Source: Escherichia phage SmurfNell. From it: a stretch of DNA of 64,000 bases. Location: the sequence record OR896824.1. The stretch is one strand, 5' to 3'. Positions 1 to 64,000 of this stretch are shown here, piece by piece. Both the position numbers and the translations under genes were made by a program. Under the pieces are notes generated by a model. The model did not search any database. It was not told where the DNA came from and worked only from the letters and a program-made list of their open reading frames with translations. Positions within the stretch are counted from its first letter, which is position 1; every line of letters starts with the position of its first letter.

Positions 1-2196
1 AACCAACATGACGATCTTCATCTCTTTTCCTAGACCCAGGGACAGGATTTCTTCATCAGCATCAATAGCACCTAACAGGAGACTGTCAGAAGATGCAGAC
101 TGAATGATTGCGTTAAATCCAGAACGGATTTCTTCACCCTGAACACCACGATCTTCAGAATGGATATTGTGCAGACGACGCTTACGACCAAAGTGACTGT
201 AGATGAATCCAAAGTTCTTGATCTGATCGTGGCACTTATCAATCCAACGCTTAAGCTGAGGGAATTGACCGAAGTAAGTTTCGATATAGTCCTTCGCATC
301 TGCAACGGTACATTCAACAAACGGTTCGCCTGTCTTAGCGGCCTGTTCCAGAAGAGCTTCATTAACAGAATGAGCAACTTTAGCTGGGCCAGAACCATAC
401 AAAATACCGAAGGTAATTGCCTTAGCAGCCTGACGCAGAGCTGGGAACAGCTTCTTAACATCACGTGGCTCACAGGTCAGTTTAAATACCATGTGTGCGA
501 TGTTAGAGTGGAAGTCAGGGTATTTATCCGGCTCATTCTTCATGTTGATAAATACTTGTTGCATGTTTCTGTCACCAGACAGTACAGCAGCGTAATAAAC
601 TTCCGCAGTTGTTAAGTCCCATGCGATTACACGGTATCCAGGAGGAGCTACTACACAACCCTTGATAATAGATTCATCACGTGGTAACTGTTGCAGGTTC
701 AGCTTACCAGAAGAACTCAGACGACCAGAAGTAGTCATATGTTCATGGAAACCAGTACGAATGCAACCATCTGCATCAATGCTCAGAAGAATCTTCTCAA
801 CATAAGTAGAGATCAGCTTAGTCAGCTTACGAATCTCTAGCAGAGTCTTAGCAATTGGATGCTGAGTAGCCAGTTCGTTCAGAGCTTCTGCGTTTGTAGA
901 ATCTGCACCTGTATCCGTCAGTTTACCAGTTGGAGTCAAACCAACATAATCAAACAGAAGAACACGGAGTTGCTTAACAGAGTTCGGGTTAAACGCTTCG
1001 TTCTGATCCTTCTCCAGCTGAACGACTTCTGGATAAGTATACAGCTTCTCACGAGCCTTGTTCAGGTTGTGAGTTAACTGATACTGAGCTTCTTTCAAGC
1101 GATCAACAGAAATTGGTACACCACGATCTTCAACACGTTGCAGGAATACGCAACCAGGCATCAGAACATCATAGTATAGACTGCGAAGTTTTTCATTCTT
1201 CTCAATTTTCGGTAAGAAGAAGTTATGCAGACGCAGAGTAGCATCGGTATCTTTTGCAGCATAAGGCCACATAATATCAAATGGAATCAGATCATAGCTG
1301 AAATCTTCTTTCTTGATTTTATGTGCTTTGCAATAATCATCCTTGAACTTATCCAGTTCAAAGTCGTAATCGCCCATGTCAGTATACTTCATAGCCAGAG
1401 ATTTCAAGCCGTGAGTACCACGACGTTCATCGAGAACATAGTGTTGTAACATGGTATCATGAAGTCTACGCTCTTTATGTGCTTTCTCGAAGGAAAGTCC
1501 TAGATGATAGGAGTAAAAGTGCATATCAAACTTCAAGTTATGAAAAACGATCTGATGATTCTTGCTATCCAGAATTTTCTGGAGATAATGTACAGCTACT
1601 TCGGTGATACTGTCAGAGTCAATATAGACACCCTGATACTCTTGGTGAGACATAGAAACACCAAGCAGATAACCATCACGAGCATACAGAGCCGAGGTTT
1701 CGGAGTCGAATGCGATAGGCCCGATAACCATGTTATACACCATCTTGATGTATTCTTCAGCTTCATCTGGATCAGTAATAGGACGATAGTCACCGGCTTT
1801 TGCAATCTTCTCGCGACCATTAATAATGTCGTGAATACTTTCTACAGTTGCTTCAAAGACCGGTTTCATTTCAGGCTTAAAGTGTAGCTGAGCTGGACTG
1901 ATACTTGCAATCCAGTTGGCGTAGCCACCATGCTCTACACGTTTACCAGTATAATCACCGATACCTTTCTTACCTGCGAAATACAGGAAAGGTTCAGCAC
2001 CAACTAGTACCACAAAATCGTAATCGTTCGGATCGAACGGGTTATCTGGAGTTCCGATTGTAATATGCTTTTTCAGCAAACGACCAGATAACTTCTCGTT
2101 ACACATATGGAATACATCAACTTCCTCACCATAAAGCTGGAAGTGTTTATCATAACGAGTGTTATTTAGAGCTTTATCAACTACTGCAATTTTCAA
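1..2196 (-). CDS. DNA polymerase, family A with 3'-5' exonuclease domain (N-terminal part; C-terminus lies beyond window start)
   Basis: Minus-strand reading frame open from 2196 to the window edge; N-terminus MKIAVVDKALNNTRYDK... matches the T5 DNA polymerase as I recall it; TTG start at 2196 with GGAGA RBS 7 nt upstream. Not in ORF track because it lacks an in-window stop. Confidence 0.85.
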   Translation of the reverse strand, partial: MKIAVVDKALNNTRYDKHFQLYGEEVDVFHMCNEKLSGRLLKKHITIGTPDNPFDPNDYDFVVLVGAEPFLYFAGKKGIGDYTGKRVEHGGYANWIASISPAQLHFKPEMKPVFEATVESIHDIINGREKIAKAGDYRPITDPDEAEEYIKMVYNMVIGPIAFDSETSALYARDGYLLGVSMSHQEYQGVYIDSDSITEVAVHYLQKILDSKNHQIVFHNLKFDMHFYSYHLGLSFEKAHKERRLHDTMLQHYVLDERRGTHGLKSLAMKYTDMGDYDFELDKFKDDYCKAHKIKKEDFSYDLIPFDIMWPYAAKDTDATLRLHNFFLPKIEKNEKLRSLYYDVLMPGCVFLQRVEDRGVPISVDRLKEAQYQLTHNLNKAREKLYTYPEVVQLEKDQNEAFNPNSVKQLRVLLFDYVGLTPTGKLTDTGADSTNAEALNELATQHPIAKTLLEIRKLTKLISTYVEKILLSIDADGCIRTGFHEHMTTSGRLSSSGKLNLQQLPRDESIIKGCVVAPPGYRVIAWDLTTAEVYYAAVLSGDRNMQQVFINMKNEPDKYPDFHSNIAHMVFKLTCEPRDVKKLFPALRQAAKAITFGILYGSGPAKVAHSVNEALLEQAAKTGEPFVECTVADAKDYIETYFGQFPQLKRWIDKCHDQIKNFGFIYSHFGRKRRLHNIHSEDRGVQGEEIRSGFNAIIQSASSDSLLLGAIDADEEILSLGLGKEMKIVMLV

Positions 2197-2258
2197 ATTT
2201 AGTCTCCTTTTGGTAAGTAAGTATAACTTCAGTGTTTCTTCTCTAACTTACCAATATA

Positions 2259-3149
2259 TTATACCAAATCTTTGAGCGATTCGGCAACTAAAATTTCAAT
2301 ACGTTGAGCCAACATATCGATCTCTTCTTTATTTAAATCACCCGGGTCTTTACCTTCTGGAAGAAGGAAGTTACCAATTACAGGTGTTAAACGTGTTTTT
2401 GTACGAATTAGCTTCGCCAATGCTTGCGCAGCTTTATTACCAGAAGCATCGTTATCTAGCAAGATAACTACTACTCTTACTCCAGCAATAATGTAAGGAC
2501 TGAACTTATCGGCAATGTTATCAGATGTAAACTGATGTGTACCAAAGCAGCAAGAAGCATAATCCACACCGTTATCTTCTAGATTTAACATATCAAAGAT
2601 ACCTTCAACTAGAACAAGAACTGGTGTATTATATCGTACAGGGAAAATCGGTGGTGAAACTTGTTTTGGTTTTACTAAGTATTTAGGAGGGGCAGAACTG
2701 TTTATAGAACGTCCCAGGAATAGGATATTGCGTCCAACAGCATCTGTTATTGGGAATACAATTCTGCCTTCCCAGTCTGCTTGATGTTGGAAAGCAAAAT
2801 ATTTCTTCAAGGTCTTAGAACTGATACCTCGGAAATCACCTTCGAAAAGGTAAGCAGATTCAGGAATTGCAAGATTCGTAGATCCATTCCTAATCTCTGA
2901 AATCTTTTTACGTACTTGTGACAATCTTGGGGACTGTCTGTACTGAGTCTCATTAAAATAATGGTAAATGCTCGGTATTCCTCTACCGAAGCCACAGCTC
3001 AAGCAATGCATAATACCTGATTCAGGATCAATACGCAAGCTTGGGTGTTTATCATCATGATCTGGATTGAGACAACAGATGAGGATGTCCCCACCTGTGT
3101 CTTTGTATTCAATGCCTTTCAGATCAAGTAGTTCTGTTATTCTACTCAT
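2259..3149 (-). CDS. DNA primase (DnaG-like, zinc-binding N-term plus TOPRIM)
   Basis: CxxH...CxxC zinc motif (CCLNPDHDDKHPSLRID...CLSCGFGRG) and TOPRIM-like VLVLVEGIFDM; sits between helicase and polymerase. Confidence 0.75.
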   Translation of the reverse strand: MSRITELLDLKGIEYKDTGGDILICCLNPDHDDKHPSLRIDPESGIMHCLSCGFGRGIPSIYHYFNETQYRQSPRLSQVRKKISEIRNGSTNLAIPESAYLFEGDFRGISSKTLKKYFAFQHQADWEGRIVFPITDAVGRNILFLGRSINSSAPPKYLVKPKQVSPPIFPVRYNTPVLVLVEGIFDMLNLEDNGVDYASCCFGTHQFTSDNIADKFSPYIIAGVRVVVILLDNDASGNKAAQALAKLIRTKTRLTPVIGNFLLPEGKDPGDLNKEEIDMLAQRIEILVAESLKDLV

Positions 3150-4618
3150 ATATCGCTGGCCTGTTCACCTGTTGAATTTTCAGCTTTGTCTTTCTTAGCA
3201 CGTTTAGGTTGAGCTGGTTTATCCTTTTCAATAGGAATAACGAACTCAGCTTCCATTTGCGCAATATCTTCCATTGCTAGGTTGGTAGTGTTATCCATTC
3301 GCAGAGTTTCCCAGTTCATCTTAGGCATAAACTTCACACTATCAGAGGAACGAGTCTTAACGAAGTCAAACATAATAGCACCTTGACCATTATCAGCTTT
3401 TGCAGCATTAAGATTAGCAGCCATATCTGCGGAATCAAGAATCCCTTTAGACATACGCGTTCTACCATCTTGGTCAATCTGGTAAGGAGCAACACCAGCC
3501 ACGTTATGTTTCTGGCAGATAGATTTGAAAGACGAACTAACAACCATCTGTTCTTTCCAGTCATACATGTCAATGGTCTTTGAATCTGGAAGTCTTGTTT
3601 GGTTAATATAGTCTAGAAGAGCTACAGTAACCTTATCACCATACTTAGCAACTAGTTTATTTAATTCTACGTCAACCGTCGTAATAGACAGTTCAGGATC
3701 GTAAACGATGATCATAGGAGTGTGAAGCTCATAGCCTTCAAGGAGTTTACTTTCCATATCATAGAAGTCACTCATTTTAGCCATAGTGTATTGCTTAACG
3801 AAGTTATCGAAAAGCTCTTCACCACCATTAAACATCCTAGCCCTAGTTCTAGCTAATCTCAACAGAGCAGCACCTTCAAGAGTGTTATTACGCATTGCTA
3901 ATGCAGATACTCCAGCTAACATAGCCAGATTACGTCTAAACACTTCGTGCTCTTTCATCTCAATTGAGAAATATGGAGCAATGTCTCCATTCAAATATTG
4001 CTGAACCTGTATGTTTGAACAGATAATGGATTTACCAGTACCACGCCAACCACCAAGCAGTAACGTTTCTGTGCGAGCTAAACCAATTTGAGCGTCGAAC
4101 TCATTACAAATACCAAGAGCGATCAAGTTCAGTTTGGTATCTTCTTCTCTCTGGAAAATACGCATTGTGTCTGCGTTGAATACCTTTCCAGTATTCGTTA
4201 CTTTCTCTTCTAATTTTAAGTGAAGGGAGGCAACTCGGTTGAGAATTTCTCCCTGATCCAGCATTGTTAAATCTTGAAGCACGTCTGTTTCTAGAAGTTT
4301 CAGGAATAGATCCTGTGTATATTCGGCTTCTAGGACTTCAAGCGCCTGTTCCATGCTCACTTCTGGAATTTGAGTGTTAGCTAAGACGACAAGAGCTTGA
4401 GAAAGGCGGGCGTTCCTATTGGCCTCAAGCATCAGTGCGTCAATGGACGGCATTGCGTTATATTTCTTATAATAATTCTGGACGGCTTGGTAAATTGAGG
4501 AGAAAGCGTCATTAAAATGATCTTTATGCAGTTTTGAGAATGTTTCCAATGCTTCTTGCTTCTGTTCAGAAGCAAGAAGCATCTTCAACACTACAGCTTG
4601 CACGTTAAACAAGGTCAT
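3146..4618 (-). CDS. Replicative DNA helicase (DnaB-like); start uncertain (ORF extends to 4669)
   Basis: Walker A GGWRGTGKS and DnaB-like architecture; ATG at 4618 has an AAGGAG RBS, whereas the ORF-track start at 4669 lies inside the upstream terminator hairpin. Confidence 0.75.
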   Translation of the reverse strand: MTLFNVQAVVLKMLLASEQKQEALETFSKLHKDHFNDAFSSIYQAVQNYYKKYNAMPSIDALMLEANRNARLSQALVVLANTQIPEVSMEQALEVLEAEYTQDLFLKLLETDVLQDLTMLDQGEILNRVASLHLKLEEKVTNTGKVFNADTMRIFQREEDTKLNLIALGICNEFDAQIGLARTETLLLGGWRGTGKSIICSNIQVQQYLNGDIAPYFSIEMKEHEVFRRNLAMLAGVSALAMRNNTLEGAALLRLARTRARMFNGGEELFDNFVKQYTMAKMSDFYDMESKLLEGYELHTPMIIVYDPELSITTVDVELNKLVAKYGDKVTVALLDYINQTRLPDSKTIDMYDWKEQMVVSSSFKSICQKHNVAGVAPYQIDQDGRTRMSKGILDSADMAANLNAAKADNGQGAIMFDFVKTRSSDSVKFMPKMNWETLRMDNTTNLAMEDIAQMEAEFVIPIEKDKPAQPKRAKKDKAENSTGEQASDI

Positions 4619-4650
4619 TCTCCTTTGCACGCTTTCGTGCCTTCTAAATG

Positions 4651-4682
4651 CAAAAAGGGGAAGGAGCATAGCCCCCTCCCCT
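4651..4682 (-). terminator. rho-independent terminator (minus strand)
   Basis: GC-rich hairpin GGGGAGG...CCTTCCCC followed by U-run on the minus-strand transcript, just after the stop of gene 4701-5468. Confidence 0.5.
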
Positions 4683-4700
4683 TAGGTTTAATTTACCAGA

Positions 4701-5468
4701 TTATTCAGCAGCCGCAGCTTTTGCATCCAGTTTAGCACGCTTAGCGGCACCATCATAGTCCTTAGCAACCAGACCACGACGAGACAGCATAGATTTAACA
4801 CCGCGCTCAGACTTACCAGTTTTCTCAGCGATCTCAGCAACAGTCATGTTAGCCAGATCCAGACCTTCTAACAGATCTTCACGAGTTTTAGCACTTGAAG
4901 TTTCCTGTACCGGCATAGCAGCGATACGACCTTCACGAAGCAGACTCAGAGCTTTACCACGGATCTGCTTAATATTGCGACCGAAGTGAGCAGCGATAGC
5001 TTCAATAGTAGCACCAGCAACAACCTGATTAACGAAATCAGTTTCTTCGTCAGGAGTGAAGGAACGAACAGCAGCAGCTTTTTCGGTTGGCTTAACAGAA
5101 GCAGTCATTTCCAGACTCAGGATCTTACCCTGTACCTGCTTAGCACCGAACTGACCACCAGCTACAGCAGCAGCGATTTCAGCGTAAGTATACTGACCAG
5201 CATGAGCGTTCAGGAAATCAACCAGTTCAGCTTCCTGCTCAGGAGTCCACGGGGATTTCTGTACTTCGTTAGCTTTCTGTACTTCGAAACCTTCTTTACG
5301 CAGCTTAGATCCAACAGAGCGAGCGGTAACGTCTTTACCAGTCTCGGTAGCCAGTTCAGCAGCGATAGCAGCTACTTGTTCTTGAGAGATTACAGCAACA
5401 CCCAGAGCAGTGGCTTTTGCTTTCAGAGACTCGGTTACACCTTCTACGTTCCAGTTCAGTTTAGACAT
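4701..5468 (-). CDS. Ala-rich putative DNA-binding protein with three HTH-like repeats
   Basis: 255-aa ORF with three repeated HTH-like modules (YAEIAAAVAGG, IEAIAAHFGRN, VAEIAEKTGKS); codon usage resembles highly expressed E. coli genes. Confidence 0.6.
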   Translation of the reverse strand: MSKLNWNVEGVTESLKAKATALGVAVISQEQVAAIAAELATETGKDVTARSVGSKLRKEGFEVQKANEVQKSPWTPEQEAELVDFLNAHAGQYTYAEIAAAVAGGQFGAKQVQGKILSLEMTASVKPTEKAAAVRSFTPDEETDFVNQVVAGATIEAIAAHFGRNIKQIRGKALSLLREGRIAAMPVQETSSAKTREDLLEGLDLANMTVAEIAEKTGKSERGVKSMLSRRGLVAKDYDGAAKRAKLDAKAAAAE

Positions 5469-6243
5469 TATTATTTTTCTCCAATAGTTCTTTAATCGAC
5501 AGGATTTCTATCCCATTCGTTTCGGCTTTCTTATAAGATGAGGAAGAACGTTTTGATTCATCCTCACAGATTAGGTATTTGACGTCTTTGGTAACGGACT
5601 TCTTAACCGTATATCCTAGACTTTCTAAATAGTTTGTTGCATCCGTTCGATTTGCAAAATCTTGCAAAGATCCGGTAATACAGACCGTGATTCCATTTGG
5701 CTGGGCAACTAAATCATCTGTAATGATGATATCCGCTTTAGCACCTCGAATACCCGTTGAGAATTTCCACGGTAATTCAATAACATCCTTGCCTTGTGGG
5801 GAATTTAGCCAGGTTTTGTAATTTTCTCCAGCCTTGCCGTCAGCCTTCACATCGTGGAAGCTAGTGCAATTTTGGGACAGTTTCTTTGCTGCAACCTCTC
5901 CAATAAGAGGAATTCCTAAAGAACCGAGAACTGAACCAAAGTCAATGTCTCCGCGAACCTTAGTATTTAACTCGCTAATCAATTTAGCGGCAACCTTGCT
6001 ACCCACAGCTCCGACCAAATCTTCTTCGGTCAGGTAAAACAGTTCTGAGATCTTAGTCAGCTCCAGCTTCTCAATAGTTTTCGGGCCAAAGCCCTTTAAC
6101 TTCATTTTTGTGCAGAAGTTCTCGATTAACTTACTTGATTGCGCTGGACAGTTGGACTTATTCCTACAGAATAATTGCCCGTTGACAAGATCTAGCTTAG
6201 AACCACAAGAGGGACATTGTGTTGGAATTTCGATTTTCATCAA
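5461..6243 (-). CDS. ligB: NAD-dependent DNA ligase, C-terminal subunit (Zn finger, HhH, BRCT)
   Basis: CPSCGSKLDLVNGQLFCRNKSNCPAQ zinc finger and BRCT-like C-terminus typical of the LigA C-terminal half; own promoter and RBS upstream. Confidence 0.75.
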   Translation of the reverse strand: MMKIEIPTQCPSCGSKLDLVNGQLFCRNKSNCPAQSSKLIENFCTKMKLKGFGPKTIEKLELTKISELFYLTEEDLVGAVGSKVAAKLISELNTKVRGDIDFGSVLGSLGIPLIGEVAAKKLSQNCTSFHDVKADGKAGENYKTWLNSPQGKDVIELPWKFSTGIRGAKADIIITDDLVAQPNGITVCITGSLQDFANRTDATNYLESLGYTVKKSVTKDVKYLICEDESKRSSSSYKKAETNGIEILSIKELLEKNNNV

Positions 6244-6270
6244 ATTTCTTCCTTATCAATTTATATAAAT

Positions 6271-6299
6271 ATTATAGCAAGTATTTAAGCATTTAGCAA
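6271..6299 (-). promoter_or_regulatory. T5-type sigma70 promoter upstream of ligB (minus strand)
   Basis: Reverse complement reads TTGCTA-17 nt-TATAAT; lies in the gap between ligA and ligB. Confidence 0.6.
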
Positions 6300-6442
6300 C
6301 TACAATTTTAACTAACTTTGCTTACCCTCGCCATAACTTTCTATCCCTCAACTGAATGATAATAGTATATACCTAAGCGGCGAAAATGTCAATAACCACT
6401 TTATAATTCCGACATGGTAAACGGGTAGCAAAGGGTTACGAA

Positions 6443-7414
6443 TTAGTCGTATACTCGCTCTACTATACAAGGGATTACACCACCAGCACGAATCACTCGA
6501 ATCTGGCAACCGATCTCTAAATCGAGAGCGTTAATATAATCAACGTTATTAAGAGTTGCTTTAACAATTGTGGCATCATCAATAATCACCGGCTCGAAAT
6601 AACCAACTGGAGTTACTTTACCAGAAGCCCCTACTTGCCATTCAACTTTAACAAGTGTGGTAATTTCGCCTTCTTCATCCTCTTTAATAGCAAATGCACC
6701 ACGAGGAAATTTATTAGTCCAACCTTCGCGATAGAATTTGTTGTTGTCATTAATACGAACAACTTTACCATCCGTCGGAATCCACTTAAAGAAGGAACGC
6801 ACGTTAACAACTGTTAAGAAGTTCTCATTCTCTAACCAAAGCATATCTTTTAAATAGGCTTCTGTAATACCGACTGTTTCCGCTGAACACTGGATACCAT
6901 ATGCAACGAAGATTAACCCACCTTCACCAATACGTTGCATGAAATCATCACTGTCTTTCAGGTTAATAGCACCAGAAGCGTAGTTACGCTTGTTCTCTAC
7001 TTCTTTAGTAATGAGAACTTCACCAGTGATTTGAGTTGGTACTTTTTGGGAAATAGTTTTGGGGATGTTCAGCATTTTAACATTATTCGTTACATCATTC
7101 CCTAGAATACCGTTACCACGAGTTAACGCTTGAACAAATTCACCATTAATGTATAATAGAGAAATCGCACAACCATCTAACTTATCAGTTTCAACCTGAC
7201 CTAATGGATTAAACGGAGCTTTATCACCACGATCGTAATAGACTTTCTGTAAAGAATACATACGATACAAATGAGGAATATCACCTTTCGGCCCGATTTC
7301 TTCCTCTAACGGGAATCTTTTAATCAGACGATCATATTCTTCATCGGAAATAAGACTCATTCCCTGGTAGTACGCTTCTTGACAACGTTTGATAAAGTCT
7401 TTTACATTATTCAT
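6443..7414 (-). CDS. ligA: NAD-dependent DNA ligase, N-terminal adenylation/OB subunit
   Basis: KxDG adenylation motif (ETDKLDGCAIS) and N-terminal Ia-like region (YYQGMSLISDEEYD); encoded separately from the C-terminal half. Confidence 0.75.
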   Translation of the reverse strand: MNNVKDFIKRCQEAYYQGMSLISDEEYDRLIKRFPLEEEIGPKGDIPHLYRMYSLQKVYYDRGDKAPFNPLGQVETDKLDGCAISLLYINGEFVQALTRGNGILGNDVTNNVKMLNIPKTISQKVPTQITGEVLITKEVENKRNYASGAINLKDSDDFMQRIGEGGLIFVAYGIQCSAETVGITEAYLKDMLWLENENFLTVVNVRSFFKWIPTDGKVVRINDNNKFYREGWTNKFPRGAFAIKEDEEGEITTLVKVEWQVGASGKVTPVGYFEPVIIDDATIVKATLNNVDYINALDLEIGCQIRVIRAGGVIPCIVERVYD

Positions 7415-7625
7415 CGTCTGCTATTTCCATTTTGAGTTCTTTATTATACTGAGCAGCCATACCAGCTAAATCAGCAGCTTCTTTCAACCACGCATCTTTG
7501 TACGCTTTCTGGTTTGGAGTGCCGATACTATCCTGGTAATTGATTCTTGCTATGGAGAGCAAATTAAGTTTTGCTTGAATCTTTGGAAGTGTTATTGTCA
7601 TTGCCATAATTGATCCTCTCATCAA
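7407..7625 (-). CDS. hypothetical protein (72 aa)
   Basis: ORF directly downstream of a minus-strand T5-type promoter at 7637-7665. Confidence 0.5.
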   Translation of the reverse strand: MMRGSIMAMTITLPKIQAKLNLLSIARINYQDSIGTPNQKAYKDAWLKEAADLAGMAAQYNKELKMEIADDE

Positions 7626-7636
7626 TTTATATAAAT

Positions 7637-7665
7637 ATTATATATGAAAACTGAGTCGAAAGCAA
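7637..7665 (-). promoter_or_regulatory. T5-type sigma70 promoter (minus strand)
   Basis: Reverse complement reads TTGCTT-17-TATAAT followed by the conserved ATTTATATAAATTGATG leader. Confidence 0.6.
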
Positions 7666-7692
7666 GTACATTTATAAAGAAAAAGCCAAGAA

Positions 7693-8001
7693 CTAGGCAT
7701 TCTTGGCTTTGAGTTCTTCAGCTCGTTTCTGTACTTCATGCAAGACCTCGGATTCACTGAGGATTTGCGTAAAAGCGTAGAATAGCTGTGATGTAGTTTC
7801 TAGGGTATAAGGAAAAGAGAAGCCGGATTTCGTTGGAAACCACTCTCCAGTAATATCTTGGAGCCAGTAACGAATTCCCATGTATAGATTCCCACGAAAT
7901 TCAGATACGGTTAGTCTTACTTGTTCCCCCTCCTTCTCCCAAAGCATGATGGACTGGTCGTCAACGTGTCCTTCATAGTTTTGATTTACCTGATCGCTCA
8001 T
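7693..8001 (-). CDS. hypothetical protein (102 aa)
   Basis: ORF in the minus-strand operon; a minus-strand terminator follows at 8021-8042. Confidence 0.5.
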   Translation of the reverse strand: MSDQVNQNYEGHVDDQSIMLWEKEGEQVRLTVSEFRGNLYMGIRYWLQDITGEWFPTKSGFSFPYTLETTSQLFYAFTQILSESEVLHEVQKRAEELKAKNA

Positions 8002-8020
8002 TTACATATCCCAAATACAC

Positions 8021-8042
8021 AAAAAGCCCCCTATAGGGGGCT
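8021..8042 (-). terminator. rho-independent terminator (minus strand)
   Basis: AGCCCCC-TATA-GGGGGCT hairpin followed by UUUUU on the minus-strand transcript. Confidence 0.65.
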
Positions 8043-8052
8043 AATTGGTTTC

Positions 8053-8349
8053 TTATCGGCCTACTGGAGAAGCACGATCTAACTCTGACTGGAGGCTCGT
8101 CACACGGCGAACTTTCGCAACAGGAATGAAACGGAAGCTATCGTTAGTACGAGAGAAAACGAGGATTTCATCTTCTTTCGGCTTACGGATGCGCTCACGT
8201 TTAATACGCTCAGCCAGGTATTTATCCTGAGCTGGATCAAATTCCATAGTACCCTGAAGGTATGTAGTTCCTTTCTGACGAAGTTTTTCGTAATGAAGAT
8301 AAAACTCACCAAATTTTTCGCATTGAGCAATAATTTCAGCTTTATTCAT
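8053..8349 (-). CDS. hypothetical protein (98 aa)
   Basis: ORF in the compact minus-strand early operon. Confidence 0.5.
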   Translation of the reverse strand: MNKAEIIAQCEKFGEFYLHYEKLRQKGTTYLQGTMEFDPAQDKYLAERIKRERIRKPKEDEILVFSRTNDSFRFIPVAKVRRVTSLQSELDRASPVGR

Positions 8350-8385
8350 AACTGTATTCCTTGTGTTGGTGGATTTATCTAAGAA

Positions 8386-8796
8386 TTACTTAGTGATAGC
8401 TCGGATAGCTTCTGCCAGATGAGCAGCTGCTTTACCGGTCAGCTTGTCGATGATTGCGTCGTCCAGGAAGTCCGGTGCTAAGCCAGCATCAGAGAATGCA
8501 GAGCGAAGATCGGAGTGAGCCTGAGCTTTGGAAGTACGAGAACCACCAGAAGCTTTTTCTCCAGTAGATGCGTTTGATTTAGAAGTAGAGCCAGCAGCTT
8601 TCTTGATATACAGACCTGCTTTGGTCAGCTTCATACGGAAACCGTTCGGAGTTACACCATTTTCCTGAGCAATTTCGCTAACAATTTCCATGCTAACGCC
8701 CGGACGCTCATCTTCTGGGAATTGCTCCATACGAGCAACGTAGTCGGAAGACATTTTTTCGAACAGTTCATCAGTCCACTGAGTTGGAGTAGTCAT
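8386..8796 (-). CDS. hypothetical Ala/Ser-rich protein (136 aa)
   Basis: ORF downstream of minus-strand promoter at 8855-8883; host-like codon usage. Confidence 0.55.
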   Translation of the reverse strand: MTTPTQWTDELFEKMSSDYVARMEQFPEDERPGVSMEIVSEIAQENGVTPNGFRMKLTKAGLYIKKAAGSTSKSNASTGEKASGGSRTSKAQAHSDLRSAFSDAGLAPDFLDDAIIDKLTGKAAAHLAEAIRAITK

Positions 8797-8854
8797 ATTT
8801 TTCGATTTCCTTAATTAAGAATTAAACAGAATAGTTCTTTCAAACTATGAGAAT

Positions 8855-8883
8855 ATTATATCAAGAATTACAGGATTAAGCAA
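8855..8883 (-). promoter_or_regulatory. T5-type sigma70 promoter (minus strand)
   Basis: Reverse complement reads TTGCTT-17-TATAAT. Confidence 0.6.
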
Positions 8884-8903
8884 CTGAAATTTTTCAGTAA
8901 CTG

Positions 8904-9158
8904 CTACACATCTAGTTCAACGATCTCCCAATCGTCGGCCAGAGCTTCGTCTAGAGTTAGCTCAGTGGTTTTCCACGATGCATCGTCTAGCGTGAGTTTA
9001 GTACGCCCATCTTTAGACCACCACCAAGTAAATTCTATAATGTCGTTATTATCAACATCTACTTTGATGATAGTGGTAGAATAAGTATTATTTTCCCAGC
9101 TATCTCGCTGGAGATATTTTACGTCTCCAGCTTTTAACAGACCAGTTAGTTTACTCAC
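8904..9158 (-). CDS. hypothetical protein (84 aa)
   Basis: ORF overlapping the upstream gene by 8 nt (translational coupling). Confidence 0.5.
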   Translation of the reverse strand: MSKLTGLLKAGDVKYLQRDSWENNTYSTTIIKVDVDNNDIIEFTWWWSKDGRTKLTLDDASWKTTELTLDEALADDWEIVELDV

Positions 9159-9855
9159 GGCGTTTTCCTTTCTCTTTATCGAGTTTCAAGGCAGCTTTAA
9201 CAGCTTCATTAACCAATGTGATAACTTCTTCACGGCTCCACTTAAAGCCCAGAGCCTTAACATCAACTCCCAGCTTTTCCAGATGTTTAACAGAAGCTAA
9301 TTCGTAGTGCATATAGTGAACGTTCTGTTGTTTACCTTCTGATAACAACCAAACACGATAGCAACCAACTGGGTTAGTCATTGCTTTCTTGATTTCACCA
9401 ATACACTGATAGCCAGGAACCCAAACAAGTTCACCAACTTCAAATTCCTCTGCCATTGCATCATCAGGAATCAATGGAGGATTCAATGGATCAACAATAT
9501 CATTTAAACGAAGCAGAGCACCGTAACGTTCCAGGACAGATTTAATCATCGCTACAGAACGATAATTACGATCAGCAATTTCTTCAAAAGAATCACCAGA
9601 AAGATACTGTTCAATTACGTTTGCAAGCTCAACACCTTCAATCAGTGTTCCACGCTTCTTCTTTTTCATTTCCGCAACTTGAACCTGACGATCTCTCCAT
9701 TCCTCGATCATTCGTTCCATAGTTGGGTTAGAAGAAACACCGAGCATTTCACATGCTACTTTCTTAGTACCACCATTCTCCAGATGTTCAATGACCTTTT
9801 TAAAGGTTTCATCAGGGATTTCATGGATAAGTTTCTTTCTACGAGAACCAGCCAT
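9151..9855 (-). CDS. putative HTH DNA-binding protein (234 aa)
   Basis: N-terminal HTH-like segment (GGTKKVACEMLGVSSNPTMERMIEEW); first gene downstream of the P_N25-like promoter. Confidence 0.55.
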   Translation of the reverse strand: MAGSRRKKLIHEIPDETFKKVIEHLENGGTKKVACEMLGVSSNPTMERMIEEWRDRQVQVAEMKKKKRGTLIEGVELANVIEQYLSGDSFEEIADRNYRSVAMIKSVLERYGALLRLNDIVDPLNPPLIPDDAMAEEFEVGELVWVPGYQCIGEIKKAMTNPVGCYRVWLLSEGKQQNVHYMHYELASVKHLEKLGVDVKALGFKWSREEVITLVNEAVKAALKLDKEKGKRRE

Positions 9856-9886
9856 ATTTAAACTCCTCTCTCAAATTTATGAATCT

Positions 9887-9915
9887 ATTATACAGAAAAT
9901 TTTTCCTGAAAGCAA
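9887..9915 (-). promoter_or_regulatory. T5 P_N25-like early promoter (minus strand)
   Basis: Reverse complement AAAATTTATTTGCTTTCAGGAAAATTTTTCTGTATAATAGATTCATAAATTTGAGAGAGGAG matches the classic T5 P_N25 sequence as I recall it. Confidence 0.8.
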
Positions 9916-9923
9916 ATAAATTT

Positions 9924-10382
9924 TTAAGCTGGATATAGCTCGGCTTTGAAAGCAGCTCTAACTTCTATTGCCTCTTCTAACGAATTGCATTGTTGGTACT
10001 TACGAGTATTTCCTTTTTGCATAAGTACACAGTATTTTTCACCGCGCATATAGATATTAGATTCTCCTAACTTATTGTCCTTTCTCACATCTATATTATG
10101 CATTTGATCAGATCTATTGGAATCTTCTAGATTCTCTATGAAATTACAATCCTTAATTCTGTTCTTGTGGTCTATCTCCTCAGGAATATATCCTTTATGA
10201 TACAGAAAGACTAACTGATGTTCTCCCCATTTCTTGCCTTTGAAACCAATCCTGATATACCCTTTGTGCTTCCCACCCGCAAACTGCCCTATTAACCTCT
10301 TTTGGTTAGTTTTCCTCCATTTGAGGTGGCCAGTTTCTGGATCATATTCAAAGGCTTCTCTAACCTCTTCTTGAGTTATCAT
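9924..10382 (-). CDS. HNH homing endonuclease
   Basis: N-terminal EYDPETGHLKWR motif shared with the other HNH ORFs in this window, plus YHKGYIPEEIDHKNRIKDCN HNH core. Confidence 0.7.
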   Translation of the reverse strand: MITQEEVREAFEYDPETGHLKWRKTNQKRLIGQFAGGKHKGYIRIGFKGKKWGEHQLVFLYHKGYIPEEIDHKNRIKDCNFIENLEDSNRSDQMHNIDVRKDNKLGESNIYMRGEKYCVLMQKGNTRKYQQCNSLEEAIEVRAAFKAELYPA

Positions 10383-10611
10383 CTTCTTTAATTAATTCTC
10401 CTAATTCCTTATAAACACGTTCTAACTCAAAAGGGATACGTAAGGATACTCGTACCTTACGTTGTTTTAATAGCCATATAGATACGTTCGGAATACCAGC
10501 CAATCTGGGAGGGACCACTCGGCATAGTTTCTCCGCAGTATCGTAAACAGAAGTTTTACGTTCTTTTACGTAAAACTTCCTTGTTTCCCACTTTTTATTC
10601 TTCGCTGTCAT
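10360..10611 (-). CDS. hypothetical basic protein (about 83 aa)
   Basis: Small ORF between the HNH gene and the 929-aa gene; start at 10611 chosen to minimise overlap, uncertain. Confidence 0.35.
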   Translation of the reverse strand: MTAKNKKWETRKFYVKERKTSVYDTAEKLCRVVPPRLAGIPNVSIWLLKQRKVRVSLRIPFELERVYKELGELIKEDDNSRRG

Positions 10612-13384
10612 TTCTAGCCCCCAATTCAGCAAGAGCTTCCTCATGCATCTGACGTTCTTCATCTGTCATAAACTTAACTGGAATCGGCATACATTCGATC
10701 TTACAGTAAGTTCTGTACCAGTCCACAATCTTTTCCGTATCCAGATCTTTACCGATACCCATCATGCCAAGATACATACGAGCATATTTTGGGTTAGCGC
10801 TCTGACCTGTCTTAAGGAAGAAATCCTTCTTCTTATTCTTAAGAGCTTCGATAAACGGTTTGATTGTTACGTTTGAACACTTTTTAATATCTTCCCAGAA
10901 CATGTCGTGCATCTTATGGAAGAATGCAGCTCTATCGTTTGGTTTATCCTTGATATACTGTTCAACGTGTTCCACTGTTACATCTTTAATAGAATCCAGA
11001 TGATAATAGCGAACCAGAAGCAATTTAGCTTCATAGGCATCTGCATGACGTGGTGCGCAATATTCAGGAGTTGAGTGCAAAATAGCTTTGATTCGCTCTT
11101 CTGTATACTCTTTGCCTGCACCTTCGATAGTTCCCCAGCTTTCACTGAAAATATCAATAGTTGCACCCTGATCAAGCAGATAATAACGCAAAGTACTAGT
11201 ATAGTTTCTGGACTCCAGTTCACGACGACGTGCATACAGCTGCTGAGCTAACTCAACCCAACCCTCATCAATATTATATTGCTCGGAACCCGCAGAAAAT
11301 CCACTCGTAGATTTATCAATAAAATAATAAATGTTCTGAGCACCACGGTCGCGCCTGATTGCTTGGAAACGCATGTTTGGCGCTTGGTTTGAGGTTCTAG
11401 TGATAACAAATACGTTATCAAAATAGTTAAAGTCAACGCCACTCGTTACAGATGGACTACATAACAAACAATCAATCTGTTGATCAATTAGCTCATTAGT
11501 AGTGTAATCCAGAATACGTCGGATATCTACATCAGACGTAGAGTTTGAGTGAATTTCTTTAACTAACGCACCAGTGTTACGACGTAACGCCATCCCCTTT
11601 TCATTCAGTTCATCTGGCCCACAGTCAGATACTAGGATTGATTTCTCCCCCATCTCTAGTGAAGTCTGGAGTGCGACCCAAATACTGGATTCATCAGGGA
11701 ACTCATATGCATGAGCTTTTGCCAGCATTTTACGGTGATGATTATAGAACGCGACCGGTTTATCAAAATCAATCAAAGAACCATAGGCTTCAATCGTTTC
11801 TGCACTGATATCACCATCAGATAAGATAACCGTTTTTGCAGTAATAAGAATATCGCGAAGAACCTGAATACATTCACGACGGTTTTTAACAACCGGGGCG
11901 AATAACAGATCATTCATTACTGCGTCACATTCATCAATAAAGATCGTATCAATCTGACCCACAAAGCTCTTGAACTTATGGATAGAGTGAATAGTTGAAG
12001 ACATACGATCAATAGCACCACGTTTGAAGTTCAGCATATCAACTGACTTATCATACTGACCAGCACCGAATTTCTTCGCGTTTGAAGATACAAGTGCCCT
12101 AGTATTCGTGATTGCAATAAAGTTTCCTGGAAGAACACCTGCATCTAGCCACTTAGTTACTGCTGTGGTTTTACCTGTACCAAGACTTGCCTTAACAAAT
12201 GTTAAATGTCCTTTTGGGGGTACAATGTTAATCTTCAAGTATGGAACTTCTGGCGGTGAATCTGTGTCCAGACGCTTTAGTGGTACACCTTTTAAGTTGG
12301 GTGGAATCTCACGTTTGGAGTTATTCACAAAGGCTTTTAGAGCCTGCTTACGACCGTTATTAAAGTAATCTTGAATATTACGACTATTATCTTTAGTTGC
12401 AATATATTCAGATAAAGCTGGTTTAATCTCACGTTCTAACCACGTAAAGTCAACACCATCTTCTAACGCTCTGTGATAAAGTTTTGGGATAATACGCAGG
12501 TACACCCCATCCTCAGCTTCTTCTAGTTCGCTGATGGTTTCTTCCACTTTATCAGATGCAGCCTTCTTGCCTTTAATTTGGTCAAGTAAGGAGTAGAATT
12601 CTTCTTTAAACTCACCTCTAGTTGTTTCAAAGTCAACTAGGTTATTGGGTAGATTCACTTTCGAACCCTTAACATACACAAGACGTGGTTTATTCTCCGC
12701 TTTAAACGGATCGACTATACCATCATCAAATAAGGGATCTGCGAAATAGTGAAGCTGAACAGAAGAATAATAAGCTAAGTCAGCAATATCAAAGCCATAC
12801 TTTTGCTTACTACTGTCATTGATGGATGTAAATAAGAATTTTAATTGCCCCTGCGTTACCTTGACATTAGATTCTAGCATTAAGTGCATTCGGATACCTG
12901 GTTTTAATCCAGCCGAAGACGATGCATGAGCAATAAACCCTGCATCAAGAGGAAACATATCCTCACTAATACTATTCAACATCTTAATAATATGACGTGC
13001 CATGCCAACAAGATTAAACTTGTCATAGCCACCAGTATCTACAATACCATCCACGTCCATAGCAATAATATGACTAGGATTGGATACGTTAAAGTTTCCC
13101 CTGGTACGACGCACATTATCTTTTGGAGCTAAACATTTACCACGAATAGCTACAATATGCGGGTCTTTGGTAAGACGACGCATGATAGGTAACATTTCAG
13201 CAAGGTTTTGCGGGTCAAGTTCTTCAAGTACATCAAATTTGAAGGGCATGGAAGCTGGTTTACCTTCTGGATGCTCTTTAGAGAATCGCTTTGCAAAGGT
13301 GTAATCTTCCACTTTGATCTCTTTCCAGATGCCAGTGGCTTTATCTCTGGAAAATCCTGCGTGACCTTGTAGGATTGAGAACAC
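10595..13384 (-). CDS. putative replication origin-binding / helicase-like protein (929 aa from GTG 13384)
   Basis: Walker A LGTGKTT and Walker B FIDECD in the central region; GTG start at 13384 has an AGGAG RBS 8 nt upstream, while the ORF-track ATG at 13507 adds an implausible Cys-rich N-terminus. Confidence 0.65.
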   Translation of the reverse strand: MFSILQGHAGFSRDKATGIWKEIKVEDYTFAKRFSKEHPEGKPASMPFKFDVLEELDPQNLAEMLPIMRRLTKDPHIVAIRGKCLAPKDNVRRTRGNFNVSNPSHIIAMDVDGIVDTGGYDKFNLVGMARHIIKMLNSISEDMFPLDAGFIAHASSSAGLKPGIRMHLMLESNVKVTQGQLKFLFTSINDSSKQKYGFDIADLAYYSSVQLHYFADPLFDDGIVDPFKAENKPRLVYVKGSKVNLPNNLVDFETTRGEFKEEFYSLLDQIKGKKAASDKVEETISELEEAEDGVYLRIIPKLYHRALEDGVDFTWLEREIKPALSEYIATKDNSRNIQDYFNNGRKQALKAFVNNSKREIPPNLKGVPLKRLDTDSPPEVPYLKINIVPPKGHLTFVKASLGTGKTTAVTKWLDAGVLPGNFIAITNTRALVSSNAKKFGAGQYDKSVDMLNFKRGAIDRMSSTIHSIHKFKSFVGQIDTIFIDECDAVMNDLLFAPVVKNRRECIQVLRDILITAKTVILSDGDISAETIEAYGSLIDFDKPVAFYNHHRKMLAKAHAYEFPDESSIWVALQTSLEMGEKSILVSDCGPDELNEKGMALRRNTGALVKEIHSNSTSDVDIRRILDYTTNELIDQQIDCLLCSPSVTSGVDFNYFDNVFVITRTSNQAPNMRFQAIRRDRGAQNIYYFIDKSTSGFSAGSEQYNIDEGWVELAQQLYARRRELESRNYTSTLRYYLLDQGATIDIFSESWGTIEGAGKEYTEERIKAILHSTPEYCAPRHADAYEAKLLLVRYYHLDSIKDVTVEHVEQYIKDKPNDRAAFFHKMHDMFWEDIKKCSNVTIKPFIEALKNKKKDFFLKTGQSANPKYARMYLGMMGIGKDLDTEKIVDWYRTYCKIECMPIPVKFMTDEERQMHEEALAELGARNDSEE

Positions 13385-13880
13385 AACAATACTCCTATGT
13401 TGGTTATTCGGATATCTTTCTTTAGGACTATTCAAAAGAATAGAACAACTATTACTACCATTTACACAAACATTAATCATCATCAAGCAGTATGAATAAG
13501 TTATCATACCTCAGTGCTGCGCTCTCTTAACTCTTATCCAGATCAGAACCTAGGTCATTGGCCGCTAAGCCGATTCTGATTGCCCTCACTATCCTATTGG
13601 TAGGTGGCTACTGGACGTGTCACCATTCGCTGCTCTTTTCGTTCGCACCCCCATATAAAGCTCTGCCTATATAACGAGCTAAATATGCACGGTTTGGATT
13701 TACCTTTCCGAATTCAGGGTACGCAGATCACTTAATTGATAATTAACTAATGCAGTATAAACACTAGTAATAGTTAAAACAACCCTTAATGGGGCAGCCT
13801 AACTGTTCCGTATTGCGGATTGTAAACAAGAAAAATTAGCAAAATCAATTTTTACTAATGTCTCTCAATTCAATATAAAT
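13385..13880 (-). other. long ORF-free leader / possible structured RNA upstream of the 929-aa helicase-like gene
   Basis: About 500 nt between minus-strand promoter 13881-13909 and the GTG start at 13384 with no ORF of 60 aa or more on either strand; locally GC-rich segment at 13540-13660. Confidence 0.3.
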
Positions 13881-13909
13881 ATTATATCAAGATTTTGAGC
13901 ATCCTGCAA
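13881..13909 (-). promoter_or_regulatory. T5-type sigma70 promoter with ~500-nt leader (minus strand)
   Basis: Reverse complement reads TTGCAG-17-TATAAT; nearest downstream start is the GTG at 13384. Confidence 0.5.
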
Positions 13910-14000
13910 GTAAAATTTTTCCGAAGGTGCTATCAGTGTCCTTGAGCACAGAGAAAACCGAGTCATTTTGACTCGGTAATCAGGATTGAGCTAATGAAAA

Positions 14001-14396
14001 TCAATCATCATTTAGGCCTGGGACATAGATTCCAATGCGATTTAATTGACCTTTAGCTTCTTCGAGAATATCTTCGGTGTACTCCCAAATATCATCTTCT
14101 ACTTGCAAAAGATAAGGGGATTCACCAGTTTCGGGGTCACGTGTAATGGCTAAGCCACGTGGATGGAATATAGAGAAGTTGAGGGCAACAATCAAGCCCA
14201 TGCTGGACAATTCATTCCAGTCAGCTTCCCAACCATCATCTTCATCTTCGTCCACAAAGACACCTACACTAGGGTCTGTTACAGAAGTAAACGGAAATGT
14301 TACACTAACCTTGTCAACCCCCAACCAACGTGCAAGGAGCCCTTCAGCACGCTCTACCAAACTAGGATCTATCTGACGCCAAAATACTTGTTCCAT
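14001..14396 (-). CDS. hypothetical protein, paralog A (131 aa)
   Basis: Shares conserved segments with the adjacent 142-aa ORF (W.EL..MGL..ALN...F.P....I.....TGE.P). Confidence 0.55.
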   Translation of the reverse strand: MEQVFWRQIDPSLVERAEGLLARWLGVDKVSVTFPFTSVTDPSVGVFVDEDEDDGWEADWNELSSMGLIVALNFSIFHPRGLAITRDPETGESPYLLQVEDDIWEYTEDILEEAKGQLNRIGIYVPGLNDD

Positions 14397-14405
14397 TCTG
14401 CCTCC

Positions 14406-14834
14406 TTAAGCAGTTAAACCTGGGATCATATACCCGAAACGACGAAGTTTCTGAATCCCCTCATTTACTTCTTCGGGCGAATATGACCAGCCCTCACGTT
14501 CATTTACCTGGAAAGCAGGAGCTTCACCAGTGCGATAGTTTACAATAAGACGGTGATTTGCAGGCATAAACAGCTTATGGTTCAAGGCAAAAACCAGACC
14601 CATTTCATCTAGTTCTTTCCAGTCTACAATTTCTTCTACTCTCTCACCTAAATCCACGCTAACTCCAATACATGGAGCTTCCTCTAGTGGGCCTTTAAAG
14701 GATAGGAAGATATCGTTATTCTCACACCAAATCTTAAGCAGATTGATGGTTTCATTATACATACCATTAGGGAGAGAACGCCAGAAGTTGAGGAGCATAG
14801 GGTTTACCTCTTTCATGAAAAGATTATCGAACAT
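14406..14834 (-). CDS. hypothetical protein, paralog B (142 aa)
   Basis: Tandem paralog of 14001-14396. Confidence 0.55.
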   Translation of the reverse strand: MFDNLFMKEVNPMLLNFWRSLPNGMYNETINLLKIWCENNDIFLSFKGPLEEAPCIGVSVDLGERVEEIVDWKELDEMGLVFALNHKLFMPANHRLIVNYRTGEAPAFQVNEREGWSYSPEEVNEGIQKLRRFGYMIPGLTA

Positions 14835-14836
14835 AT

Positions 14837-15376
14837 TTACACCTTAAGTTTCTGAAGAGCCTTACACATTTCAAGATCTGGACTAAACTCCAGCATATAG
14901 CTGATAGCATTTAAATCTTGAAGGTTTATTCCAGTCCTGCCATTTACAATAACAGTAGGGAATTGGTACATCATAGCACCAGCATCATCTAGGACACACC
15001 AATGCTTGAGCTTATATTTTTCGACGAAACGTAAAACAGAATTACCCCGAGATAAACCACCTCCAGTAAAATCTGTTGTACCAAGGAAACGATCGATCAA
15101 ACCGAGCCCGGTCATAATCTGAACGTTCTCCATCTCATTTCGTACAGAAAACCATGAAGATACCCCAACAATCATTATTGGGGATGGCTTAAGAAAGTTC
15201 TGAAAAGCCTGGAGTAATGGCTTGTAAACCCAATCACCACCAAAGAATAGCTTCTCACTATCTGGAGCATGATGGTGAGAGATGCTCGAATTGAGCACCC
15301 CATCAATATCCAGGAAAATCACAGGAGTATTACTTATTTCCACCAGTAGCATCCCACGTCCAGACTTTAACTTCAT
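14837..15376 (-). CDS. HAD-superfamily-like hydrolase (putative nucleotidase/phosphatase)
   Basis: HAD motif I FLDIDGVLN near the N-terminus and conserved downstream Asp (WCVLDD). Confidence 0.55.
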   Translation of the reverse strand: MKLKSGRGMLLVEISNTPVIFLDIDGVLNSSISHHHAPDSEKLFFGGDWVYKPLLQAFQNFLKPSPIMIVGVSSWFSVRNEMENVQIMTGLGLIDRFLGTTDFTGGGLSRGNSVLRFVEKYKLKHWCVLDDAGAMMYQFPTVIVNGRTGINLQDLNAISYMLEFSPDLEMCKALQKLKV

Positions 15377-15515
15377 CAGTAAAAGGAACTGGAACCTTCA
15401 ATTCACCTTTACCCCACATAACAGATAGGAACAGAGAATAAATGGTAATCATACCGATTAGGTTGACAAACCATACTAGACCTTTCCAGATACCCTTAAA
15501 AATCTTCTTCACCAT
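15330..15515 (-). CDS. small membrane protein (about 61 aa)
   Basis: Internal ATG of ORF 15330-15638 yields a hydrophobic peptide (LVWFVNLIGMITIYSLFLSVMW); fits the gap between Sir2 and the HAD gene. Confidence 0.35.
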   Translation of the reverse strand: MVKKIFKGIWKGLVWFVNLIGMITIYSLFLSVMWGKGELKVPVPFTDEVKVWTWDATGGNK

Positions 15516-15663
15516 ATTCTCCCTCCTTAATAAGGAACTCTTTCCATTCTGCTGTATCCTCATAGATAACGCAGAAATCATCACTCTTCCATGAGAAGTC
15601 ATCAGTAGCAAATTCGAAACGGTAGCACCAACTACCATCTGGCCATACTAAAAGATCACACAT
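15496..15663 (-). CDS. small acidic protein (about 55 aa)
   Basis: ATG at 15663 overlaps the Sir2 stop (ATGTGTGA arrangement). Confidence 0.35.
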   Translation of the reverse strand: MCDLLVWPDGSWCYRFEFATDDFSWKSDDFCVIYEDTAEWKEFLIKEGEYGEEDF

Positions 15664-16507
15664 GCTTTTCTGGGACATAAATATTTCCCTCCATAAAAGC
15701 TTCAACTTGATCAATAAAGTGTTTATTACCAAAAACTTCGGCAGCTCCAGCACGCCATACAGTAACACCACGTTTCTCATACTCAAGCTGTTCGTCATAA
15801 CGAACTTGTGGGTTAACAACCATCATCTTAGTTCCACGACATACAGCAGGAAATAATTCCCAGTTGAAGTTGATAACTTGGTTACTACAACCCACCACAA
15901 TAACCATGTCATTGCTAGTAAGAGTATCAAACAGGTTGATTTGACCCATGTACCACGGAGCTGTCTCACCAAAGAACACCACGTTTGGTTTTACCCATTC
16001 GTAATCTTCAGGGGCAATCGCAGTATACCCAACATCTTCGATGATTTGATTGCGACCCTGATGATAGATCACCTCTTTCAAGTACCCGTGAGCGTGAATG
16101 ATTTCATCACGAGGGATACCAGCACGTTCCAGAAGGTCATCAACGTTAGTAGTGAAGTTCTTCACGCTACCCGCATCATAACGCTGGAACCATTCTGCAA
16201 TTCGCAGATGGGCAATGTTAGGCTCAACAGTCTGTAGTTCCTGACGACGCATGTTGTAGAACTCATGAGTCTTGAGATACAGATCGTTACCATCTTCATC
16301 AATGCCAGGGAAACGAGCGCTGAAGTAGTTAGGATCATCTTCACCACAGAAGCGACGGAAGCCAGCTTCAAAGTTAGGCAAGCTACATACTTCCTCTAGA
16401 TCGTACTCATCCCACAAAGATTTTCCACTAGCAGTATCAGTACGGAAAGCACGAACACCACTATCTACACTCAAACCTGCACCACTAACAACAATTAGTC
16501 TACGCAT
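15656..16507 (-). CDS. Sir2-family (sirtuin-like) NAD-dependent protein
   Basis: Sirtuin signature GAGLSVDSGVRAFR near the N-terminus and TNVDDLLERAG...HG central motif. Confidence 0.7.
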   Translation of the reverse strand: MRRLIVVSGAGLSVDSGVRAFRTDTASGKSLWDEYDLEEVCSLPNFEAGFRRFCGEDDPNYFSARFPGIDEDGNDLYLKTHEFYNMRRQELQTVEPNIAHLRIAEWFQRYDAGSVKNFTTNVDDLLERAGIPRDEIIHAHGYLKEVIYHQGRNQIIEDVGYTAIAPEDYEWVKPNVVFFGETAPWYMGQINLFDTLTSNDMVIVVGCSNQVINFNWELFPAVCRGTKMMVVNPQVRYDEQLEYEKRGVTVWRAGAAEVFGNKHFIDQVEAFMEGNIYVPEKHV

Positions 16508-16701
16508 TATACGATTCCTTGCTTGAATCCTTCGATGATATTTTGGAGCAGAATTGCTTCTTCTGGGCGAACCTTCTCTTGCTTAATAAGCATATCCAAA
16601 CCAGCAATACAGGTAGCTACTCCAGCATTATACCCAGCATTCCACTGCTCCATAAGCATATTTTCTAAATTACTTTTTAGATTCTGATTCAAGAAGTCCA
16701 T
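16507..16701 (-). CDS. hypothetical protein (64 aa)
   Basis: ATG at 16701 preceded by a strong GGAGG RBS. Confidence 0.45.
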   Translation of the reverse strand: MDFLNQNLKSNLENMLMEQWNAGYNAGVATCIAGLDMLIKQEKVRPEEAILLQNIIEGFKQGIV

Positions 16702-16873
16702 AAAGTTTTTCCTCCAATTCCATAATACGATTTTCGTAAGAAGCACGCAGCTTCTCGATGGACAAAGCACGAACTGTAACTTCATCTGAATTGATCGCTA
16801 GCTGAGCTAGATCTTCTGTTTCCATACGTCCGTTGTAAATTAAGCGATATTTAAGATGTTTTACGTTTTTCAT
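16670..16873 (-). CDS. hypothetical protein (67 aa)
   Basis: ORF with AAGGA RBS. Confidence 0.45.
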   Translation of the reverse strand: MKNVKHLKYRLIYNGRMETEDLAQLAINSDEVTVRALSIEKLRASYENRIMELEEKLYGLLESESKK

Positions 16874-16882
16874 TCTTGTTCC

Positions 16883-17164
16883 TTAGTTCTGTACTGTAAA
16901 TTCATTCTTATCACAGTGAGCATAATAATATCCATACATACGATAAATTTTCACAGCCTTAGTAGACCCCTTCGATTCTTCATAATCAATCCAGAGCCAC
17001 TTGTCTTTACCTACATAATGTACCCGAAACTTCTTAACTTTCTTATCATTCCATGTTGCAACAACACGACGATAATCAAATCCGCCCAACCAATCTAGAG
17101 CCTTACGTTCTTCACTAGGCTCTCCAAGATAGGAAACATCTACTTTCGGAAGCAATTCGCTCAT
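16883..17164 (-). CDS. hypothetical protein (93 aa)
   Basis: First ORF downstream of minus-strand promoter 17193-17221; GAGAGGAG RBS. Confidence 0.55.
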   Translation of the reverse strand: MSELLPKVDVSYLGEPSEERKALDWLGGFDYRRVVATWNDKKVKKFRVHYVGKDKWLWIDYEESKGSTKAVKIYRMYGYYYAHCDKNEFTVQN

Positions 17165-17192
17165 AGCTTTCTCCTCTCAAATTTATAAATCA

Positions 17193-17221
17193 ATTATACA
17201 TAAGTTTTAGCTCGAAAGCAA
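17193..17221 (-). promoter_or_regulatory. T5-type sigma70 promoter (minus strand)
   Basis: Reverse complement reads TTGCTT-17-TATAAT followed by TGATTTATAAATTTGAGAGGAG leader. Confidence 0.6.
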
Positions 17222-17256
17222 ATAAAATAAAAGCCAGGTCGACTAGCAACCTGGCT
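17221..17256 (-). terminator. rho-independent terminator downstream of nrdD (minus strand)
   Basis: AGCCAGGT...ACCTGGCT hairpin followed by UUUAUUUUAUU on the minus-strand transcript. Confidence 0.6.
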
Positions 17257-17262
17257 GATTCA

Positions 17263-19137
17263 TTATTTAGCGCGAATGTCCTGATGTTTCACTCGACCCA
17301 TAACCTCATGTTGTTTACCTGGGTTAAATGGACGAGCACCTGGATTTCCGAGATATCCACAAACTCGACGAGTTACCTCAAGAGTCTCAGGATCATGGTT
17401 GCCACAAATTGGGCATTTGAAACCATCCTCAGAAGCTATAGTTTCACCCAAGAACCCACATTCCCCACAAGAGTCTACTGGAGTATTAATACCAAAGTAA
17501 TGAACTTTACTTGCGGCATAGTTAATAACCCATTCCAGTGCATCTGGGAATCGTTTCATATCCGGCAATTCCACATAGGAAATGCATCCACCAGAAGCAA
17601 TTGGAGTAAAGTTAGACTCATAATCGAACTTCACGTTTGGAGCAACCTTACGTTCTACATCAAGGTGATGGGAATTAGTGTAATATCCTTTAGCCAGAAT
17701 ATCTTCATGCTCTGGAAAATACTCACGGTCTAGGCGACAGAAGCGATCACATAGAGATTCAGATGGTGTAGCATATAGACTATACCCTAATTGAGTCTCT
17801 TCCTTCTTCTGATCAGCACGATCACGCATGTATTGTAGCACACGTTGAACGAACTTGACACAAGACTCAGACATTGTATCTACATCTTTACCAAACATGA
17901 ACTGCAACATTTCGTGGCAGCCTATATATCCTAGAGATACAGAAGCACGCTTGTAGAAATGATCAAACACATATTCATCTGGCCCCAGACGTAATCCAAA
18001 GGCTCCTGACATATAGAGGATGGGTGCAGCTTTAGCTTGGATGTATTTTAAGCGATCAACCCTCCACTCCAATGCTTTTAACGCGGTATCCACACGCAGC
18101 TCAAGTAGATCGAAGAATAGATCAATATTTCCTTCCGCTTCGATAGCGATTCGAGGAAGGTTTACGGAAACAACACCTAAGTTATTACGGCCAGAAGTTT
18201 CACCATCTTCCGCAGCAGCTAGGAATGATCGACAGCCCATAGAGACTTTGTAGTCTCCCGTAACTTCTACAACCTTATCATAACTGATGTAGTCAGGATA
18301 CATACGTTCAGCAGTACATTTCATAGCTAACTTCTTGATATCATAGTTAACATCACCAGGTTTCATATTTACGCCATCACGCAAAACAAATACCAGTTTA
18401 GGGAAGATAGCTGTACGTTTATTGATACCCAAACCATCCATACGCACTTCTAAGATTGCTTTCTGTACAAGACGTGCTTCCCAGGAAGTTCCTAGACCAA
18501 AACCAAAGGTAATAAATGGACTCTGACCATTAGAGTTGAACATCGTATTGATTTCATACTCTAGACCTTGACAGGCATCGTAAACTTCTTTCTCAGTCAT
18601 TTCCGTAGCCATTACAGATGCTTTGGCTTCATCCTTAGTCCAACGCTTTGCAAACGCATGATTCTTATCATAAGACTTACGAACATAAGGAGCCAGTACT
18701 TCATCTAATCGGTCTACAGAAGTACCACCATATTGATGGGAGCTAACCTGAGTAATAATCTGAGCTGTAATAGCAGCCGCAGTAGTAATGGAGTTTGGCG
18801 TACTGATTTCAGCATTACCAACCTTCATACCGTTTTTCAACATATCTTCCAAAGCAACCAGGCAACAGTTAGTCATACCTAACACAGCGTAATCAGCATC
18901 ATGGAAGTGAATATCACCAATCATGTGAGCATTTCGAATCTGGATTGGCATTTCTTCCAGAATCAGATATTTACTCAATTCCCCTGCAAGCATGTCCCTT
19001 TGTGTAGGGAAACGTTCTGAGGGCTTATTGGCATTATTAAACAGCAGCTCTTCATCTGCTGACCCTTCGATAATCTCTTTGCAGTTTCTAATTAACGCCT
19101 GCATTTCTTTATACTTTAGTTCTTCATTGCGATTCAT
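17263..19137 (-). CDS. nrdD: anaerobic ribonucleoside-triphosphate reductase (class III RNR)
   Basis: C-terminal glycyl-radical motif RVCGYLG preceded by a Cys4 zinc ribbon (CGECGF...CPICG); 624 aa. Confidence 0.9.
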   Translation of the reverse strand: MNRNEELKYKEMQALIRNCKEIIEGSADEELLFNNANKPSERFPTQRDMLAGELSKYLILEEMPIQIRNAHMIGDIHFHDADYAVLGMTNCCLVALEDMLKNGMKVGNAEISTPNSITTAAAITAQIITQVSSHQYGGTSVDRLDEVLAPYVRKSYDKNHAFAKRWTKDEAKASVMATEMTEKEVYDACQGLEYEINTMFNSNGQSPFITFGFGLGTSWEARLVQKAILEVRMDGLGINKRTAIFPKLVFVLRDGVNMKPGDVNYDIKKLAMKCTAERMYPDYISYDKVVEVTGDYKVSMGCRSFLAAAEDGETSGRNNLGVVSVNLPRIAIEAEGNIDLFFDLLELRVDTALKALEWRVDRLKYIQAKAAPILYMSGAFGLRLGPDEYVFDHFYKRASVSLGYIGCHEMLQFMFGKDVDTMSESCVKFVQRVLQYMRDRADQKKEETQLGYSLYATPSESLCDRFCRLDREYFPEHEDILAKGYYTNSHHLDVERKVAPNVKFDYESNFTPIASGGCISYVELPDMKRFPDALEWVINYAASKVHYFGINTPVDSCGECGFLGETIASEDGFKCPICGNHDPETLEVTRRVCGYLGNPGARPFNPGKQHEVMGRVKHQDIRAK

Positions 19138-19166
19138 TATACTCTCCTTCTCTAACTAAGACTACT

Positions 19167-19195
19167 ATTATAACTCATTCGAGGGCGGATGTCAA
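19167..19195 (-). promoter_or_regulatory. consensus sigma70 promoter upstream of nrdD (minus strand)
   Basis: Reverse complement reads TTGACA-17-TATAAT, a perfect consensus. Confidence 0.6.
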
Positions 19196-19264
19196 TATAA
19201 TTTTTCTCTTAGACATTGTATTTTGATCTGTGCTAAGAAAATTGATCAGAATGTCAAAATTTTA

Positions 19265-19291
19265 TTGACACCACCATAACTTTTGTATAAG
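19265..19291 (+). promoter_or_regulatory. sigma70-like promoter upstream of the HNH gene at 19331
   Basis: TTGACA-15-TGTATAAG (extended -10). Confidence 0.45.
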
Positions 19292-19330
19292 ATATACACA
19301 TAACTTAAAAATTTTGACAAGGAAATAAAA

Positions 19331-19822
19331 ATGAATACTGAAATAACACAAGACCTACTAAGAACCTACTTTGACTATAAAGATGGAGAATTGTTTTACA
19401 AACCAACCTATAAAACCCCTGCGGGAAGAATATCCAAAAAAGCAGGTAAATCTGCCAGACTAACTCCGTGTAACGGGTACTATCGTATAAATGTACCAAG
19501 AATAGGTGTACAGAAAGAACATAGGATGATTTTCCTATATCATGAAGGATACCTACCAGAAGTAGTAGATCATATTGATAGGGATAAAGAAAATAATAGG
19601 ATAGAGAACCTTAGGGCATCTAATCTTCAGGATAACGCTATTAATCGCTCCATAAGTAAGAGTAATACCTCTGGTATTGTGGGTGTACATTATGATGAAT
19701 CATATGGTAAGTGGGTTGTAACGTATAGGGGTAAGTACTTTGGAAGATTCGATACTAAAGAAGAAGCTGCCGAAGTTAATGCTAATGTTCGTGCCCTTGA
19801 TCAAACCCGTATAAATAGTTGA
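19331..19822 (+). CDS. HNH homing endonuclease
   Basis: YLPEVVDHIDRDKENNRIENLR HNH core and N-terminal FDYKDGELFYKP motif; free-standing between nrdD and phoH. Confidence 0.7.
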   Translation: MNTEITQDLLRTYFDYKDGELFYKPTYKTPAGRISKKAGKSARLTPCNGYYRINVPRIGVQKEHRMIFLYHEGYLPEVVDHIDRDKENNRIENLRASNLQDNAINRSISKSNTSGIVGVHYDESYGKWVVTYRGKYFGRFDTKEEAAEVNANVRALDQTRINS

Positions 19823-19905
19823 GTATCTAGTACCACACATCTCCCAATAAAAGCAAGCAAATTTTTTATTTAAAAGCAATATCATAGGCTTATTTAAAAT
19901 TGTAG

Positions 19906-19934
19906 TTGCTTTCTCCCGTATATATTGGTATAAT
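19906..19934 (+). promoter_or_regulatory. T5-type sigma70 promoter upstream of phoH
   Basis: TTGCTT-17-TATAAT. Confidence 0.55.
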
Positions 19935-20007
19935 ATATTTGTAAGTTGATAAACAAGATCTTTTTGTTGATCCTCTGTTAGCGAAGTACACTATAGGAGT
20001 GTTATTT

Positions 20008-20760
20008 ATGGGAAAAGCACGTCAAAAAAGAGAGAACCGCAATGGTTCAAGAAAGCGTGGCAACAAGTACGAGAGCAACGTAATTCAAGCAGATTTCTCT
20101 GGTGATTACGCCAATCCAGTTGCTAAACCCCTAGTTGGTAAAAACCGTGAGCAAAAATCATATATCAATATGATCAAGAACAACACAGTGACTGTGGGTA
20201 TTGGTGAACCAGGTACTGGTAAAACCTTTATTCCATCCGTTCTTGCAGCTCAGGAACTCGTAGACATTCACTCAGATATTGAGCAAGTGATCCTCGTGCG
20301 TCCGAACGAACCTCTAGGTAAATCTCTTGGTATGCTCCCAGGTGATCTGGCAGAAAAGCTAGAGCCTTGGTTAGAGCCAATAGCTGATGGCATGAAATGG
20401 GCAATCGGTGATCACGCCTACAAAGGATATGTCGAACGTCAGAAAATTAAATTCCTGGCTATCGAACATGCCCGTGGCCGAACTTTCAACAACTCCTATG
20501 TAATTGTCGATGAAGCTCAGAATATCTCCGTTGAAGCAATGATCTGTCTCCTGACTCGTGTAGGACAAGATTGTCGTTTAATTATCTGTGGGGATATAGC
20601 GCAGAAAGACATCAAGGGTGATTCAGGTCTAGCACTTCTTATGGAAGTCTATGAGAAGTATGAAAACTCTCCTTTCTCTATGATCGAACTGATCGACAAC
20701 GTTCGCTCACCAGAGTCTAAAGCATTCTACGATATCTTTAAGGATATGGGGAAGGTGTAA
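20008..20760 (+). CDS. phoH: PhoH-like ATPase
   Basis: Walker A GEPGTGKTF and Walker B YVIVDEAQN; ATG 20008 with TAGGAG RBS. Confidence 0.85.
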   Translation: MGKARQKRENRNGSRKRGNKYESNVIQADFSGDYANPVAKPLVGKNREQKSYINMIKNNTVTVGIGEPGTGKTFIPSVLAAQELVDIHSDIEQVILVRPNEPLGKSLGMLPGDLAEKLEPWLEPIADGMKWAIGDHAYKGYVERQKIKFLAIEHARGRTFNNSYVIVDEAQNISVEAMICLLTRVGQDCRLIICGDIAQKDIKGDSGLALLMEVYEKYENSPFSMIELIDNVRSPESKAFYDIFKDMGKV

Positions 20761-20761
20761 T

Positions 20762-21004
20762 ATGGGAAACGTCGTACATCTGCACCGCAAAACTAAGATC
20801 CACCGTACTTCACTGAGTGCTGCTAATATGATTACACGTAAGGAAGGGGAAGAAAGTCCTAAGACTACCCTAGCGTGGAAAATTGTAGCCTCTAATCCAA
20901 ATCGGCCTTTTAATTATAATGAACTTTCAACATCAGTAGATATTCTTCTGAGGGCGAATGCGAAAGCAAAAGTAATTAATCAAGCCGAAAAACTAGACTG
21001 GTAA
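20762..21004 (+). CDS. hypothetical protein (80 aa)
   Basis: ORF immediately following phoH. Confidence 0.45.
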   Translation: MGNVVHLHRKTKIHRTSLSAANMITRKEGEESPKTTLAWKIVASNPNRPFNYNELSTSVDILLRANAKAKVINQAEKLDW

Positions 21005-21057
21005 TATAGAAGGCCTGGGTATGAAAATATCCGGGCTCTTTTTATCTGTAAAATTGT

Positions 21058-21086
21058 ACTTGCAAAATGACCCAAAACAAAGTAGA
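21058..21086 (+). promoter_or_regulatory. sigma70-like promoter upstream of nrdA
   Basis: TTGCAA-17-TAGAAT, about 40 nt upstream of the nrdA RBS. Confidence 0.45.
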
Positions 21087-21126
21087 ATATTTCCTAAATC
21101 CTGATAACTACAAAAAGGAAAGCCAA

Positions 21127-23457
21127 ATGAGCCATCGCATAGAAAAAGTAATTAAACGTGACGGTACTGTAGAAGACTTTGCTCCTGAAAAACTCAATGG
21201 TTGGGCAGTGTATGGCTGCAAAACAGTTGATGTAAGCTGGTCATCCATCACTATGGCTGCTCAAAAAACTCTACCTAAAGGTGTTGTAGACTCCGACACC
21301 CTAATGGATGCGTTAATTAAAGCCGCTGAAGGTCTTATCAAAGATAACCCAGCATATGACGTGCCGGCTAAGGAATTACGTCTTGCGCAGATGCGTAAAC
21401 GTCTATATGATTCCTTCGAGCCTCCTTCTCTGCGTTTCTTCCACGATCATATGGTTAGTGTTGGAGCTTGGGAAGACATGAGTGCATGGATTACTGATGA
21501 ACAATTTGAAGCTCTGAATCAAGTTATCGACCATGATCGTGATCGTTTATTCACCAGTGGTGGACTGAAACAGTTCTTCGACAAGTATTCCCGTCGTAAT
21601 ATTGCAACTGGTGAAATTTATGAAACTCCGCAGTTTGCCTACATGGGTATGGCAATGGCGATGCTATCTCAACCTAACTGGACAATTCTAGATGCAATCG
21701 ACCTCTACAATGCAATGTCGCTCCACAAAATCAACGTTCCTACGCCGCCACTGGTTGGCCTGCGCTCTAGTGACCGTGGATTTGCTAGTTGCTGCCTCGT
21801 GGATTCCACTGACACGCTGGATTCAATCGACACAGCCGAGCACATCGTCTTCAAAATGGTCGCAGCCAGAGCGGGAATCGGGTATCATCTTGAAAGCCGA
21901 TCAATTGCTGATCCGGTGCGAAATGGGGCATTCCCGCATTCCGGAAAACTGCCATATTATAGACACATTGACCGATCAGTAAAAGCTAACACTCAGCAAA
22001 CCCGTGGTGGTTCTGCTACTGTGTCTTACCCATACTTCGATCCTGAAATCATTCAGTTGATGCAGGTTAAACAGCAACGTGCTACAGACGAGAATAAAAT
22101 CGATAAGATGGATTACTCTCTGAGCTTTAACAACCTTCTGTTAAAACGTTACCTGAAAAACGAAGATATTACGCTAATGTCCTACTTCTACGCACCAGAA
22201 GTTCATAAAGCGTTTTATGGTGAAGATGAGGCTAAGTTTGAAGAAATCTACGTGGCAGCGGAGAAACGTGTGGCATCTCTTACAAAGATCGACCACGAAG
22301 GAAAAACAATTCCAGCAGCTCCTAGAATCTCTGCAAAAGAAATCCTAGATACTTGGTTACGTATCCGTATGGAAACAGGGCGTATGTATGCTCATCACAT
22401 TGGTGAATCTAACCGTCATGGTAACTTCCTTGACCCGATTCGTATGACCAACCTTTGTGTTGAAATTACTCAGCCAACCCGTCCATTCCATCACATTACG
22501 GAACTGTATAAGACCCAAGATCAGTTAGACGATATGCGTCCAGAAGATATTGGTGAAGTATCTTTGTGTAACTTAGGTGGTGTTGTACTAGGTCGCATGG
22601 AATCTCTAGCTGAATGGGAGAAAACTTGCTACATCCTTCTGAAATTCGTTGATACAATCATCGAGATTCAGGACTACCCATTCCCAACCATGGAATACAC
22701 GGCTAAGAAACGTCGTAACGTTGGTATTGGTCTGATGAACGCGGCAGGTGCAATGGCAGCAGAAGGTTTGGCTTACGAAGGTGTTGAAGCCCGTAACTGG
22801 ATTCACCGTGAAGCTGAAAAGCTGTCCTACTTCCTGCACAAAGCCTCTGTACGTCTGGCTAAAGAACAAGGTGCATGTGACTGGTTTAATCGTACTAAAC
22901 CATCCAAAGGAACTCTGGTAATCGACACGTACAAGAAAACTGTTGATGAACTGGTAACTGTAGGTCTAGAAATGGATTGGGAATCTCTGCGTGCAGATAT
23001 TCTGAAATATGGTATGCGCAACTCTGTTCTGACTGCTCAGATGCCGGGAGAAAGTTCCTCTGTACTGCTAGGTGTTACTAACTCTATCGAGCCGCCTCGT
23101 AAGATTGTATCTATCAAGGGTAGTGCAGTGAATAAAGTAATTGCAATTGCTCCAGGTGCAACCGATTGGGATACATTAATGAGTTATAAACTGGCTTATG
23201 ATGTAGATCGTATCGAGTGGATCAAATGGGTAGCAACCATGCAGAAATTCTTCAGTCAGTCTATCAGTACGAATATGTACTATGACTACACCAAGTTTGA
23301 GAATGAAATCATTCCTGGTCCAGTAGTAGTTCGTGATTTCATGACTGCTGTTAAGTACGGCTGGAAAACTTGGTACTACGCTAACTTCAACACTGAAAAT
23401 GGTGGTGGAGCTGGTGAAGAAGCAGCAGGTTGTGCATCAGGTGGTTGTACTATTTAA
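21127..23457 (+). CDS. nrdA: ribonucleoside-diphosphate reductase alpha subunit (class Ia)
   Basis: ATP-cone N-terminus (IEKVIKRDGTVEDF) and long RNR catalytic body; start 21127 has AAAGGAAAG RBS, while the ORF-track ATG at 21067 falls inside the promoter. Confidence 0.85.
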   Translation: MSHRIEKVIKRDGTVEDFAPEKLNGWAVYGCKTVDVSWSSITMAAQKTLPKGVVDSDTLMDALIKAAEGLIKDNPAYDVPAKELRLAQMRKRLYDSFEPPSLRFFHDHMVSVGAWEDMSAWITDEQFEALNQVIDHDRDRLFTSGGLKQFFDKYSRRNIATGEIYETPQFAYMGMAMAMLSQPNWTILDAIDLYNAMSLHKINVPTPPLVGLRSSDRGFASCCLVDSTDTLDSIDTAEHIVFKMVAARAGIGYHLESRSIADPVRNGAFPHSGKLPYYRHIDRSVKANTQQTRGGSATVSYPYFDPEIIQLMQVKQQRATDENKIDKMDYSLSFNNLLLKRYLKNEDITLMSYFYAPEVHKAFYGEDEAKFEEIYVAAEKRVASLTKIDHEGKTIPAAPRISAKEILDTWLRIRMETGRMYAHHIGESNRHGNFLDPIRMTNLCVEITQPTRPFHHITELYKTQDQLDDMRPEDIGEVSLCNLGGVVLGRMESLAEWEKTCYILLKFVDTIIEIQDYPFPTMEYTAKKRRNVGIGLMNAAGAMAAEGLAYEGVEARNWIHREAEKLSYFLHKASVRLAKEQGACDWFNRTKPSKGTLVIDTYKKTVDELVTVGLEMDWESLRADILKYGMRNSVLTAQMPGESSSVLLGVTNSIEPPRKIVSIKGSAVNKVIAIAPGATDWDTLMSYKLAYDVDRIEWIKWVATMQKFFSQSISTNMYYDYTKFENEIIPGPVVVRDFMTAVKYGWKTWYYANFNTENGGGAGEEAAGCASGGCTI

Positions 23458-23465
23458 TAAAAACA

Positions 23466-23492
23466 AGGAGATCTTCGGGTCTCCTTTTTCTT
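23466..23492 (+). terminator. rho-independent terminator downstream of nrdA
   Basis: GGAGATC-TTCG-GGTCTCC hairpin followed by TTTTTCTTT. Confidence 0.7.
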
Positions 23493-23502
23493 TGAAATTT
23501 TA

Positions 23503-23531
23503 CTTGCTAATCGCTACCAGATTTGCTATAA
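23503..23531 (+). promoter_or_regulatory. T5-type sigma70 promoter abutting the nrdA/nrdB intergenic HNH gene
   Basis: TTGCTA-17-TGCTATAAT; the HNH ATG lies 8 nt after the -10. Confidence 0.55.
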
Positions 23532-23538
23532 TATCTAT

Positions 23539-24036
23539 ATGAAATTAACACAGAGTAGATTAAAAGAGCTAATCTCCTATGACCCTGAAACTGGCGAATT
23601 TACCTGGCTCCCAAGAAAAACTTTAGCAAAGCATTTATGGAACGCTAAAGCAGGAACCTATGATAAATTAGGGTATCTTCGTATAAAAGTTGAAGGAGTT
23701 CAATATTTAGCTCATCGCCTAGCCTTCTTGTATATGACTGGAGAAATACCAGAAGGAAAAATTGACCATAAAGATACTAATCCGTCTAATTGCGCCTGGG
23801 ATAATCTCCGTGAAGCCACGAGTTCTCAAAATTCTATGAACTCGTGTGCAAGATCGGATAACCAGCTTGGAATGAAAAATATTCGTGTAAAAGGCACTTC
23901 ATTTCAGGTTAGGATAGGCAAAGACGGCAAATCTTATACAAAAACTTTTAAAACCCTAGAAGAAGCTATAGAATGGAGAGACACCAAACTACTAGAACTT
24001 CATGGGGACTTTGCAAACAACGGAGAAGCTAAATGA
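23539..24036 (+). CDS. HNH homing endonuclease (inserted between nrdA and nrdB)
   Basis: N-terminal ELISYDPETGEFTWL motif and EGKIDHKDTNPSNCAWDNLR HNH core. Confidence 0.7.
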   Translation: MKLTQSRLKELISYDPETGEFTWLPRKTLAKHLWNAKAGTYDKLGYLRIKVEGVQYLAHRLAFLYMTGEIPEGKIDHKDTNPSNCAWDNLREATSSQNSMNSCARSDNQLGMKNIRVKGTSFQVRIGKDGKSYTKTFKTLEEAIEWRDTKLLELHGDFANNGEAK

Positions 24037-25178
24037 CTACTTTACTTAACTTAGAATGGGAACATACTAACGCTGATCTTTTCCTCGGTGATTCTTTGGG
24101 TATCGCAGATTATGTGCGTGTGGCACACCCCGAACTAGAGCGATTAGCTCTGTTGCAGCGTTCCCAGTTCTGGACTGAAACTGAAATTAGTCTTGAAGCT
24201 GATAAAAAGCAGTGGGGTAATCTCCCGCGTGATATTCAGGAAATTACTCTCCTGAACTTAGCATGGCAAACCCAAACAGATTCTTTCATTAGTCGTGCTC
24301 CTGAAGCAGCTATTATGCCACTTGTAAGCCGTCCTGAACTGGAAGGTATGCTCAAGCAGTGGAGCTACTTCGAAGATCTGCACAGCCGTGCGTATAGTAA
24401 TATTATTCGTAACGTTCTGACTGATCCAGCAGAATTTATTGATTCTGTAACTAAAAACCAAGAAGCATTTGCACGTATCGCAGATTCTGTTGAACTGTTT
24501 GATGAATTGTATCTGTTAGGTCAGTATTTCCTTGCAGTACGTGATCATCGTGGTGATAATACTTATCCAGAAACTGAGTTCCCTGAAGTTAAACGTGAAA
24601 CTCAGGCTAAGCTGTTAGATGCTTACTTTGCAATCTACGGTCTGGAAGCAATGCAGTTCTACGCATCCTTTGCATGTACCTTTGCTCTAGCAGAGAACGA
24701 TATTCTGCAAGGTATTGCCAAGAACCTGCAACTAATTGCTAAAGATGAAGCTCTGCACACTCAAATGTCTAAAGCTATCATCCAGATTATGTTTCAGCAA
24801 TTTGATAAAGATCTGGTAGATGAAGCATTAGCTAAAGCACCAGCACAACTCCTAAAAACTCTGAAAACTGAGATTGAATGGGGTCACTTTATCTTTAAAG
24901 GCCGTAGTCTGATTGGTTTGAACGCAGAACTGCTTGAAGAATATCTTTACTTTGTAGGACGTAACGCATTTATGCACATTGGTGTAGAATGGCCAAGCCA
25001 CTTACCTGTAATTACTAAGAACCCTATTCCGTGGATTATGAACTGGTTGGATACTACATCTTTACAACCTGCTCCGCAAGAGATTCAGATTGGTGCAGCA
25101 TATCGTGTAGGTCAGGTAACTGAAACCTCTGCTGATACTCTGAAAGATCTTGGCAACGAATTTGAGGGTATGTTCTAA
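24033..25178 (+). CDS. nrdB: ribonucleoside-diphosphate reductase beta subunit
   Basis: Di-iron ligand motifs (YFEDLHSRAYS; EALHTQ) typical of R2 proteins. Confidence 0.8.
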   Translation: MTTLLNLEWEHTNADLFLGDSLGIADYVRVAHPELERLALLQRSQFWTETEISLEADKKQWGNLPRDIQEITLLNLAWQTQTDSFISRAPEAAIMPLVSRPELEGMLKQWSYFEDLHSRAYSNIIRNVLTDPAEFIDSVTKNQEAFARIADSVELFDELYLLGQYFLAVRDHRGDNTYPETEFPEVKRETQAKLLDAYFAIYGLEAMQFYASFACTFALAENDILQGIAKNLQLIAKDEALHTQMSKAIIQIMFQQFDKDLVDEALAKAPAQLLKTLKTEIEWGHFIFKGRSLIGLNAELLEEYLYFVGRNAFMHIGVEWPSHLPVITKNPIPWIMNWLDTTSLQPAPQEIQIGAAYRVGQVTETSADTLKDLGNEFEGMF

Positions 25179-25708
25179 TGATAGCAGCAATCTATGCAAC
25201 TGGGCCGAATGGGGAGTTCGGCCTCAATGGTAAACTCCCTTGGGGTTCTTTCAAAGAAGAACTAGATATCTTCTATGCTACTTTGGATTCTCTAGCACCT
25301 GACAATATTATTGTAGGAGCAGGAACTTGGTTAGCATTCCCTGAGACTCTGCAAAAAAGAATACTAGGAGATTCTGACCTATTTATTTATGCAAATAGAC
25401 CACTACCTAACTCTGTAGGATCAGCCACACGCATAAGTAACATTGGATACAGTCTACCTGATTTCCTCAAGGAAGAAGTAACTGTAGTATTAGGGGGAGC
25501 AACTCTGCTTCTTGAAATGTATGTCAAAAATCATCTAGATATGGCGTATATCTCTACTATTACTTCAGCTACACCATTATCTGCTGATGTACATCTGCAT
25601 CATCACATTACTTTAACTAATTCAATGGCAACTAGAATGGACTATGTGGCAGGACAGAATGCAGATAAAACGCTTTCATTCTTACAAGAATTGGTGATAT
25701 TTAAATGA
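25178..25708 (+). CDS. dihydrofolate reductase
   Basis: N-terminal [22 protein letters not shown] is DHFR-like; located between nrdB and thyA. Confidence 0.75.
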
Positions 25709-26559
25709 AGCAATATATTGAAACTGGAAAACGTATTCTTGAAGAGGGTGTATGGGTAACGAATCCTAGAACAGGGGTTCGTTGCCTAACCATTATTGAT
25801 GCAGACTTTACCTTTAACGTAGGAGCAGGAGAACTGCCGCTAGTAACTACTCGTAAAGCATTTGCTAAACAAGCAATAATGGAAATGATCGGATATCTCC
25901 GTGGGTACGACTCAGCAGCACAATTCCGCGCTATTGGTGTTAATACATGGAATGCTAATGCAAATGAAAATATTGCCTGGCTAGGTAATCCATTCCGTAA
26001 AGGCGAGGATGATATGGGACGAGTCTATGGTGTTCAAGGACGTCATTGGACTAATTCTGATGGTATGGTATTTGATCAGTTAGCCAAAGTCTATCATAAT
26101 TTGAAAAGAGGGATTGACGATCGTGGAGAAATTTTAACTTTTTGGAACCCTGGGGAATTTCGTAGAGGATGCCTACGTCCGTGTATGCATACCCATCAAT
26201 TCTCTATTTTAGGTGATACACTATACCTAAACTCTTTCCAGAGGTCTAATGATTTCTTGCTGGGCCAAGTATTTAATATGGTGCAATGCTATGCACTTCT
26301 AGCTATTATGGCACAGATTACAGGTCTTAAGCCAGGTATTGCTCGTCAAAAGATTATTAATCTTCATATCTATGAAGATCAGTATAATGTTCTGATGGAG
26401 CACAAGCAATTCGATCGTGAACCTTTTGCACCTCCTACTTTAGAAATCAATCCAAATATTAGAACTTTGGATGATGTATTAACGTGGGTAAGTAAGGATG
26501 ATTTTACTGTTCGTGGCTATGAACACCATCCTGCTATTGCATACCCATTCACAGTCTAA
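25705..26559 (+). CDS. thyA: thymidylate synthase
   Basis: ThyA-like N-terminus ([15 protein letters not shown]), PLVTTRK motif and catalytic-Cys region ([10 protein letters not shown]); overlaps DHFR stop (ATGA). Confidence 0.8.
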
Positions 26560-26565
26560 TTCAAA

Positions 26566-26590
26566 TAGCCCTTCGGGGCTATTATATTTA
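26566..26590 (+). terminator. putative terminator downstream of thyA
   Basis: TAGCCC-TTCG-GGGCTA hairpin followed by an interrupted T-run (TTATATTTA). Confidence 0.45.
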
Positions 26591-26598
26591 AATTTCAT

Positions 26599-26627
26599 TT
26601 GCTTACTGAGTGAAATTCAAATATAAT
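26599..26627 (+). promoter_or_regulatory. T5-type sigma70 promoter
   Basis: TTGCTT-17-TATAAT. Confidence 0.55.
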
Positions 26628-26657
26628 ATACTTCTAATTTGACAGAAGGATTTAATA

Positions 26658-27236
26658 ATGACAGCCATAGTAGCATTTAAATATAAAGATAAAGTATACT
26701 TAGCTGGTGATCGTATGGGTTCTAATGGCTATACGAAACTGCTGGTTAAAAATCCGAAAGTATTCAAAATCTCTGATGATTTGTACTTCGGATACACTAG
26801 TTCCTTCTACATGGGACAATTACTAGAGCATAGCTTTACTGTACCACCACGTTTAGCAGATATTTCCGATGATAAATATTTATATACGGAAATAGTACCT
26901 AAATTACGTGATATGTTTAACCAGAAAGACTTTGGCGAAAAGAAAAATGAAAAATATGCTGAACCTAATCTGGGACAATTTATTATGCTCTACAAAGGAA
27001 GAATCTTTATTTTCCAATCTAATGCTTCTATTCTAGAAGTTGAATATGCCGGTGTAGGCTGTGGAGGAGAAGATGTACTTTCCAGTATTCGTACAGGTTT
27101 AGCTATTGCGGATTGTCGAGCCACAGATTTAGATGTAGATGATATATTTGAAATCATTGATCTGGCTTTTACGCATTGTGCAGATTATATGTGTGGTGTA
27201 TCTTCCCAACATGATGTTTTAGTAATTGGAGAATAA
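26658..27236 (+). CDS. HslV/proteasome-beta-like Ntn-hydrolase protein
   Basis: N-terminus MTAIVAFKYKDKVYLAGDRMGSNG aligns by eye with HslV ([23 protein letters not shown]), including Thr1 after Met removal. Confidence 0.5.
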   Translation: MTAIVAFKYKDKVYLAGDRMGSNGYTKLLVKNPKVFKISDDLYFGYTSSFYMGQLLEHSFTVPPRLADISDDKYLYTEIVPKLRDMFNQKDFGEKKNEKYAEPNLGQFIMLYKGRIFIFQSNASILEVEYAGVGCGGEDVLSSIRTGLAIADCRATDLDVDDIFEIIDLAFTHCADYMCGVSSQHDVLVIGE

Positions 27237-27238
27237 AT

Positions 27239-27508
27239 ATGTCTATTCTTTTATCTGCTTTAGAAGCAAAACAAAATACTATTGCTAGTATTAAAAAGGA
27301 AGTAATTGACTTAGAGTCACTTATTGCCGTAGAGATTGACAAAGCCATCAAAGATAAAGAATTTAATTGCCACATCCAGGGACTGACTGAATACTCAGAA
27401 AACGCTAGAAATAGCGTTATGCAAAAACTTAGCAAACTAGGTTATGTTGTGGAAGCTAAGTATGAACAGCGTGAAGGTTTTTGGCTTGAAATTGATTGGA
27501 GCAAATAA
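27239..27508 (+). CDS. hypothetical protein (89 aa)
   Basis: ORF tightly packed between the HslV-like gene and rnh. Confidence 0.45.
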   Translation: MSILLSALEAKQNTIASIKKEVIDLESLIAVEIDKAIKDKEFNCHIQGLTEYSENARNSVMQKLSKLGYVVEAKYEQREGFWLEIDWSK

Positions 27509-27984
27509 TGTCGGTTTTCCACATATATACAGATGGTGCATGTAAAGGCAATCCTGGTTTAGGTGCGTGGGGATTCGTTGTCTATAATGATAATGATGAT
27601 CGTATTGGCTCTAAATCTGGCTTCAGCCCTAAAACTACTAATAACGAAATGGAACTTACTGCAATTGTAGAAGTTCTTCGTTGGTCTACTAAGAAAGATA
27701 ATCGTCCAGTAATTATCTACACTGATTCTGCTTACTGCAAAAATGGTATGGAAAGCTGGATGTGGTCTTGGCAGAAGAAAGGCTGGAAGAAGGGAGATGG
27801 TGAAACTCCTCTTAATCTAGAACTCTGGCAAGAAGCATTTAAACTAACTCAACAGTATATTAACTTCCATGATACCAATCCAACCTTTGTTAAGGTTAAA
27901 GGTCACTCAGGTATTCGTGGTAATGAAGAAGTTGATGCTCTATGCAATACTGTAATTACTGAGCAAGAACTTGCTGAGATGTAA
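27496..27984 (+). CDS. rnhA: ribonuclease H (RNase HI family)
   Basis: IYTDGACKGNPGLGAWG, TNNEMELTAIVEVL and IIYTDSAY motifs of RNase HI. Confidence 0.85.
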   Translation: MEQIMSVFHIYTDGACKGNPGLGAWGFVVYNDNDDRIGSKSGFSPKTTNNEMELTAIVEVLRWSTKKDNRPVIIYTDSAYCKNGMESWMWSWQKKGWKKGDGETPLNLELWQEAFKLTQQYINFHDTNPTFVKVKGHSGIRGNEEVDALCNTVITEQELAEM

Positions 27985-28004
27985 TAAATAATTTAAAAAT
28001 TCAC

Positions 28005-28033
28005 TTACTTAAAGCCCTCGAATTTAGTATAAT
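28005..28033 (+). promoter_or_regulatory. T5-type sigma70 promoter
   Basis: TTACTT-17-TATAAT with upstream A-tract. Confidence 0.5.
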
Positions 28034-28060
28034 ATTCGTATTGAAAGTGAGGAGGGCTTT

Positions 28061-28339
28061 ATGCGAATTTACAACTCAAATTCATTAGGATTTAAACCTT
28101 TGAGAAAACGCGCACAATCTCCGCGTCAGATCAGAAAGGCAAATATTGGTGAGCCAGAAACTAGGCTTCCACCACCTCCGGAGCAGCGTCTAGTTTATCT
28201 AGATGAAGAATTAGCCGAAAGGGAACGCAAAGCTCAAGAAGAAATTGAGCGTAAGAAACTGTGTACTGCTCCTGCATATAACAAGGGTGGTTATCAGTAC
28301 GTTTCCAGTGAGGAACAAGCTAAGATGATCGGCAGATAA
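28061..28339 (+). CDS. hypothetical protein (92 aa)
   Basis: First ORF after promoter 28005-28033. Confidence 0.5.
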   Translation: MRIYNSNSLGFKPLRKRAQSPRQIRKANIGEPETRLPPPPEQRLVYLDEELAERERKAQEEIERKKLCTAPAYNKGGYQYVSSEEQAKMIGR

Positions 28340-28355
28340 TTTTTAAAAAATTCAT

Positions 28356-28384
28356 TTGCTAAACGCTTCAAAATTTCGTATAAT
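28356..28384 (+). promoter_or_regulatory. T5-type sigma70 promoter
   Basis: AAAAATTCATTTGCTA-17-CGTATAATAT plus conserved CATAAATTGAT leader. Confidence 0.65.
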
Positions 28385-28422
28385 ATATCTCATAAATTGA
28401 TCAACAAAAAGGAAAACAAATA

Positions 28423-28938
28423 ATGGCTAAGCAGAAAAACGCAAAAACTCAGGCAGCTCCGGCAGTTAAAACTTTCGCTCAGACCGAAGCCAATCGTAAG
28501 GCTCGTCTGGAACGTCATCTGCGTAAGCATCCTACTGATGCTCAGGCTCAGACTGCCCTGAAGTCTGCGGCTCCGGTTCGCCAGAAGCCGAAGGCCAAGA
28601 ACTCTACTCGCGCAACTGCTAAGCAGGTTGTGTTCATCAAGGGTGAAGGTCATAAGTCTGTACCGGTAACTCTGAGCTTTAACGGCGGTGCTGAGATGTT
28701 CGCCCGCAACGGTATGGCTCTGAAAGACTACGAAAAAGCAGTCAATCAGAAGCGTAAGCCAATGGCTGACGTAATGCGTGAATCCCGTGGACAGTTTGGC
28801 TCCGTTAAACCGAATATTTTCGGTGTAGAGTATAGCCGTGACAACGTTCGCGCTCTGTGCTACGGTATCGGTATTAAGTTTACTGGTGCTTCTGATCGTA
28901 AATCCGCTAAACCTACTCGTAAGCGTAAAGCGAAGTAA
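28423..28938 (+). CDS. hypothetical highly basic protein (171 aa)
   Basis: Downstream of promoter 28356-28384; Lys/Arg-rich with markedly host-like optimal codons (CGT, CTG, GCT). Confidence 0.6.
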   Translation: MAKQKNAKTQAAPAVKTFAQTEANRKARLERHLRKHPTDAQAQTALKSAAPVRQKPKAKNSTRATAKQVVFIKGEGHKSVPVTLSFNGGAEMFARNGMALKDYEKAVNQKRKPMADVMRESRGQFGSVKPNIFGVEYSRDNVRALCYGIGIKFTGASDRKSAKPTRKRKAK

Positions 28939-28999
28939 TGATTGATGGGGCGAAAGCCCCATATACTAACTCTTTCTCTGACTAATTAAGGATATTTTT

Positions 29000-29215
29000 A
29001 TGTTCTCTAAGAAACCACGTTCCGTTACTGAAATCGTTGCTTCCTTTACCACTATTACTGATGAACTTCAAGCTCGTATTGAAGCTGACCAGAAAACTGC
29101 TGCTGATATTCAGAAACAGCAGGAAGAACTCGCTCTGAAACTGGCTGAAACCAATAAGAGTGAAAAATCTGCTCAAACTATTAAGGAAAATATCCTTAAA
29201 CTGCTGGGCAAGTAA
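29000..29215 (+). CDS. hypothetical coiled-coil protein (71 aa)
   Basis: ORF with RBS, followed by a terminator hairpin at 29224-29247. Confidence 0.5.
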   Translation: MFSKKPRSVTEIVASFTTITDELQARIEADQKTAADIQKQQEELALKLAETNKSEKSAQTIKENILKLLGK

Positions 29216-29223
29216 TTTAAATC

Positions 29224-29247
29224 AGGGGGCGAAAGCCCCTCTTATTT
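29224..29247 (+). terminator. putative terminator
   Basis: AGGGGGC-GAAA-GCCCCT hairpin followed by CTTATTT; a similar GGGGC-GAAA-GCCCC hairpin at 28947-28960 lacks a T-run. Confidence 0.45.
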
Positions 29248-29256
29248 GGAGAAACT

Positions 29257-29469
29257 ATGCGTAACTTCGTTGCAAAGAATGATTTTAACCGTGCTAGCAC
29301 TCACAAGTCTGCTAGAGACTACACTCGTCTTTCTAAACATGAGCTTCTAGAAGAAATCATGGAAGAAAACTGGGATGTTAGTGAAAATGGAACAGACCTG
29401 TTTGAAGAAGAGGAACTTCCTCTGAAAGACCCCAAACAGTGGGAGTCTATTAAAGAGACAGCTCTTTAA
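29257..29469 (+). CDS. hypothetical acidic protein (70 aa)
   Basis: ORF with GGAGA RBS. Confidence 0.5.
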   Translation: MRNFVAKNDFNRASTHKSARDYTRLSKHELLEEIMEENWDVSENGTDLFEEEELPLKDPKQWESIKETAL

Positions 29470-29499
29470 TAGTTTTCTACAACAATAAAGGACATAATT

Positions 29500-30201
29500 A
29501 TGAAATTCAAGCCCTTTGGTATGCTGGACATTGAATCTCTAGGTACTCCAGGAAATTGCGGTACTACTCATATTGCAATGCCTTCTTTCGCTTTTGTAGC
29601 GATGCACGGAATTGATAAAGATCCTGATCTGGTATTCGTTACTCTAGACGTTCAAGATCAGCTTAATGCGGGTGCTAAGGTAACTGCCTCTACTATTGCA
29701 TTCTGGATGGATCAAGCTAAAAACAGTCCATCTGCGCTCCATATTATGGAGGCTCTAAATGGTCGTAATCCTAAGCTGATTGCCTTCCGTGATGGTAAGC
29801 ATCACTGCACTAATGACGTAGGCTCTAATTATGCTGCCTTCTCTATGGCTCAGAACATTATGGAATTGTCTCTAGGAGATAATGCTCTGTATTACGGCAA
29901 TGGCCCAGAGTTTGATATGACAATCTACTCTGCAAATACGTTCCATGCCGGAACCCATGAAGAAATAGTTCCGTGGAAATTCTGGAACTTAGGTAACGTT
30001 CGATCTTTCCGTAATCAGTGGATGCAAGCTGGTTATAGCTATAAAGATCTAGAAGCCGAAGGTGCTAGCTGGGCAAAAGCTAAAATGGAAAAGATGGACA
30101 CCATTCGTTATGGAATCTATCCTGTGAAGCATGATCCAGCATTCGATGCTTTAGTTGAAAGTTATTGTGTAGCCGTCATGATCGAAAAAATCAAAATTTG
30201 A
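29500..30201 (+). CDS. putative DEDD-type 3'-5' exonuclease
   Basis: Exo I-like MLDIESLGT, Exo II-like GPEFDM and Exo III-like HDPAFDALVESY motifs. Confidence 0.5.
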   Translation: MKFKPFGMLDIESLGTPGNCGTTHIAMPSFAFVAMHGIDKDPDLVFVTLDVQDQLNAGAKVTASTIAFWMDQAKNSPSALHIMEALNGRNPKLIAFRDGKHHCTNDVGSNYAAFSMAQNIMELSLGDNALYYGNGPEFDMTIYSANTFHAGTHEEIVPWKFWNLGNVRSFRNQWMQAGYSYKDLEAEGASWAKAKMEKMDTIRYGIYPVKHDPAFDALVESYCVAVMIEKIKI

Positions 30202-30202
30202 T

Positions 30203-30231
30203 TTGCTTTCAGCTCCAAAATTCTGTATAAT
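30203..30231 (+). promoter_or_regulatory. T5-type sigma70 promoter
   Basis: TTGCTT-17-TGTATAATAT plus ATTCATAAATTTGAGAGAA leader. Confidence 0.65.
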
Positions 30232-30271
30232 ATATTCATAAATTTGAGAGAACAACAAAAGGAAAATAATT

Positions 30272-30454
30272 ATGCCAGTATCTAAAAACGTCCGTAAAAA
30301 TGGTAAAGTAGCAAAACGTAACCTGGGTCTGCGTCGTATGGCTGAGCGTCAGTCCGGCATCCAGAAAATCTTTAATGTACTGAATCGCGCCAACCCGAAT
30401 ATTGATAACAGTTCTGATACTGTTCTGCGCACTCTGCTGGCAATCGGTCTGTAA
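30272..30454 (+). CDS. hypothetical basic protein (60 aa)
   Basis: ORF after promoter 30203-30231; host-like codon usage. Confidence 0.5.
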   Translation: MPVSKNVRKNGKVAKRNLGLRRMAERQSGIQKIFNVLNRANPNIDNSSDTVLRTLLAIGL

Positions 30455-30508
30455 TAGGCCGTTTTTAAAACAAATTCAAATCTCAAACTTCATATAAGGA
30501 AGCAAATA

Positions 30509-31147
30509 ATGACTACTCGTATCTCTAAAACTCGTGCTCTGGCAACTATCAAGTCTCTGGAAGCTAAAATCCGTAAAGCTACTGAACAACAGCTTTTGAT
30601 CGCTGTTGGTGAAGGTAAGGACAAGAACCAAGTTGTCGTTGGCGCTGCAATCGAAGTAGATGCTCTGTCTACTCGTATTAAGACTGATTTCCAGTCTCTG
30701 CTGGATATGATGTCCCAGCGTGATCAGCTGAAAGCTGCGCTGATCAAGAGCAATGCTGAAACTGTTGTAGAGATCGGTTCTCGCTCTATGACTGTTGCGG
30801 AAGCAATCGAAGCTAAGCGTTCTATGGAACTCAAAGCTCAGTTGCTGGCTAACATGCGTAAGCAGTTCCATGCTGCTACTGTTAAGTTTAACACTCAGAA
30901 GGCTCAGTTTGACGCCAAGTATGAGCGTCTGCAGGATACCATGGCTACCCGCGACAAGAAGACTTCCGAGGATGAAGTTAAGATGCAGCTTAACCTGCTG
31001 GAACTCAAGAACACTCCGTTCCTGATCGATCCGCTGGAGCTAGAAAAGCTGATCAAGCAACACGACGAAGAATACCAGGACTTTGCAACTAACGTTGACT
31101 TTGTTCTGTCTGAGTCCAACGCCTCTACTTTCATCGAAGTAGAGTAA
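30509..31147 (+). CDS. hypothetical coiled-coil protein (212 aa)
   Basis: Long ORF with host-like optimal codon usage and AAGGAAG RBS. Confidence 0.6.
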   Translation: MTTRISKTRALATIKSLEAKIRKATEQQLLIAVGEGKDKNQVVVGAAIEVDALSTRIKTDFQSLLDMMSQRDQLKAALIKSNAETVVEIGSRSMTVAEAIEAKRSMELKAQLLANMRKQFHAATVKFNTQKAQFDAKYERLQDTMATRDKKTSEDEVKMQLNLLELKNTPFLIDPLELEKLIKQHDEEYQDFATNVDFVLSESNASTFIEVE

Positions 31148-31527
31148 TAATTTAAAAGACTAGTAAATCGGTAGACGAAAGCCCAAGCATCTTACCTCGC
31201 AGCAGCGGTTGAAATACGAGGTTAAATAAGACCGCTGACCATACTATAAAGTATAATCTATTGGAGATTATGTTTATTACACCAGCCTCTTAAGCTGAAC
31301 TGTAAAAACGGTCGTTGGTAGTACCAACACAACTTCAAAGATCAACGCTCAAGTATGAAAGCTGAAAAGTTAAAAGAACTCAAACTTCTAACCTTCTAAA
31401 GCTAAAAGATGCAAAGTATTCGTTGATGATTCAAACCCTAGATCAAAGGTACATGGCTCATAAGATATGGCCTGTGGCGCCTCTAGGCTGTTTATCGGTT
31501 CACTAGTCTCTCAATTTAAAAATGTAT

Positions 31528-31556
31528 TTGCTAATTAGTTTAGTTTTCTATATAAT
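31528..31556 (+). promoter_or_regulatory. T5-type sigma70 promoter
   Basis: TTGCTA-17-TATAATAT plus TTTTTAAATTGATGAGACGAGG leader. Confidence 0.65.
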
Positions 31557-31586
31557 ATATTTTTAAATTGATGAGACGAGGCTATT

Positions 31587-31904
31587 ATGATTTTTCATAT
31601 TCTGATTGATGATGTTCGTGACCTGCATGGGATGGATATTATCATTCGAACCCCCGAAGCCGCTATTGAGTTTCTGAATACAACCGATACCACCGGACAT
31701 TTCGTTTATATGGATAATGATCTGGCTGTAGATGGTATGGAAGGTTATCAAATTCTTCGTTTACTCCTAGAATTTGGACAGAGACCCAAGAAAGTGGTAC
31801 TAGTAACCTCGAACCCTGTAGCTAAGCAGAACATGCGTAATGATTTGCTTGACGAAGGGTATCAAGAAAGCCCTAATCGTATTGAGTACGATTGGCCGGA
31901 GTAA
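31587..31904 (+). CDS. hypothetical protein with receiver-domain-like features (105 aa)
   Basis: Downstream of promoter 31528-31556; ILIDDVRD ... YMDNDLAVDGMEG ... VVLVTS pattern resembles a CheY-like receiver fold. Confidence 0.4.
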   Translation: MIFHILIDDVRDLHGMDIIIRTPEAAIEFLNTTDTTGHFVYMDNDLAVDGMEGYQILRLLLEFGQRPKKVVLVTSNPVAKQNMRNDLLDEGYQESPNRIEYDWPE

Positions 31905-31909
31905 ATAAA

Positions 31910-32359
31910 ATGAAGGCAGCTTTGCTTCTAATAGCTGCCCTAACCTATAGCTTCAATAGTCATGCTACCTACGACTCAAAGCAGATTGATTGCATTGCAA
32001 AAAATATCTACTTCGAAGCACGAGGTGATGGCACAAAGGGAATGATTGCAGTTGCACAGGTTACTAAAAACCGTGTAAACTCCGGTAAATTCCCTGATTC
32101 TTACTGTAAAGTAGTATATCAGTCTAACCAATTCAGCTGGACAGCTAAAAAACCTAGGGTTGATAAAACAGATGAGACTTGGCAAGTTGCTAAGAACTTA
32201 GCTAGAGTGATATACTACGTTGATTTACCACAAGATCCAACACAGGGGGCGTTATACTTCCATAGCGGTAAAGATAAACCGTACTGGACAAAGAAGTTTA
32301 AGAAAACAACGAAGATTCAAGGCCATACGTTCTACAAGCCTGTGGTTAAGAAAACTTAA
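31910..32359 (+). CDS. secreted cell-wall hydrolase (SleB-like)
   Basis: Signal peptide MKAALLLIAALTYSFNSHA followed by IDCIAKNIYFEARGDG...AVAQVTKNRV, typical of SleB-type hydrolases; ATG 31910 has GGAG RBS. Confidence 0.65.
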   Translation: MKAALLLIAALTYSFNSHATYDSKQIDCIAKNIYFEARGDGTKGMIAVAQVTKNRVNSGKFPDSYCKVVYQSNQFSWTAKKPRVDKTDETWQVAKNLARVIYYVDLPQDPTQGALYFHSGKDKPYWTKKFKKTTKIQGHTFYKPVVKKT

Positions 32360-32367
32360 AAATTCGA

Positions 32368-32396
32368 TTGCTTAAAGACTTAAATTTCTGTATAAT
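32368..32396 (+). promoter_or_regulatory. T5-type sigma70 promoter
   Basis: TTGCTT-17-TGTATAATAC plus TTTCATAAATTAATGAGAGGAAG leader. Confidence 0.65.
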
Positions 32397-32427
32397 ACTT
32401 TCATAAATTAATGAGAGGAAGCGAAAT

Positions 32428-32598
32428 ATGAAATCAGTTGTAATTATTGGTGTTAATACCCGTGGTATCCGTACTACGAAAACAGTTAAAACTACTAACG
32501 TTGCTGAAATTACTACAAACCCTAAGAAGTTTGATTTCGCCAAAGTCTCGGCAGTTATGACAGAACAATCTTTTAACCAAGCACTGGGAATTAAATAA
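32428..32598 (+). CDS. hypothetical small protein (56 aa)
   Basis: Below ORF-track cutoff; GAGAGGAAG RBS directly downstream of promoter 32368-32396. Confidence 0.45.
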   Translation: MKSVVIIGVNTRGIRTTKTVKTTNVAEITTNPKKFDFAKVSAVMTEQSFNQALGIK

Positions 32599-33041
32599 TG
32601 GAAGAAAATATTCTAAATGTTTTGCGTAGGGCTTTGCAGGAATCTAAGATTGATGGCTCTGATAAAGAGGTAGCTAAAAGCTACCAGACCATAATCGAAG
32701 ATCTTCAGCGTGTTGATAAAGACTTCATTACTTCTGAACAGTTTGTGTCTTATCTCAAAGCTCAGCTGAAAAGCATTAATCAGACGAAAGCTAAACTTCA
32801 TGGTCAAGACCTTGATAATTATAGCTTGCAGTCTGCTCAGTATGAATATATACTGAACAAATGGCTACAACAGTATCTGCCGCCTCAGCTTTCTGATTCT
32901 GAGATTCGCAAATACTTTGCAGAATTAGTTAAGTTGAACCCTGGGATTACGAAGAGTATGCTGATGAAAGCGATTAAGGAAGAATTCCCTGGTCGTTATG
33001 ACGGTGGCATCGCTGCTCAGGTTGCTGGCGAATTTAACTAA
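32598..33041 (+). CDS. hypothetical protein (147 aa)
   Basis: ORF overlapping the preceding stop (ATAATGG). Confidence 0.55.
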   Translation: MEENILNVLRRALQESKIDGSDKEVAKSYQTIIEDLQRVDKDFITSEQFVSYLKAQLKSINQTKAKLHGQDLDNYSLQSAQYEYILNKWLQQYLPPQLSDSEIRKYFAELVKLNPGITKSMLMKAIKEEFPGRYDGGIAAQVAGEFN

Positions 33042-33049
33042 AAATTGAT

Positions 33050-33078
33050 TTGCTAAACGCTTCAAAATTCTGTATAAT
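33050..33078 (+). promoter_or_regulatory. T5-type sigma70 promoter driving the ORF-free 33.1-33.9 kb region and tRNA-Arg
   Basis: TTGCTA-17-TGTATAATAG plus ATTCATAAATTAGAGAACAG leader; no ORF for about 950 nt downstream. Confidence 0.65.
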
Positions 33079-33084
33079 AGATTC

Positions 33085-33937
33085 ATAAATTAGAGAACAG
33101 CGAGCCGATTACGCTGAGTGAGTTTAGTGATTCCTACTAGGATAGCTACTCCACTGAATAGAGTCGGTGAGTTGGAGACTAGTAAGTACTCTGAGAGAGG
33201 CTACGAGCTAACGCTTATTGCTATTGATAGGGAACTGAAAATCTGCGGAAAACTCGGGAGCTGTCCCGAAATCTCGTAAACTCTTCTCTAGTTTATGTTA
33301 GTGGGGTGTCGAACTGACTTATGTGATAACACTGCCGTCCTAGTATAAACGGTAATATCAAACCGTAACTGGTGGAAGATGCAGGTTCGAATCCTGCGGT
33401 CGGAAAGAATCAGATAACTCGGGCTTATACCGGATAAGCATTCGCTGCTGTAGTACATACTATGACGGTTCAGGAGGTACGCCTCCTGATCAGTATTAGG
33501 TTAGAATCGAAACAGCTAAACCACGAGGAAACCTGACGGCCTCAACCAAACTCGGAACTCGGGATCACTGCCTAGTGTGTACCCCGTTTAACCTGAGACT
33601 AGGCATCCAGCTTCGCATCGAAAATCGGAGGTGCGATTCTAACAGACCGCGTGAATATGAGAGTGGGAAACGCTGACATGAGAGATGTCACTAATGGTGC
33701 CCAATAGTACAGGTAATTCGCGATAATTCCTGTTGAGCGGCAGCAGTAGGCTGGGAGTCATGACCTAAGCCTAACCGAGTTCTTCACATACGGAGAACAT
33801 AACCACAAAGTCACCCTGACTTAAACTGGAAGATATTGTCTGACGGAAGGGCTGCAGAGCTTAATCTGAGGGGGCTGACCCTACCTACCGTCGGGTATCT
33901 TTAAGAGCTTTTATAAGAGTTCTTAAAAATACCTAAA
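33085..33937 (+). other. ORF-free transcribed region (putative ncRNA / tRNA precursor leader) containing a degenerate tRNA-like element
   Basis: About 850 nt downstream of promoter 33050-33078 with no ORF of 60 aa or more on either strand; ends at tRNA-Arg(TCT); contains several hairpins (e.g. CAGGAGG-TACG-CCTCCTG at 33487-33504). Confidence 0.35.
33346..33417 (+). other. degenerate tRNA-like element (canonical T-arm, 8-nt putative anticodon loop, imperfect acceptor stem)
   Basis: GCAGG-TTCGAAT-CCTGC T-arm and ACGGT/ACCGT hairpin with 8-nt loop; acceptor pairing has a U-U mismatch and no CCA. Confidence 0.25.
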
Positions 33938-34012
33938 CGGGGTGTAGTCTAAGGGATAGGCAGGAGTCTTCTAAATTCCTTTATGCAGGTTCGAATCCTG
34001 TCACCTCGGCCA
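33938..34012 (+). tRNA. tRNA-Arg (anticodon TCT)
   Basis: Hand-folded cloverleaf: acceptor CGGGGTG/CACCTCG, anticodon loop CTTCTAA, T-loop TTCGAAT, encoded CCA. Confidence 0.7.
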
Positions 34013-34038
34013 ATTTTATTAACTGCTAGGAAAATAAA

Positions 34039-34239
34039 GTGAAAACACGATATATAGTAAAAGTAGTAGGTGAACATTCACAAGTAAATACCACCGATGT
34101 TACAGCGCTAGCATTTGAAGTAGTCTCCGGTATAGTCATATTTCATAACGGAGATATCAAAGCTCCTGAATTTGCTGTGGATGCTAGCCTGTTTATTTCT
34201 GCAACTAAAGTAACTGTAGTAGCTAACCCTTCTAAATAA
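34039..34239 (+). CDS. hypothetical protein (66 aa, GTG start)
   Basis: ORF immediately after tRNA-Arg with AGGAAA RBS. Confidence 0.4.
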   Translation: MKTRYIVKVVGEHSQVNTTDVTALAFEVVSGIVIFHNGDIKAPEFAVDASLFISATKVTVVANPSK

Positions 34240-34250
34240 TAAGGAAATAT

Positions 34251-35195
34251 ATGTTTACTAAAAACACTAAAGAACTGACTTCCGATCAAAAAGTAATTCG
34301 TACTATTAAACGTTGGGGCGTTGGTGCTGTAGTTGGTCTTGGCGCTCTTATTCTGGCTCTCAATTCCTATACAGTTGTTCAGGACGGTACGGTTAAAACT
34401 CAGACTTTCCTGGGTAAAGTTAGTCCTAATCCTGTATTGCCGGGGTTCCATATTGTCAACCCATTCGCCTCTTTTGATACTTTTAGTACGAAAGATATTT
34501 CTATGAAACTGGATAAACTTCAGGTTCCTAGCCAGGATAAGTTTAAGTCCACTGTTGACATTACCGTTATGTTGCAGTTTGATGGTGCTAAAGCTCCTAT
34601 GAACCGTGTTAACGCAGGTACTCAGGATCAAGCTCTGAACAAGTACGTTGAAGAGAAGATGCTATCTACGATTCGTGAGTTTGGTAAGTCTGTACCAAAA
34701 GCACAAGATCTGTTCGACGCTAAGATTCAGGCTCAACTGCAAACTGCTATTCAGCAAGAAGTAGAAGAGTACGCGCGTCCTTATGGTTACACGGTTAAGC
34801 AAGTATTCCTTCAGGATATTACTCTGCCACCTGTAATCATGGAACAGGTACAAAACACAAAAGTTCGTGAAGAACAAGTTAACGCCGCTAAAGCTGAATT
34901 GGCTCGTGTTGAACAAGAAGCACAGCAGAAAGTTAAGCAAGCTGAAGCTGATCGTTCTGCTCGTGAAAACATGGCAGTAGCTAACGAACGTGACGCAGAT
35001 GCTAAACTGTACGCAGCTAAGAAAGAAGCTGAAGCTAACGCCGCGCTGCAACGTACCATTACTCCTGAAATGATTCGTTGGAAGCAGCTGGAAGTTGAAA
35101 TGCTTCGTGCTGAAAAATACCAAGGTGGTGTACCGCAGACTATTGTTGGTACTGGCTACGATGGTCAAATGATCATGGATATGCGTAACAAGTAA
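34251..35195 (+). CDS. SPFH/band-7 (prohibitin/HflKC-like) membrane protein
   Basis: N-terminal transmembrane helix (WGVGAVVGLGALILAL) followed by an SPFH-like domain and a long coiled coil; terminator at 35219-35260. Confidence 0.65.
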   Translation: MFTKNTKELTSDQKVIRTIKRWGVGAVVGLGALILALNSYTVVQDGTVKTQTFLGKVSPNPVLPGFHIVNPFASFDTFSTKDISMKLDKLQVPSQDKFKSTVDITVMLQFDGAKAPMNRVNAGTQDQALNKYVEEKMLSTIREFGKSVPKAQDLFDAKIQAQLQTAIQQEVEEYARPYGYTVKQVFLQDITLPPVIMEQVQNTKVREEQVNAAKAELARVEQEAQQKVKQAEADRSARENMAVANERDADAKLYAAKKEAEANAALQRTITPEMIRWKQLEVEMLRAEKYQGGVPQTIVGTGYDGQMIMDMRNK

Positions 35196-35218
35196 TAGTT
35201 ACACGTAATCTTCGAACC

Positions 35219-35260
35219 AAGCCCGCGTTTCCTCCGAGAGCGCGGGCTTTTCTGTATTTA
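35219..35260 (+). terminator. rho-independent terminator downstream of the SPFH gene
   Basis: AAGCCCGCG...CGCGGGCTT stem followed by TTCTGTATTT. Confidence 0.6.
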
Positions 35261-35407
35261 AGGCAAAAGAAAAGCCCATAAGTTATTCAACTAAGGTCTT
35301 TAGTATTTAATTCTTTAATTCTTTAGAATCATATACTATTATTGTAGCAACAACGTGCTACCACTAAATGCCTTGAGATTTTTCCACTAAAAAGTTTAAA
35401 AATTCGA

Positions 35408-35436
35408 TTGCTTGAACGCTAAATTCTCTGTATAAT
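35408..35436 (+). promoter_or_regulatory. T5-type sigma70 promoter upstream of nadR-pnuC
   Basis: TTGCTT-17-TGTATAATAT plus ATTTATAAATTTGAGAGAGGAATCAAAT leader. Confidence 0.7.
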
Positions 35437-35466
35437 ATATTTATAAATTTGAGAGAGGAATCAAAT

Positions 35467-36522
35467 ATGATTAAGACTGGTCTAGTAATTGGTAAGTTCG
35501 CGCCATTAACGCGTGGTCATATTAACCTAATAAACACAGCAGCAACTATGTGTGAACGAGTTATTGTTGTAGTTAGTCATGATAATCGTTGGCTGGATAA
35601 GCAGAACACACGTGATCAGGAAGTATTACAGTTAAAGAATCGACTTCGTTGGTTAGAACAAACTTACGCGGATATTGAGCACATTTCGGTAGAGTACATT
35701 ATTGAAGATGATATTCCTGAATATCCGAATGGTTGGCCGGAATATGCTAGAATCCTTAATGAAAATTACGGACATTTGCCTGAGATCACCGTTTTCTCTA
35801 GCGAACTAGACTATGATGCAGAATATAAGAAATATCTGCCGAAGTTTGGTCATTATATTGTAGATTCTGATCGGACTCGTGTTCCAATCTCAGCTACAAT
35901 GATTCGTAATGATCTTATGAAGTATTGGGAGTTTCTTCCTAGCGTAGTTCGTAAAGATTACGTGCGTAAGGTTGTAATCATTGGGACTGAAAGCTCGGGA
36001 AAGACTACTTTAACAAAATACCTTGCGAAGCTATACAACACTTCGTGGGTAGAAGAATATGGCCGAACGTATTGTGAAGTTGATCTAGTTGGTAACGAAA
36101 ATCTACTTATCAGTGAAGATTACAGTAAAATTGCGTTCAGACACAAAGAGCTAGAGTTTGAGGCAGAACGTACTGCAAATAAGATCATGTTTGTAGACAC
36201 AAATGCTTTTATTACTGAGTTCTACCACAGACTTTATGAACATCGTAAGAATCCTGTGGTTACAGCAATTGCAAAAGAAGAACATTACGATTTAGTAATT
36301 GTTCTAGCGCCTACTGTTAAGTGGGTAGATGATGGTTTACGTATTAACTCCGATCGTTCAATTACTTCTGAACTGTTCGAGCAGATGAAGAAAGAATTTC
36401 CAAATCAGTTCCCTGAAGGGCGTACTGTTTACATCGACTCCCCGGACTACAAAGTTCGTATGGACGAAGCAGTAAACGCAGTAGACTGGCTGATTCATCA
36501 CTTTAACGTTGGAGAGTTTTAA
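35467..36522 (+). CDS. nadR: NadR-like bifunctional NMN adenylyltransferase / ribosylnicotinamide kinase
   Basis: Cytidylyltransferase (H/T)xGH motif region (GKFAPLTRGHINLI) followed by a P-loop kinase domain (VVIIGTESSGKTTL); start 35467 after GAGAGAGGAA RBS. Confidence 0.75.
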   Translation: MIKTGLVIGKFAPLTRGHINLINTAATMCERVIVVVSHDNRWLDKQNTRDQEVLQLKNRLRWLEQTYADIEHISVEYIIEDDIPEYPNGWPEYARILNENYGHLPEITVFSSELDYDAEYKKYLPKFGHYIVDSDRTRVPISATMIRNDLMKYWEFLPSVVRKDYVRKVVIIGTESSGKTTLTKYLAKLYNTSWVEEYGRTYCEVDLVGNENLLISEDYSKIAFRHKELEFEAERTANKIMFVDTNAFITEFYHRLYEHRKNPVVTAIAKEEHYDLVIVLAPTVKWVDDGLRINSDRSITSELFEQMKKEFPNQFPEGRTVYIDSPDYKVRMDEAVNAVDWLIHHFNVGEF

Positions 36523-36523
36523 T

Positions 36524-37201
36524 ATGACTAACTATCTTGTAAATGACTTTAAAAACTGGAAACCTTTGGAATATCTGTGGCTGTTTATAGCAGTCGCCTT
36601 TATTAGTTTAGCAAACTATAATGGTACAGCTCTAGATTGGGCTACTGCAATAACCAATGTGGTTTGTGTTATTCTGGTTGCAAAAGGACGTGTTTCCAAC
36701 TATATTTGGGGCTTAGTGGGTGTTCTTACATATGGTATTACAGCTTTAAACGCAGATCTTTATGGTAACGCTGCACTAAACCTGCTATACTACGTTCCTA
36801 TGCAGTTTTATGGAATGTACTTATGGCATAAAAATAAGCCAAGTAATCTGCCAGATGTTCCAACTAAGTTTCTGACTAAAGCCCAAGCTCTGCTGACTCT
36901 AGGGATTCTAGCAGTAGCCACGTTAGGGTATGGTAGTTTCTTAGCTACTACAGCTGATCCATTCCCAATGCTCGATGCATTTACTGCGGTTGGTAGTGTG
37001 ATCGCTATGTGGCTTATGGTTAAGCAGTATGCCGAGCAGTGGCTGATCTGGATTGCTATTAACATTGGTACTGTGTACATTTGGCTTGTAACTGCTCAAT
37101 CTACAGGTGCATCTTATGCAATCCTAGCAATGTGGCTAGTATTCTTAGGTAACTCTATTATGGGAGCCTATAAAGGATACTTTGTACGCGTTAACAAATA
37201 A
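36524..37201 (+). CDS. pnuC: PnuC-like nicotinamide riboside transporter
   Basis: About 225-aa polytopic membrane protein with Trp/Tyr-rich motifs (NYIWGLVGVLTYG, LYYVPMQFYGMYLW) typical of PnuC; overlaps nadR stop. Confidence 0.7.
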   Translation: MTNYLVNDFKNWKPLEYLWLFIAVAFISLANYNGTALDWATAITNVVCVILVAKGRVSNYIWGLVGVLTYGITALNADLYGNAALNLLYYVPMQFYGMYLWHKNKPSNLPDVPTKFLTKAQALLTLGILAVATLGYGSFLATTADPFPMLDAFTAVGSVIAMWLMVKQYAEQWLIWIAINIGTVYIWLVTAQSTGASYAILAMWLVFLGNSIMGAYKGYFVRVNK

Positions 37202-37207
37202 AGTAGT

Positions 37208-37236
37208 TATAGCCCTCGCTTAGAGGGCTATTATAC
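37208..37236 (+). terminator. putative terminator downstream of pnuC
   Basis: TAGCCCTC-GCTTA-GAGGGCTA hairpin followed by a weak T-run. Confidence 0.4.
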
Positions 37237-37248
37237 AGAAATTTTCAC

Positions 37249-37277
37249 TTGCTTAATATAGAAAATTTCTGTATAAT
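37249..37277 (+). promoter_or_regulatory. T5-type sigma70 promoter
   Basis: TTGCTT-17-TGTATAATAT plus ATTTATAAATTCGAGAGAGGAATCAAAC leader. Confidence 0.7.
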
Positions 37278-37307
37278 ATATTTATAAATTCGAGAGAGGA
37301 ATCAAAC

Positions 37308-37604
37308 ATGAAACGCATTGTACTTGCATTGACTCTAGTATCTACTTCTGTATTTGCTGCTCCGCAACAGGAACTTTGTCAAGTTCAGGTTTGTAATAAG
37401 CTAGAACGATTTACTCTAAACATTTGGTCCCATATTAAAGATAATATGGGTGAACAGTGTTTTGATATTGTTCTGCCAAAAGAACAGGCTATTCCTGGTG
37501 CTGTTCTTAGCTCAGAATCACGTTGGTGGCAGGGTTCTTCTATCAATCCAACTAAGAAGTCAGTGACACGTATCAAACAAGTATATCAGTGCAAGGTTCA
37601 GTAA
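37308..37604 (+). CDS. secreted hypothetical protein (98 aa)
   Basis: Signal peptide MKRIVLALTLVSTSVFAAP; downstream of promoter 37249-37277. Confidence 0.55.
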   Translation: MKRIVLALTLVSTSVFAAPQQELCQVQVCNKLERFTLNIWSHIKDNMGEQCFDIVLPKEQAIPGAVLSSESRWWQGSSINPTKKSVTRIKQVYQCKVQ

Positions 37605-37612
37605 AATTTCAC

Positions 37613-37641
37613 TTGCTTAATGTCGAAATTTTCTGTATAAT
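37613..37641 (+). promoter_or_regulatory. T5-type sigma70 promoter driving the first tRNA block
   Basis: TTGCTT-17-TGTATAATAT; tRNA-Ser starts 15 nt after the -10. Confidence 0.65.
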
Positions 37642-37655
37642 ATATTCATAAATTC

Positions 37656-37749
37656 GGAAGATTAACCCTAATGGTAAGGGAGCTGTTTGCTAAACAGCCA
37701 GTAGCTGTGGAGACACGGTGTGCCAGTTCGAATCTGGCATCTTCCTCCA
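37656..37749 (+). tRNA. tRNA-Ser (anticodon GCT), type II
   Basis: Acceptor GGAAGAT/ATCTTCC, anticodon stem-loop GCTGT-TTGCTAA-ACAGC, long variable arm, T-arm GCCAG-TTCGAAT-CTGGC, CCA. Confidence 0.7.
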
Positions 37750-37754
37750 GATTT

Positions 37755-37832
37755 GGTTCTCAAGCTCATTTGGTATGAGCCGTCGCCTCATAAGCGAAAG
37801 GTAGGTAGGTTCGAATCCTCCGGGAGCCACCA
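37755..37832 (+). tRNA. tRNA with CAT anticodon (Met or Ile2)
   Basis: Acceptor GGTTCTC/GGGAGCC with G-U pairs, D-stem GCTC/GAGC, anticodon loop CTCATAA, CCA; one mismatch in T-stem. Confidence 0.55.
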
Positions 37833-37849
37833 ATTAATTAGGAGACTAT

Positions 37850-38035
37850 ATGTCACGCTTTCGAGAAATTGCTCAAGAGCTAGAAGAATGTGCCTGCCCA
37901 AAATGCTTCGGAGCAGGTGAATGGAACGATGCTGAACCTGGTGATACATGGTATAATACATACGTTTGTACACATTGTAATAGTTCTGGTATTAATCCTG
38001 AATGCGGTATTTCTCTAGATATTGAGCGAGGCTAA
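37850..38035 (+). CDS. small Cys-rich zinc-ribbon protein (61 aa)
   Basis: CxxC...CxxC (CACPKCFGAG...CTHCNSSG); GGAG RBS. Confidence 0.5.
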   Translation: MSRFREIAQELEECACPKCFGAGEWNDAEPGDTWYNTYVCTHCNSSGINPECGISLDIERG

Positions 38036-38369
38036 GATGGATATCTACACTACACCAGCAGTAAACCTGATTGGCTCTTGCCTTGTGCATTTCCGCTTCT
38101 TCCAAACGGATGATAGCAAAGAGGAGTATACCTATCCTCTGATGGATTTTCAGATTGAGGACTTCTTCCGTGAAGTGCGTAATATCTCTGAGAACTTCTA
38201 TTATGGCATGGATAAGGAAGACTTTGACATTAAGTTCCCTATAATCTCTCGTTATTTCCTAGAGCAGTCCGATGCTCGGTTTGAGAAGATTGAACACATG
38301 GAAGTAGCCTGGGCTATCCAGTTCGAAATTACTGGCTTTGCTCGATACATTCAAGGTTACGAACTATGA
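38022..38369 (+). CDS. hypothetical protein (115 aa)
   Basis: ORF overlapping the upstream gene. Confidence 0.5.
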   Translation: MSEAKMDIYTTPAVNLIGSCLVHFRFFQTDDSKEEYTYPLMDFQIEDFFREVRNISENFYYGMDKEDFDIKFPIISRYFLEQSDARFEKIEHMEVAWAIQFEITGFARYIQGYEL

Positions 38370-38461
38370 AATTAAAAGATTATTATATTGGTTGGTTTGT
38401 AGGACTAATAGTAGGATTTTCACTGGGCTACAACTTGTATCAACTGATAAACTGATTACAT

Positions 38462-38538
38462 GGGGGTGTAATCGAATTGGCATAGGTACTGGACTTAAAA
38501 TTCAGGTTTTGTGGGTTCGAATCCCACCACCCCTACCA
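38462..38538 (+). tRNA. tRNA with TAA anticodon (Leu-type) but short variable loop
   Basis: Acceptor GGGGGTG/CACCCCT, anticodon stem-loop CTGGA-CTTAAAA-TTCAG, T-arm GTGGG-TTCGAAT-CCCAC, A73, CCA; D-arm pairing weak. Confidence 0.5.
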
Positions 38539-38554
38539 AATTAAGGAAATAAAA

Positions 38555-38677
38555 ATGAAAGCTATTAAGAAAGCACTACGTAAATTTATGTACTGTCGTT
38601 TTCATAGCATCAAGTCTTCGACTAATGGTACGACTTATGATCGCTATGATCCTAAGTTTGGCTTACATTCTAAATAA
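38555..38677 (+). CDS. hypothetical small protein (40 aa)
   Basis: Short ORF with AAGGAAAT RBS right after tRNA 38462-38538. Confidence 0.3.
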   Translation: MKAIKKALRKFMYCRFHSIKSSTNGTTYDRYDPKFGLHSK

Positions 38678-38690
38678 CTGGAGAAAACAA

Positions 38691-38897
38691 ATGGCTAATC
38701 CTGAAATTACAGCACAACGCTTTATGCTGAAAGGAATTATTGCTGAAGCAGGCATGACAGAAGAAGTTGCAGATTTTCAAAAGCAATTCCTCAATATTCT
38801 CACTCAAGCCAAAGAGCTAGGAGAGAAAGAACATGACGCAGCTGTTATGGCAATCACGTTGGTTGGGCTTGATCTGGCAGAAGAATCAGGAGTTTAA
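38691..38897 (+). CDS. hypothetical protein (68 aa)
   Basis: ATG 38691 with GGAG RBS; the ORF-track start 38625 gives an unlikely hydrophobic extension. Confidence 0.45.
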   Translation: MANPEITAQRFMLKGIIAEAGMTEEVADFQKQFLNILTQAKELGEKEHDAAVMAITLVGLDLAEESGV

Positions 38898-38926
38898 CTC
38901 CTCCAAGCAGAAATTTTAAAAATGTA

Positions 38927-38956
38927 CTTGCTTTTTACTTAAGATTTCTGCTATAA
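38927..38956 (+). promoter_or_regulatory. T5-type sigma70 promoter
   Basis: TTGCTT-18-TGCTATAATAG plus TTATATAAATTGATGAAGGAG leader. Confidence 0.6.
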
Positions 38957-38987
38957 TAGTTATATAAATTGATGAAGGAGTTAACGA

Positions 38988-39263
38988 ATGTCAAAACGTG
39001 TTACTGCAACTGGTGTTGAAAGTGCTGTTTGTAAATCCTGGGGTGGCTGGGAAGGTGAGATTGAATGGCTTTATTTCTACGACGTAGAACTTCTGCCGGA
39101 AGTCAAAGCTAAATGTGTGGAAGCCGGTATGGCTCCTGATGCAAAGGCTGATATCGAAATCACCATGCCTAAGCTAGAAGGTCGTGTAATTACGCTCAAT
39201 GATGATTATGAAGAAGTGTTCGAGCTTCCCTTCAAACTGAGTGTCACTCCTAGCTTCGAGTAA
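38988..39263 (+). CDS. hypothetical protein (91 aa)
   Basis: Downstream of promoter 38927-38956; GAAGGAG RBS. Confidence 0.55.
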   Translation: MSKRVTATGVESAVCKSWGGWEGEIEWLYFYDVELLPEVKAKCVEAGMAPDAKADIEITMPKLEGRVITLNDDYEEVFELPFKLSVTPSFE

Positions 39264-39299
39264 CTGATATAGCACTGAGCAAGTTCTTTAAAATTTGAC

Positions 39300-39328
39300 T
39301 TGCTCAGTCCTTCAAATCTTGATATAAT
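39300..39328 (+). promoter_or_regulatory. T5-type sigma70 promoter upstream of the tRNA-Tyr block
   Basis: TTGACTTGCTC ... GATATAATAG; -35 either TTGACT or TTGCTC at 17-nt spacing. Confidence 0.55.
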
Positions 39329-39391
39329 AGTTATCTAATTTGGAAACATATTTAAAAGTGTTTAAACTAGTATTTGAATATTTCTAAATAT

Positions 39392-39482
39392 GTTGGATTA
39401 GTATCGTAGAGGTAGCGAAGCAGACTGTAAATCTGCCGACTCGGAAGGGTCTCGGGTGGTTCGACTCCATCATCCAACACCA
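39392..39482 (+). tRNA. tRNA-Tyr (anticodon GTA), type II
   Basis: Anticodon arm GCAGACTGTAAATCTGC identical to E. coli tRNA-Tyr as recalled; perfect acceptor GTTGGAT/ATCCAAC; long variable arm; CCA. Confidence 0.8.
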
Positions 39483-39489
39483 AATTTAA

Positions 39490-39566
39490 GTCCTGTTAGA
39501 CAAACTGGTAAAGTCACTACCCTTTCAAGGTAGGATTTGCGGGTTCGATCCCCGCACAGGACGCCA
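39490..39566 (+). tRNA. tRNA-Glu (anticodon TTC)
   Basis: Acceptor GTCCTGT/ACAGGAC, anticodon stem-loop CTACC-CTTTCAA-GGTAG, T-arm GCGGG-TTCGATC-CCCGC, CCA. Confidence 0.75.
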
Positions 39567-39573
39567 ATTTCTG

Positions 39574-39651
39574 CATTCCTAGAGTGTTACTGGACAGCAT
39601 GTCGGTCTCCAAAACCGTACGGTCTAGGTTCGAGTCCTAGTAGGTTTGCCA
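39574..39651 (+). tRNA. candidate tRNA-Trp (anticodon CCA); acceptor stem imperfect
   Basis: T-arm CTAGG-TTCGAGT-CCTAG and anticodon hairpin CGGT-CTCCAAA-ACCG are clear, but 5'/3' acceptor pairing has two U-U mismatches. Confidence 0.3.
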
Positions 39652-39657
39652 ATATTT

Positions 39658-39732
39658 GCGACTTTAGCTGAGATGGATTAGCGTCTCCCTGAAAAGGAGA
39701 AGAGGTACGATCGTTACGTACAGGTTGCACCA
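39658..39732 (+). tRNA. tRNA-Phe (anticodon GAA)
   Basis: Acceptor GCGACTT/AGGTTGC, anticodon stem-loop TCTCC-CTGAAAA-GGAGA, CCA; unusual T-loop ATCGTTA. Confidence 0.65.
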
Positions 39733-39749
39733 ATTTGAAGGAGATGCTG

Positions 39750-40022
39750 ATGCATCCTGAAAACTTCTTTATTTACTGTGCGGATAAGTCATTAAAACGC
39801 AGAATTAACAAAGTCTACCATTATCGTGCTAGTCAACAGCCTTATGTTTATGCTTTTGATGGAGAAACCATTCCACTAAAGCAGTTGGCATGTGATTACA
39901 TGGTCTTGAAGAACTTTGATGAGACAAAGATCTCAAGCGTTCATAATCGACAGAATCCATTAACGTGGAAGTATAAGAAGAAAAAGAAAGGCATCAAATT
40001 TCTGAAAAATGTAGTTGCTTAA
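39750..40022 (+). CDS. hypothetical protein (about 90 aa)
   Basis: ORF after tRNA-Phe; AAGGAG RBS. Confidence 0.45.
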   Translation: MHPENFFIYCADKSLKRRINKVYHYRASQQPYVYAFDGETIPLKQLACDYMVLKNFDETKISSVHNRQNPLTWKYKKKKKGIKFLKNVVA

Positions 40023-40043
40023 ATCCTTAAAGTTCTGTATAAT
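40015..40043 (+). promoter_or_regulatory. T5-type sigma70 promoter
   Basis: TTGCTT-17-TGTATAATTA plus TTACATAAATTGAACTGGAG leader. Confidence 0.6.
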
Positions 40044-40072
40044 TATTACATAAATTGAACTGGAGAAGCAAC

Positions 40073-40297
40073 ATGACAGAACAAGAATTAAAAGAACGTA
40101 AGCTGGTAATGCTTCGCTTACTAAACATTTTCTCTGGTATGGATGGTGGTATTGACTTCGTTCAACTACGCACTTTTGTAGAAGAAGCTGAAGGCGAATC
40201 TATTACTAAAATCCTTAAACATATGGGTTTATTACTAGACGCTGCTAATGTAGCTACTGAATATAAATTAGAAGATCTACCGGAGCGTGTTTCATGA
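40073..40297 (+). CDS. hypothetical protein (74 aa)
   Basis: Downstream of promoter 40015-40043; CTGGAGAAG RBS. Confidence 0.5.
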   Translation: MTEQELKERKLVMLRLLNIFSGMDGGIDFVQLRTFVEEAEGESITKILKHMGLLLDAANVATEYKLEDLPERVS

Positions 40298-40485
40298 AAA
40301 TGTTAGTTAAATTTAAGTGTTGTGGTTCTGAACATATTTTCACTCGTTATAGAGAGTTTAAGATGTGTGAGTGTGGTAAGTCAGGCTATGATGCTGGAGA
40401 TGGCTATTATGCTAGATCTATAGGACATTCTAAAGATCTAGAGTTTACTAATCTCGAAAAGCAAGATAAATCGACCGTTGGCTGA
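40294..40485 (+). CDS. small Cys-rich protein (63 aa)
   Basis: CCGSEH...CECGKSG zinc-ribbon-like; overlaps previous stop; 3' end overlaps tRNA-Cys by 14 nt. Confidence 0.45.
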   Translation: MKMLVKFKCCGSEHIFTRYREFKMCECGKSGYDAGDGYYARSIGHSKDLEFTNLEKQDKSTVG

Positions 40486-40547
40486 ATGGCTTAGGCGGAG
40501 GCCTGCAAAACCTCCTTATGTGAGTTCGAATCTCATGCGGTCGTCCA
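40472..40547 (+). tRNA. tRNA-Cys (anticodon GCA)
   Basis: Acceptor CGACCGT/GCGGTCG, anticodon loop CTGCAAA, U73 discriminator as in bacterial tRNA-Cys, CCA. Confidence 0.65.
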
Positions 40548-40554
40548 AATTTTA

Positions 40555-40637
40555 GGGTCGTTAGCCAAGCGGTTTGGCGGTGGACTGTTAATCCATGTCG
40601 AAAGACAACGTAGGTTCGAATCCTACACGGCCCGCCA
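40555..40637 (+). tRNA. tRNA with GTT anticodon (Asn-type) carrying a 13-nt variable arm
   Basis: Acceptor GGGTCGT/ACGGCCC, D-arm GCCA-AGCGGTT-TGGC, anticodon stem-loop GTGGA-CTGTTAA-TCCAT, variable arm GTCGAAAGACAAC, T-arm GTAGG-TTCGAAT-CCTAC, CCA. Confidence 0.6.
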
Positions 40638-40739
40638 TATTCTGTGTAGAGTTAAGTAAACCGGTAGCCAACCAGCTATCATTACTGATATTGAATTCAG
40701 TCACAGATACCATTTTCATTAATAACTGAGGAAATAGAT

Positions 40740-40925
40740 ATGACAACTCGTGCAATTGCTCGACTAGAAGCTGATCGTGATAGTCTGATTAATAATATTA
40801 AGGTTTGGGATCAAGAAATTGAAAACCAAAAACTGACATTAATTCAAGATATGCAGCAACAGAATGCCCGTCGTGAAGCTCTAAAAGAGGTTGAGGAAGC
40901 TATCGAAAAACTCAAAACTGAGTAA
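40740..40925 (+). CDS. hypothetical coiled-coil protein (61 aa)
   Basis: ORF with GAGGAAA RBS between tRNA genes. Confidence 0.45.
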   Translation: MTTRAIARLEADRDSLINNIKVWDQEIENQKLTLIQDMQQQNARREALKEVEEAIEKLKTE

Positions 40926-40933
40926 ATAAATTA

Positions 40934-41010
40934 TGCGATCGGGGCTGGCTTGGTAATGGTACTCCCCTGTCACGGGAGAAAATGTGGGTTCGAATCCCAT
41001 CGGTCGCGCC
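40934..41010 (+). tRNA. tRNA-Asp (anticodon GTC)
   Basis: Acceptor GCGATCG/CGGTCGC, anticodon stem-loop CTCCC-CTGTCAC-GGGAG, T-loop TTCGAAT, G73, CCA. Confidence 0.7.
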
Positions 41011-41087
41011 AATTTTTGCAGGACGCTGGTATAGATAACCACCGCGTGGGAAGTGTCTATATTTAGAGCACTGCAAAACATAATAAT

Positions 41088-41163
41088 ACATCCATAGCTC
41101 AATGGTTAGAGCTACCGCCTCTTAAGCGGAGGGTTCTAGGTTCAAGTCCTAGTGGGTGTACCA
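41088..41163 (+). tRNA. tRNA-Lys (anticodon CTT)
   Basis: Acceptor ACATCCA/TGGGTGT, D-arm GCTC-AATGGTTA-GAGC, anticodon loop CTCTTAA, T-arm CTAGG-TTCAAGT-CCTAG, CCA. Confidence 0.65.
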
Positions 41164-41169
41164 AACATC

Positions 41170-41370
41170 AGAGTAGCGTGATGTACTGCAAAGACCCAAA
41201 GTCCGGGGTGGACTTCTTGATTCAAAGGAGCAGGCATTAATTATCATTCTAGCGTGGTGGAGAGGGGACACCAGCTTGCCGAGGGTAGAAGCTCGTTCGA
41301 TTCGAGTGAAAGAATGGTTCTCGTAAATCCGCACAAGTGATAGCAGGTTCAAGTCCTGCCTAGATTGACT
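41170..41370 (+). other. unresolved tRNA-like / structured RNA region between tRNA-Lys(CTT) and tRNA-Gly(GCC)
   Basis: Contains two T-arm-like hairpins (CTCG-TTCGATT-CGAG; GCAGG-TTCAAGT-CCTGC) and a TGGTG...CACCA hairpin, but no cloverleaf could be folded by hand. Confidence 0.3.
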
Positions 41371-41376
41371 TATTAT

Positions 41377-41450
41377 GCGTTCGTAGTTAAAAGGTATAAT
41401 TTTTGGTTGCCAACCAGAAGTTGAGGGTTCGATTCCCTCCGACCGCACCA
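41377..41450 (+). tRNA. tRNA-Gly (anticodon GCC)
   Basis: Acceptor GCGTTCG/CGACCGC (one U-C mismatch), anticodon stem-loop TTTGG-TTGCCAA-CCAGA, T-arm GAGGG-TTCGATT-CCCTC, CCA. Confidence 0.65.
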
Positions 41451-41698
41451 AATTTAGGTTTCTGCTTCCTAGAGAACTGACGCCTAGATAAACAAGGCGA
41501 TGAGTTTCCGGCCGGTTCTAGTCGCTGAAAATCCTCCCGACCAGGTAGGTGTAAGTAAACGAAAGTTTACTTATTAAGTAAGTCCGACACATCGGCGGGT
41601 GTGTTCTAGTACTTAAAGAAGGTCTCGCAAACTTTCTCGCTAGCATGAGTTGATAGCTCGGTGACTTACCTAATAAGTAAATTTATTAAAAAATGTAG

Positions 41699-41727
41699 TT
41701 GCTATTTAGCTTAATTCTCTGTATAAT
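41699..41727 (+). promoter_or_regulatory. T5-type sigma70 promoter upstream of the tRNA-Pro block
   Basis: TTGCTA-17-TGTATAATAT. Confidence 0.65.
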
Positions 41728-41759
41728 ATATTTTATAAAGTGAGTTAACAAAGAATATT

Positions 41760-41837
41760 CTCCGTGTAGCTCAGTTTGGCCAGAGCGTTTCGTTTGGGGC
41801 GATAGGGTCGGGGGTTCAAATCCTCCCACGGAGACCA
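41760..41837 (+). tRNA. tRNA-Pro (anticodon TGG)
   Basis: Acceptor CTCCGTG/CACGGAG, D-arm GCTC...GAGC, anticodon loop TTTGGGG, T-loop TTCAAAT, CCA; begins about 33 nt downstream of promoter -10. Confidence 0.6.
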
Positions 41838-41843
41838 AACAAT

Positions 41844-41921
41844 TGCGGGTTAGATCTCTGGTAGAGATCGCTAGTCTCATAAGCTAGAAAGAGGTAGGTT
41901 CGATTCCTGCACCCGCTTCCA
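41844..41921 (+). tRNA. tRNA with CAT anticodon (Met or Ile2), U1-U72 mismatch
   Basis: Palindromic D-stem GATC/GATC, anticodon stem-loop CTAGT-CTCATAA-GCTAG, T-loop TTCGATT, CCA; terminal acceptor pair unpaired. Confidence 0.55.
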
Positions 41922-41942
41922 ATTTAATAGAAGGATTTCTAA

Positions 41943-42107
41943 ATGAAATTGTTTCGTTTAAAAGTAAGTGATATACGTTCTAGTAAAGATCGTAAGAAGT
42001 ATCCACTAGCTCACTACGGTAAAGATGAAAACGAAGTGATGGCGGAATTTGGTATTAATCATCCTTACTTGAAAATATACTCTATCAAAGAAGTATACAT
42101 GTATTAA
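41943..42107 (+). CDS. hypothetical small protein (54 aa)
   Basis: Short ORF between two tRNAs, below track cutoff. Confidence 0.3.
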   Translation: MKLFRLKVSDIRSSKDRKKYPLAHYGKDENEVMAEFGINHPYLKIYSIKEVYMY

Positions 42108-42109
42108 AT

Positions 42110-42188
42110 AGATCGCTAGCTCAATTGGTTTAGCAGCACCCGGCTTTTAACCGGAAGGTTCTGGGTTCGAGTCCCAGGCGGTCTACCA
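42110..42188 (+). tRNA. tRNA-Lys (anticodon TTT)
   Basis: Acceptor AGATCGC/GCGGTCT, anticodon hairpin CCGG-CTTTTAA-CCGG, T-arm CTGGG-TTCGAGT-CCCAG, CCA. Confidence 0.65.
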
Positions 42189-42205
42189 ATTTAAAGGAAT
42201 TTGTT

Positions 42206-42523
42206 ATGAATATTAACAAAGTTCTAGAAACAATATCAGAAATGTCTGGTAGAGCTGGAAAACGCTTTACTGAACTATGTATTAAAAATCAAAAAATACC
42301 AGAACATCAATGTCATTATTGTCGAGACTGTGAACAATACCATGAAATGTGTGTGGTTGAAGATTGGATCTGGGATCAGATAAGAAAAGAACAATCCAAA
42401 GATATTGTTCTATGTTTTACTTGTATGGAACGACGTTTAGGACGTAAAATTACTCTTAAAGATCTTAAACATGTTCCCTGTAACGCTCCTTACTTCATTG
42501 GTTTTAGAATGGAGAGATTTTGA
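42206..42523 (+). CDS. Cys-rich putative zinc-binding protein (105 aa)
   Basis: CHYCRDCEQYHEMC...CFTCMERR; AAGGAA RBS. Confidence 0.5.
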   Translation: MNINKVLETISEMSGRAGKRFTELCIKNQKIPEHQCHYCRDCEQYHEMCVVEDWIWDQIRKEQSKDIVLCFTCMERRLGRKITLKDLKHVPCNAPYFIGFRMERF

Positions 42524-42666
42524 TGATAATCTGGTTTTACTTAATGAAACAAAAAGTCAAGCAGTACAACGTATTTTCTGCTGATTTTACTATTGGAATG
42601 TTCTTAGCAGGATTATGTGAGTTTCTGTTTGAAGCATTCTTAATCGGAAGTCTTTTGCTCGGTTAG
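42523..42666 (+). CDS. small hydrophobic protein (47 aa)
   Basis: ATGA overlap with upstream gene; predicted single TM; 3' end overlaps tRNA-Val. Confidence 0.3.
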   Translation: MIIWFYLMKQKVKQYNVFSADFTIGMFLAGLCEFLFEAFLIGSLLLG

Positions 42667-42730
42667 TTTAATGGGAGAACCCCGTCTTTACACGGCGGTT
42701 GCGATAGTTCGATTCTATCACCGAGTACCA
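42657..42730 (+). tRNA. tRNA-Val (anticodon TAC)
   Basis: Acceptor GCTCGGT/ACCGAGT, D-stem GTTT/GAAC, anticodon stem-loop CCGTC-TTTACAC-GGCGG, T-arm GATAG-TTCGATT-CTATC, CCA. Confidence 0.7.
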
Positions 42731-42749
42731 ATTAACTCAAAATAAGGAA

Positions 42750-43109
42750 TTGCAAATGCAATTATCAAGCAAGGTTCAAGGCTACTTCGGTCATGTAACA
42801 ATGGAGTTCGCTATCTCTAAAGGTTGGGACTTCGAACAAGATTTAGCTGAGTTCTACAAAGATATTGATCTGAACGTACCGTACATGGGACTCTCTACTG
42901 GTCAGGAAATCACAGAAGCCGATGTATTCAAGGCAAGTCAAGGTGAGATAACACCTAGTTTTGCCGAGTTCTGGTTAGGAATTACTCTGAAAGATGATGC
43001 ACCGGATGGTGGTGTGGTTATGCAGAGTATGCACTCTGGAAGCTCTGATTACCTTTTCGTTAGCGACGTTAAGGAAATACAAGAAATCTGCAAAAATGTA
43101 CTTGCTTGA
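42750..43109 (+). CDS. hypothetical protein (119 aa)
   Basis: ORF with AAGGAA RBS after tRNA-Val. Confidence 0.55.
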   Translation: MQMQLSSKVQGYFGHVTMEFAISKGWDFEQDLAEFYKDIDLNVPYMGLSTGQEITEADVFKASQGEITPSFAEFWLGITLKDDAPDGGVVMQSMHSGSSDYLFVSDVKEIQEICKNVLA

Positions 43110-43131
43110 TACTTAATTTCTTGTTATAATA
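43103..43131 (+). promoter_or_regulatory. T5-type sigma70 promoter upstream of an ORF-free region and the tRNA-Ala pair
   Basis: TTGCTT-17-TGTTATAATAT plus TTATATAAATTGATGAGGAG leader. Confidence 0.65.
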
Positions 43132-43392
43132 TTTATATAAATTGATGAGGAGAAATCCTCATCAAAGTTCACTAAGGTATTAGCTCGACCTAGGACTGGC
43201 TGCCAAAAAGCACGGTTGCAATTAGACCCCTAATGGCGGGGGATACTTTGCAAGAAGTTCTAGATTAGTCCACTAGATTCAGCGGCAACTGAATAGTGTA
43301 TCGGGTTTGTGAAGAGCGGTTATCCTCTACTGGCTAATGTCTGAGGGTAATACGCACGCCGAGCTAATAGCCTTAGTAAACTTAAAGATTTT

Positions 43393-43466
43393 GGGGATAT
43401 AGTTTAATGGTAGAACATCTGCTTTGCACGCAGAAGACGAGGGTTCAACTCCCCCTTTCTCCACCA
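43393..43466 (+). tRNA. tRNA-Ala (anticodon TGC)
   Basis: Anticodon arm TCTGC-TTTGCAC-GCAGA as in E. coli tRNA-Ala; G3-U70 identity pair; CCA. Confidence 0.7.
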
Positions 43467-43472
43467 AAATTT

Positions 43473-43548
43473 GGGGTCATAGGTTATTTGGTTAAACTTA
43501 CTGCCTTGCAAGCAGTGGAACTCAGTTCAATTCTGAGTGACTCCACCA
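43473..43548 (+). tRNA. tRNA-Ala (anticodon TGC), second copy
   Basis: Acceptor GGGGTCA/TGACTCC with G3-U70, D-stem GGTT/AACT, anticodon stem-loop ACTGC-CTTGCAA-GCAGT, T-arm CTCAG-TTCAATT-CTGAG, CCA. Confidence 0.65.
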
Positions 43549-43561
43549 AATTAGAGGAAGC

Positions 43562-44023
43562 ATGGCTAGAACAGATATATTGGAAAGAAAGGATGAAATT
43601 CTTCTCTGGATAGAAGAAAATCAACCCAAAGCTGAAATTGCTAGAAGATTACGCTGCAAAGTTGATACACTGAATACTTATCTGAAAAAGATGGGAATAC
43701 AATATTCAGGTAACTCTGCTAGAAAAGGTTTTATACGTTCTGAGATACAGGATGGGTATATTCCGGCAGTGAATTACTTTTACAAAAATAGCCCAATATC
43801 TTCTAGTCAGCTTAGAATAAAGATACTACGTGATGGCTTAAAACCTCACAAATGTGAAAATTGTAATTTATCTGAATGGATGGGAGTTCCAATCCCCTTA
43901 GAGTTAGAGCATAAAGATGGTGATCATTATAATAATGAGTGGGATAATTTAGCTTTATTATGTCCCAACTGTCATACACTAACAGATACACATTCAGGTA
44001 AGAATAAAGGAACATACGCGTGA
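43562..44023 (+). CDS. HNH homing endonuclease (inside tRNA cluster)
   Basis: HNH core LELEHKDGDHYNNEWDNLALLCPNCH; flanked by tRNA genes on both sides. Confidence 0.7.
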   Translation: MARTDILERKDEILLWIEENQPKAEIARRLRCKVDTLNTYLKKMGIQYSGNSARKGFIRSEIQDGYIPAVNYFYKNSPISSSQLRIKILRDGLKPHKCENCNLSEWMGVPIPLELEHKDGDHYNNEWDNLALLCPNCHTLTDTHSGKNKGTYA

Positions 44024-44094
44024 TTGATGGAATTGGCATACATACCGTCCTTAGAAGTCGGGTTTTGAGGGTTCGAATCCCTTGTCACGCACCA
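44018..44094 (+). tRNA. tRNA with TAG anticodon (Leu-type) but short variable loop
   Basis: Acceptor GCGTGAT/GTCACGC, anticodon stem-loop CCGTC-CTTAGAA-GTCGG (one U-U), T-arm GAGGG-TTCGAAT-CCCTT, CCA; overlaps the HNH stop codon. Confidence 0.45.
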
Positions 44095-44111
44095 ATTTTG
44101 TAGTAAACAAC

Positions 44112-44203
44112 GGAAGAGCAAATCGATAGGTGACGAAAACCGCTTGGAAAGTGGCTGACTTGTGAAAGCAGGCTTGAGAGTTCGAATCTCTCTTCTTCCG
44201 CCA
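44112..44203 (+). tRNA. tRNA-Ser (anticodon GGA), type II
   Basis: Acceptor GGAAGAG/TTCTTCC, anticodon hairpin CCGC-TTGGAAA-GTGG, long variable arm, T-arm GAGAG-TTCGAAT-CTCTC, G73, CCA. Confidence 0.6.
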
Positions 44204-44209
44204 AACAAT

Positions 44210-44299
44210 AGAAGATAGGACGTAGTGGTACGTAACCGGTCTTGAAAACCGGCCCGCTGTAGTGATACGGTGATGGTTCGACTCCATTATCTTCTGCCA
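44210..44299 (+). tRNA. tRNA-Ser (anticodon TGA), type II
   Basis: Perfect acceptor AGAAGAT/ATCTTCT, anticodon stem-loop CCGGT-CTTGAAA-ACCGG, long variable arm, G73, CCA. Confidence 0.75.
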
Positions 44300-44450
44300 A
44301 ATCTTGAAGTATGCCGGAATCGGTAGACGGGGCTTCCTAAAGGGCGTAAGAGGAACATCCACTCCTCATAAGATACCCGAAAACGAGGCTGAGATAAATG
44401 GTCTATCTCGTGAAGGTTCAAGTCCTTCTGCTTCTTGATATTCAATGGCT
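44300..44450 (+). other. unresolved tRNA-like element (canonical T-arm GAAGG-TTCAAGT-CCTTC, no assignable acceptor stem)
   Basis: Perfect T-arm plus upstream 6-bp hairpin GAGATA-AATGGTC-TATCTC; about 130 nt between flanking tRNAs with no ORF. Confidence 0.3.
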
Positions 44451-44519
44451 CAAAGAGTAACGGTGCACCTTTCTAGAGAATTTTCTGGGCGAGAATCCAG
44501 AAGTAATCAACTAGTTGTT

Positions 44520-44626
44520 AGTGTGATGAGTTTCGGAGAGCCGCCACAATTGAAGTCTTTAGAATGGGTATCGCCCTTTAGCCCCTCCGAAAGGGATAAC
44601 TAGAGATTTCAATTGTGGCTATATCA
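44520..44626 (+). repeat. long-range inverted repeat (GCCACAATTGAA ... TTCAATTGTGGC) enclosing a hairpin and overlapping the 5' end of tRNA-His
   Basis: 12-bp perfect inverted repeat with arms around 44548-44559 and 44609-44620; internal hairpin CCCTTT...AAAGGG. Confidence 0.45.
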
Positions 44627-44691
44627 TAATTGGTTAATGATCCTGATTGTGAATCAGGCCTATGTGGATTCGAATTCCACTAGCCACCCCA
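44615..44691 (+). tRNA. tRNA-His (anticodon GTG)
   Basis: Acceptor GTGGCTA/TAGCCAC, D-stem TCAT/ATGA, anticodon stem-loop CCTGA-TTGTGAA-TCAGG, T-arm GTGGA-TTCGAAT-TCCAC, C73, CCA. Confidence 0.75.
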
Positions 44692-44697
44692 AATATT

Positions 44698-44772
44698 GCG
44701 TCCTTATTTCAATGGAAAGAATGTAAAGCTACGAACTTTACGATCGGGGTTCGATTCCCTGAGGATGCACCA
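44698..44772 (+). tRNA. tRNA-Arg (anticodon ACG)
   Basis: Acceptor GCGTCCT/AGGATGC, anticodon stem-loop TAAAG-CTACGAA-CTTTA, T-arm CGGGG-TTCGATT-CCCTG, CCA. Confidence 0.7.
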
Positions 44773-44796
44773 ATTAACTTATATAGGAAATAAAAT

Positions 44797-44997
44797 ATGG
44801 CTGATTTCTGCAAAGAATGCTCTATCGATATGTGGGGCAAAGATACTGGTGATCTTTCTGGTCTGATTACAGAAGCCGAAGTTAAAGAAGGCTATGGTGC
44901 TGTTGTAATCTGTGAAGGTTGTGGTATTATTCGTGTTGATCATAATGGTAAACGTCTAGAAGAACCAGATCCAATTGCCACGGTTCCTGTAGAATAA
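44797..44997 (+). CDS. small Cys-rich zinc-ribbon protein (66 aa)
   Basis: CKEC...CEGCG motifs; AGGAAA RBS. Confidence 0.5.
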   Translation: MADFCKECSIDMWGKDTGDLSGLITEAEVKEGYGAVVICEGCGIIRVDHNGKRLEEPDPIATVPVE

Positions 44998-45004
44998 AAA
45001 TTAT

Positions 45005-45080
45005 TGGGATGTAGATCAATTGGCAGATCGTCGGCCTCTGACTCCGAAGGTTCCACGTTCGATCCGTGGCATCCCAGCCA
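45005..45080 (+). tRNA. tRNA-Gln (anticodon CTG)
   Basis: U1-A72 and G73 as in E. coli tRNA-Gln; D-arm GATC-AATTGGCA-GATC; anticodon loop CTCTGAC; T-arm CCACG-TTCGATC-CGTGG; CCA. Confidence 0.7.
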
Positions 45081-45086
45081 AATACT

Positions 45087-45162
45087 TGGAGAGTAGTGTA
45101 ACGGTTAGCACAACGGCCTTTGACTCCGTTAATGGTAGGTTCGATTCCTCCTTCTCCAGCCA
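45087..45162 (+). tRNA. tRNA-Gln (anticodon TTG)
   Basis: U1-A72, G73; anticodon loop CTTTGAC; CCA; one mismatch in T-stem. Confidence 0.65.
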
Positions 45163-45168
45163 ATTTAT

Positions 45169-45243
45169 GCGTGATTAGTTCAGTGGCTAGAATAACTGGC
45201 TTCCAACCAGTAGACACGAGTTCGACTCTCGTATCCCGCACCA
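45169..45243 (+). tRNA. tRNA-Gly (anticodon TCC)
   Basis: Acceptor GCGTGAT/ATCCCGC (U4-C69 mismatch), D-arm GTTC-AGTGGCTA-GAAT, anticodon stem-loop ACTGG-CTTCCAA-CCAGT, T-arm ACGAG-TTCGACT-CTCGT, CCA. Confidence 0.65.
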
Positions 45244-45259
45244 AATATAAGAAAACGTT

Positions 45260-45481
45260 ATGGACGTTTTTGAGTTTCGTAATAAAAACCCTAGTAGACG
45301 AGTTTTAATTATTGGTGAAACATATCGAGCTTATGAGCAAGAAGATGGTTCGGTTTTATTAAATGATGAAAAGCAAGGCTATAGTTTTCATCCAGAAGAA
45401 ACATATGAGGAATTTCGTACTAAGTTTCTTTTACCAGACTGGCTAGCAATAGCTGAGCAAAGAGAACCCGAAGATGGCTGA
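45260..45481 (+). CDS. hypothetical acidic protein (73 aa)
   Basis: ORF after tRNA-Gly. Confidence 0.45.
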   Translation: MDVFEFRNKNPSRRVLIIGETYRAYEQEDGSVLLNDEKQGYSFHPEETYEEFRTKFLLPDWLAIAEQREPEDG

Positions 45482-45510
45482 TAATCTAAAGCTAAAGGTA
45501 GATAAACAAA

Positions 45511-45639
45511 TGAAGTGCGTTGAGGTTGAGTTGGGTGAAGAACGTTTAAAACTCTCCTTCGAATTCTTACAACAGTTGGCTATGACAGTAATGTCTGATA
45601 AGTCTCCTGTATTTGAAAAAGAAATTCCGTTGAAATAAC
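45511..45639 (+). CDS. hypothetical small protein (42 aa)
   Basis: Short ORF ending just before tRNA-Thr. Confidence 0.3.
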
Positions 45640-45647
45640 GGGTTTAT

Positions 45648-45722
45648 TGCTCCTAAAGCATTGCTGGCGATGCAGTTGCCTTGTAAGCATCTGAACCGGG
45701 TTCGATTCCTGGTGGGAGCACC
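45648..45722 (+). tRNA. tRNA-Thr (anticodon TGT)
   Basis: Acceptor GCTCCTA/TGGGAGC, D-arm GCAT-TGCTGGCG-ATGC, anticodon loop CTTGTAA, T-arm CCGGG-TTCGATT-CCTGG, CCA. Confidence 0.7.
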
Positions 45723-45737
45723 AAATTTAAAAATTCA

Positions 45738-45766
45738 TTTGCCTTCTCTCTTATTTCTTGTTATAA
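45738..45766 (+). promoter_or_regulatory. T5-type sigma70 promoter
   Basis: TTGCCT-17-TGTTATAATAT plus TTATATAAATTAATGAGAGGG leader. Confidence 0.6.
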
Positions 45767-45797
45767 TATTTATATAAATTAATGAGAGGGAAACCAA

Positions 45798-46091
45798 ATG
45801 AAACGTTATCTTTCTGTCGTGTTCCAAACTGGTGGTCAACGCTACACTTATGAATTTCCTGAGTCCTGGAAAATTAAAGAAGGTGATCAAGTTGTTGTAT
45901 TAACACCTCGTGAAGGCTTCAAAGTAGTAACGGTTAAACAAGTATTTCCAAAAGATCACGAACCATCTAAGTCTATTCAGTACAAGATGATTCATGGTCT
46001 AGTTCGTAAAGTACCACGAACTGAGGTAGAAGTAGATAAGACTGGTGAAGCTAAATACCAGTATACTTCTTACTTAGATGAAATGATGTAA
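45798..46091 (+). CDS. hypothetical protein (97 aa)
   Basis: Downstream of promoter 45738-45766; GAGAGGGAAA RBS. Confidence 0.55.
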   Translation: MKRYLSVVFQTGGQRYTYEFPESWKIKEGDQVVVLTPREGFKVVTVKQVFPKDHEPSKSIQYKMIHGLVRKVPRTEVEVDKTGEAKYQYTSYLDEMM

Positions 46092-46092
46092 T

Positions 46093-46168
46093 GCTCTGAT
46101 AGTTCAACAGGTTAGAACAGGCGACCGATAATCGTCAAATCTTGGTTCGATCCCAAGTCGGAGTACCA
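46093..46168 (+). tRNA. tRNA-Ile (anticodon GAT)
   Basis: Acceptor GCTCTGA/TCGGAGT, D-arm GTTC-AACAGGTTA-GAAC, anticodon stem-loop GGCGA-CCGATAA-TCGTC (C at position 33), T-arm CTTGG-TTCGATC-CCAAG, CCA. Confidence 0.6.
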
Positions 46169-46174
46169 AATTAT

Positions 46175-46247
46175 AGTTAGTTGGCAGAGCGGTTATGCAC
46201 CTCCTTCATACGGAGCGACTACAGTGGTTCAAATCCACTACTAACTA
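46175..46247 (+). tRNA. tRNA with CAT anticodon (Met-type), CCA not encoded
   Basis: Perfect acceptor AGTTAGT/ACTAACT, anticodon hairpin CTCC-TTCATAC-GGAG, T-arm AGTGG-TTCAAAT-CCACT; 3' end followed by CTA rather than CCA. Confidence 0.55.
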
Positions 46248-46619
46248 CTAAACAGAGGATCAGGTAATTGTACCAGATCCTGCTGAGAAGAGAGTCCACA
46301 TTCTATAAATGGCCGGGCGTGACAGCAGGAAGTAGACTGCAACTCCATGCTATCCAGGAGTATAAATGTAGAAGCTAAGACTTTAGATAGCCATTGTCTT
46401 AGCGTGAGCAATCACGTAGTTGCAACAGACCTGGAAGATCGCAACGTTAAAATCAAAGTTCCAGTGCTTATTTATCTAATCGAGACCATCAATCTCACCG
46501 GAATGCTAGCACCCCAACAGTAGCTAGTGATTAGATAATAAGCAAGCCTGCCTTCCAGTTTTTATCTTGCTTCTGGGTTAACAAAAAGCTGAGCCAAATT
46601 CTAACATCAGGGAGATCTA

Positions 46620-46988
46620 ATGAAAGCATATCAAAGTCTTAAGTCTGGCGTAATTAACATTGTTCATAACAATCAGATCATTCAACTATACTCTAAAGAT
46701 GGTGAACTTAAACAGAAAGTTCTAGTTGAAGATCTAGAAGGTATCACACCTCACTTTGACCCTGAGGCCTTTCGCATTGTAGATGTGGAAGTGGTTCCCC
46801 AAGTCGAGGGTGGTCAGCACCTAAATGTCAATGTGTTAAGCCGTGATCAGCTTTTGGATGCGCAGAAACATCCTGAAAAATATCCTCAGTTGACCATCCG
46901 TGTCTCTGGCTATGCTGTTCGATTTAACGCATTGACGCGTGAACAACAGAACGACGTTATTAGTCGTACATTTACTCAGGCGATATAA
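46620..46988 (+). CDS. grcA: autonomous glycyl radical cofactor (GrcA/YfiD-like)
   Basis: C-terminal [57 protein letters not shown] is near-identical to E. coli GrcA as I recall it, including the RVSGYAV glycyl-radical motif. Confidence 0.85.
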
Positions 46989-47069
46989 TGGGGTTTGGAT
47001 ACGATTTCTCCCAGCTACGCAAGGTAGTCGAGCAAACTCCATTTATCTCCCAAGTTTTAGGAGAAATGT

Positions 47070-47363
47070 GTGGATCGAGCATTAAGACGCCATCACTGGC
47101 AACGTGTGAAAAACAACCGAAAGAAGTATTGGACAGTATTCCCTCATGAAGAAAGTCCTAAGCGGTTAGGCATTATTACTACCACGCCTTGCATCTGTTC
47201 TTGTTGGATGTGTGGGAATCCTCGCAAATACTATAAGAATAGTAAAGCAGGTATGAAAATCTCGGAGATTAAAAAGATGGATGCAATGATCTTAGGTATC
47301 GGATACGGCGAAGGTATTTCAAATGATGAATTTGATGGCTTCGTAGGTTTCGGTGAAGGTTAA
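47070..47363 (+). CDS. hypothetical Cys-containing protein (97 aa)
   Basis: ORF (probable GTG start) followed by a terminator at 47372-47410. Confidence 0.45.
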   Translation: MDRALRRHHWQRVKNNRKKYWTVFPHEESPKRLGIITTTPCICSCWMCGNPRKYYKNSKAGMKISEIKKMDAMILGIGYGEGISNDEFDGFVGFGEG

Positions 47364-47371
47364 TTAATAAT

Positions 47372-47410
47372 AAACCCCGGCTATTGAATAAGTAGTCTGG
47401 GGTTTTCTTG
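47372..47410 (+). terminator. rho-independent terminator
   Basis: AAACCCCGG...CTGGGGTTT stem followed by TCTTG. Confidence 0.55.
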
Positions 47411-47427
47411 TATATAGGATTTTCGAA

Positions 47428-47613
47428 ATGAAAATTTTTAAAGTGAACTATAGCGGCCTGTGGTTAGGTGGTACAGCTATTGTTGTTGCGGAAACTGCAG
47501 AAGAAGCAATCGAACTGGCTAGAAATCATAGAAGTTCTATAGAATTCGAGAATGTGACAGTAGAAGAACTCCCTAGCAGTGGGGTAGTATACAACGACAA
47601 CGGAGATTACTAA
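47428..47613 (+). CDS. hypothetical protein (61 aa)
   Basis: ORF after terminator. Confidence 0.4.
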   Translation: MKIFKVNYSGLWLGGTAIVVAETAEEAIELARNHRSSIEFENVTVEELPSSGVVYNDNGDY

Positions 47614-47671
47614 TGTTATATTTTGAAGTTCGTCCACATTAAGTTAATTTAAAAGACTTAATGGAGGTAAT

Positions 47672-48067
47672 ATGAGCCGTACATATCGTAAACAATCTGG
47701 TGATCGTCACTGGCGTGATGCACATCGTTCTACTTATAATTTTCATAGCACTAATATCCGTATTCCGTATATCTACACGGATAGGGATGGTAAGCAGTGG
47801 AAATATTATCAAGTTCGATCCAATGAAGCATGGGCTAAAACTTGGGATGAAATTGAGAAGGAGATTCAGGAAAATATCATTCGTAACGAGAAGAAAGATG
47901 GGCACTGGTGGGATTCTATTAGTAGAAGTGTTAAGTGGCATTCTAACAAAATGGTTCGTCAGGGAAACCGTCGTGAACTTCACCGTGTGATGAAAGATCC
48001 AGAAAATTACGACTATAATCGTGATCATGACCTGCGTAAGCGTGGGTTATGGTGGGTTTACGACTAA
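47672..48067 (+). CDS. hypothetical basic protein (131 aa)
   Basis: ORF with GGAGG RBS. Confidence 0.55.
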   Translation: MSRTYRKQSGDRHWRDAHRSTYNFHSTNIRIPYIYTDRDGKQWKYYQVRSNEAWAKTWDEIEKEIQENIIRNEKKDGHWWDSISRSVKWHSNKMVRQGNRRELHRVMKDPENYDYNRDHDLRKRGLWWVYD

Positions 48068-48084
48068 TTTCATAAATAATTCAT

Positions 48085-48113
48085 TTGCTAAAACCCTCTC
48101 CTTTTGATATAAT
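48085..48113 (+). promoter_or_regulatory. T5-type sigma70 promoter
   Basis: TTGCTA-17-GATATAATAT plus TTATATAAATTGATGAGAGGG leader. Confidence 0.65.
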
Positions 48114-48143
48114 ATTTATATAAATTGATGAGAGGGCTTTGAA

Positions 48144-48416
48144 ATGAAAGAAGCAGAAATTAATGAAATGGCTAGAATATTCATCGTTTCCTATATGCAA
48201 GGCAGTTGCAATAGTTTATTCGAGTCTGCTATAGTATTTCAGGAAATGTTAGCCGAGAAAGGCGTACATATGGAAGATACTGAAATTGAAGATCTTCTAA
48301 TGGAAACTTGTAGTAGTGCTGAAGTCTTCCAGTGTGGTAACTGTAATTGGTGGTGTCCAGAGCATGATCGTTCTGAAGAAGGTTCCTACTGTTCCGATTG
48401 TGAAGGAGAAGAATAA
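48144..48416 (+). CDS. Cys-rich putative zinc-binding protein (90 aa)
   Basis: Downstream of promoter 48085-48113; CGNCNWWC...CSDC. Confidence 0.55.
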   Translation: MKEAEINEMARIFIVSYMQGSCNSLFESAIVFQEMLAEKGVHMEDTEIEDLLMETCSSAEVFQCGNCNWWCPEHDRSEEGSYCSDCEGEE

Positions 48417-48715
48417 TGAATAAGTTTATTATTGCTCTAGTAATTTCAGCAGTTAGTTTCGGTTCTCTGGCATCTACCAAAGTTTCTATGAAAAATGGTA
48501 ATGTTAAAGTTCAGCAGAATGGCATTACCACCGAATATGGTAAAGTACGTGATGTAAAAGAACGTAATGGCAAAGTAGAAATATATACTAATAAAAACTT
48601 CTCTACTCCGGCTGTTACTGTTAGTAAACGTGGTGAAATCACTACTCAACGTACTAATAGTTCTGATTCTTTTACTTGCCGTTATGACTGCGGCTTTGAA
48701 GGTGAAGATGAGTAA
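48416..48715 (+). CDS. secreted hypothetical protein (99 aa)
   Basis: Signal peptide MNKFIIALVISAVSFGSLAS. Confidence 0.55.
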   Translation: MNKFIIALVISAVSFGSLASTKVSMKNGNVKVQQNGITTEYGKVRDVKERNGKVEIYTNKNFSTPAVTVSKRGEITTQRTNSSDSFTCRYDCGFEGEDE

Positions 48716-49127
48716 TTTAGACCCTAGAATTAAACATGCAGTTGAAGAAATCCAAGATCAAATCGATGAGGATTTCACTGTTTGGTCAAGATTTGGTAAT
48801 GGTGAAGGTTGTCAGCTTTATAGCATGAAAATGGGTATCTCGATTGAACTTAGTATCAATCCCGAGGGTAACGTAGAAGCCCAACCCATGTTCAGTGTTC
48901 CAGGCTTCTCTGGATTTGTTATGGGCATGAAACTATGTCTACCAAATAAACATCTTTACCGTGTTATCTGTCAGCTAGAAACAATTAAACATTTCTTGCC
49001 AGAAGATAACATTAATGACTACTATCATGAAGTTGTAGCAGCTTACATGATGAAAGAACGCAAACGTCGGAGAGCAGAACGTGAAAGAGCTAAATCTCAA
49101 CAGTCTAGTACAGATTCCAGCAACTGA
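48708..49127 (+). CDS. hypothetical protein (about 139 aa)
   Basis: ATG 48708 overlapping previous stop; the ORF-track start 48630 would overlap the upstream gene extensively. Confidence 0.45.
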   Translation: MSNLDPRIKHAVEEIQDQIDEDFTVWSRFGNGEGCQLYSMKMGISIELSINPEGNVEAQPMFSVPGFSGFVMGMKLCLPNKHLYRVICQLETIKHFLPEDNINDYYHEVVAAYMMKERKRRRAERERAKSQQSSTDSSN

Positions 49128-49377
49128 TGCTGTACTAGACTTCCTCAAGCAGGAACATATTAAGTTCTGGACTAACTATGCAGAACAGTACGAAGAAACT
49201 TCTAGTGCAATAACATTCGCGGATAAACGAATAGCTGAGTATACAGATCCTAGAGTTAAAAATGGTATGATTACCTTACCACTTTGGGATGTAATGGAAA
49301 AGTTTGGTAAAGATTTGTGCCCAGGTTGTATACCATTGTTTGTTACTATTCTAATTGACGAAAAGGATCTTAAATGA
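49081..49377 (+). CDS. hypothetical protein (98 aa, start uncertain)
   Basis: ORF with GTG start overlapping the previous gene by 47 nt. Confidence 0.35.
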   Translation: MKELNLNSLVQIPATDAVLDFLKQEHIKFWTNYAEQYEETSSAITFADKRIAEYTDPRVKNGMITLPLWDVMEKFGKDLCPGCIPLFVTILIDEKDLK

Positions 49378-49658
49378 TTATCTCTCCATTTGCTTTGTGG
49401 TTTGTTATTGGTGCAGTTGTCGCGATTTACAGTCTGATTGATGATCTGTATATCTCTAAAAATAAAGATGTTATTCTTTATGTTATAAACAAATATCGTC
49501 CGCCAGAATTAGCAGAATTTGACGATGAAAAGATGTTCAAATTCATTATGTCAGGTATGCTTATTATGGACACCTTGTTCGGGCCAGTAGCTACTTACTT
49601 CTTCTTCCGTAAAACTCGTAAGATGAAAAAGTTTCGCGCTGAAATGCAGAGCAAGTAA
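49374..49658 (+). CDS. small membrane protein (94 aa)
   Basis: Two predicted TM segments; ATGA overlap with the upstream gene. Confidence 0.5.
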   Translation: MIISPFALWFVIGAVVAIYSLIDDLYISKNKDVILYVINKYRPPELAEFDDEKMFKFIMSGMLIMDTLFGPVATYFFFRKTRKMKKFRAEMQSK

Positions 49659-49774
49659 AGAACTCGCGTAGGACCGAGTTGCGTCACCTGCAACTGTTAC
49701 GGATAAGGGAGTCGTGCCCCTTAGTGCGGTAAGTGGTGAGTTGGTCGCTGACCTCAACTTTAACTGGAGATATC

Positions 49775-50125
49775 ATGAGCTTTATTTTATTCATTGTAGC
49801 AGCATGGTTTATTATTGGTTTAGGCTATGCTATTGCAGTTATTCGTCATCTGGATGAATATTCTGCTGAATGGTTTATTAAGTACCTACGTTTAGACGAT
49901 CAAGAACACGAGTTCGACAGTGCTGAGGAAAGACAGGCTGTCCAGTCAATGACTCCCAAAGAATGCTTGCTATACATGCGTGTTATTGGCTTCTTTGGTT
50001 TACTGGTTCTAGGGCCGATCGGTTCCACCATCGCCCCATACAAAGAAACAGTTGCCGACATTAAATTATGGAGAACTGCCGGGTCGCTACGTCGTGCTAG
50101 AGAATTGAGTACCAAAGAAGATTGA
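49775..50125 (+). CDS. membrane protein (about 116 aa)
   Basis: ATG 49775 with GGAG RBS; two hydrophobic segments. Confidence 0.5.
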   Translation: MSFILFIVAAWFIIGLGYAIAVIRHLDEYSAEWFIKYLRLDDQEHEFDSAEERQAVQSMTPKECLLYMRVIGFFGLLVLGPIGSTIAPYKETVADIKLWRTAGSLRRARELSTKED

Positions 50126-50161
50126 CATCAAGTCAACTTACTAGCAAAATAATAATGACAA

Positions 50162-50197
50162 AGCCCAGCCTGCACTTTTGCGACTGGGCTATTTTTG
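50162..50197 (+). terminator. rho-independent terminator
   Basis: AGCCCAG...CTGGGCT stem followed by ATTTTTG. Confidence 0.55.
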
Positions 50198-50211
50198 TAA
50201 TAAAATTTTAG

Positions 50212-50240
50212 TTGCATAGATGCCCAAACTTTTGTATAAT
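50212..50240 (+). promoter_or_regulatory. T5-type sigma70 promoter
   Basis: TTGCAT-17-TGTATAATAT. Confidence 0.6.
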
Positions 50241-50271
50241 ATGTTTATAGATTGAGGCAAGAGGATTAAAT

Positions 50272-50970
50272 ATGAGAATCATTTCTAAATTCGCCGATGT
50301 GTATGACTTGCAGAACAGTTTATTCGACCCCGATCGTGTGTGGGAGCGTAAAACTGAAGAGTTACTGGTAAAAGTAACTGATGATGCAGAAAAGAACATT
50401 GTGCATAATCGCCAAGTATTTCGTGATGGTTCACTATCTTTCCGTGGCGACTTCGAATACTTTGTAAACCCACTGTTTGTTGCAGGTGAAGTTTACTGGT
50501 TACATGAGCTATACTGCTGGCATCCAGCATTTAGTTTCAAAACGTTCAACCTCGACGCTATGTTCGATAAAATGGAAGAGATGGGATTACATGCTCGCTC
50601 TTACCTACTGGATAAGAGTCGTGTGGATGTTCGTGAAACAATGCGTGATTTGCTTGTTGAAGCAAAACCTAAAGCAGAACGTATCTTGTCCGAGCTGCGT
50701 GTACCGATTGCATATGTGAAAGGTATTAAGAAGAACGATAACGACGATGTTCGTAACTTCGTGATTCAGACTAACATTCGTTTCCATCAGTCCGGTATTC
50801 CGTGGCAGGAAATTGAAAGTAACTTATACCGTTTACACCAAGTTCTCGAACAGTATATCTTCGGTGTACTAGGAACTGGTGAGCCTGATATGATTAAAGT
50901 ATCAGATAAAGACAGGTTAGCAGCACATGGATTTGATACAAAAACTTCTTTCAGGAATATGGCAAGGTAA
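50272..50970 (+). CDS. hypothetical protein (232 aa)
   Basis: Downstream of promoter 50212-50240; AAGAGGA RBS. Confidence 0.6.
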   Translation: MRIISKFADVYDLQNSLFDPDRVWERKTEELLVKVTDDAEKNIVHNRQVFRDGSLSFRGDFEYFVNPLFVAGEVYWLHELYCWHPAFSFKTFNLDAMFDKMEEMGLHARSYLLDKSRVDVRETMRDLLVEAKPKAERILSELRVPIAYVKGIKKNDNDDVRNFVIQTNIRFHQSGIPWQEIESNLYRLHQVLEQYIFGVLGTGEPDMIKVSDKDRLAAHGFDTKTSFRNMAR

Positions 50971-51376
50971 GTGGTATATCCTGGGAGCAGGTATAGCGAT
51001 AGGCATCGGATTCGGTGCTTATCACTTAGTAAATAAGGTAGAAACTCTAGCAGGTGATCTTGCAGTAGCTACTAAAAAGATCTCTTCTCTAGAGACTTCT
51101 CTTAATAATGTGAAAGCTGAGAGCGAACTTCGTGAGACTCGTATGAATCAGTATTTCACAATGAATAATGTTTCCCAAGCAGATCTAGACAAGAAAATTA
51201 GTCAGCTTGATAAAGCGCTTAGTCGTCAAGACATTATAGCTGCAAAGCCTGGATTGGTTACATTAATTGCTAAAAAGCAGAGTAAGGAGTTCGAGGAAAG
51301 ATTAGCATGTTTAACTGGAAACTTGGAGTACTGCTCGCAGCCGCAATCACAATCACAGGCTGTGCAGAAGAAATAA
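50927..51376 (+). CDS. putative i-spanin-like membrane protein (N-terminal TM plus coiled coil)
   Basis: N-terminal TM (WYILGAGIAIGIGFGAY) followed by coiled coil; overlaps the downstream lipoprotein gene in another frame. Confidence 0.45.
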   Translation: MDLIQKLLSGIWQGKWYILGAGIAIGIGFGAYHLVNKVETLAGDLAVATKKISSLETSLNNVKAESELRETRMNQYFTMNNVSQADLDKKISQLDKALSRQDIIAAKPGLVTLIAKKQSKEFEERLACLTGNLEYCSQPQSQSQAVQKK

Positions 51377-51660
51377 AACCAGAGCCTTCACATGAGTTAA
51401 AGCAAGCTCATGTTGACTGGCCCAAAGGACTTCAGCCGTGTAGCTTTGATTTCAAATTCGAAAAGAAATTAGCTACAAATGGTGAAGATGGCGTAGTAGT
51501 TGTTGTACCATACAAAGATTGGAATGCAAAAGCAAAATGCGAGGAAGCAGTTTACTCTTACATTTCACGGCTGACTAGTATGGTTTGCTTCTACCGCCAA
51601 GATTTACAAGAAAAACGTTGCTTAGTTTACTATCCACCCATTACAAATAGGAAAGATTAA
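51307..51660 (+). CDS. putative o-spanin-like lipoprotein
   Basis: Lipobox signal peptide (LLAAAITITGC); embedded/overlapping arrangement with the upstream membrane protein. Confidence 0.45.
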   Translation: MFNWKLGVLLAAAITITGCAEEIKPEPSHELKQAHVDWPKGLQPCSFDFKFEKKLATNGEDGVVVVVPYKDWNAKAKCEEAVYSYISRLTSMVCFYRQDLQEKRCLVYYPPITNRKD

Positions 51661-52409
51661 TGTCAGTATTAGTCGGTTTACATGGTGAGGCTGGTGCAGG
51701 GAAAGATACCGTTGCAAAATTAATGATTGACTGGTGCAATGACACGTATCCAACGTGTTTATCCCGTCGTTACAGTTTTGCTAAACCCGTTTACGAACTT
51801 GCATCCGTAATCCTCGGGGTAACTCCAGAGTTTCTGGGAGAGCGCAGGGGAAAAGAGATTAGTCAATGGTTTACAGTGACTCAATCTCAATTGGAGCGAG
51901 CTAGAGACGTATGGTTTAAGTACGGTATTGATAAGTTTGAGGACTTCTCGTACATTTGGCCGATTTTTGAAGGAAAATACCTTGATCCTCAGCAATTGAT
52001 TGGACAAGAAGATGATGCACTCTATAGTGTGTTTATCTCCCCAAGAAAGATGCTACAGCTTGTAGGTACTGAGTTAGGAAGGCAGCTGGTGCATGAACGC
52101 ATTTGGCTCATAATTCTGGAGCAATCCATCGCTAAAGACGACCCAGACGTCGCAATAGTTACAGATGTGAGATTCCCTAATGAAGGAGAGTTAATCCGAG
52201 AAACCAATCATCTAGATATGGATTCTTTGTTGATAAATGTAGTACCAGCAGAGCAGGAATACACTATTAAGACAGATCATCCGTCTGAAAAAGGTATCCC
52301 AGCTAAATACATAATCCATGAACTGGTGAATCCGTTCATCGGTATGGATAACCTTAAACTAGAAGTGTATAACTTCTGTGACTTAGAGCTAGAACCACTA
52401 GTTGGATAA
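51660..52409 (+). CDS. dnk: deoxynucleoside monophosphate kinase
   Basis: N-terminal P-loop GLHGEAGAGKDTVAK typical of phage dNMP kinases. Confidence 0.65.
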   Translation: MSVLVGLHGEAGAGKDTVAKLMIDWCNDTYPTCLSRRYSFAKPVYELASVILGVTPEFLGERRGKEISQWFTVTQSQLERARDVWFKYGIDKFEDFSYIWPIFEGKYLDPQQLIGQEDDALYSVFISPRKMLQLVGTELGRQLVHERIWLIILEQSIAKDDPDVAIVTDVRFPNEGELIRETNHLDMDSLLINVVPAEQEYTIKTDHPSEKGIPAKYIIHELVNPFIGMDNLKLEVYNFCDLELEPLVG

Positions 52410-52421
52410 TTAAGGATCACT

Positions 52422-53021
52422 ATGACTAATAAGAAAGAAGAAAAGACTAACCTGTTCCACTCCGTTCACCAATCTAACGAGTATACTTTTTTCTTTGACG
52501 AGGAACTCGGGCCAGCAGATGAGTATCGTGACTTATCTATGATCCTGGTGCAGGCTAATGAAGGAGATGTCATTAATCTGATGATTAATGGGCCTGGTGG
52601 TTATGTTGATACTGCTGCACAGCTATCTAACCTGATCGCTAACTGTCGTGGAACGGTTATTGGACACCTGCTCGGTCCTAGTGCTTCTGCTTACTGCACA
52701 ATCTTCCTGTCTTGCCACGGTTGGGTTGTTCATCCACACTCTACGCTTATGGGACATACGTTCTCTGGCGGATTCTGTGAGAAGGGTCAAGAAATCAAGA
52801 AAGCCTATGAATCTTACAATCAGTTTGTAGAAGATATGATGCTCGATATCTACTTCCCGTTCTTCTCCATCGAAGAAATTGAGGATATGGTAAAAGAGAA
52901 CAAGAATATCTATCTCAACAGCAAGGAAATCAATAAGCGTATTGAGAAATTGGCAGCATACCGCGAGGAGCAATTCAGCAAAGCTCAATGTCCTCACCCT
53001 GAGGAACATGGAGAAGTGTAA
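52422..53021 (+). CDS. ClpP-like serine peptidase
   Basis: INGPGG, GPSASA (Ser) and VVHPHSTLMGH (His) segments resemble the ClpP catalytic motifs. Confidence 0.5.
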   Translation: MTNKKEEKTNLFHSVHQSNEYTFFFDEELGPADEYRDLSMILVQANEGDVINLMINGPGGYVDTAAQLSNLIANCRGTVIGHLLGPSASAYCTIFLSCHGWVVHPHSTLMGHTFSGGFCEKGQEIKKAYESYNQFVEDMMLDIYFPFFSIEEIEDMVKENKNIYLNSKEINKRIEKLAAYREEQFSKAQCPHPEEHGEV

Positions 53022-53031
53022 GTAGTTTTAA

Positions 53032-53063
53032 GCCAGAGTTTAACGACTCTGGCTTTTCTTTTG
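53032..53063 (+). terminator. rho-independent terminator downstream of the ClpP-like gene
   Basis: AGCCAGAG-TTTAACGA-CTCTGGCT hairpin followed by TTTCTTTT. Confidence 0.7.
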
Positions 53064-53177
53064 CCTAAAATTCTTCTTGACAACGACAAAATTTTGTGCT
53101 CCAGAAGTGATCTTTAAAAACACGTTGTAATTTTCCTCTAGAATTAGTATAATGGTAATGGTTAGAGGAGGTTACAA

Positions 53178-53834
53178 GTGGAAAAGTTTCTACAACTATT
53201 AACGGTACTGCTCCAAGAAGCGAAAGATCCAGCATCGCTTCTTAAACGTCTGCTAACTATCTTAGTTGCTGTCATTATTTTCTTATTTGTTAGTAATACT
53301 AGCGAGGTGATGTCGTTCTTAAAGACTTTCTCCACGTCTGCGGTTTTACAGGATGTTCAAACCCAAAGGATAGATAACTTTCCTAATATAGCGAGAGAAA
53401 AGAGCATGGTTCTTTTCTCCCAGACGGGTGCGGATGCTGTTTTTGTAGTCAAGTATAAACCCGATGCTATCAATGATTATTCCAACATTATTGCATGGGA
53501 AAGCAATGCGCAATTAGATAGGGCTGACTTGGCCGATAAAGCAGTAAATAAGACGTCTGAGATGTATAGACGTCACCTAGAAGGTTTTAACTACGCTTCG
53601 GATTTAACTGTAAAGATTAATAAATACATGGGGGCAAATATCCCTTCGTTTAAAAACGTAACATTTAATTATATTTACACGTGTCCGTACTTCAACCTAA
53701 ACAACATCTATGCTGGATATATTGGTGTTGCTTGGAAGGATAAACCCGTAGATAATGCCGACTCGGAACAATTTAACGAGTACTTAACAAAGCTCTGTTC
53801 ACCACAGCAGAGATCATTAGGTAGATCAATATGA
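53178..53834 (+). CDS. holin (T5-type, 218 aa)
   Basis: Single TM (LLTILVAVIIFLFV); immediately upstream of and overlapping the endolysin gene; length matches the T5 holin as I recall it. Confidence 0.6.
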   Translation: MEKFLQLLTVLLQEAKDPASLLKRLLTILVAVIIFLFVSNTSEVMSFLKTFSTSAVLQDVQTQRIDNFPNIAREKSMVLFSQTGADAVFVVKYKPDAINDYSNIIAWESNAQLDRADLADKAVNKTSEMYRRHLEGFNYASDLTVKINKYMGANIPSFKNVTFNYIYTCPYFNLNNIYAGYIGVAWKDKPVDNADSEQFNEYLTKLCSPQQRSLGRSI

Positions 53835-54244
53835 GTTTTAAATTTGGTAAAAATAGTGAAAAACAATTAGCTACTGTTAAGCCTGAGCTACAAAAAGTAG
53901 CTCGTAGGGCTTTAGAACTATCTCCGTATGACTTCACAATCGTACAAGGTATTCGTACAGTAGCACAAAGTGCCCAAAACATTGCTAACGGTACTTCATT
54001 CTTGAAAGACCCTAGCAAGAGTAAGCATGTGACTGGAAATGCCCTCGATTTCGCACCATATATTAATGGTAAGATTGACTGGAAAGATCTAGAAGCATTT
54101 TGGGCAGTTAAGAAGGCTTTTGAACAAGCTGGAAAAGAACTTGGTATCAAACTTCGTTTTGGTGCTGACTGGAATGCCTCAGGGGATTATCATGACGAAA
54201 TCGATCGTGGTACCTATGACGGCGGTCATGTAGAATTGGTTTAA
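53831..54244 (+). CDS. endolysin (L-alanyl-D-glutamate peptidase, T5-type)
   Basis: 137 aa; H...D...H zinc-peptidase arrangement (SKHVTGNALDF...DGGHVEL); terminator at 54256-54278. Confidence 0.75.
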   Translation: MSFKFGKNSEKQLATVKPELQKVARRALELSPYDFTIVQGIRTVAQSAQNIANGTSFLKDPSKSKHVTGNALDFAPYINGKIDWKDLEAFWAVKKAFEQAGKELGIKLRFGADWNASGDYHDEIDRGTYDGGHVELV

Positions 54245-54255
54245 ATAGTAAGTTA

Positions 54256-54278
54256 AGGCGGGCTTGTCCCGCCTTTTA
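54256..54278 (+). terminator. rho-independent terminator downstream of endolysin
   Basis: AGGCGGG-CTTGT-CCCGCCT hairpin followed by TTTT. Confidence 0.7.
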
Positions 54279-54319
54279 AAGCAAAGGGGGCTTTAAAAAC
54301 TTAATGATAGGAGAAAGCC

Positions 54320-54736
54320 ATGTTTGCAGAACTATTCACCATGATATTACTAGGAGTATGGAAAATAAGCCTAGTAGTTTTCATCTTAATGATAATTCTC
54401 ACTGTTGTCGCACTAGTTACCCAAAATGATACATTAAAGAAAGTCGTTCATGGGCTAGAGTATATAATTATGGGCACATTCGGCGTTTGCAAATGCAACT
54501 GCCAGAGGAATACGAAATATTGTTGGCTTTGGATGGAGTTAGAGAACTGCATCACAGTAGCCCTGGCTGTCTCATTCGGTATGATTCTTATGGCCCTTAC
54601 TCTAGCATTGATACCACTAATGTTAGCTGGGGGAGTCACGGCTTATTTCACCCTTTTCTCCCCTATACTTATGTATTCAATATATCCAATAACTATGTAC
54701 TTAGTTAGGAAGAGATTCCCACATCAAGCACACTAA
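54320..54736 (+). CDS. polytopic membrane protein (138 aa)
   Basis: Three to four hydrophobic helices. Confidence 0.5.
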   Translation: MFAELFTMILLGVWKISLVVFILMIILTVVALVTQNDTLKKVVHGLEYIIMGTFGVCKCNCQRNTKYCWLWMELENCITVALAVSFGMILMALTLALIPLMLAGGVTAYFTLFSPILMYSIYPITMYLVRKRFPHQAH

Positions 54737-54749
54737 TATAAAAAAGTAG

Positions 54750-54778
54750 TTGACTTTCCACTGAAATTTTTATATAAT
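54750..54778 (+). promoter_or_regulatory. T5-type sigma70 promoter
   Basis: TTGACT-17-TATATAATAT plus TTGTATAAATTGAATCAGAGGAG leader. Confidence 0.65.
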
Positions 54779-54811
54779 ATTTGTATAAATTGAATCAGAG
54801 GAGTTTCACAA

Positions 54812-55222
54812 ATGTCAGATCGTTACTATACTCAGATGGCTAACCATTACAATATGGCTCCGTATGAATTGAACATCGCATTACGTGACCTCGATTCACC
54901 AGAGCGTGCAAAACTTGAGAAAAAGGCGGGAATTCGTATGTCTAGCAAGGGCAAGAAACTTACTCGTATTGACTTAAATACCATGCTAATGGAAGAGCTT
55001 GGCGTGAATATTGAAGGTCAGAAGTTGCCTCTCAATGTTCTTGAAACGATGCTGGATAAAGTCAAAAAGAAAACCTATAAGAAAGTACAAGTACCGGAAG
55101 GCAGGCTAAAAGCCCCTTATCAGGCTGCTGTATCTGAGTGCTTAGGTGCTACCTTAGATCTTAGCACTGCAACTGTTAAAGTGATGAAGGCATTTTTGGA
55201 GGCCATTAATAAACATGAGTAA
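54812..55222 (+). CDS. hypothetical protein (136 aa)
   Basis: Downstream of promoter 54750-54778; CAGAGGAG RBS. Confidence 0.55.
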   Translation: MSDRYYTQMANHYNMAPYELNIALRDLDSPERAKLEKKAGIRMSSKGKKLTRIDLNTMLMEELGVNIEGQKLPLNVLETMLDKVKKKTYKKVQVPEGRLKAPYQAAVSECLGATLDLSTATVKVMKAFLEAINKHE

Positions 55223-55505
55223 ATTAGTATATCTACTGAAGGGATCTACCTGCAATCCTTGTAAACTTTTCGAGCCTGTATTCGATAAAGTAGTACAGGA
55301 CTACAGTCTAGAAGTTCATAAAGAGACTGATAACACAGAACTTATGCAGAAATTTGGCGTTCGTCAGGTTCCTGTAGTAGTTCTAGCAGATCGTCTCCCT
55401 AATGGTCGTGTGGAAGCCAACCACATTCTGATTGGTCGTCAACTTCGTAAAGAAACTATGCATGACGCAATAAAAAACTTCCTGGAAGATAATCCAGAAG
55501 ATTAA
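55215..55505 (+). CDS. thioredoxin/glutaredoxin-like protein
   Basis: CxxC active-site motif (STCNPCK) near the N-terminus in a 96-aa protein; terminator at 55515-55542. Confidence 0.55.
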   Translation: MSKLVYLLKGSTCNPCKLFEPVFDKVVQDYSLEVHKETDNTELMQKFGVRQVPVVVLADRLPNGRVEANHILIGRQLRKETMHDAIKNFLEDNPED

Positions 55506-55514
55506 TAAATCTAA

Positions 55515-55542
55515 CCCAGATCTTAGCTGATCTGGGTTTTTT
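55515..55542 (+). terminator. rho-independent terminator
   Basis: CCCAGATC-TTAGCT-GATCTGGG hairpin followed by TTTTTT. Confidence 0.75.
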
Positions 55543-55547
55543 ATTAC

Positions 55548-55576
55548 TTGCTTTCTGCTAAAAATTTTGATATAAT
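55548..55576 (+). promoter_or_regulatory. T5-type sigma70 promoter
   Basis: TTGCTT-17-GATATAATAT plus ATGTATAAATTGATGAGAGGAG leader. Confidence 0.65.
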
Positions 55577-55607
55577 ATATGTATAAATTGATGAGAGGAG
55601 TATCACA

Positions 55608-55988
55608 TTGAATTACGCATATCTTATAATACATAACAACGTGGTCTGTGGTACTCGTGCTGTAGAGATGGGAATCACAGAAGAAAAGTATAACTCTTTG
55701 TCTAAATCGGAGCAAGAATACTATGTTGAACAGGCTGCTTGGGAATATGCTGAGGCTTATCCCGAAGAACGTGAAGGCCGTGTTACTATTGTTGTTACTT
55801 TGGGGCTGGTGGGCTGTGATACCGAAGTTGATACAGATCTAGAAACACTTGAAGAATGGGAAGAATTGGATATTGCAGAACAAAATGCTATCATCCGTCA
55901 ATCTTTCTGGGAAGCAGTAGACTGTCACGTTGTCTTTGAGCCAAATGATACAGAAGCTGAAAAACACACTAATTGGATGACTCGATAA
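55608..55988 (+). CDS. hypothetical acidic protein (126 aa, TTG start)
   Basis: Downstream of promoter 55548-55576. Confidence 0.5.
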   Translation: MNYAYLIIHNNVVCGTRAVEMGITEEKYNSLSKSEQEYYVEQAAWEYAEAYPEEREGRVTIVVTLGLVGCDTEVDTDLETLEEWEELDIAEQNAIIRQSFWEAVDCHVVFEPNDTEAEKHTNWMTR

Positions 55989-56851
55989 TGAAAAAAGAAT
56001 TTAACCTGCACGAAATGTTAGTAGTACCAGACGATGTTAACCTGTTCTTCGTAGGAGATATTCACGGCTGTAATGATATGCTGGAAGATGCTCTTAAACT
56101 AGCAGGATATAAAGAAAAGCGTGACTATGTTGTCTGTGTTGGCGACTTAATTGACCGTGGCCCGCAGAACTTACAGGTTCTAGCCAAATTCTTATATAAC
56201 CCACGCTTCCGCAGCGTTCGTGGCAACCATGATCAGTTTATGATTGCTGGTGACTACGCCAACTGGATGTATAATGGTGGAATGTGGGCAATGAATGATC
56301 TGGATACCGATACAATTAAAGGTATCGCAGAAGATATGGCAGTTAAAATGCCAGTATTCATGACTGTACTCCATCGTGGCAAGAAATACGGTGTTGTTCA
56401 TGGTGGAATACCATTCCAATATAAAGATGCGGGATTCGATGTACATACACCTAATTGGGACGATATTATTGATCATATCGCTGCAAGTGAAAATGATCAT
56501 AATGATCATCCTAGTTATTACATTGAGCCATATCTATGGGATCGTGATGTAATTCAGGAAATTGGTTTTCATCTGTCTAAGCAAGGTGCAGAGCACCCCT
56601 ATTTCCAGCGTTATGCAGGATTTAAAGATGAACTGACTGTGGAAGTGCCAGAAGTTGAAAGTGTAGATTTCGTATTCCATGGTCACACTGGTGTTCCTTA
56701 CCCAATTCTGTACAAGAACCGTGTTTATCTCGATACTGGCGGTGTTTTCAACGGGCAGTTGACGGTTGCGCAAGTTAATGATGAAGCCGGTAAAATCATG
56801 ACATTTACCACAGATAAAAATGATAGCTGTGGTGTACAGAGGATTCTATAA
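55973..56851 (+). CDS. Ser/Thr protein phosphatase (PPP-family metallophosphoesterase)
   Basis: GDIHGC, GDLIDRG and RGNHD metallophosphatase motifs. Confidence 0.8.
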   Translation: MDDSIMKKEFNLHEMLVVPDDVNLFFVGDIHGCNDMLEDALKLAGYKEKRDYVVCVGDLIDRGPQNLQVLAKFLYNPRFRSVRGNHDQFMIAGDYANWMYNGGMWAMNDLDTDTIKGIAEDMAVKMPVFMTVLHRGKKYGVVHGGIPFQYKDAGFDVHTPNWDDIIDHIAASENDHNDHPSYYIEPYLWDRDVIQEIGFHLSKQGAEHPYFQRYAGFKDELTVEVPEVESVDFVFHGHTGVPYPILYKNRVYLDTGGVFNGQLTVAQVNDEAGKIMTFTTDKNDSCGVQRIL

Positions 56852-57219
56852 TGGAACGTGAAGAACGTTATGTAGTTATAAAGCTATCTGATATTGAGAA
56901 AGCCATAGAATTAGGGCATATCACTCAAAGTAACTTTACTACTTTGGAGCATATCTTGTCCAAACTATGGTATAGTCGAGCACAACGTGGTAAAGAGGAT
57001 CTTAAAACAGTCGTAGTAGAGCATGATTGGCCAGAGTACGAAGAAGTCTGGAAGATGCTAGAGAATCGTGTTGAATTTGAACAAGCACGACAGGAAGAGG
57101 TTGACAAAGGCTACCAAGAAGCGAAAGAGCACCATGAGGTTTATGATGAAATATTCAAACTTCGTGGTATTAGTAGTTATTGTCAGGGTTGGAATAAATA
57201 TGCGGAGGAAGTTCTGTAA
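56851..57219 (+). CDS. hypothetical protein (122 aa)
   Basis: ORF overlapping the previous stop (ATAATGG). Confidence 0.5.
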   Translation: MEREERYVVIKLSDIEKAIELGHITQSNFTTLEHILSKLWYSRAQRGKEDLKTVVVEHDWPEYEEVWKMLENRVEFEQARQEEVDKGYQEAKEHHEVYDEIFKLRGISSYCQGWNKYAEEVL

Positions 57220-57425
57220 TGAAGAGATTACTACTATTATCAGTACTAATACTAGCTGGATGTGATTCCTACGACGATAATATGAGATTTACTGCAGAAG
57301 ATACAAAACACTTATGTGATGTAGCTGGAGGTGAGCTAGATTATTCCAGTATTCAAATTGGACTCACAAAAGGTATATTCTACGATAGTTATACTATTAC
57401 ATCCACATGTGTAAGGAATAAATAA
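57219..57425 (+). CDS. small lipoprotein (68 aa)
   Basis: Lipobox signal peptide MKRLLLLSVLILAGC. Confidence 0.5.
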   Translation: MKRLLLLSVLILAGCDSYDDNMRFTAEDTKHLCDVAGGELDYSSIQIGLTKGIFYDSYTITSTCVRNK

Positions 57426-58009
57426 TGAAAGTTAAATTCTGGAGTGAACTCCACTTAGACCACCCAGGGATTCTTCGTTTTCGCCCCTGGTTTAAGAACA
57501 TGAAAGAGCACGATGAGTATATCCTAGATACTTTGTCCAAGCACATTGGCAAGCGTACAAAACTTGTGCTGCTAGGAGATAGTGCCGTGGGGCGAGAAGG
57601 GTTGGCCAAGTTGAAGTCGGTTATCCACAACGTGCCTAACCAACTAATTATGGGAAACCACGATGCTGAGCGTCAGGGTCTGCATATTAAAGATCTTGTA
57701 GACGTTTATGATGATATTCAGGCTCTAGGTAAGCAAACAGGTGGTGGCAAGAAGTTTTGGCTGTCACATTGTCCATTGCACGAAGCAGAACTTCGTGGTA
57801 GGCTAAACATTCACGGACATGTGCACACCAATTCTGTACGTGACCAACGCTATATCAACGTCTCCTTTGAAATGAGTAAGACACCTATTTCCTTGGAAGA
57901 TATCGTATCTGGCAAGTTTCAGACGTGGAACAAGATTGTTGATCCAGTAACTGGTGTTGTATCTGAAATTGATGCTGGCGATTTGGCGATGGGAGTATAC
58001 GATGTTTGA
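57425..58009 (+). CDS. calcineurin-like metallophosphoesterase
   Basis: LLGDS, GNHD and GHVH motifs. Confidence 0.65.
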   Translation: MKVKFWSELHLDHPGILRFRPWFKNMKEHDEYILDTLSKHIGKRTKLVLLGDSAVGREGLAKLKSVIHNVPNQLIMGNHDAERQGLHIKDLVDVYDDIQALGKQTGGGKKFWLSHCPLHEAELRGRLNIHGHVHTNSVRDQRYINVSFEMSKTPISLEDIVSGKFQTWNKIVDPVTGVVSEIDAGDLAMGVYDV

Positions 58010-58111
58010 TTTTGATGGAATGACTCGTGATATAGTTGTAGCAGCAGCAATAATTGTTGTTGTTTCTTTCTTACTTGGCGTAGGAATAGGTATTTTATTA
58101 TAAAAATTCAG

Positions 58112-58140
58112 TTGCTAAAATACCTTAATTTCTGTATAAT
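58112..58140 (+). promoter_or_regulatory. T5-type sigma70 promoter
   Basis: TTGCTA-17-TGTATAATTA plus CTTTATAAATTGATGAGAAGG leader. Confidence 0.65.
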
Positions 58141-58170
58141 TACTTTATAAATTGATGAGAAGGAATCAAA

Positions 58171-58602
58171 ATGCAAAAGATTGATAAAGCACTTTTAATC
58201 GCAACAGCAGATAAGTTTGAGCAAGTTAAAGCTACTTTTAAGGCAGTCTTTCAGTCCTATGTTCAAGACAAATCTAACCCTATTTCTGAGCGTTTGATGA
58301 TGTGGGAATGTTTTGCTTGCAATGCTCTGCTAATTTCCGATTATAATGGAGAAGTATCTGAGGAATTGCATGAGATCTTTATTAATGAGGATACTCCACG
58401 CTATCAGTTAGTGAACTTCCAAGATCTAGCTGAGCAAGTTATTCCTGATGATCTTTGGGACAAGTATTACGGTGATCCTGAAGAAGATGGTATGGAACCT
58501 GAGAAGTGCATCGAACTGATCTGTAAGGATCACATTGAAATTGCTGAGAAATTTGAGCTAGTATTTGCTTCTGAGTTCTCAGGTTTCGTTAACGATTGGT
58601 AA
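58171..58602 (+). CDS. hypothetical acidic protein (143 aa)
   Basis: Downstream of promoter 58112-58140; GAAGGAA RBS. Confidence 0.55.
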   Translation: MQKIDKALLIATADKFEQVKATFKAVFQSYVQDKSNPISERLMMWECFACNALLISDYNGEVSEELHEIFINEDTPRYQLVNFQDLAEQVIPDDLWDKYYGDPEEDGMEPEKCIELICKDHIEIAEKFELVFASEFSGFVNDW

Positions 58603-58619
58603 GTAAATAAAAAATTCAG

Positions 58620-58648
58620 TTGCTTCTAGCTTTAAAATTCTGTATAAT
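58620..58648 (+). promoter_or_regulatory. T5-type sigma70 promoter
   Basis: TTGCTT-17-TGTATAATAA plus GTTCATAAATTAATGAGAGAGG leader. Confidence 0.65.
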
Positions 58649-58680
58649 AAGTTCATAAATTAATGAGAGAGGAAATTCTA

Positions 58681-58932
58681 ATGGAAAACATGACTAAAAC
58701 TGAAATGGCTAACGTTCTGGCAATTCTCCTCGATATGCAGGGTTTTGAAGGTCAGCTCATGAAGATGTCTATTCCGGCAATGAAAAAGATGTATGATTCT
58801 CTGAACAAGAATGCTATGGCATTCAACCTTGCGAAACAAGAAGCACGTTTTGCGAAAGAGCATCAGGCAACTGCCGAACGTCGTGCAGCATCTTTTGAGC
58901 GTGAAGTTAAGCAACTGAAAGGTAAGAAATAA
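58681..58932 (+). CDS. hypothetical protein (83 aa)
   Basis: Downstream of promoter 58620-58648; ATG 58681 after GAGAGAGG RBS. Confidence 0.5.
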   Translation: MENMTKTEMANVLAILLDMQGFEGQLMKMSIPAMKKMYDSLNKNAMAFNLAKQEARFAKEHQATAERRAASFEREVKQLKGKK

Positions 58933-59330
58933 TGACTAACGGAAAATTCTTACTTGTACTAGGGCTGAATGCCCTAGTCTCCCTAGCTATCACACTCGGT
59001 GTTAGTGACTTTATGCTTAATCAGCATGAGAAGAAAGAAGCTCTTGAACAAGTATACATTAGCCCGGAAGTCAAAGAACAAGCAAAACGTAATAAAATGC
59101 TCGCAGAAGCAAACCTTGTGCTTAATCAAGCAGAGTTTGATATAGCTCTCTCAAAATATTCCGGTGCTAAAGTAAAAGATGCACACGTTATGAAAGACTT
59201 GGAAGAAATAAAGCATCAAATTGAAGAGGCCAAAAGATTTTGTAAATCAATTGACCAATCTTTAGAAAAAATCACGTTTTATAGAACTATAAGCCCATAT
59301 ATTGAATGTGGCAACGGAGTATTTAAATGA
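58932..59330 (+). CDS. membrane-anchored protein (132 aa)
   Basis: N-terminal TM; overlaps previous stop. Confidence 0.5.
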   Translation: MTNGKFLLVLGLNALVSLAITLGVSDFMLNQHEKKEALEQVYISPEVKEQAKRNKMLAEANLVLNQAEFDIALSKYSGAKVKDAHVMKDLEEIKHQIEEAKRFCKSIDQSLEKITFYRTISPYIECGNGVFK

Positions 59331-59608
59331 TTACAGAAATTTTAATTGGATTGCTGGTTCTCACGACTTTAGCAGCAATTGGTGGAATCATTGGCATTCT
59401 TAATGCTAATAAAAATATGGAGAGGATGCGCCTCACCAATGATGGGCTAGTTAAACGCCTTGTCGAACAGGAAGAAGATATCGAATTAGCCCAAAGACGT
59501 TCAGATCTCCTTAAAGAAAAGCTAATGAATATTGAAACTCTTGTTGGTAACACTAAACTTCCTATTAAAGTCCTGCGCGCTCAGGTAATCACGGAGATTA
59601 AGAAATGA
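59327..59608 (+). CDS. membrane-anchored coiled-coil protein (93 aa)
   Basis: N-terminal TM; ATGA overlap. Confidence 0.5.
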   Translation: MITEILIGLLVLTTLAAIGGIIGILNANKNMERMRLTNDGLVKRLVEQEEDIELAQRRSDLLKEKLMNIETLVGNTKLPIKVLRAQVITEIKK

Positions 59609-59850
59609 TGTTAATTATCTTAGCTTTTTATCTGGTTATTGTTGGTGTTCTGGTTACTAAGTATCATACCTGGACCCCGAAGAACGTTGGTAAAGTAGCA
59701 CTGTTTGTTCTGCCAGTTCCTATCATCATCGTTGCAATGCTGTTCACGATGTTGGCTGGTAAAGTGACAAAAACTGACGTTAAACGCATTGTAGACGAAC
59801 TACAGCAATCTTCTGACATGATCGAGGATATTCTGAAAGATGAAGCTTAA
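59605..59850 (+). CDS. small membrane protein (81 aa)
   Basis: Two TM helices; ATGA overlap. Confidence 0.5.
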   Translation: MMLIILAFYLVIVGVLVTKYHTWTPKNVGKVALFVLPVPIIIVAMLFTMLAGKVTKTDVKRIVDELQQSSDMIEDILKDEA

Positions 59851-60172
59851 TTTTAGTGAATTAACCCTGCTGGACGAGTTTCTAGGTTTTGTTACTGAAC
59901 GTGGGTTTATTAATGTAGATCCTCAGACACTAGAAGTCTTGCAATCCATCCAGAATAAAACTAAAACAGATCTGGAAGACTTATGGCGACCACTTTCTGA
60001 GCTAACTCCTCTTAATATGAAAGTGATTGTTAAAAATATTGAAACTGGTGAAGAACGTGAGATGGTTCGTAAAGAACTGGCTAATAGTTATTCTCCAGAG
60101 TCCCTAGTGATGCATCATGACGATGAACCAGAAACACTTTGGACAGCCCATTATATGTGGCGTCTGCCTTGA
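59840..60172 (+). CDS. hypothetical protein (110 aa)
   Basis: Overlapping ORF in a tightly packed operon. Confidence 0.5.
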   Translation: MKLNFSELTLLDEFLGFVTERGFINVDPQTLEVLQSIQNKTKTDLEDLWRPLSELTPLNMKVIVKNIETGEEREMVRKELANSYSPESLVMHHDDEPETLWTAHYMWRLP

Positions 60173-60272
60173 TTGATTTAACAACTGTTACGGCAATCCT
60201 AATCTTCGGTTTAGTGGTTGCCGTTTTCATAATCGTTGAGCAGGCCAAAGTAATACGGAGACTTAAAAATAG

Positions 60273-60473
60273 ATGATTAATTTTTATAACCCTAACTTGC
60301 AGAAAGCAACGTGGGATTACTTTATAATTCTACCAGCTTTTATGTTAAGTTGTGCAATCATTAACATTATGTATCAAGAAGCTGGTTGGACAGTCCAAGA
60401 TTTCCACATTTCACAAGTTCTTCCTTTCATGTATGAAGGCGTTATCGCAGCAATAAATGGAGTTCGTAAATGA
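60273..60473 (+). CDS. small membrane protein (66 aa)
   Basis: Hydrophobic ORF. Confidence 0.4.
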   Translation: MINFYNPNLQKATWDYFIILPAFMLSCAIINIMYQEAGWTVQDFHISQVLPFMYEGVIAAINGVRK

Positions 60474-60937
60474 CAGCACTGCAAAGATTACAGAATTACT
60501 GGTTTGATGGCCAATTTAATGATTTATTCATCCAGTTGTTTGTCGAAACGAACGGACGTTTTAATTACCGCTTCTTTAATACTTTCCATGAAACGAAGTT
60601 CTCGCATACAGAGATTAACGCAGCGATTCAAGATCTCACTGGTTCTAAGGTAATTCCTTATCGTGATGTAGATTTTGCACCTGACTGTTTTGGTTTTGAA
60701 CTGTTTAAGAAAGCATATAAGTTCGGTAAGTTCGAAGATGCACGACATTGGGTTCATGACTTCTGGTATAATACCGATATCGTCCCTAGCCGTGTACTGA
60801 TCCTCAACTGGATTGCTAAACAACATCCGCCGAAGGCACAATCGGCATTCCTTCCAACTGATACAGGAAATCTTTACCATGACACAAAAGAAAAATCCAG
60901 TGCTAGAGCAGATGAAGCAGTTGGAGAAGCAGATTGA
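60470..60937 (+). CDS. hypothetical protein (155 aa)
   Basis: ATGA overlap with upstream ORF. Confidence 0.5.
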   Translation: MTALQRLQNYWFDGQFNDLFIQLFVETNGRFNYRFFNTFHETKFSHTEINAAIQDLTGSKVIPYRDVDFAPDCFGFELFKKAYKFGKFEDARHWVHDFWYNTDIVPSRVLILNWIAKQHPPKAQSAFLPTDTGNLYHDTKEKSSARADEAVGEAD

Positions 60938-61262
60938 GGAAGGAAGCGTTGATGGACAGTCAATTGTCAATCATGCTTTTGATCTTACAGTAGGATGTGC
61001 TAATCCGCTGGTGGCAGGTGAAACAGCAGATATTCTTGGGCTTTTAATGGCAGTTGGCCAGTTAATCGAGATTACCCAAGAAGAGCTAGACAATGATGAA
61101 GAAGTAACTGTTCATGATGTTCTTGGTGCTCTAGATCTGATTGTTAATGCTTATGCCTATAAACGCCGCCACTCAATTGATGAATATCTAGTTTCTCGTG
61201 AGATTACCGAATCTCTTCTGGAAACTGCTGATATGGCCTTAAACGGCAAGCAACTTCACTAA
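60879..61262 (+). CDS. hypothetical acidic protein (about 127 aa)
   Basis: Internal ATG of ORF 60813-61262 chosen to reduce overlap; weak terminator hairpin follows at 61271-61298. Confidence 0.4.
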   Translation: MTQKKNPVLEQMKQLEKQIEEGSVDGQSIVNHAFDLTVGCANPLVAGETADILGLLMAVGQLIEITQEELDNDEEVTVHDVLGALDLIVNAYAYKRRHSIDEYLVSREITESLLETADMALNGKQLH

Positions 61263-61282
61263 TCCTAGAGGCCAGGACTTAA

Positions 61283-61825
61283 TTGTTCTGGCCTTTCGTG
61301 TATACTATGAGAGATAAAATAAACGAATTACTTTATGAGGAAGCATTACAGTTTCCCATAAATAGATTCACTAAATCAGATGGATCTATTAATAGAATTA
61401 AACTCAAACAACTTCATCCAGACTTCCAGCAAGATGCACTTAATCTAATCTTTATCAGGAGAGCTGTAGAAGCACATGGTAAGTTCTTTGGATATGAAAG
61501 AGTTAAGTATAGAACTATGCAACAGCAGGTTGAGATCTATTGCCCAGATCACGATGGTTACTTCTTACAAACTGCACGGTCTCACTTAGAAGGACATGGT
61601 TGCCGATTATGTGCTCATAAAGTTGTAACACGCTTAACAGAATATGGAGTGTATACCGTACCAGCACCTTTCCACAAATTTGTAGTTGACGGTGAGCACA
61701 TAATTTGGTATAATAAAGATCAAAAGTTAAAACAGGAGTTAAAGAAAGATGGAGTACGTAGTCTGGTCAAACCCCTTAGCTCTACTCTCCCACAAACTGT
61801 TCAAGACGACGTGGGGAAGGAATGA
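61283..61825 (+). CDS. hypothetical protein (180 aa)
   Basis: ORF containing a His/Cys cluster (CPDHDGY...HLEGHGCRLCAH). Confidence 0.5.
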   Translation: MFWPFVYTMRDKINELLYEEALQFPINRFTKSDGSINRIKLKQLHPDFQQDALNLIFIRRAVEAHGKFFGYERVKYRTMQQQVEIYCPDHDGYFLQTARSHLEGHGCRLCAHKVVTRLTEYGVYTVPAPFHKFVVDGEHIIWYNKDQKLKQELKKDGVRSLVKPLSSTLPQTVQDDVGKE

Positions 61826-62036
61826 GATAATTGTTAACGAGAGTCCTCTTAATCATCAACATCCTTTAGTTCCAGCTCTCTACAAGATTATTATAAATGG
61901 TACAGGATACCTAGTAGATGATTTCGGTAAAGAGTTTGTACAAAAAGCCATAGACAACAATAACATTTCTATGGGCGAATTAATTAATAGAGCATCTAAC
62001 TTTGATAAGAGTTGGATGTTAATTTGGAGTAACTAA
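61749..62036 (+). CDS. hypothetical protein (95 aa, start uncertain)
   Basis: Overlaps previous ORF by 77 nt; no alternative in-frame start found. Confidence 0.3.
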   Translation: MEYVVWSNPLALLSHKLFKTTWGRNEIIVNESPLNHQHPLVPALYKIIINGTGYLVDDFGKEFVQKAIDNNNISMGELINRASNFDKSWMLIWSN

Positions 62037-62269
62037 TGGAATATGTATTAATTATCTTAGCAATTGCATTAGTATTTGCTATTAACACTGCTGTGCATAA
62101 GACTCGTGAAGCCAATCAGGTTATTGACGATAACGTGAAGTTGCGTAGCAAAGTTACTAATCTCAAACAACAGCGTGAAGCTCTGAAGTTATTCGTGGCT
62201 CAAGGTAGCCTAGAGCATGCACCGGAAGACTTCATTGTTTATCTTAAACGTTACATGGGAATCAAATAA
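62036..62269 (+). CDS. membrane-anchored protein (77 aa)
   Basis: N-terminal TM; overlaps upstream stop. Confidence 0.45.
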   Translation: MEYVLIILAIALVFAINTAVHKTREANQVIDDNVKLRSKVTNLKQQREALKLFVAQGSLEHAPEDFIVYLKRYMGIK

Positions 62270-62454
62270 TGGAAACATTACTTCTTATATTACTGGGCGG
62301 TTCACTCTTAACCATTCTAGGCTTGATAATTGTATGTAGTCGCCTCAATGTTAAGAATCTAGAATTAGATAGTGAGAATCAGATTCTTAACCGAGAAATT
62401 AAACAACATAATATCGCAGCTCGTAAGCTGTTAGATAAACTGGAGAATAGATAA
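62269..62454 (+). CDS. small membrane protein (61 aa)
   Basis: N-terminal TM; overlapping stop/start. Confidence 0.45.
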   Translation: METLLLILLGGSLLTILGLIIVCSRLNVKNLELDSENQILNREIKQHNIAARKLLDKLENR

Positions 62455-63065
62455 TGTTTACACAACAAACCATTAAAGTAGTTGCAGATCATGAACTCGA
62501 CACATGGGATTACAGCTTTAAAGATCTGACTGCTACAGTACAGTTTAAATCTATGCAACTGTCGTTTTTGCACATTGATCTTCAGGCTTGCAAAGAGTTT
62601 CAGGCTAAGCTCATGAATGCTCGTAAGATCTTTGGCACGGCTCGCATCCCGGCTGATAATCTGATTAATGCACTAATCGATGCTGGATACAAACTCGTGA
62701 AGACTGAGGTGAACCGCCCGAGTACTCCAGTAACTATTCGAGATCCGTGGCAGTCAGGGCCAATCGCAATGCTGAATAATTCTGATAAAAGATTAATGTC
62801 GGATTTGCACAATGTTCCGTGTGGTGGCGTGGTAAGTAATACGCAATCATATAAGTTTGGGGAAGCATCTAGTGTAGACGAGTGGAATAAAGCTGGAGTT
62901 GCAATGATGAGTTTCGCAAAGGATCGCGGAGCACAGGAAGACTCCGGAGTTTCTAGGAATTCGTACACAATTCGTTTAAGCAATCCTAGCAAAGAAGGTG
63001 AGCTTGAAGAAATGTTAACGAAAGTATTCGAAGCTATTGATGCAGATAAGGCTAGAGGTCGTTAA
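62454..63065 (+). CDS. hypothetical protein (203 aa)
   Basis: ATAATG overlap with upstream ORF. Confidence 0.55.
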   Translation: MFTQQTIKVVADHELDTWDYSFKDLTATVQFKSMQLSFLHIDLQACKEFQAKLMNARKIFGTARIPADNLINALIDAGYKLVKTEVNRPSTPVTIRDPWQSGPIAMLNNSDKRLMSDLHNVPCGGVVSNTQSYKFGEASSVDEWNKAGVAMMSFAKDRGAQEDSGVSRNSYTIRLSNPSKEGELEEMLTKVFEAIDADKARGR

Positions 63066-63796
63066 TGAAAGATTTGGCAGTAAAATTTAAGAATATTCTA
63101 GCCCTCGCTAAGGGGGCTGATCATCGCTGTTTCTCTGATCTAACCGCTGGGGAGAAACATGCAGTAATGTTTGTTTGTGAGATGTTCCCTGCTAGATGGG
63201 AAGGTGGTAAGATTAAGTATGATAACAAAGCTGCAAAAGCTGACCTTGCTTACTCTTACGTTGATATGAATAAACTTCTCAAGTCTTTAGACCCAACTGC
63301 TAAAGGCCACATGGGAAACTATATTCACGTTATTATTGATGAACCTCTCCCAGCTTATAGAGAAACATCCGCTAGAGAAGCATTAGAAGCATATCCAGAA
63401 CAATTATACATTCCACCTAAGAAATGTAAGTTCGATCATCTTCCAACATTAGCATTTGAAACTAGCATCACATTTGAAGATATTTATAGAACGATTGGAG
63501 CTGTAGTAGCACGGATTGCAGTGGCACATTATCGTGATATAGAACTTACTACAGCGGAAGATTATATTCTATATGCTATTCATGATGAAAAGGATTCTTT
63601 CAAACGTTTAATGGATGCCCTAGGATTAGGTAGTCTCACTGCGCTTGTGCTTAACCAGGCTCCTAGAACCAAGCGTTATGCAAAAGGATCTATTACTCTC
63701 GAAGAAACAGGATCTACATCTTCATTCCTTGCTACATATATTTATCTAGCATCTAAAGGAATCTATCTAAAGGCTAGAAAGAATGTCACTATATAA
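63065..63796 (+). CDS. hypothetical protein (243 aa)
   Basis: Overlapping stop/start with upstream ORF. Confidence 0.55.
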   Translation: MKDLAVKFKNILALAKGADHRCFSDLTAGEKHAVMFVCEMFPARWEGGKIKYDNKAAKADLAYSYVDMNKLLKSLDPTAKGHMGNYIHVIIDEPLPAYRETSAREALEAYPEQLYIPPKKCKFDHLPTLAFETSITFEDIYRTIGAVVARIAVAHYRDIELTTAEDYILYAIHDEKDSFKRLMDALGLGSLTALVLNQAPRTKRYAKGSITLEETGSTSSFLATYIYLASKGIYLKARKNVTI

Positions 63797-63860
63797 AGTA
63801 TATATTCTTGCAAATAGGGATCTGACGAAGATCCCTAAGAGAACAAAGATCGGTATTAGT

Positions 63861-64000
63861 ATGAATCCACATAATAGGATTCAAACACTAAACTTAGATA
63901 AGATAGTTTATCGAGGTTTTGACGATCTATATGTGTATGGAATCTATGAAACCCACAATCCTAGAGATCTAGAAGCCGCTGCACATATCTACTTTAAGAA
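63861..64000 (+). CDS. hypothetical protein (N-terminal fragment, continues past window end)
   Basis: ATG 63861 opens a frame that stays open to the window edge. Confidence 0.3.
   Translation, partial: MNPHNRIQTLNLDKIVYRGFDDLYVYGIYETHNPRDLEAAAHIYFK

What the first reader, a model, noticed from the sequence alone, without database searches (positions are those of the whole stretch)
52422..53021. ClpP-like serine peptidase next to dNMP kinase
Segments INGPGG, GPSASA and HPHSTLMGH resemble the ClpP oxyanion/Ser/His motifs, but the protein is short and divergent. It may be an active phage protease or a decoy that poisons the host ClpXP/ClpAP machines.
Basis: inference. Interest (0 to 1): 0.45.

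Follow-up and report, generated by a model that had tools for sequence, protein, structure and literature searches.

The report
T5.042-type phage ClpP-like peptidase
This is the well-conserved but functionally uncharacterised ClpP-like serine peptidase gene of T5-like phages (orthologue of T5 gene T5.042), already annotated in hundreds of phage genomes; it looks like an active, non-structural accessory protease, not a decoy.

Summary
The ORF at 52422-53021 (+) is real. It encodes a 199-aa protein 86% identical to T5.042 of phage T5, and the window is a T5-like (Demerecviridae) genome. The protein passes Pfam CLP_protease, and its AlphaFold model has a ClpP fold.

Ser and His are present in 169 of 170 family members. 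The third triad residue is Asp in most of the family but Asn (N162) here and in all E. coli/Salmonella T5-likes examined. dN/dS is about 0.1. The ClpX/ClpA docking pocket is not conserved.

The gene is not the head protease. T5-likes have a separate prohead protease, and family members in other phages sit among nucleotide-metabolism and replication genes, often beside a PhoH-like ATPase.

T5.042 knock-down gave no fitness defect in a published screen. A 2023 paper states that the function is unknown.

Verdict: already annotated and ordinary as a finding. An active accessory ClpP-fold peptidase is favoured; the decoy reading is disfavoured but not excluded.

The parts
52422..53021 (+). CDS of the ClpP-like peptidase (199 aa), orthologue of phage T5 gene T5.042
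   Evidence: ORF list. 86% aa identity to T5.042. PHROG 1827 E 1.8e-86 over the full length. Pfam PF00574 above the gathering score. ClpP fold, TM 0.64-0.70.
52412..52416 (+). Shine-Dalgarno-like AAGGA, 5 nt upstream of the ATG and 3 nt after the dnk stop codon
   Evidence: Read directly from the sequence.
52596..52601 (+). Codons of Gly59-Gly60, in the (S/G)PGG motif that aligns with the ClpP oxyanion-hole glycine (E. coli ClpP Gly68)
   Evidence: Present in 170 of 170 family members. Aligns with INSPGG of ClpP.
52686..52688 (+). Codon of Ser89, the predicted nucleophile (aligns with E. coli ClpP Ser97)
   Evidence: Present in 169 of 170 family members, the remaining one being a gap. Alignments.
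52755..52757 (+). Codon of His112, the predicted general base (aligns with E. coli ClpP His122)
   Evidence: Present in 169 of 170 family members. Alignments.
52905..52907 (+). Codon of Asn162, at the position of the ClpP triad Asp171
   Evidence: Family column: D 138, E 17, N 8, T 5. It is Asn in the window and in all 12 E. coli/Salmonella T5-like loci examined, and Asp in the Klebsiella-type and more distant Demerecviridae.
53030..53065 (+). Intrinsic terminator-like hairpin (11-bp stem, then a T tract) that ends the spanin-dnk-ClpP-like transcription unit
   Evidence: Terminator scan. The T5 record annotates a rho-independent terminator and then a promoter at the same relative place.
51660..52409 (+). 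Upstream gene, probably co-transcribed: deoxynucleoside monophosphate kinase (context)
   Evidence: PHROG 139. Pfam DNMK. The 12-nt intergenic gap leaves little room for a terminator or promoter between dnk and the ClpP-like gene, and the scan placed none there.

Best explanation
The gene encodes a cytoplasmic, non-structural ClpP-fold serine peptidase. It belongs to a large phage-specific branch of the ClpP family (PHROG 1827; T5.042 is its member in phage T5).

Shown: ClpP fold. Conserved oxyanion Gly-Gly, Ser89 and His112. Asn162 in place of the triad Asp. Strong purifying selection. Probably co-transcribed with the spanin and dNMP-kinase genes, ending at its own terminator. No head-gene neighbourhood anywhere in the family.

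Inferred: it assembles into ClpP-like rings and cleaves peptides or unfolded proteins in the infected cell during the early/middle phase, as a dispensable accessory function such as proteome remodelling or processing of a phage or host protein. It does this without docking the host ClpX/ClpA unfoldases, because the docking pocket and the axial N-terminal loops are not conserved. The Asn variant in the E. coli/Salmonella clade probably gives an attenuated or conditionally activated enzyme.
For: Family and fold:
- Pfam CLP_protease, 28.8 bits against a gathering score of 20.2.
- All 104 PDB sequence hits of the clade profile are ClpP, best E 3.6e-14.
- AF2 model with pLDDT 82.5. The 50 best Foldseek PDB hits listed are all ClpP: TMq about 0.64, rmsd about 2.6 A over about 160 columns.

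Active site:
- S89, H112, G59 and G60 are kept in 169-170 of 170 members. Position 162 is D/E in 155 of 170.

Selection:
- dN/dS 0.07-0.13.

Size of the family:
- 552 representatives (50% identity clusters) at E<=1e-30.
- 1278 phage records across Demerecviridae, Otagovirus, Pakpunavirus, Barbavirus, Schitoviridae, Vequintavirinae, Zobellviridae and jumbo phages.

Non-structural context:
- The order spanin-dnk-ClpP-like-holin-endolysin is conserved down to 40% identity.
- Elsewhere the neighbours are PhoH, PD-(D/E)XK nuclease, RNR, DHFR, gp32, gp59, ligase and primase. No capsid, terminase or scaffold family is among the 25 commonest neighbour families.
- BF23, a T5 relative, has a separate prohead protease (ORF164) besides the Clp protease (ORF45) (PMC10644984).

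Independence from ClpX/ClpA:
- 2 of 16 residues of the ADEP/IGF site are identical. F82N, Y60N, I90H and L114H.

Dispensability:
- T5.042 is scored 'Not Fit' in the CRISPRi-ART screen (PMC11879866, supplementary file 16).
Against: - Asn at the third triad position is what makes Listeria ClpP1 inactive on its own. The enzyme of this particular clade could therefore be weak, or inactive, unless something activates it.
- No substrate, oligomeric state or activity has been measured. The only published statement I found is that the function is unknown.
- Three peptides of the BF23 orthologue were found in purified virions, which does not sit easily with a purely cytoplasmic role.
- The pocket comparison rests on a sequence alignment at about 16-20% identity.
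Confidence: 0.55

Rival explanations
1. Decoy or hetero-oligomer. The protein stacks onto or mixes into host ClpP rings, as Listeria ClpP1 does with ClpP2. This would either poison host ClpXP/ClpAP or redirect it to new substrates.
For: The E. coli/Salmonella T5-like clade shares both hallmarks of Listeria ClpP1: a Ser-His-Asn triad and no chaperone-docking site. Listeria ClpP1 chains (4jcq, 4jcr) are among the best PDB sequence hits of the single protein.
Against: - Ser and His are kept throughout the family, and most members have a complete Ser-His-Asp triad. This points to intrinsic catalysis.
- Identity to E. coli ClpP is only 16-19%, so a complementary handle interface is not expected.
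- The family occurs in phages of very different hosts.
- Knock-down of T5.042 gave no fitness effect.
Confidence: 0.07
2. Second virion-associated maturation protease: a displaced relative of the ClpP-type prohead proteases that processes a capsid or tail protein, or is packaged into the virion.
For: The protein scores better against phage ClpP-related head-maturation protease models than against cellular ClpP models: PHROG 1684 E 2.1e-20 and NF045542 E 1.3e-9, against TIGR00493 E 0.036. The BF23 orthologue was detected in purified virions by MS.
Against: - It scores far below the NF045542 cut-off (38 against 120 bits).
- It is never next to capsid or scaffold genes. The one exception I saw is a Schitoviridae phage in which terminase genes lie nearby on the opposite strand.
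- T5-likes have a dedicated prohead protease.
- Dihydrofolate reductase, another non-structural enzyme, was found in the same virion preparation at higher intensity, so carry-over is plausible.
- T5.042 is not a fitness gene.
Confidence: 0.12
3. Proteolytic partner of the phage PhoH-like ATPase, forming a phage-encoded ATP-dependent protease or an RNA/protein-processing pair.
For: - PhoH is the commonest Pfam family within 3 genes of family members, in 6 of 20 lineage representatives.
- It abuts or overlaps the ClpP-like gene in phiPsa315, Barbavirus, a Zobellviridae phage and the uncultured loci L017/L018.
- It lies within 6 kb on the same strand in about 10 of 25 lineage clusters. None of the 64 loci carrying other ClpP-like genes has one.
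- The window encodes a PhoH homologue as well.
Against: - In T5-likes the two genes are 32 kb apart.
- Many lineages show no PhoH within the +/-3.5-6 kb examined.
- From general knowledge, PhoH-family proteins are RNA-helicase-like P-loop ATPases, not AAA+ unfoldases.
- Both genes are common in early metabolic modules, so linkage may reflect co-regulation only.
Confidence: 0.08
4. Lysis-timing factor: a protease that acts on a component of the lysis machinery, explaining its place inside the split lysis cassette.
For: In all Demerecviridae examined it lies between the spanins (with dnk) and the holin-endolysin pair. One unrelated locus has a cell-wall hydrolase directly upstream (L019), and KaOmega has an endolysin 5 genes upstream.
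Against: The N terminus is hydrophilic, with no signal peptide or TM segment apparent by eye, so the protein should be cytoplasmic. A terminator and a separate promoter divide it from the holin gene. Most family members in other phages are not near lysis genes.
Confidence: 0.05

Closest known systems
Phage T5 gene T5.042 ('ATP-dependent protease', YP_006870.1) and its orthologues (BF23 ORF45, Bas27 'Clp-like protease'); PHROG 1827
   Same: 86% aa identity and the same length. Same gene order, with a terminator and then a promoter before the holin gene. Full-length PHROG match, E 1.8e-86.
   Different: Nothing of substance; this is a direct orthologue. Function is unknown for all of them.
Cellular ClpP (MEROPS S14; E. 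coli ClpP, Pfam PF00574)
   Same: Same fold. Oxyanion Gly, nucleophile Ser and general-base His in aligned positions. Similar length. A long helix at the place of the handle helix E.
   Different: - 16-20% identity.
- Fails the ClpP equivalog model (13.8 against 308.6 bits).
- Triad Asp is Asn.
- ClpX/ClpA (IGF/ADEP) pocket not conserved.
- No ClpP-like N-terminal axial loop: residues 1-19 are hydrophilic and of low confidence.
- Extended C-terminal helix with a charged tail.
Listeria monocytogenes ClpP1 (PDB 4jcq; ClpP1/2 heterocomplex 4ryf)
   Same: Ser-His-Asn triad and no chaperone-docking site (PMC9257651). Among the best PDB sequence hits.
   Different: ClpP1 is a cellular paralogue that is activated by stacking on ClpP2. 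Here no paralogous partner is known. Most of the phage family carries Asp rather than Asn.
ClpP-related phage head-maturation proteases (NCBIfam NF045542; PHROG 1684, 26628, 94)
   Same: These are nearer in sequence than cellular ClpP. Phage origin. No ATPase partner is required for that group (general knowledge).
   Different: - Below the family cut-off (38 against 120 bits).
- Not encoded next to portal, scaffold or capsid genes.
- No fused scaffold or capsid domain.
- T5-likes use a different, dedicated prohead protease.

Membership tests
ClpP/S14 peptidase family (Pfam PF00574 CLP_protease) | Sequence match above the curated Pfam gathering score | tested here: met
   28.8 bits against a cut-off of 20.2, E 1.3e-6, profile positions 39-138 of 182. 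The clade profile hits only ClpP chains in the PDB, best E 3.6e-14.
ClpP/S14 peptidase family (Pfam PF00574 CLP_protease) | ClpP (ClpP/crotonase-clan) alpha/beta fold with a handle helix | tested here: met
   AF2 model, pLDDT 82.5. The 50 best Foldseek PDB hits listed are all ClpP, TMq 0.60-0.65, rmsd about 2.6 A over about 160 columns. Helix 124-144 lies at the place of helix E.
ClpP/S14 peptidase family (Pfam PF00574 CLP_protease) | Catalytic Ser and His, plus oxyanion glycine | tested here: met
   S89, H112 and G59-G60 align with E. coli Ser97, His122 and Gly68. They are kept in 169-170 of 170 family members.
ClpP/S14 peptidase family (Pfam PF00574 CLP_protease) | Catalytic Asp completing the Ser-His-Asp triad | tested here: not met
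   The aligned residue is Asn162 in the window and in all E. coli/Salmonella T5-likes examined. It is Asp or Glu in 155 of 170 members of the wider family.
Bona fide cellular ClpP (NCBIfam TIGR00493 equivalog; partner of ClpX/ClpA) | Score above the equivalog cut-off | tested here: not met
   13.8 bits against a cut-off of 308.6.
Bona fide cellular ClpP (NCBIfam TIGR00493 equivalog; partner of ClpX/ClpA) | Hydrophobic pocket that binds the IGF/IGL loops of ClpX/ClpA (the ADEP site) | tested here: not met
   Of the 16 E. coli site residues listed in 10.1101/2023.03.01.530711, 2 are identical. F82N, Y60N, I90H, L114H, V28T and A52Q. Caveat: the alignment is at low identity.
Bona fide cellular ClpP (NCBIfam TIGR00493 equivalog; partner of ClpX/ClpA) | N-terminal axial loop or plug that gates the pore | tested here: not met
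   Residues 1-19 are hydrophilic (MTNKKEEKTN...), poorly conserved, and modelled with pLDDT of about 47-65. There is no counterpart of ALVPMVIEQ.
Bona fide cellular ClpP (NCBIfam TIGR00493 equivalog; partner of ClpX/ClpA) | Heptameric rings stacked into a tetradecamer; ATP-dependent proteolysis with an unfoldase | not testable with these tools
   Only single-chain structure prediction was available. No biochemical data were found.
ClpP-related phage head-maturation protease (NCBIfam NF045542) | Score above the curated cut-off | tested here: not met
   38.2 bits against a cut-off of 120.
ClpP-related phage head-maturation protease (NCBIfam NF045542) | Encoded in the head module (portal - protease - scaffold/capsid) | tested here: not met
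   Here the neighbours are spanins, dNMP kinase, holin and endolysin. Within +/-3 genes of 20 lineage representatives, no capsid, terminase or scaffold family is among the 25 commonest Pfam families. BF23 has a separate prohead protease.
PHROG 1827 (phage 'ATP-dependent protease', T5.042 group) | Full-length profile match | tested here: met
   E 1.8e-86, residues 1-198 on profile positions 5-201 of 202. 86% identity to T5.042.
SppA/S49 and NfeD-type ClpP-clan peptidases | Profile match above cut-off | tested here: not met
   NfeD1b_N scores 19 bits against a cut-off of 40. No SppA/S49 family is listed.

The most novel reading that the evidence does not exclude
The T5.042 family may be a distinct, phage-specific, non-structural branch of the ClpP family that works with a non-canonical partner. 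One candidate is the phage's own PhoH-like ATPase, which would be a new kind of ATP-dependent protease pairing; the recurrent PhoH-ClpP-like gene adjacency suggests it. For the Asn-triad clade of E. coli/Salmonella T5-likes, the other candidate is the host ClpP, onto which it would stack as Listeria ClpP1 stacks on ClpP2 and so rewire host proteolysis.
Probability: 0.1. Interest if true: 0.75.

Novelty: already known. Interest (0 to 1): 0.3.

Why it matters
As a genome-scan finding it is ordinary. The gene has been annotated by similarity since the T5 genome was published, and it carries a Clp-protease label in hundreds of records.

What remains open is its function. It is a deeply conserved, strongly constrained, apparently dispensable protease that is found in many families of large virulent phages, always outside the head module. 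If its substrate were found, it would add a protease to the known repertoire of early/middle phage functions.

Two observations from this analysis could guide experiments: the Asp-to-Asn switch in the coliphage clade, and the recurrent linkage to PhoH.

Tried and rejected
I re-ran it with phage homologues only.
- Oligomer or hetero-oligomer prediction is not possible with the single-chain tool.
- Locus searches with broad family alignments A3, A4 and A6 failed for lack of a conserved stretch. Only A2 and A5 worked.
- Literature: a search for 'T5.042', 'T5p042' and 'T5p041' found nothing. The HIDEN-SEQ essentiality preprint does not mention the gene. Two phage genome papers only repeat the ClpP annotation.
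- PADLOC gave no defence-system match.
- The head-maturation protease reading was considered and rejected on cut-off and gene context.
- The periplasmic or lysis reading was considered and thought unlikely: the N terminus is hydrophilic, and a terminator and promoter separate the gene from the holin gene.
- One family representative looked up for context (P0026) sits on a 1.6-kb contig and was uninformative.
- The antisense ORF 52623-53009 (128 aa) was treated as spurious, because the sense frame is the one that is conserved and under purifying selection.

Full report
**What is there**

The window is a T5-like phage genome. A 2.3-kb stretch around the finding matches 445 phage records at 80-95% nucleotide identity. 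The best is Escherichia phage TrudiGerster (Demerecviridae, Epseptimavirus) at 91.7%.

The ORF 52422-53021 (+) is real. It has an AAGGA ribosome-binding site at 52412-52416, 5 nt upstream of the ATG. It starts 12 nt after the stop codon of the dNMP kinase gene (51660-52409). It is followed by a strong terminator-like hairpin at 53030-53055 with a T tract, and then by promoter-like hexamers in front of the holin gene.

The gene order is i-spanin, o-spanin, dNMP kinase, this gene, terminator, promoter, T-type holin, M15 endolysin. The reference T5 record shows exactly this layout. There the gene is T5.042, annotated 'ATP-dependent protease, identified by sequence similarity'. The window protein is 86% identical to T5.042 over 198 residues. 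GenBank records call the orthologues 'Clp-like protease', 'ATP-dependent Clp protease proteolytic subunit' or 'hypothetical protein'.

**The observation**

In HMMER alignments to ClpP structures and in an alignment with E. coli ClpP they align with three ClpP features: the oxyanion-hole (S)PGG motif, the nucleophile Ser in GxxAS, and the catalytic His.

The protein passes the Pfam CLP_protease gathering score (28.8 against 20.2 bits). A profile of the Demerecviridae clade hits 104 PDB sequences, all ClpP, with a best E-value of 3.6e-14. An AlphaFold2 model (pLDDT 82.5) superposes on ClpP structures with TM about 0.64-0.70 and rmsd about 2.6 A over about 160 columns, and the 50 best PDB hits listed are all ClpP.

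The description 'short' is wrong: the protein has 199 aa, against 207 for the E. coli ClpP precursor.

**Active site and selection**

An exhaustive profile search found a large family: 13,083 cluster representatives at E<=1e-3 and 552 at E<=1e-30. Most are stand-alone proteins of about 180-320 aa with variable acidic tails.

I aligned 170 members, including 148 distant representatives that are 24-44% identical to the window protein. The results were:
- Gly59 and Gly60 are invariant.
- Ser89 and His112 are present in 169 of 170; the exception is a gap.
- The position of the ClpP triad Asp is Asp in 138, Glu in 17, Asn in 8 and Thr in 5.

The window protein has Asn162 at that position, as do T5 and all 12 E. 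coli/Salmonella T5-like loci examined. Klebsiella-type and more distant Demerecviridae keep Asp.

Pairwise dN/dS against T5-like orthologues is 0.07-0.13. This conservation pattern is what an enzyme shows, not a decoy.

The Asn variant has a precedent. Listeria ClpP1 has a Ser-His-Asn triad, is an inactive heptamer alone, lacks chaperone-docking sites, and becomes active when stacked on ClpP2 (PMC9257651).

**Relation to host unfoldases**

I took the 16 residues of the E. coli ClpP ADEP/IGF-loop site as listed in 10.1101/2023.03.01.530711. Only 2 are identical in the window protein. Six are replaced by polar residues: F82N, Y60N, I90H (His invariant in the clade), L114H, V28T and A52Q.

The first 19 residues are hydrophilic, poorly conserved and of low confidence. 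There is no counterpart of the ClpP axial loop.

Canonical docking of ClpX/ClpA is therefore unlikely. The caveat is that the alignment is at 16-20% identity.

**Not the head protease**

The protein scores better against phage ClpP-related head-maturation protease models than against cellular ClpP models. PHROG 1684 gives E 2.1e-20 and NF045542 gives E 1.3e-9, while TIGR00493 gives E 0.036. It is nevertheless far below the NF045542 cut-off, at 38 against 120 bits.

T5-likes have a dedicated prohead protease. In BF23 this is ORF164, distinct from the Clp protease ORF45 (PMC10644984).

Gene context argues the same way:
- Within Demerecviridae the neighbourhood spanin-dnk-ClpP-like-holin-endolysin is kept down to 40% protein identity.
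- Outside that family, members occur in Otagovirus, Pakpunavirus, Barbavirus, Schitoviridae, Vequintavirinae, Zobellviridae, jumbo phages and many uncultured phages.
- There they lie among DNA ligase, primase, dCMP deaminase, thymidylate synthase, ribonucleotide reductase, DHFR, gp32, gp59, RNase H, PD-(D/E)XK nuclease and PhoH.
- A Pfam census of 119 proteins within three genes of the family member, in 20 lineage representatives, listed no capsid, terminase or scaffold family among the 25 commonest families.

**A recurrent neighbour**

The commonest neighbouring family is PhoH, found in 6 of 20 representatives.
- PhoH abuts or overlaps the ClpP-like gene in phiPsa315, a Barbavirus, a Zobellviridae phage and the uncultured loci L017/L018.
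- It lies within 6 kb on the same strand, nearly always upstream, in about 10 of 25 lineage clusters defined at 55% identity or more.
- None of the 64 loci that carry other, more distant ClpP-like genes has a PhoH gene.
- In several loci a PD-(D/E)XK-type gene of about 220-250 aa sits between the two.
- The window also encodes a PhoH protein (19999-20760, Pfam E 2e-61), but 32 kb away.

I regard this as a real but unexplained linkage. It may reflect co-regulation in early metabolic modules rather than a physical partnership.

**What is published**

- The BF23 study found three peptides of the orthologue in purified virions and states that its function is unknown. Dihydrofolate reductase was also found in those virions, so carry-over is possible.
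- In the genome-wide CRISPRi-ART screen of T5, T5.042 ('putative ATP-dependent Clp protease') is classed 'Not Fit', meaning dispensable under laboratory conditions (PMC11879866, supplementary file 16).
- I found no functional study.
- There is no match to known defence-system proteins.

**Conclusion**

The finding is correct as an observation and correct in its family assignment. The gene is an already annotated, widely conserved one.

The best-supported reading is an active, non-structural accessory ClpP-fold peptidase that does not use the host ClpX/ClpA docking mode. In the coliphage/Salmonella-phage clade its triad is modified to Ser-His-Asn.

The decoy or hetero-oligomer idea is disfavoured by conservation of the catalytic residues and by low similarity to host ClpP. 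It is not excluded, and the resemblance to Listeria ClpP1 keeps it alive at low probability. A role as a second virion protease, as a PhoH partner, or in lysis timing are further low-probability rivals.

Substrate, oligomeric state and activity are unknown and need experiments.

Noticed in passing
window 19999-20760 (+); L086 3214-3975; L088 3198-3983; L094 2786-3445; L017 6522-7838: A PhoH-like ATPase gene lies directly beside the T5.042-family gene in several unrelated phage lineages. It is the commonest neighbouring Pfam family (6 of 20 lineage representatives). None of 64 control loci with other ClpP-like genes has one. In the window PhoH is present but 32 kb away.
   Followed up: partly
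window 52905-52907 (Asn162 codon): The triad Asp is replaced by Asn in the window, in T5 and in all E. coli/Salmonella T5-like loci examined. Klebsiella-type and more distant Demerecviridae, and most of the wider family, keep Asp or Glu. This mirrors Listeria ClpP1.
   Followed up: partly
window 50927-51660 and 53178-54244: The lysis cassette is split. The i- and o-spanin genes lie upstream of dnk and the ClpP-like gene in one apparent transcription unit. The T-type holin and the M15 endolysin follow behind a terminator and their own promoter. This arrangement is conserved down to 40% identity of the ClpP-like protein.
   Followed up: partly
L134 5265-5921, L140 5256-5969, L142 5232-5981, L146 2822-3493; L016 2793-3461: In one subfamily of uncultured phages a gene of about 220-250 aa sits between PhoH and the ClpP-like gene, giving a conserved three-gene arrangement. 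Where I scanned the equivalent gene (L016, L019) it is a PD-(D/E)XK nuclease.
   Followed up: partly
window 50272-50970 (+): The 232-aa protein upstream of the spanins matches PHROG 4243 (unknown function) over its full length. Its T5 counterpart, T5.047, is listed as 'Fit' in the CRISPRi-ART table, so it is an important gene of unknown function.
   Followed up: no
L174 2937-2938 (T5 record 22336-22337, inside dnk): The T5 record annotates a major single-strand interruption (nick) site inside the dnk gene, just upstream of T5.042. I did not check whether the window keeps the nick consensus at the equivalent place.
   Followed up: no
window 52623-53009 (-): A 128-aa antisense ORF lies entirely inside the ClpP-like gene. 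It is probably spurious, because the sense frame is the one that is conserved and under purifying selection.
   Followed up: no
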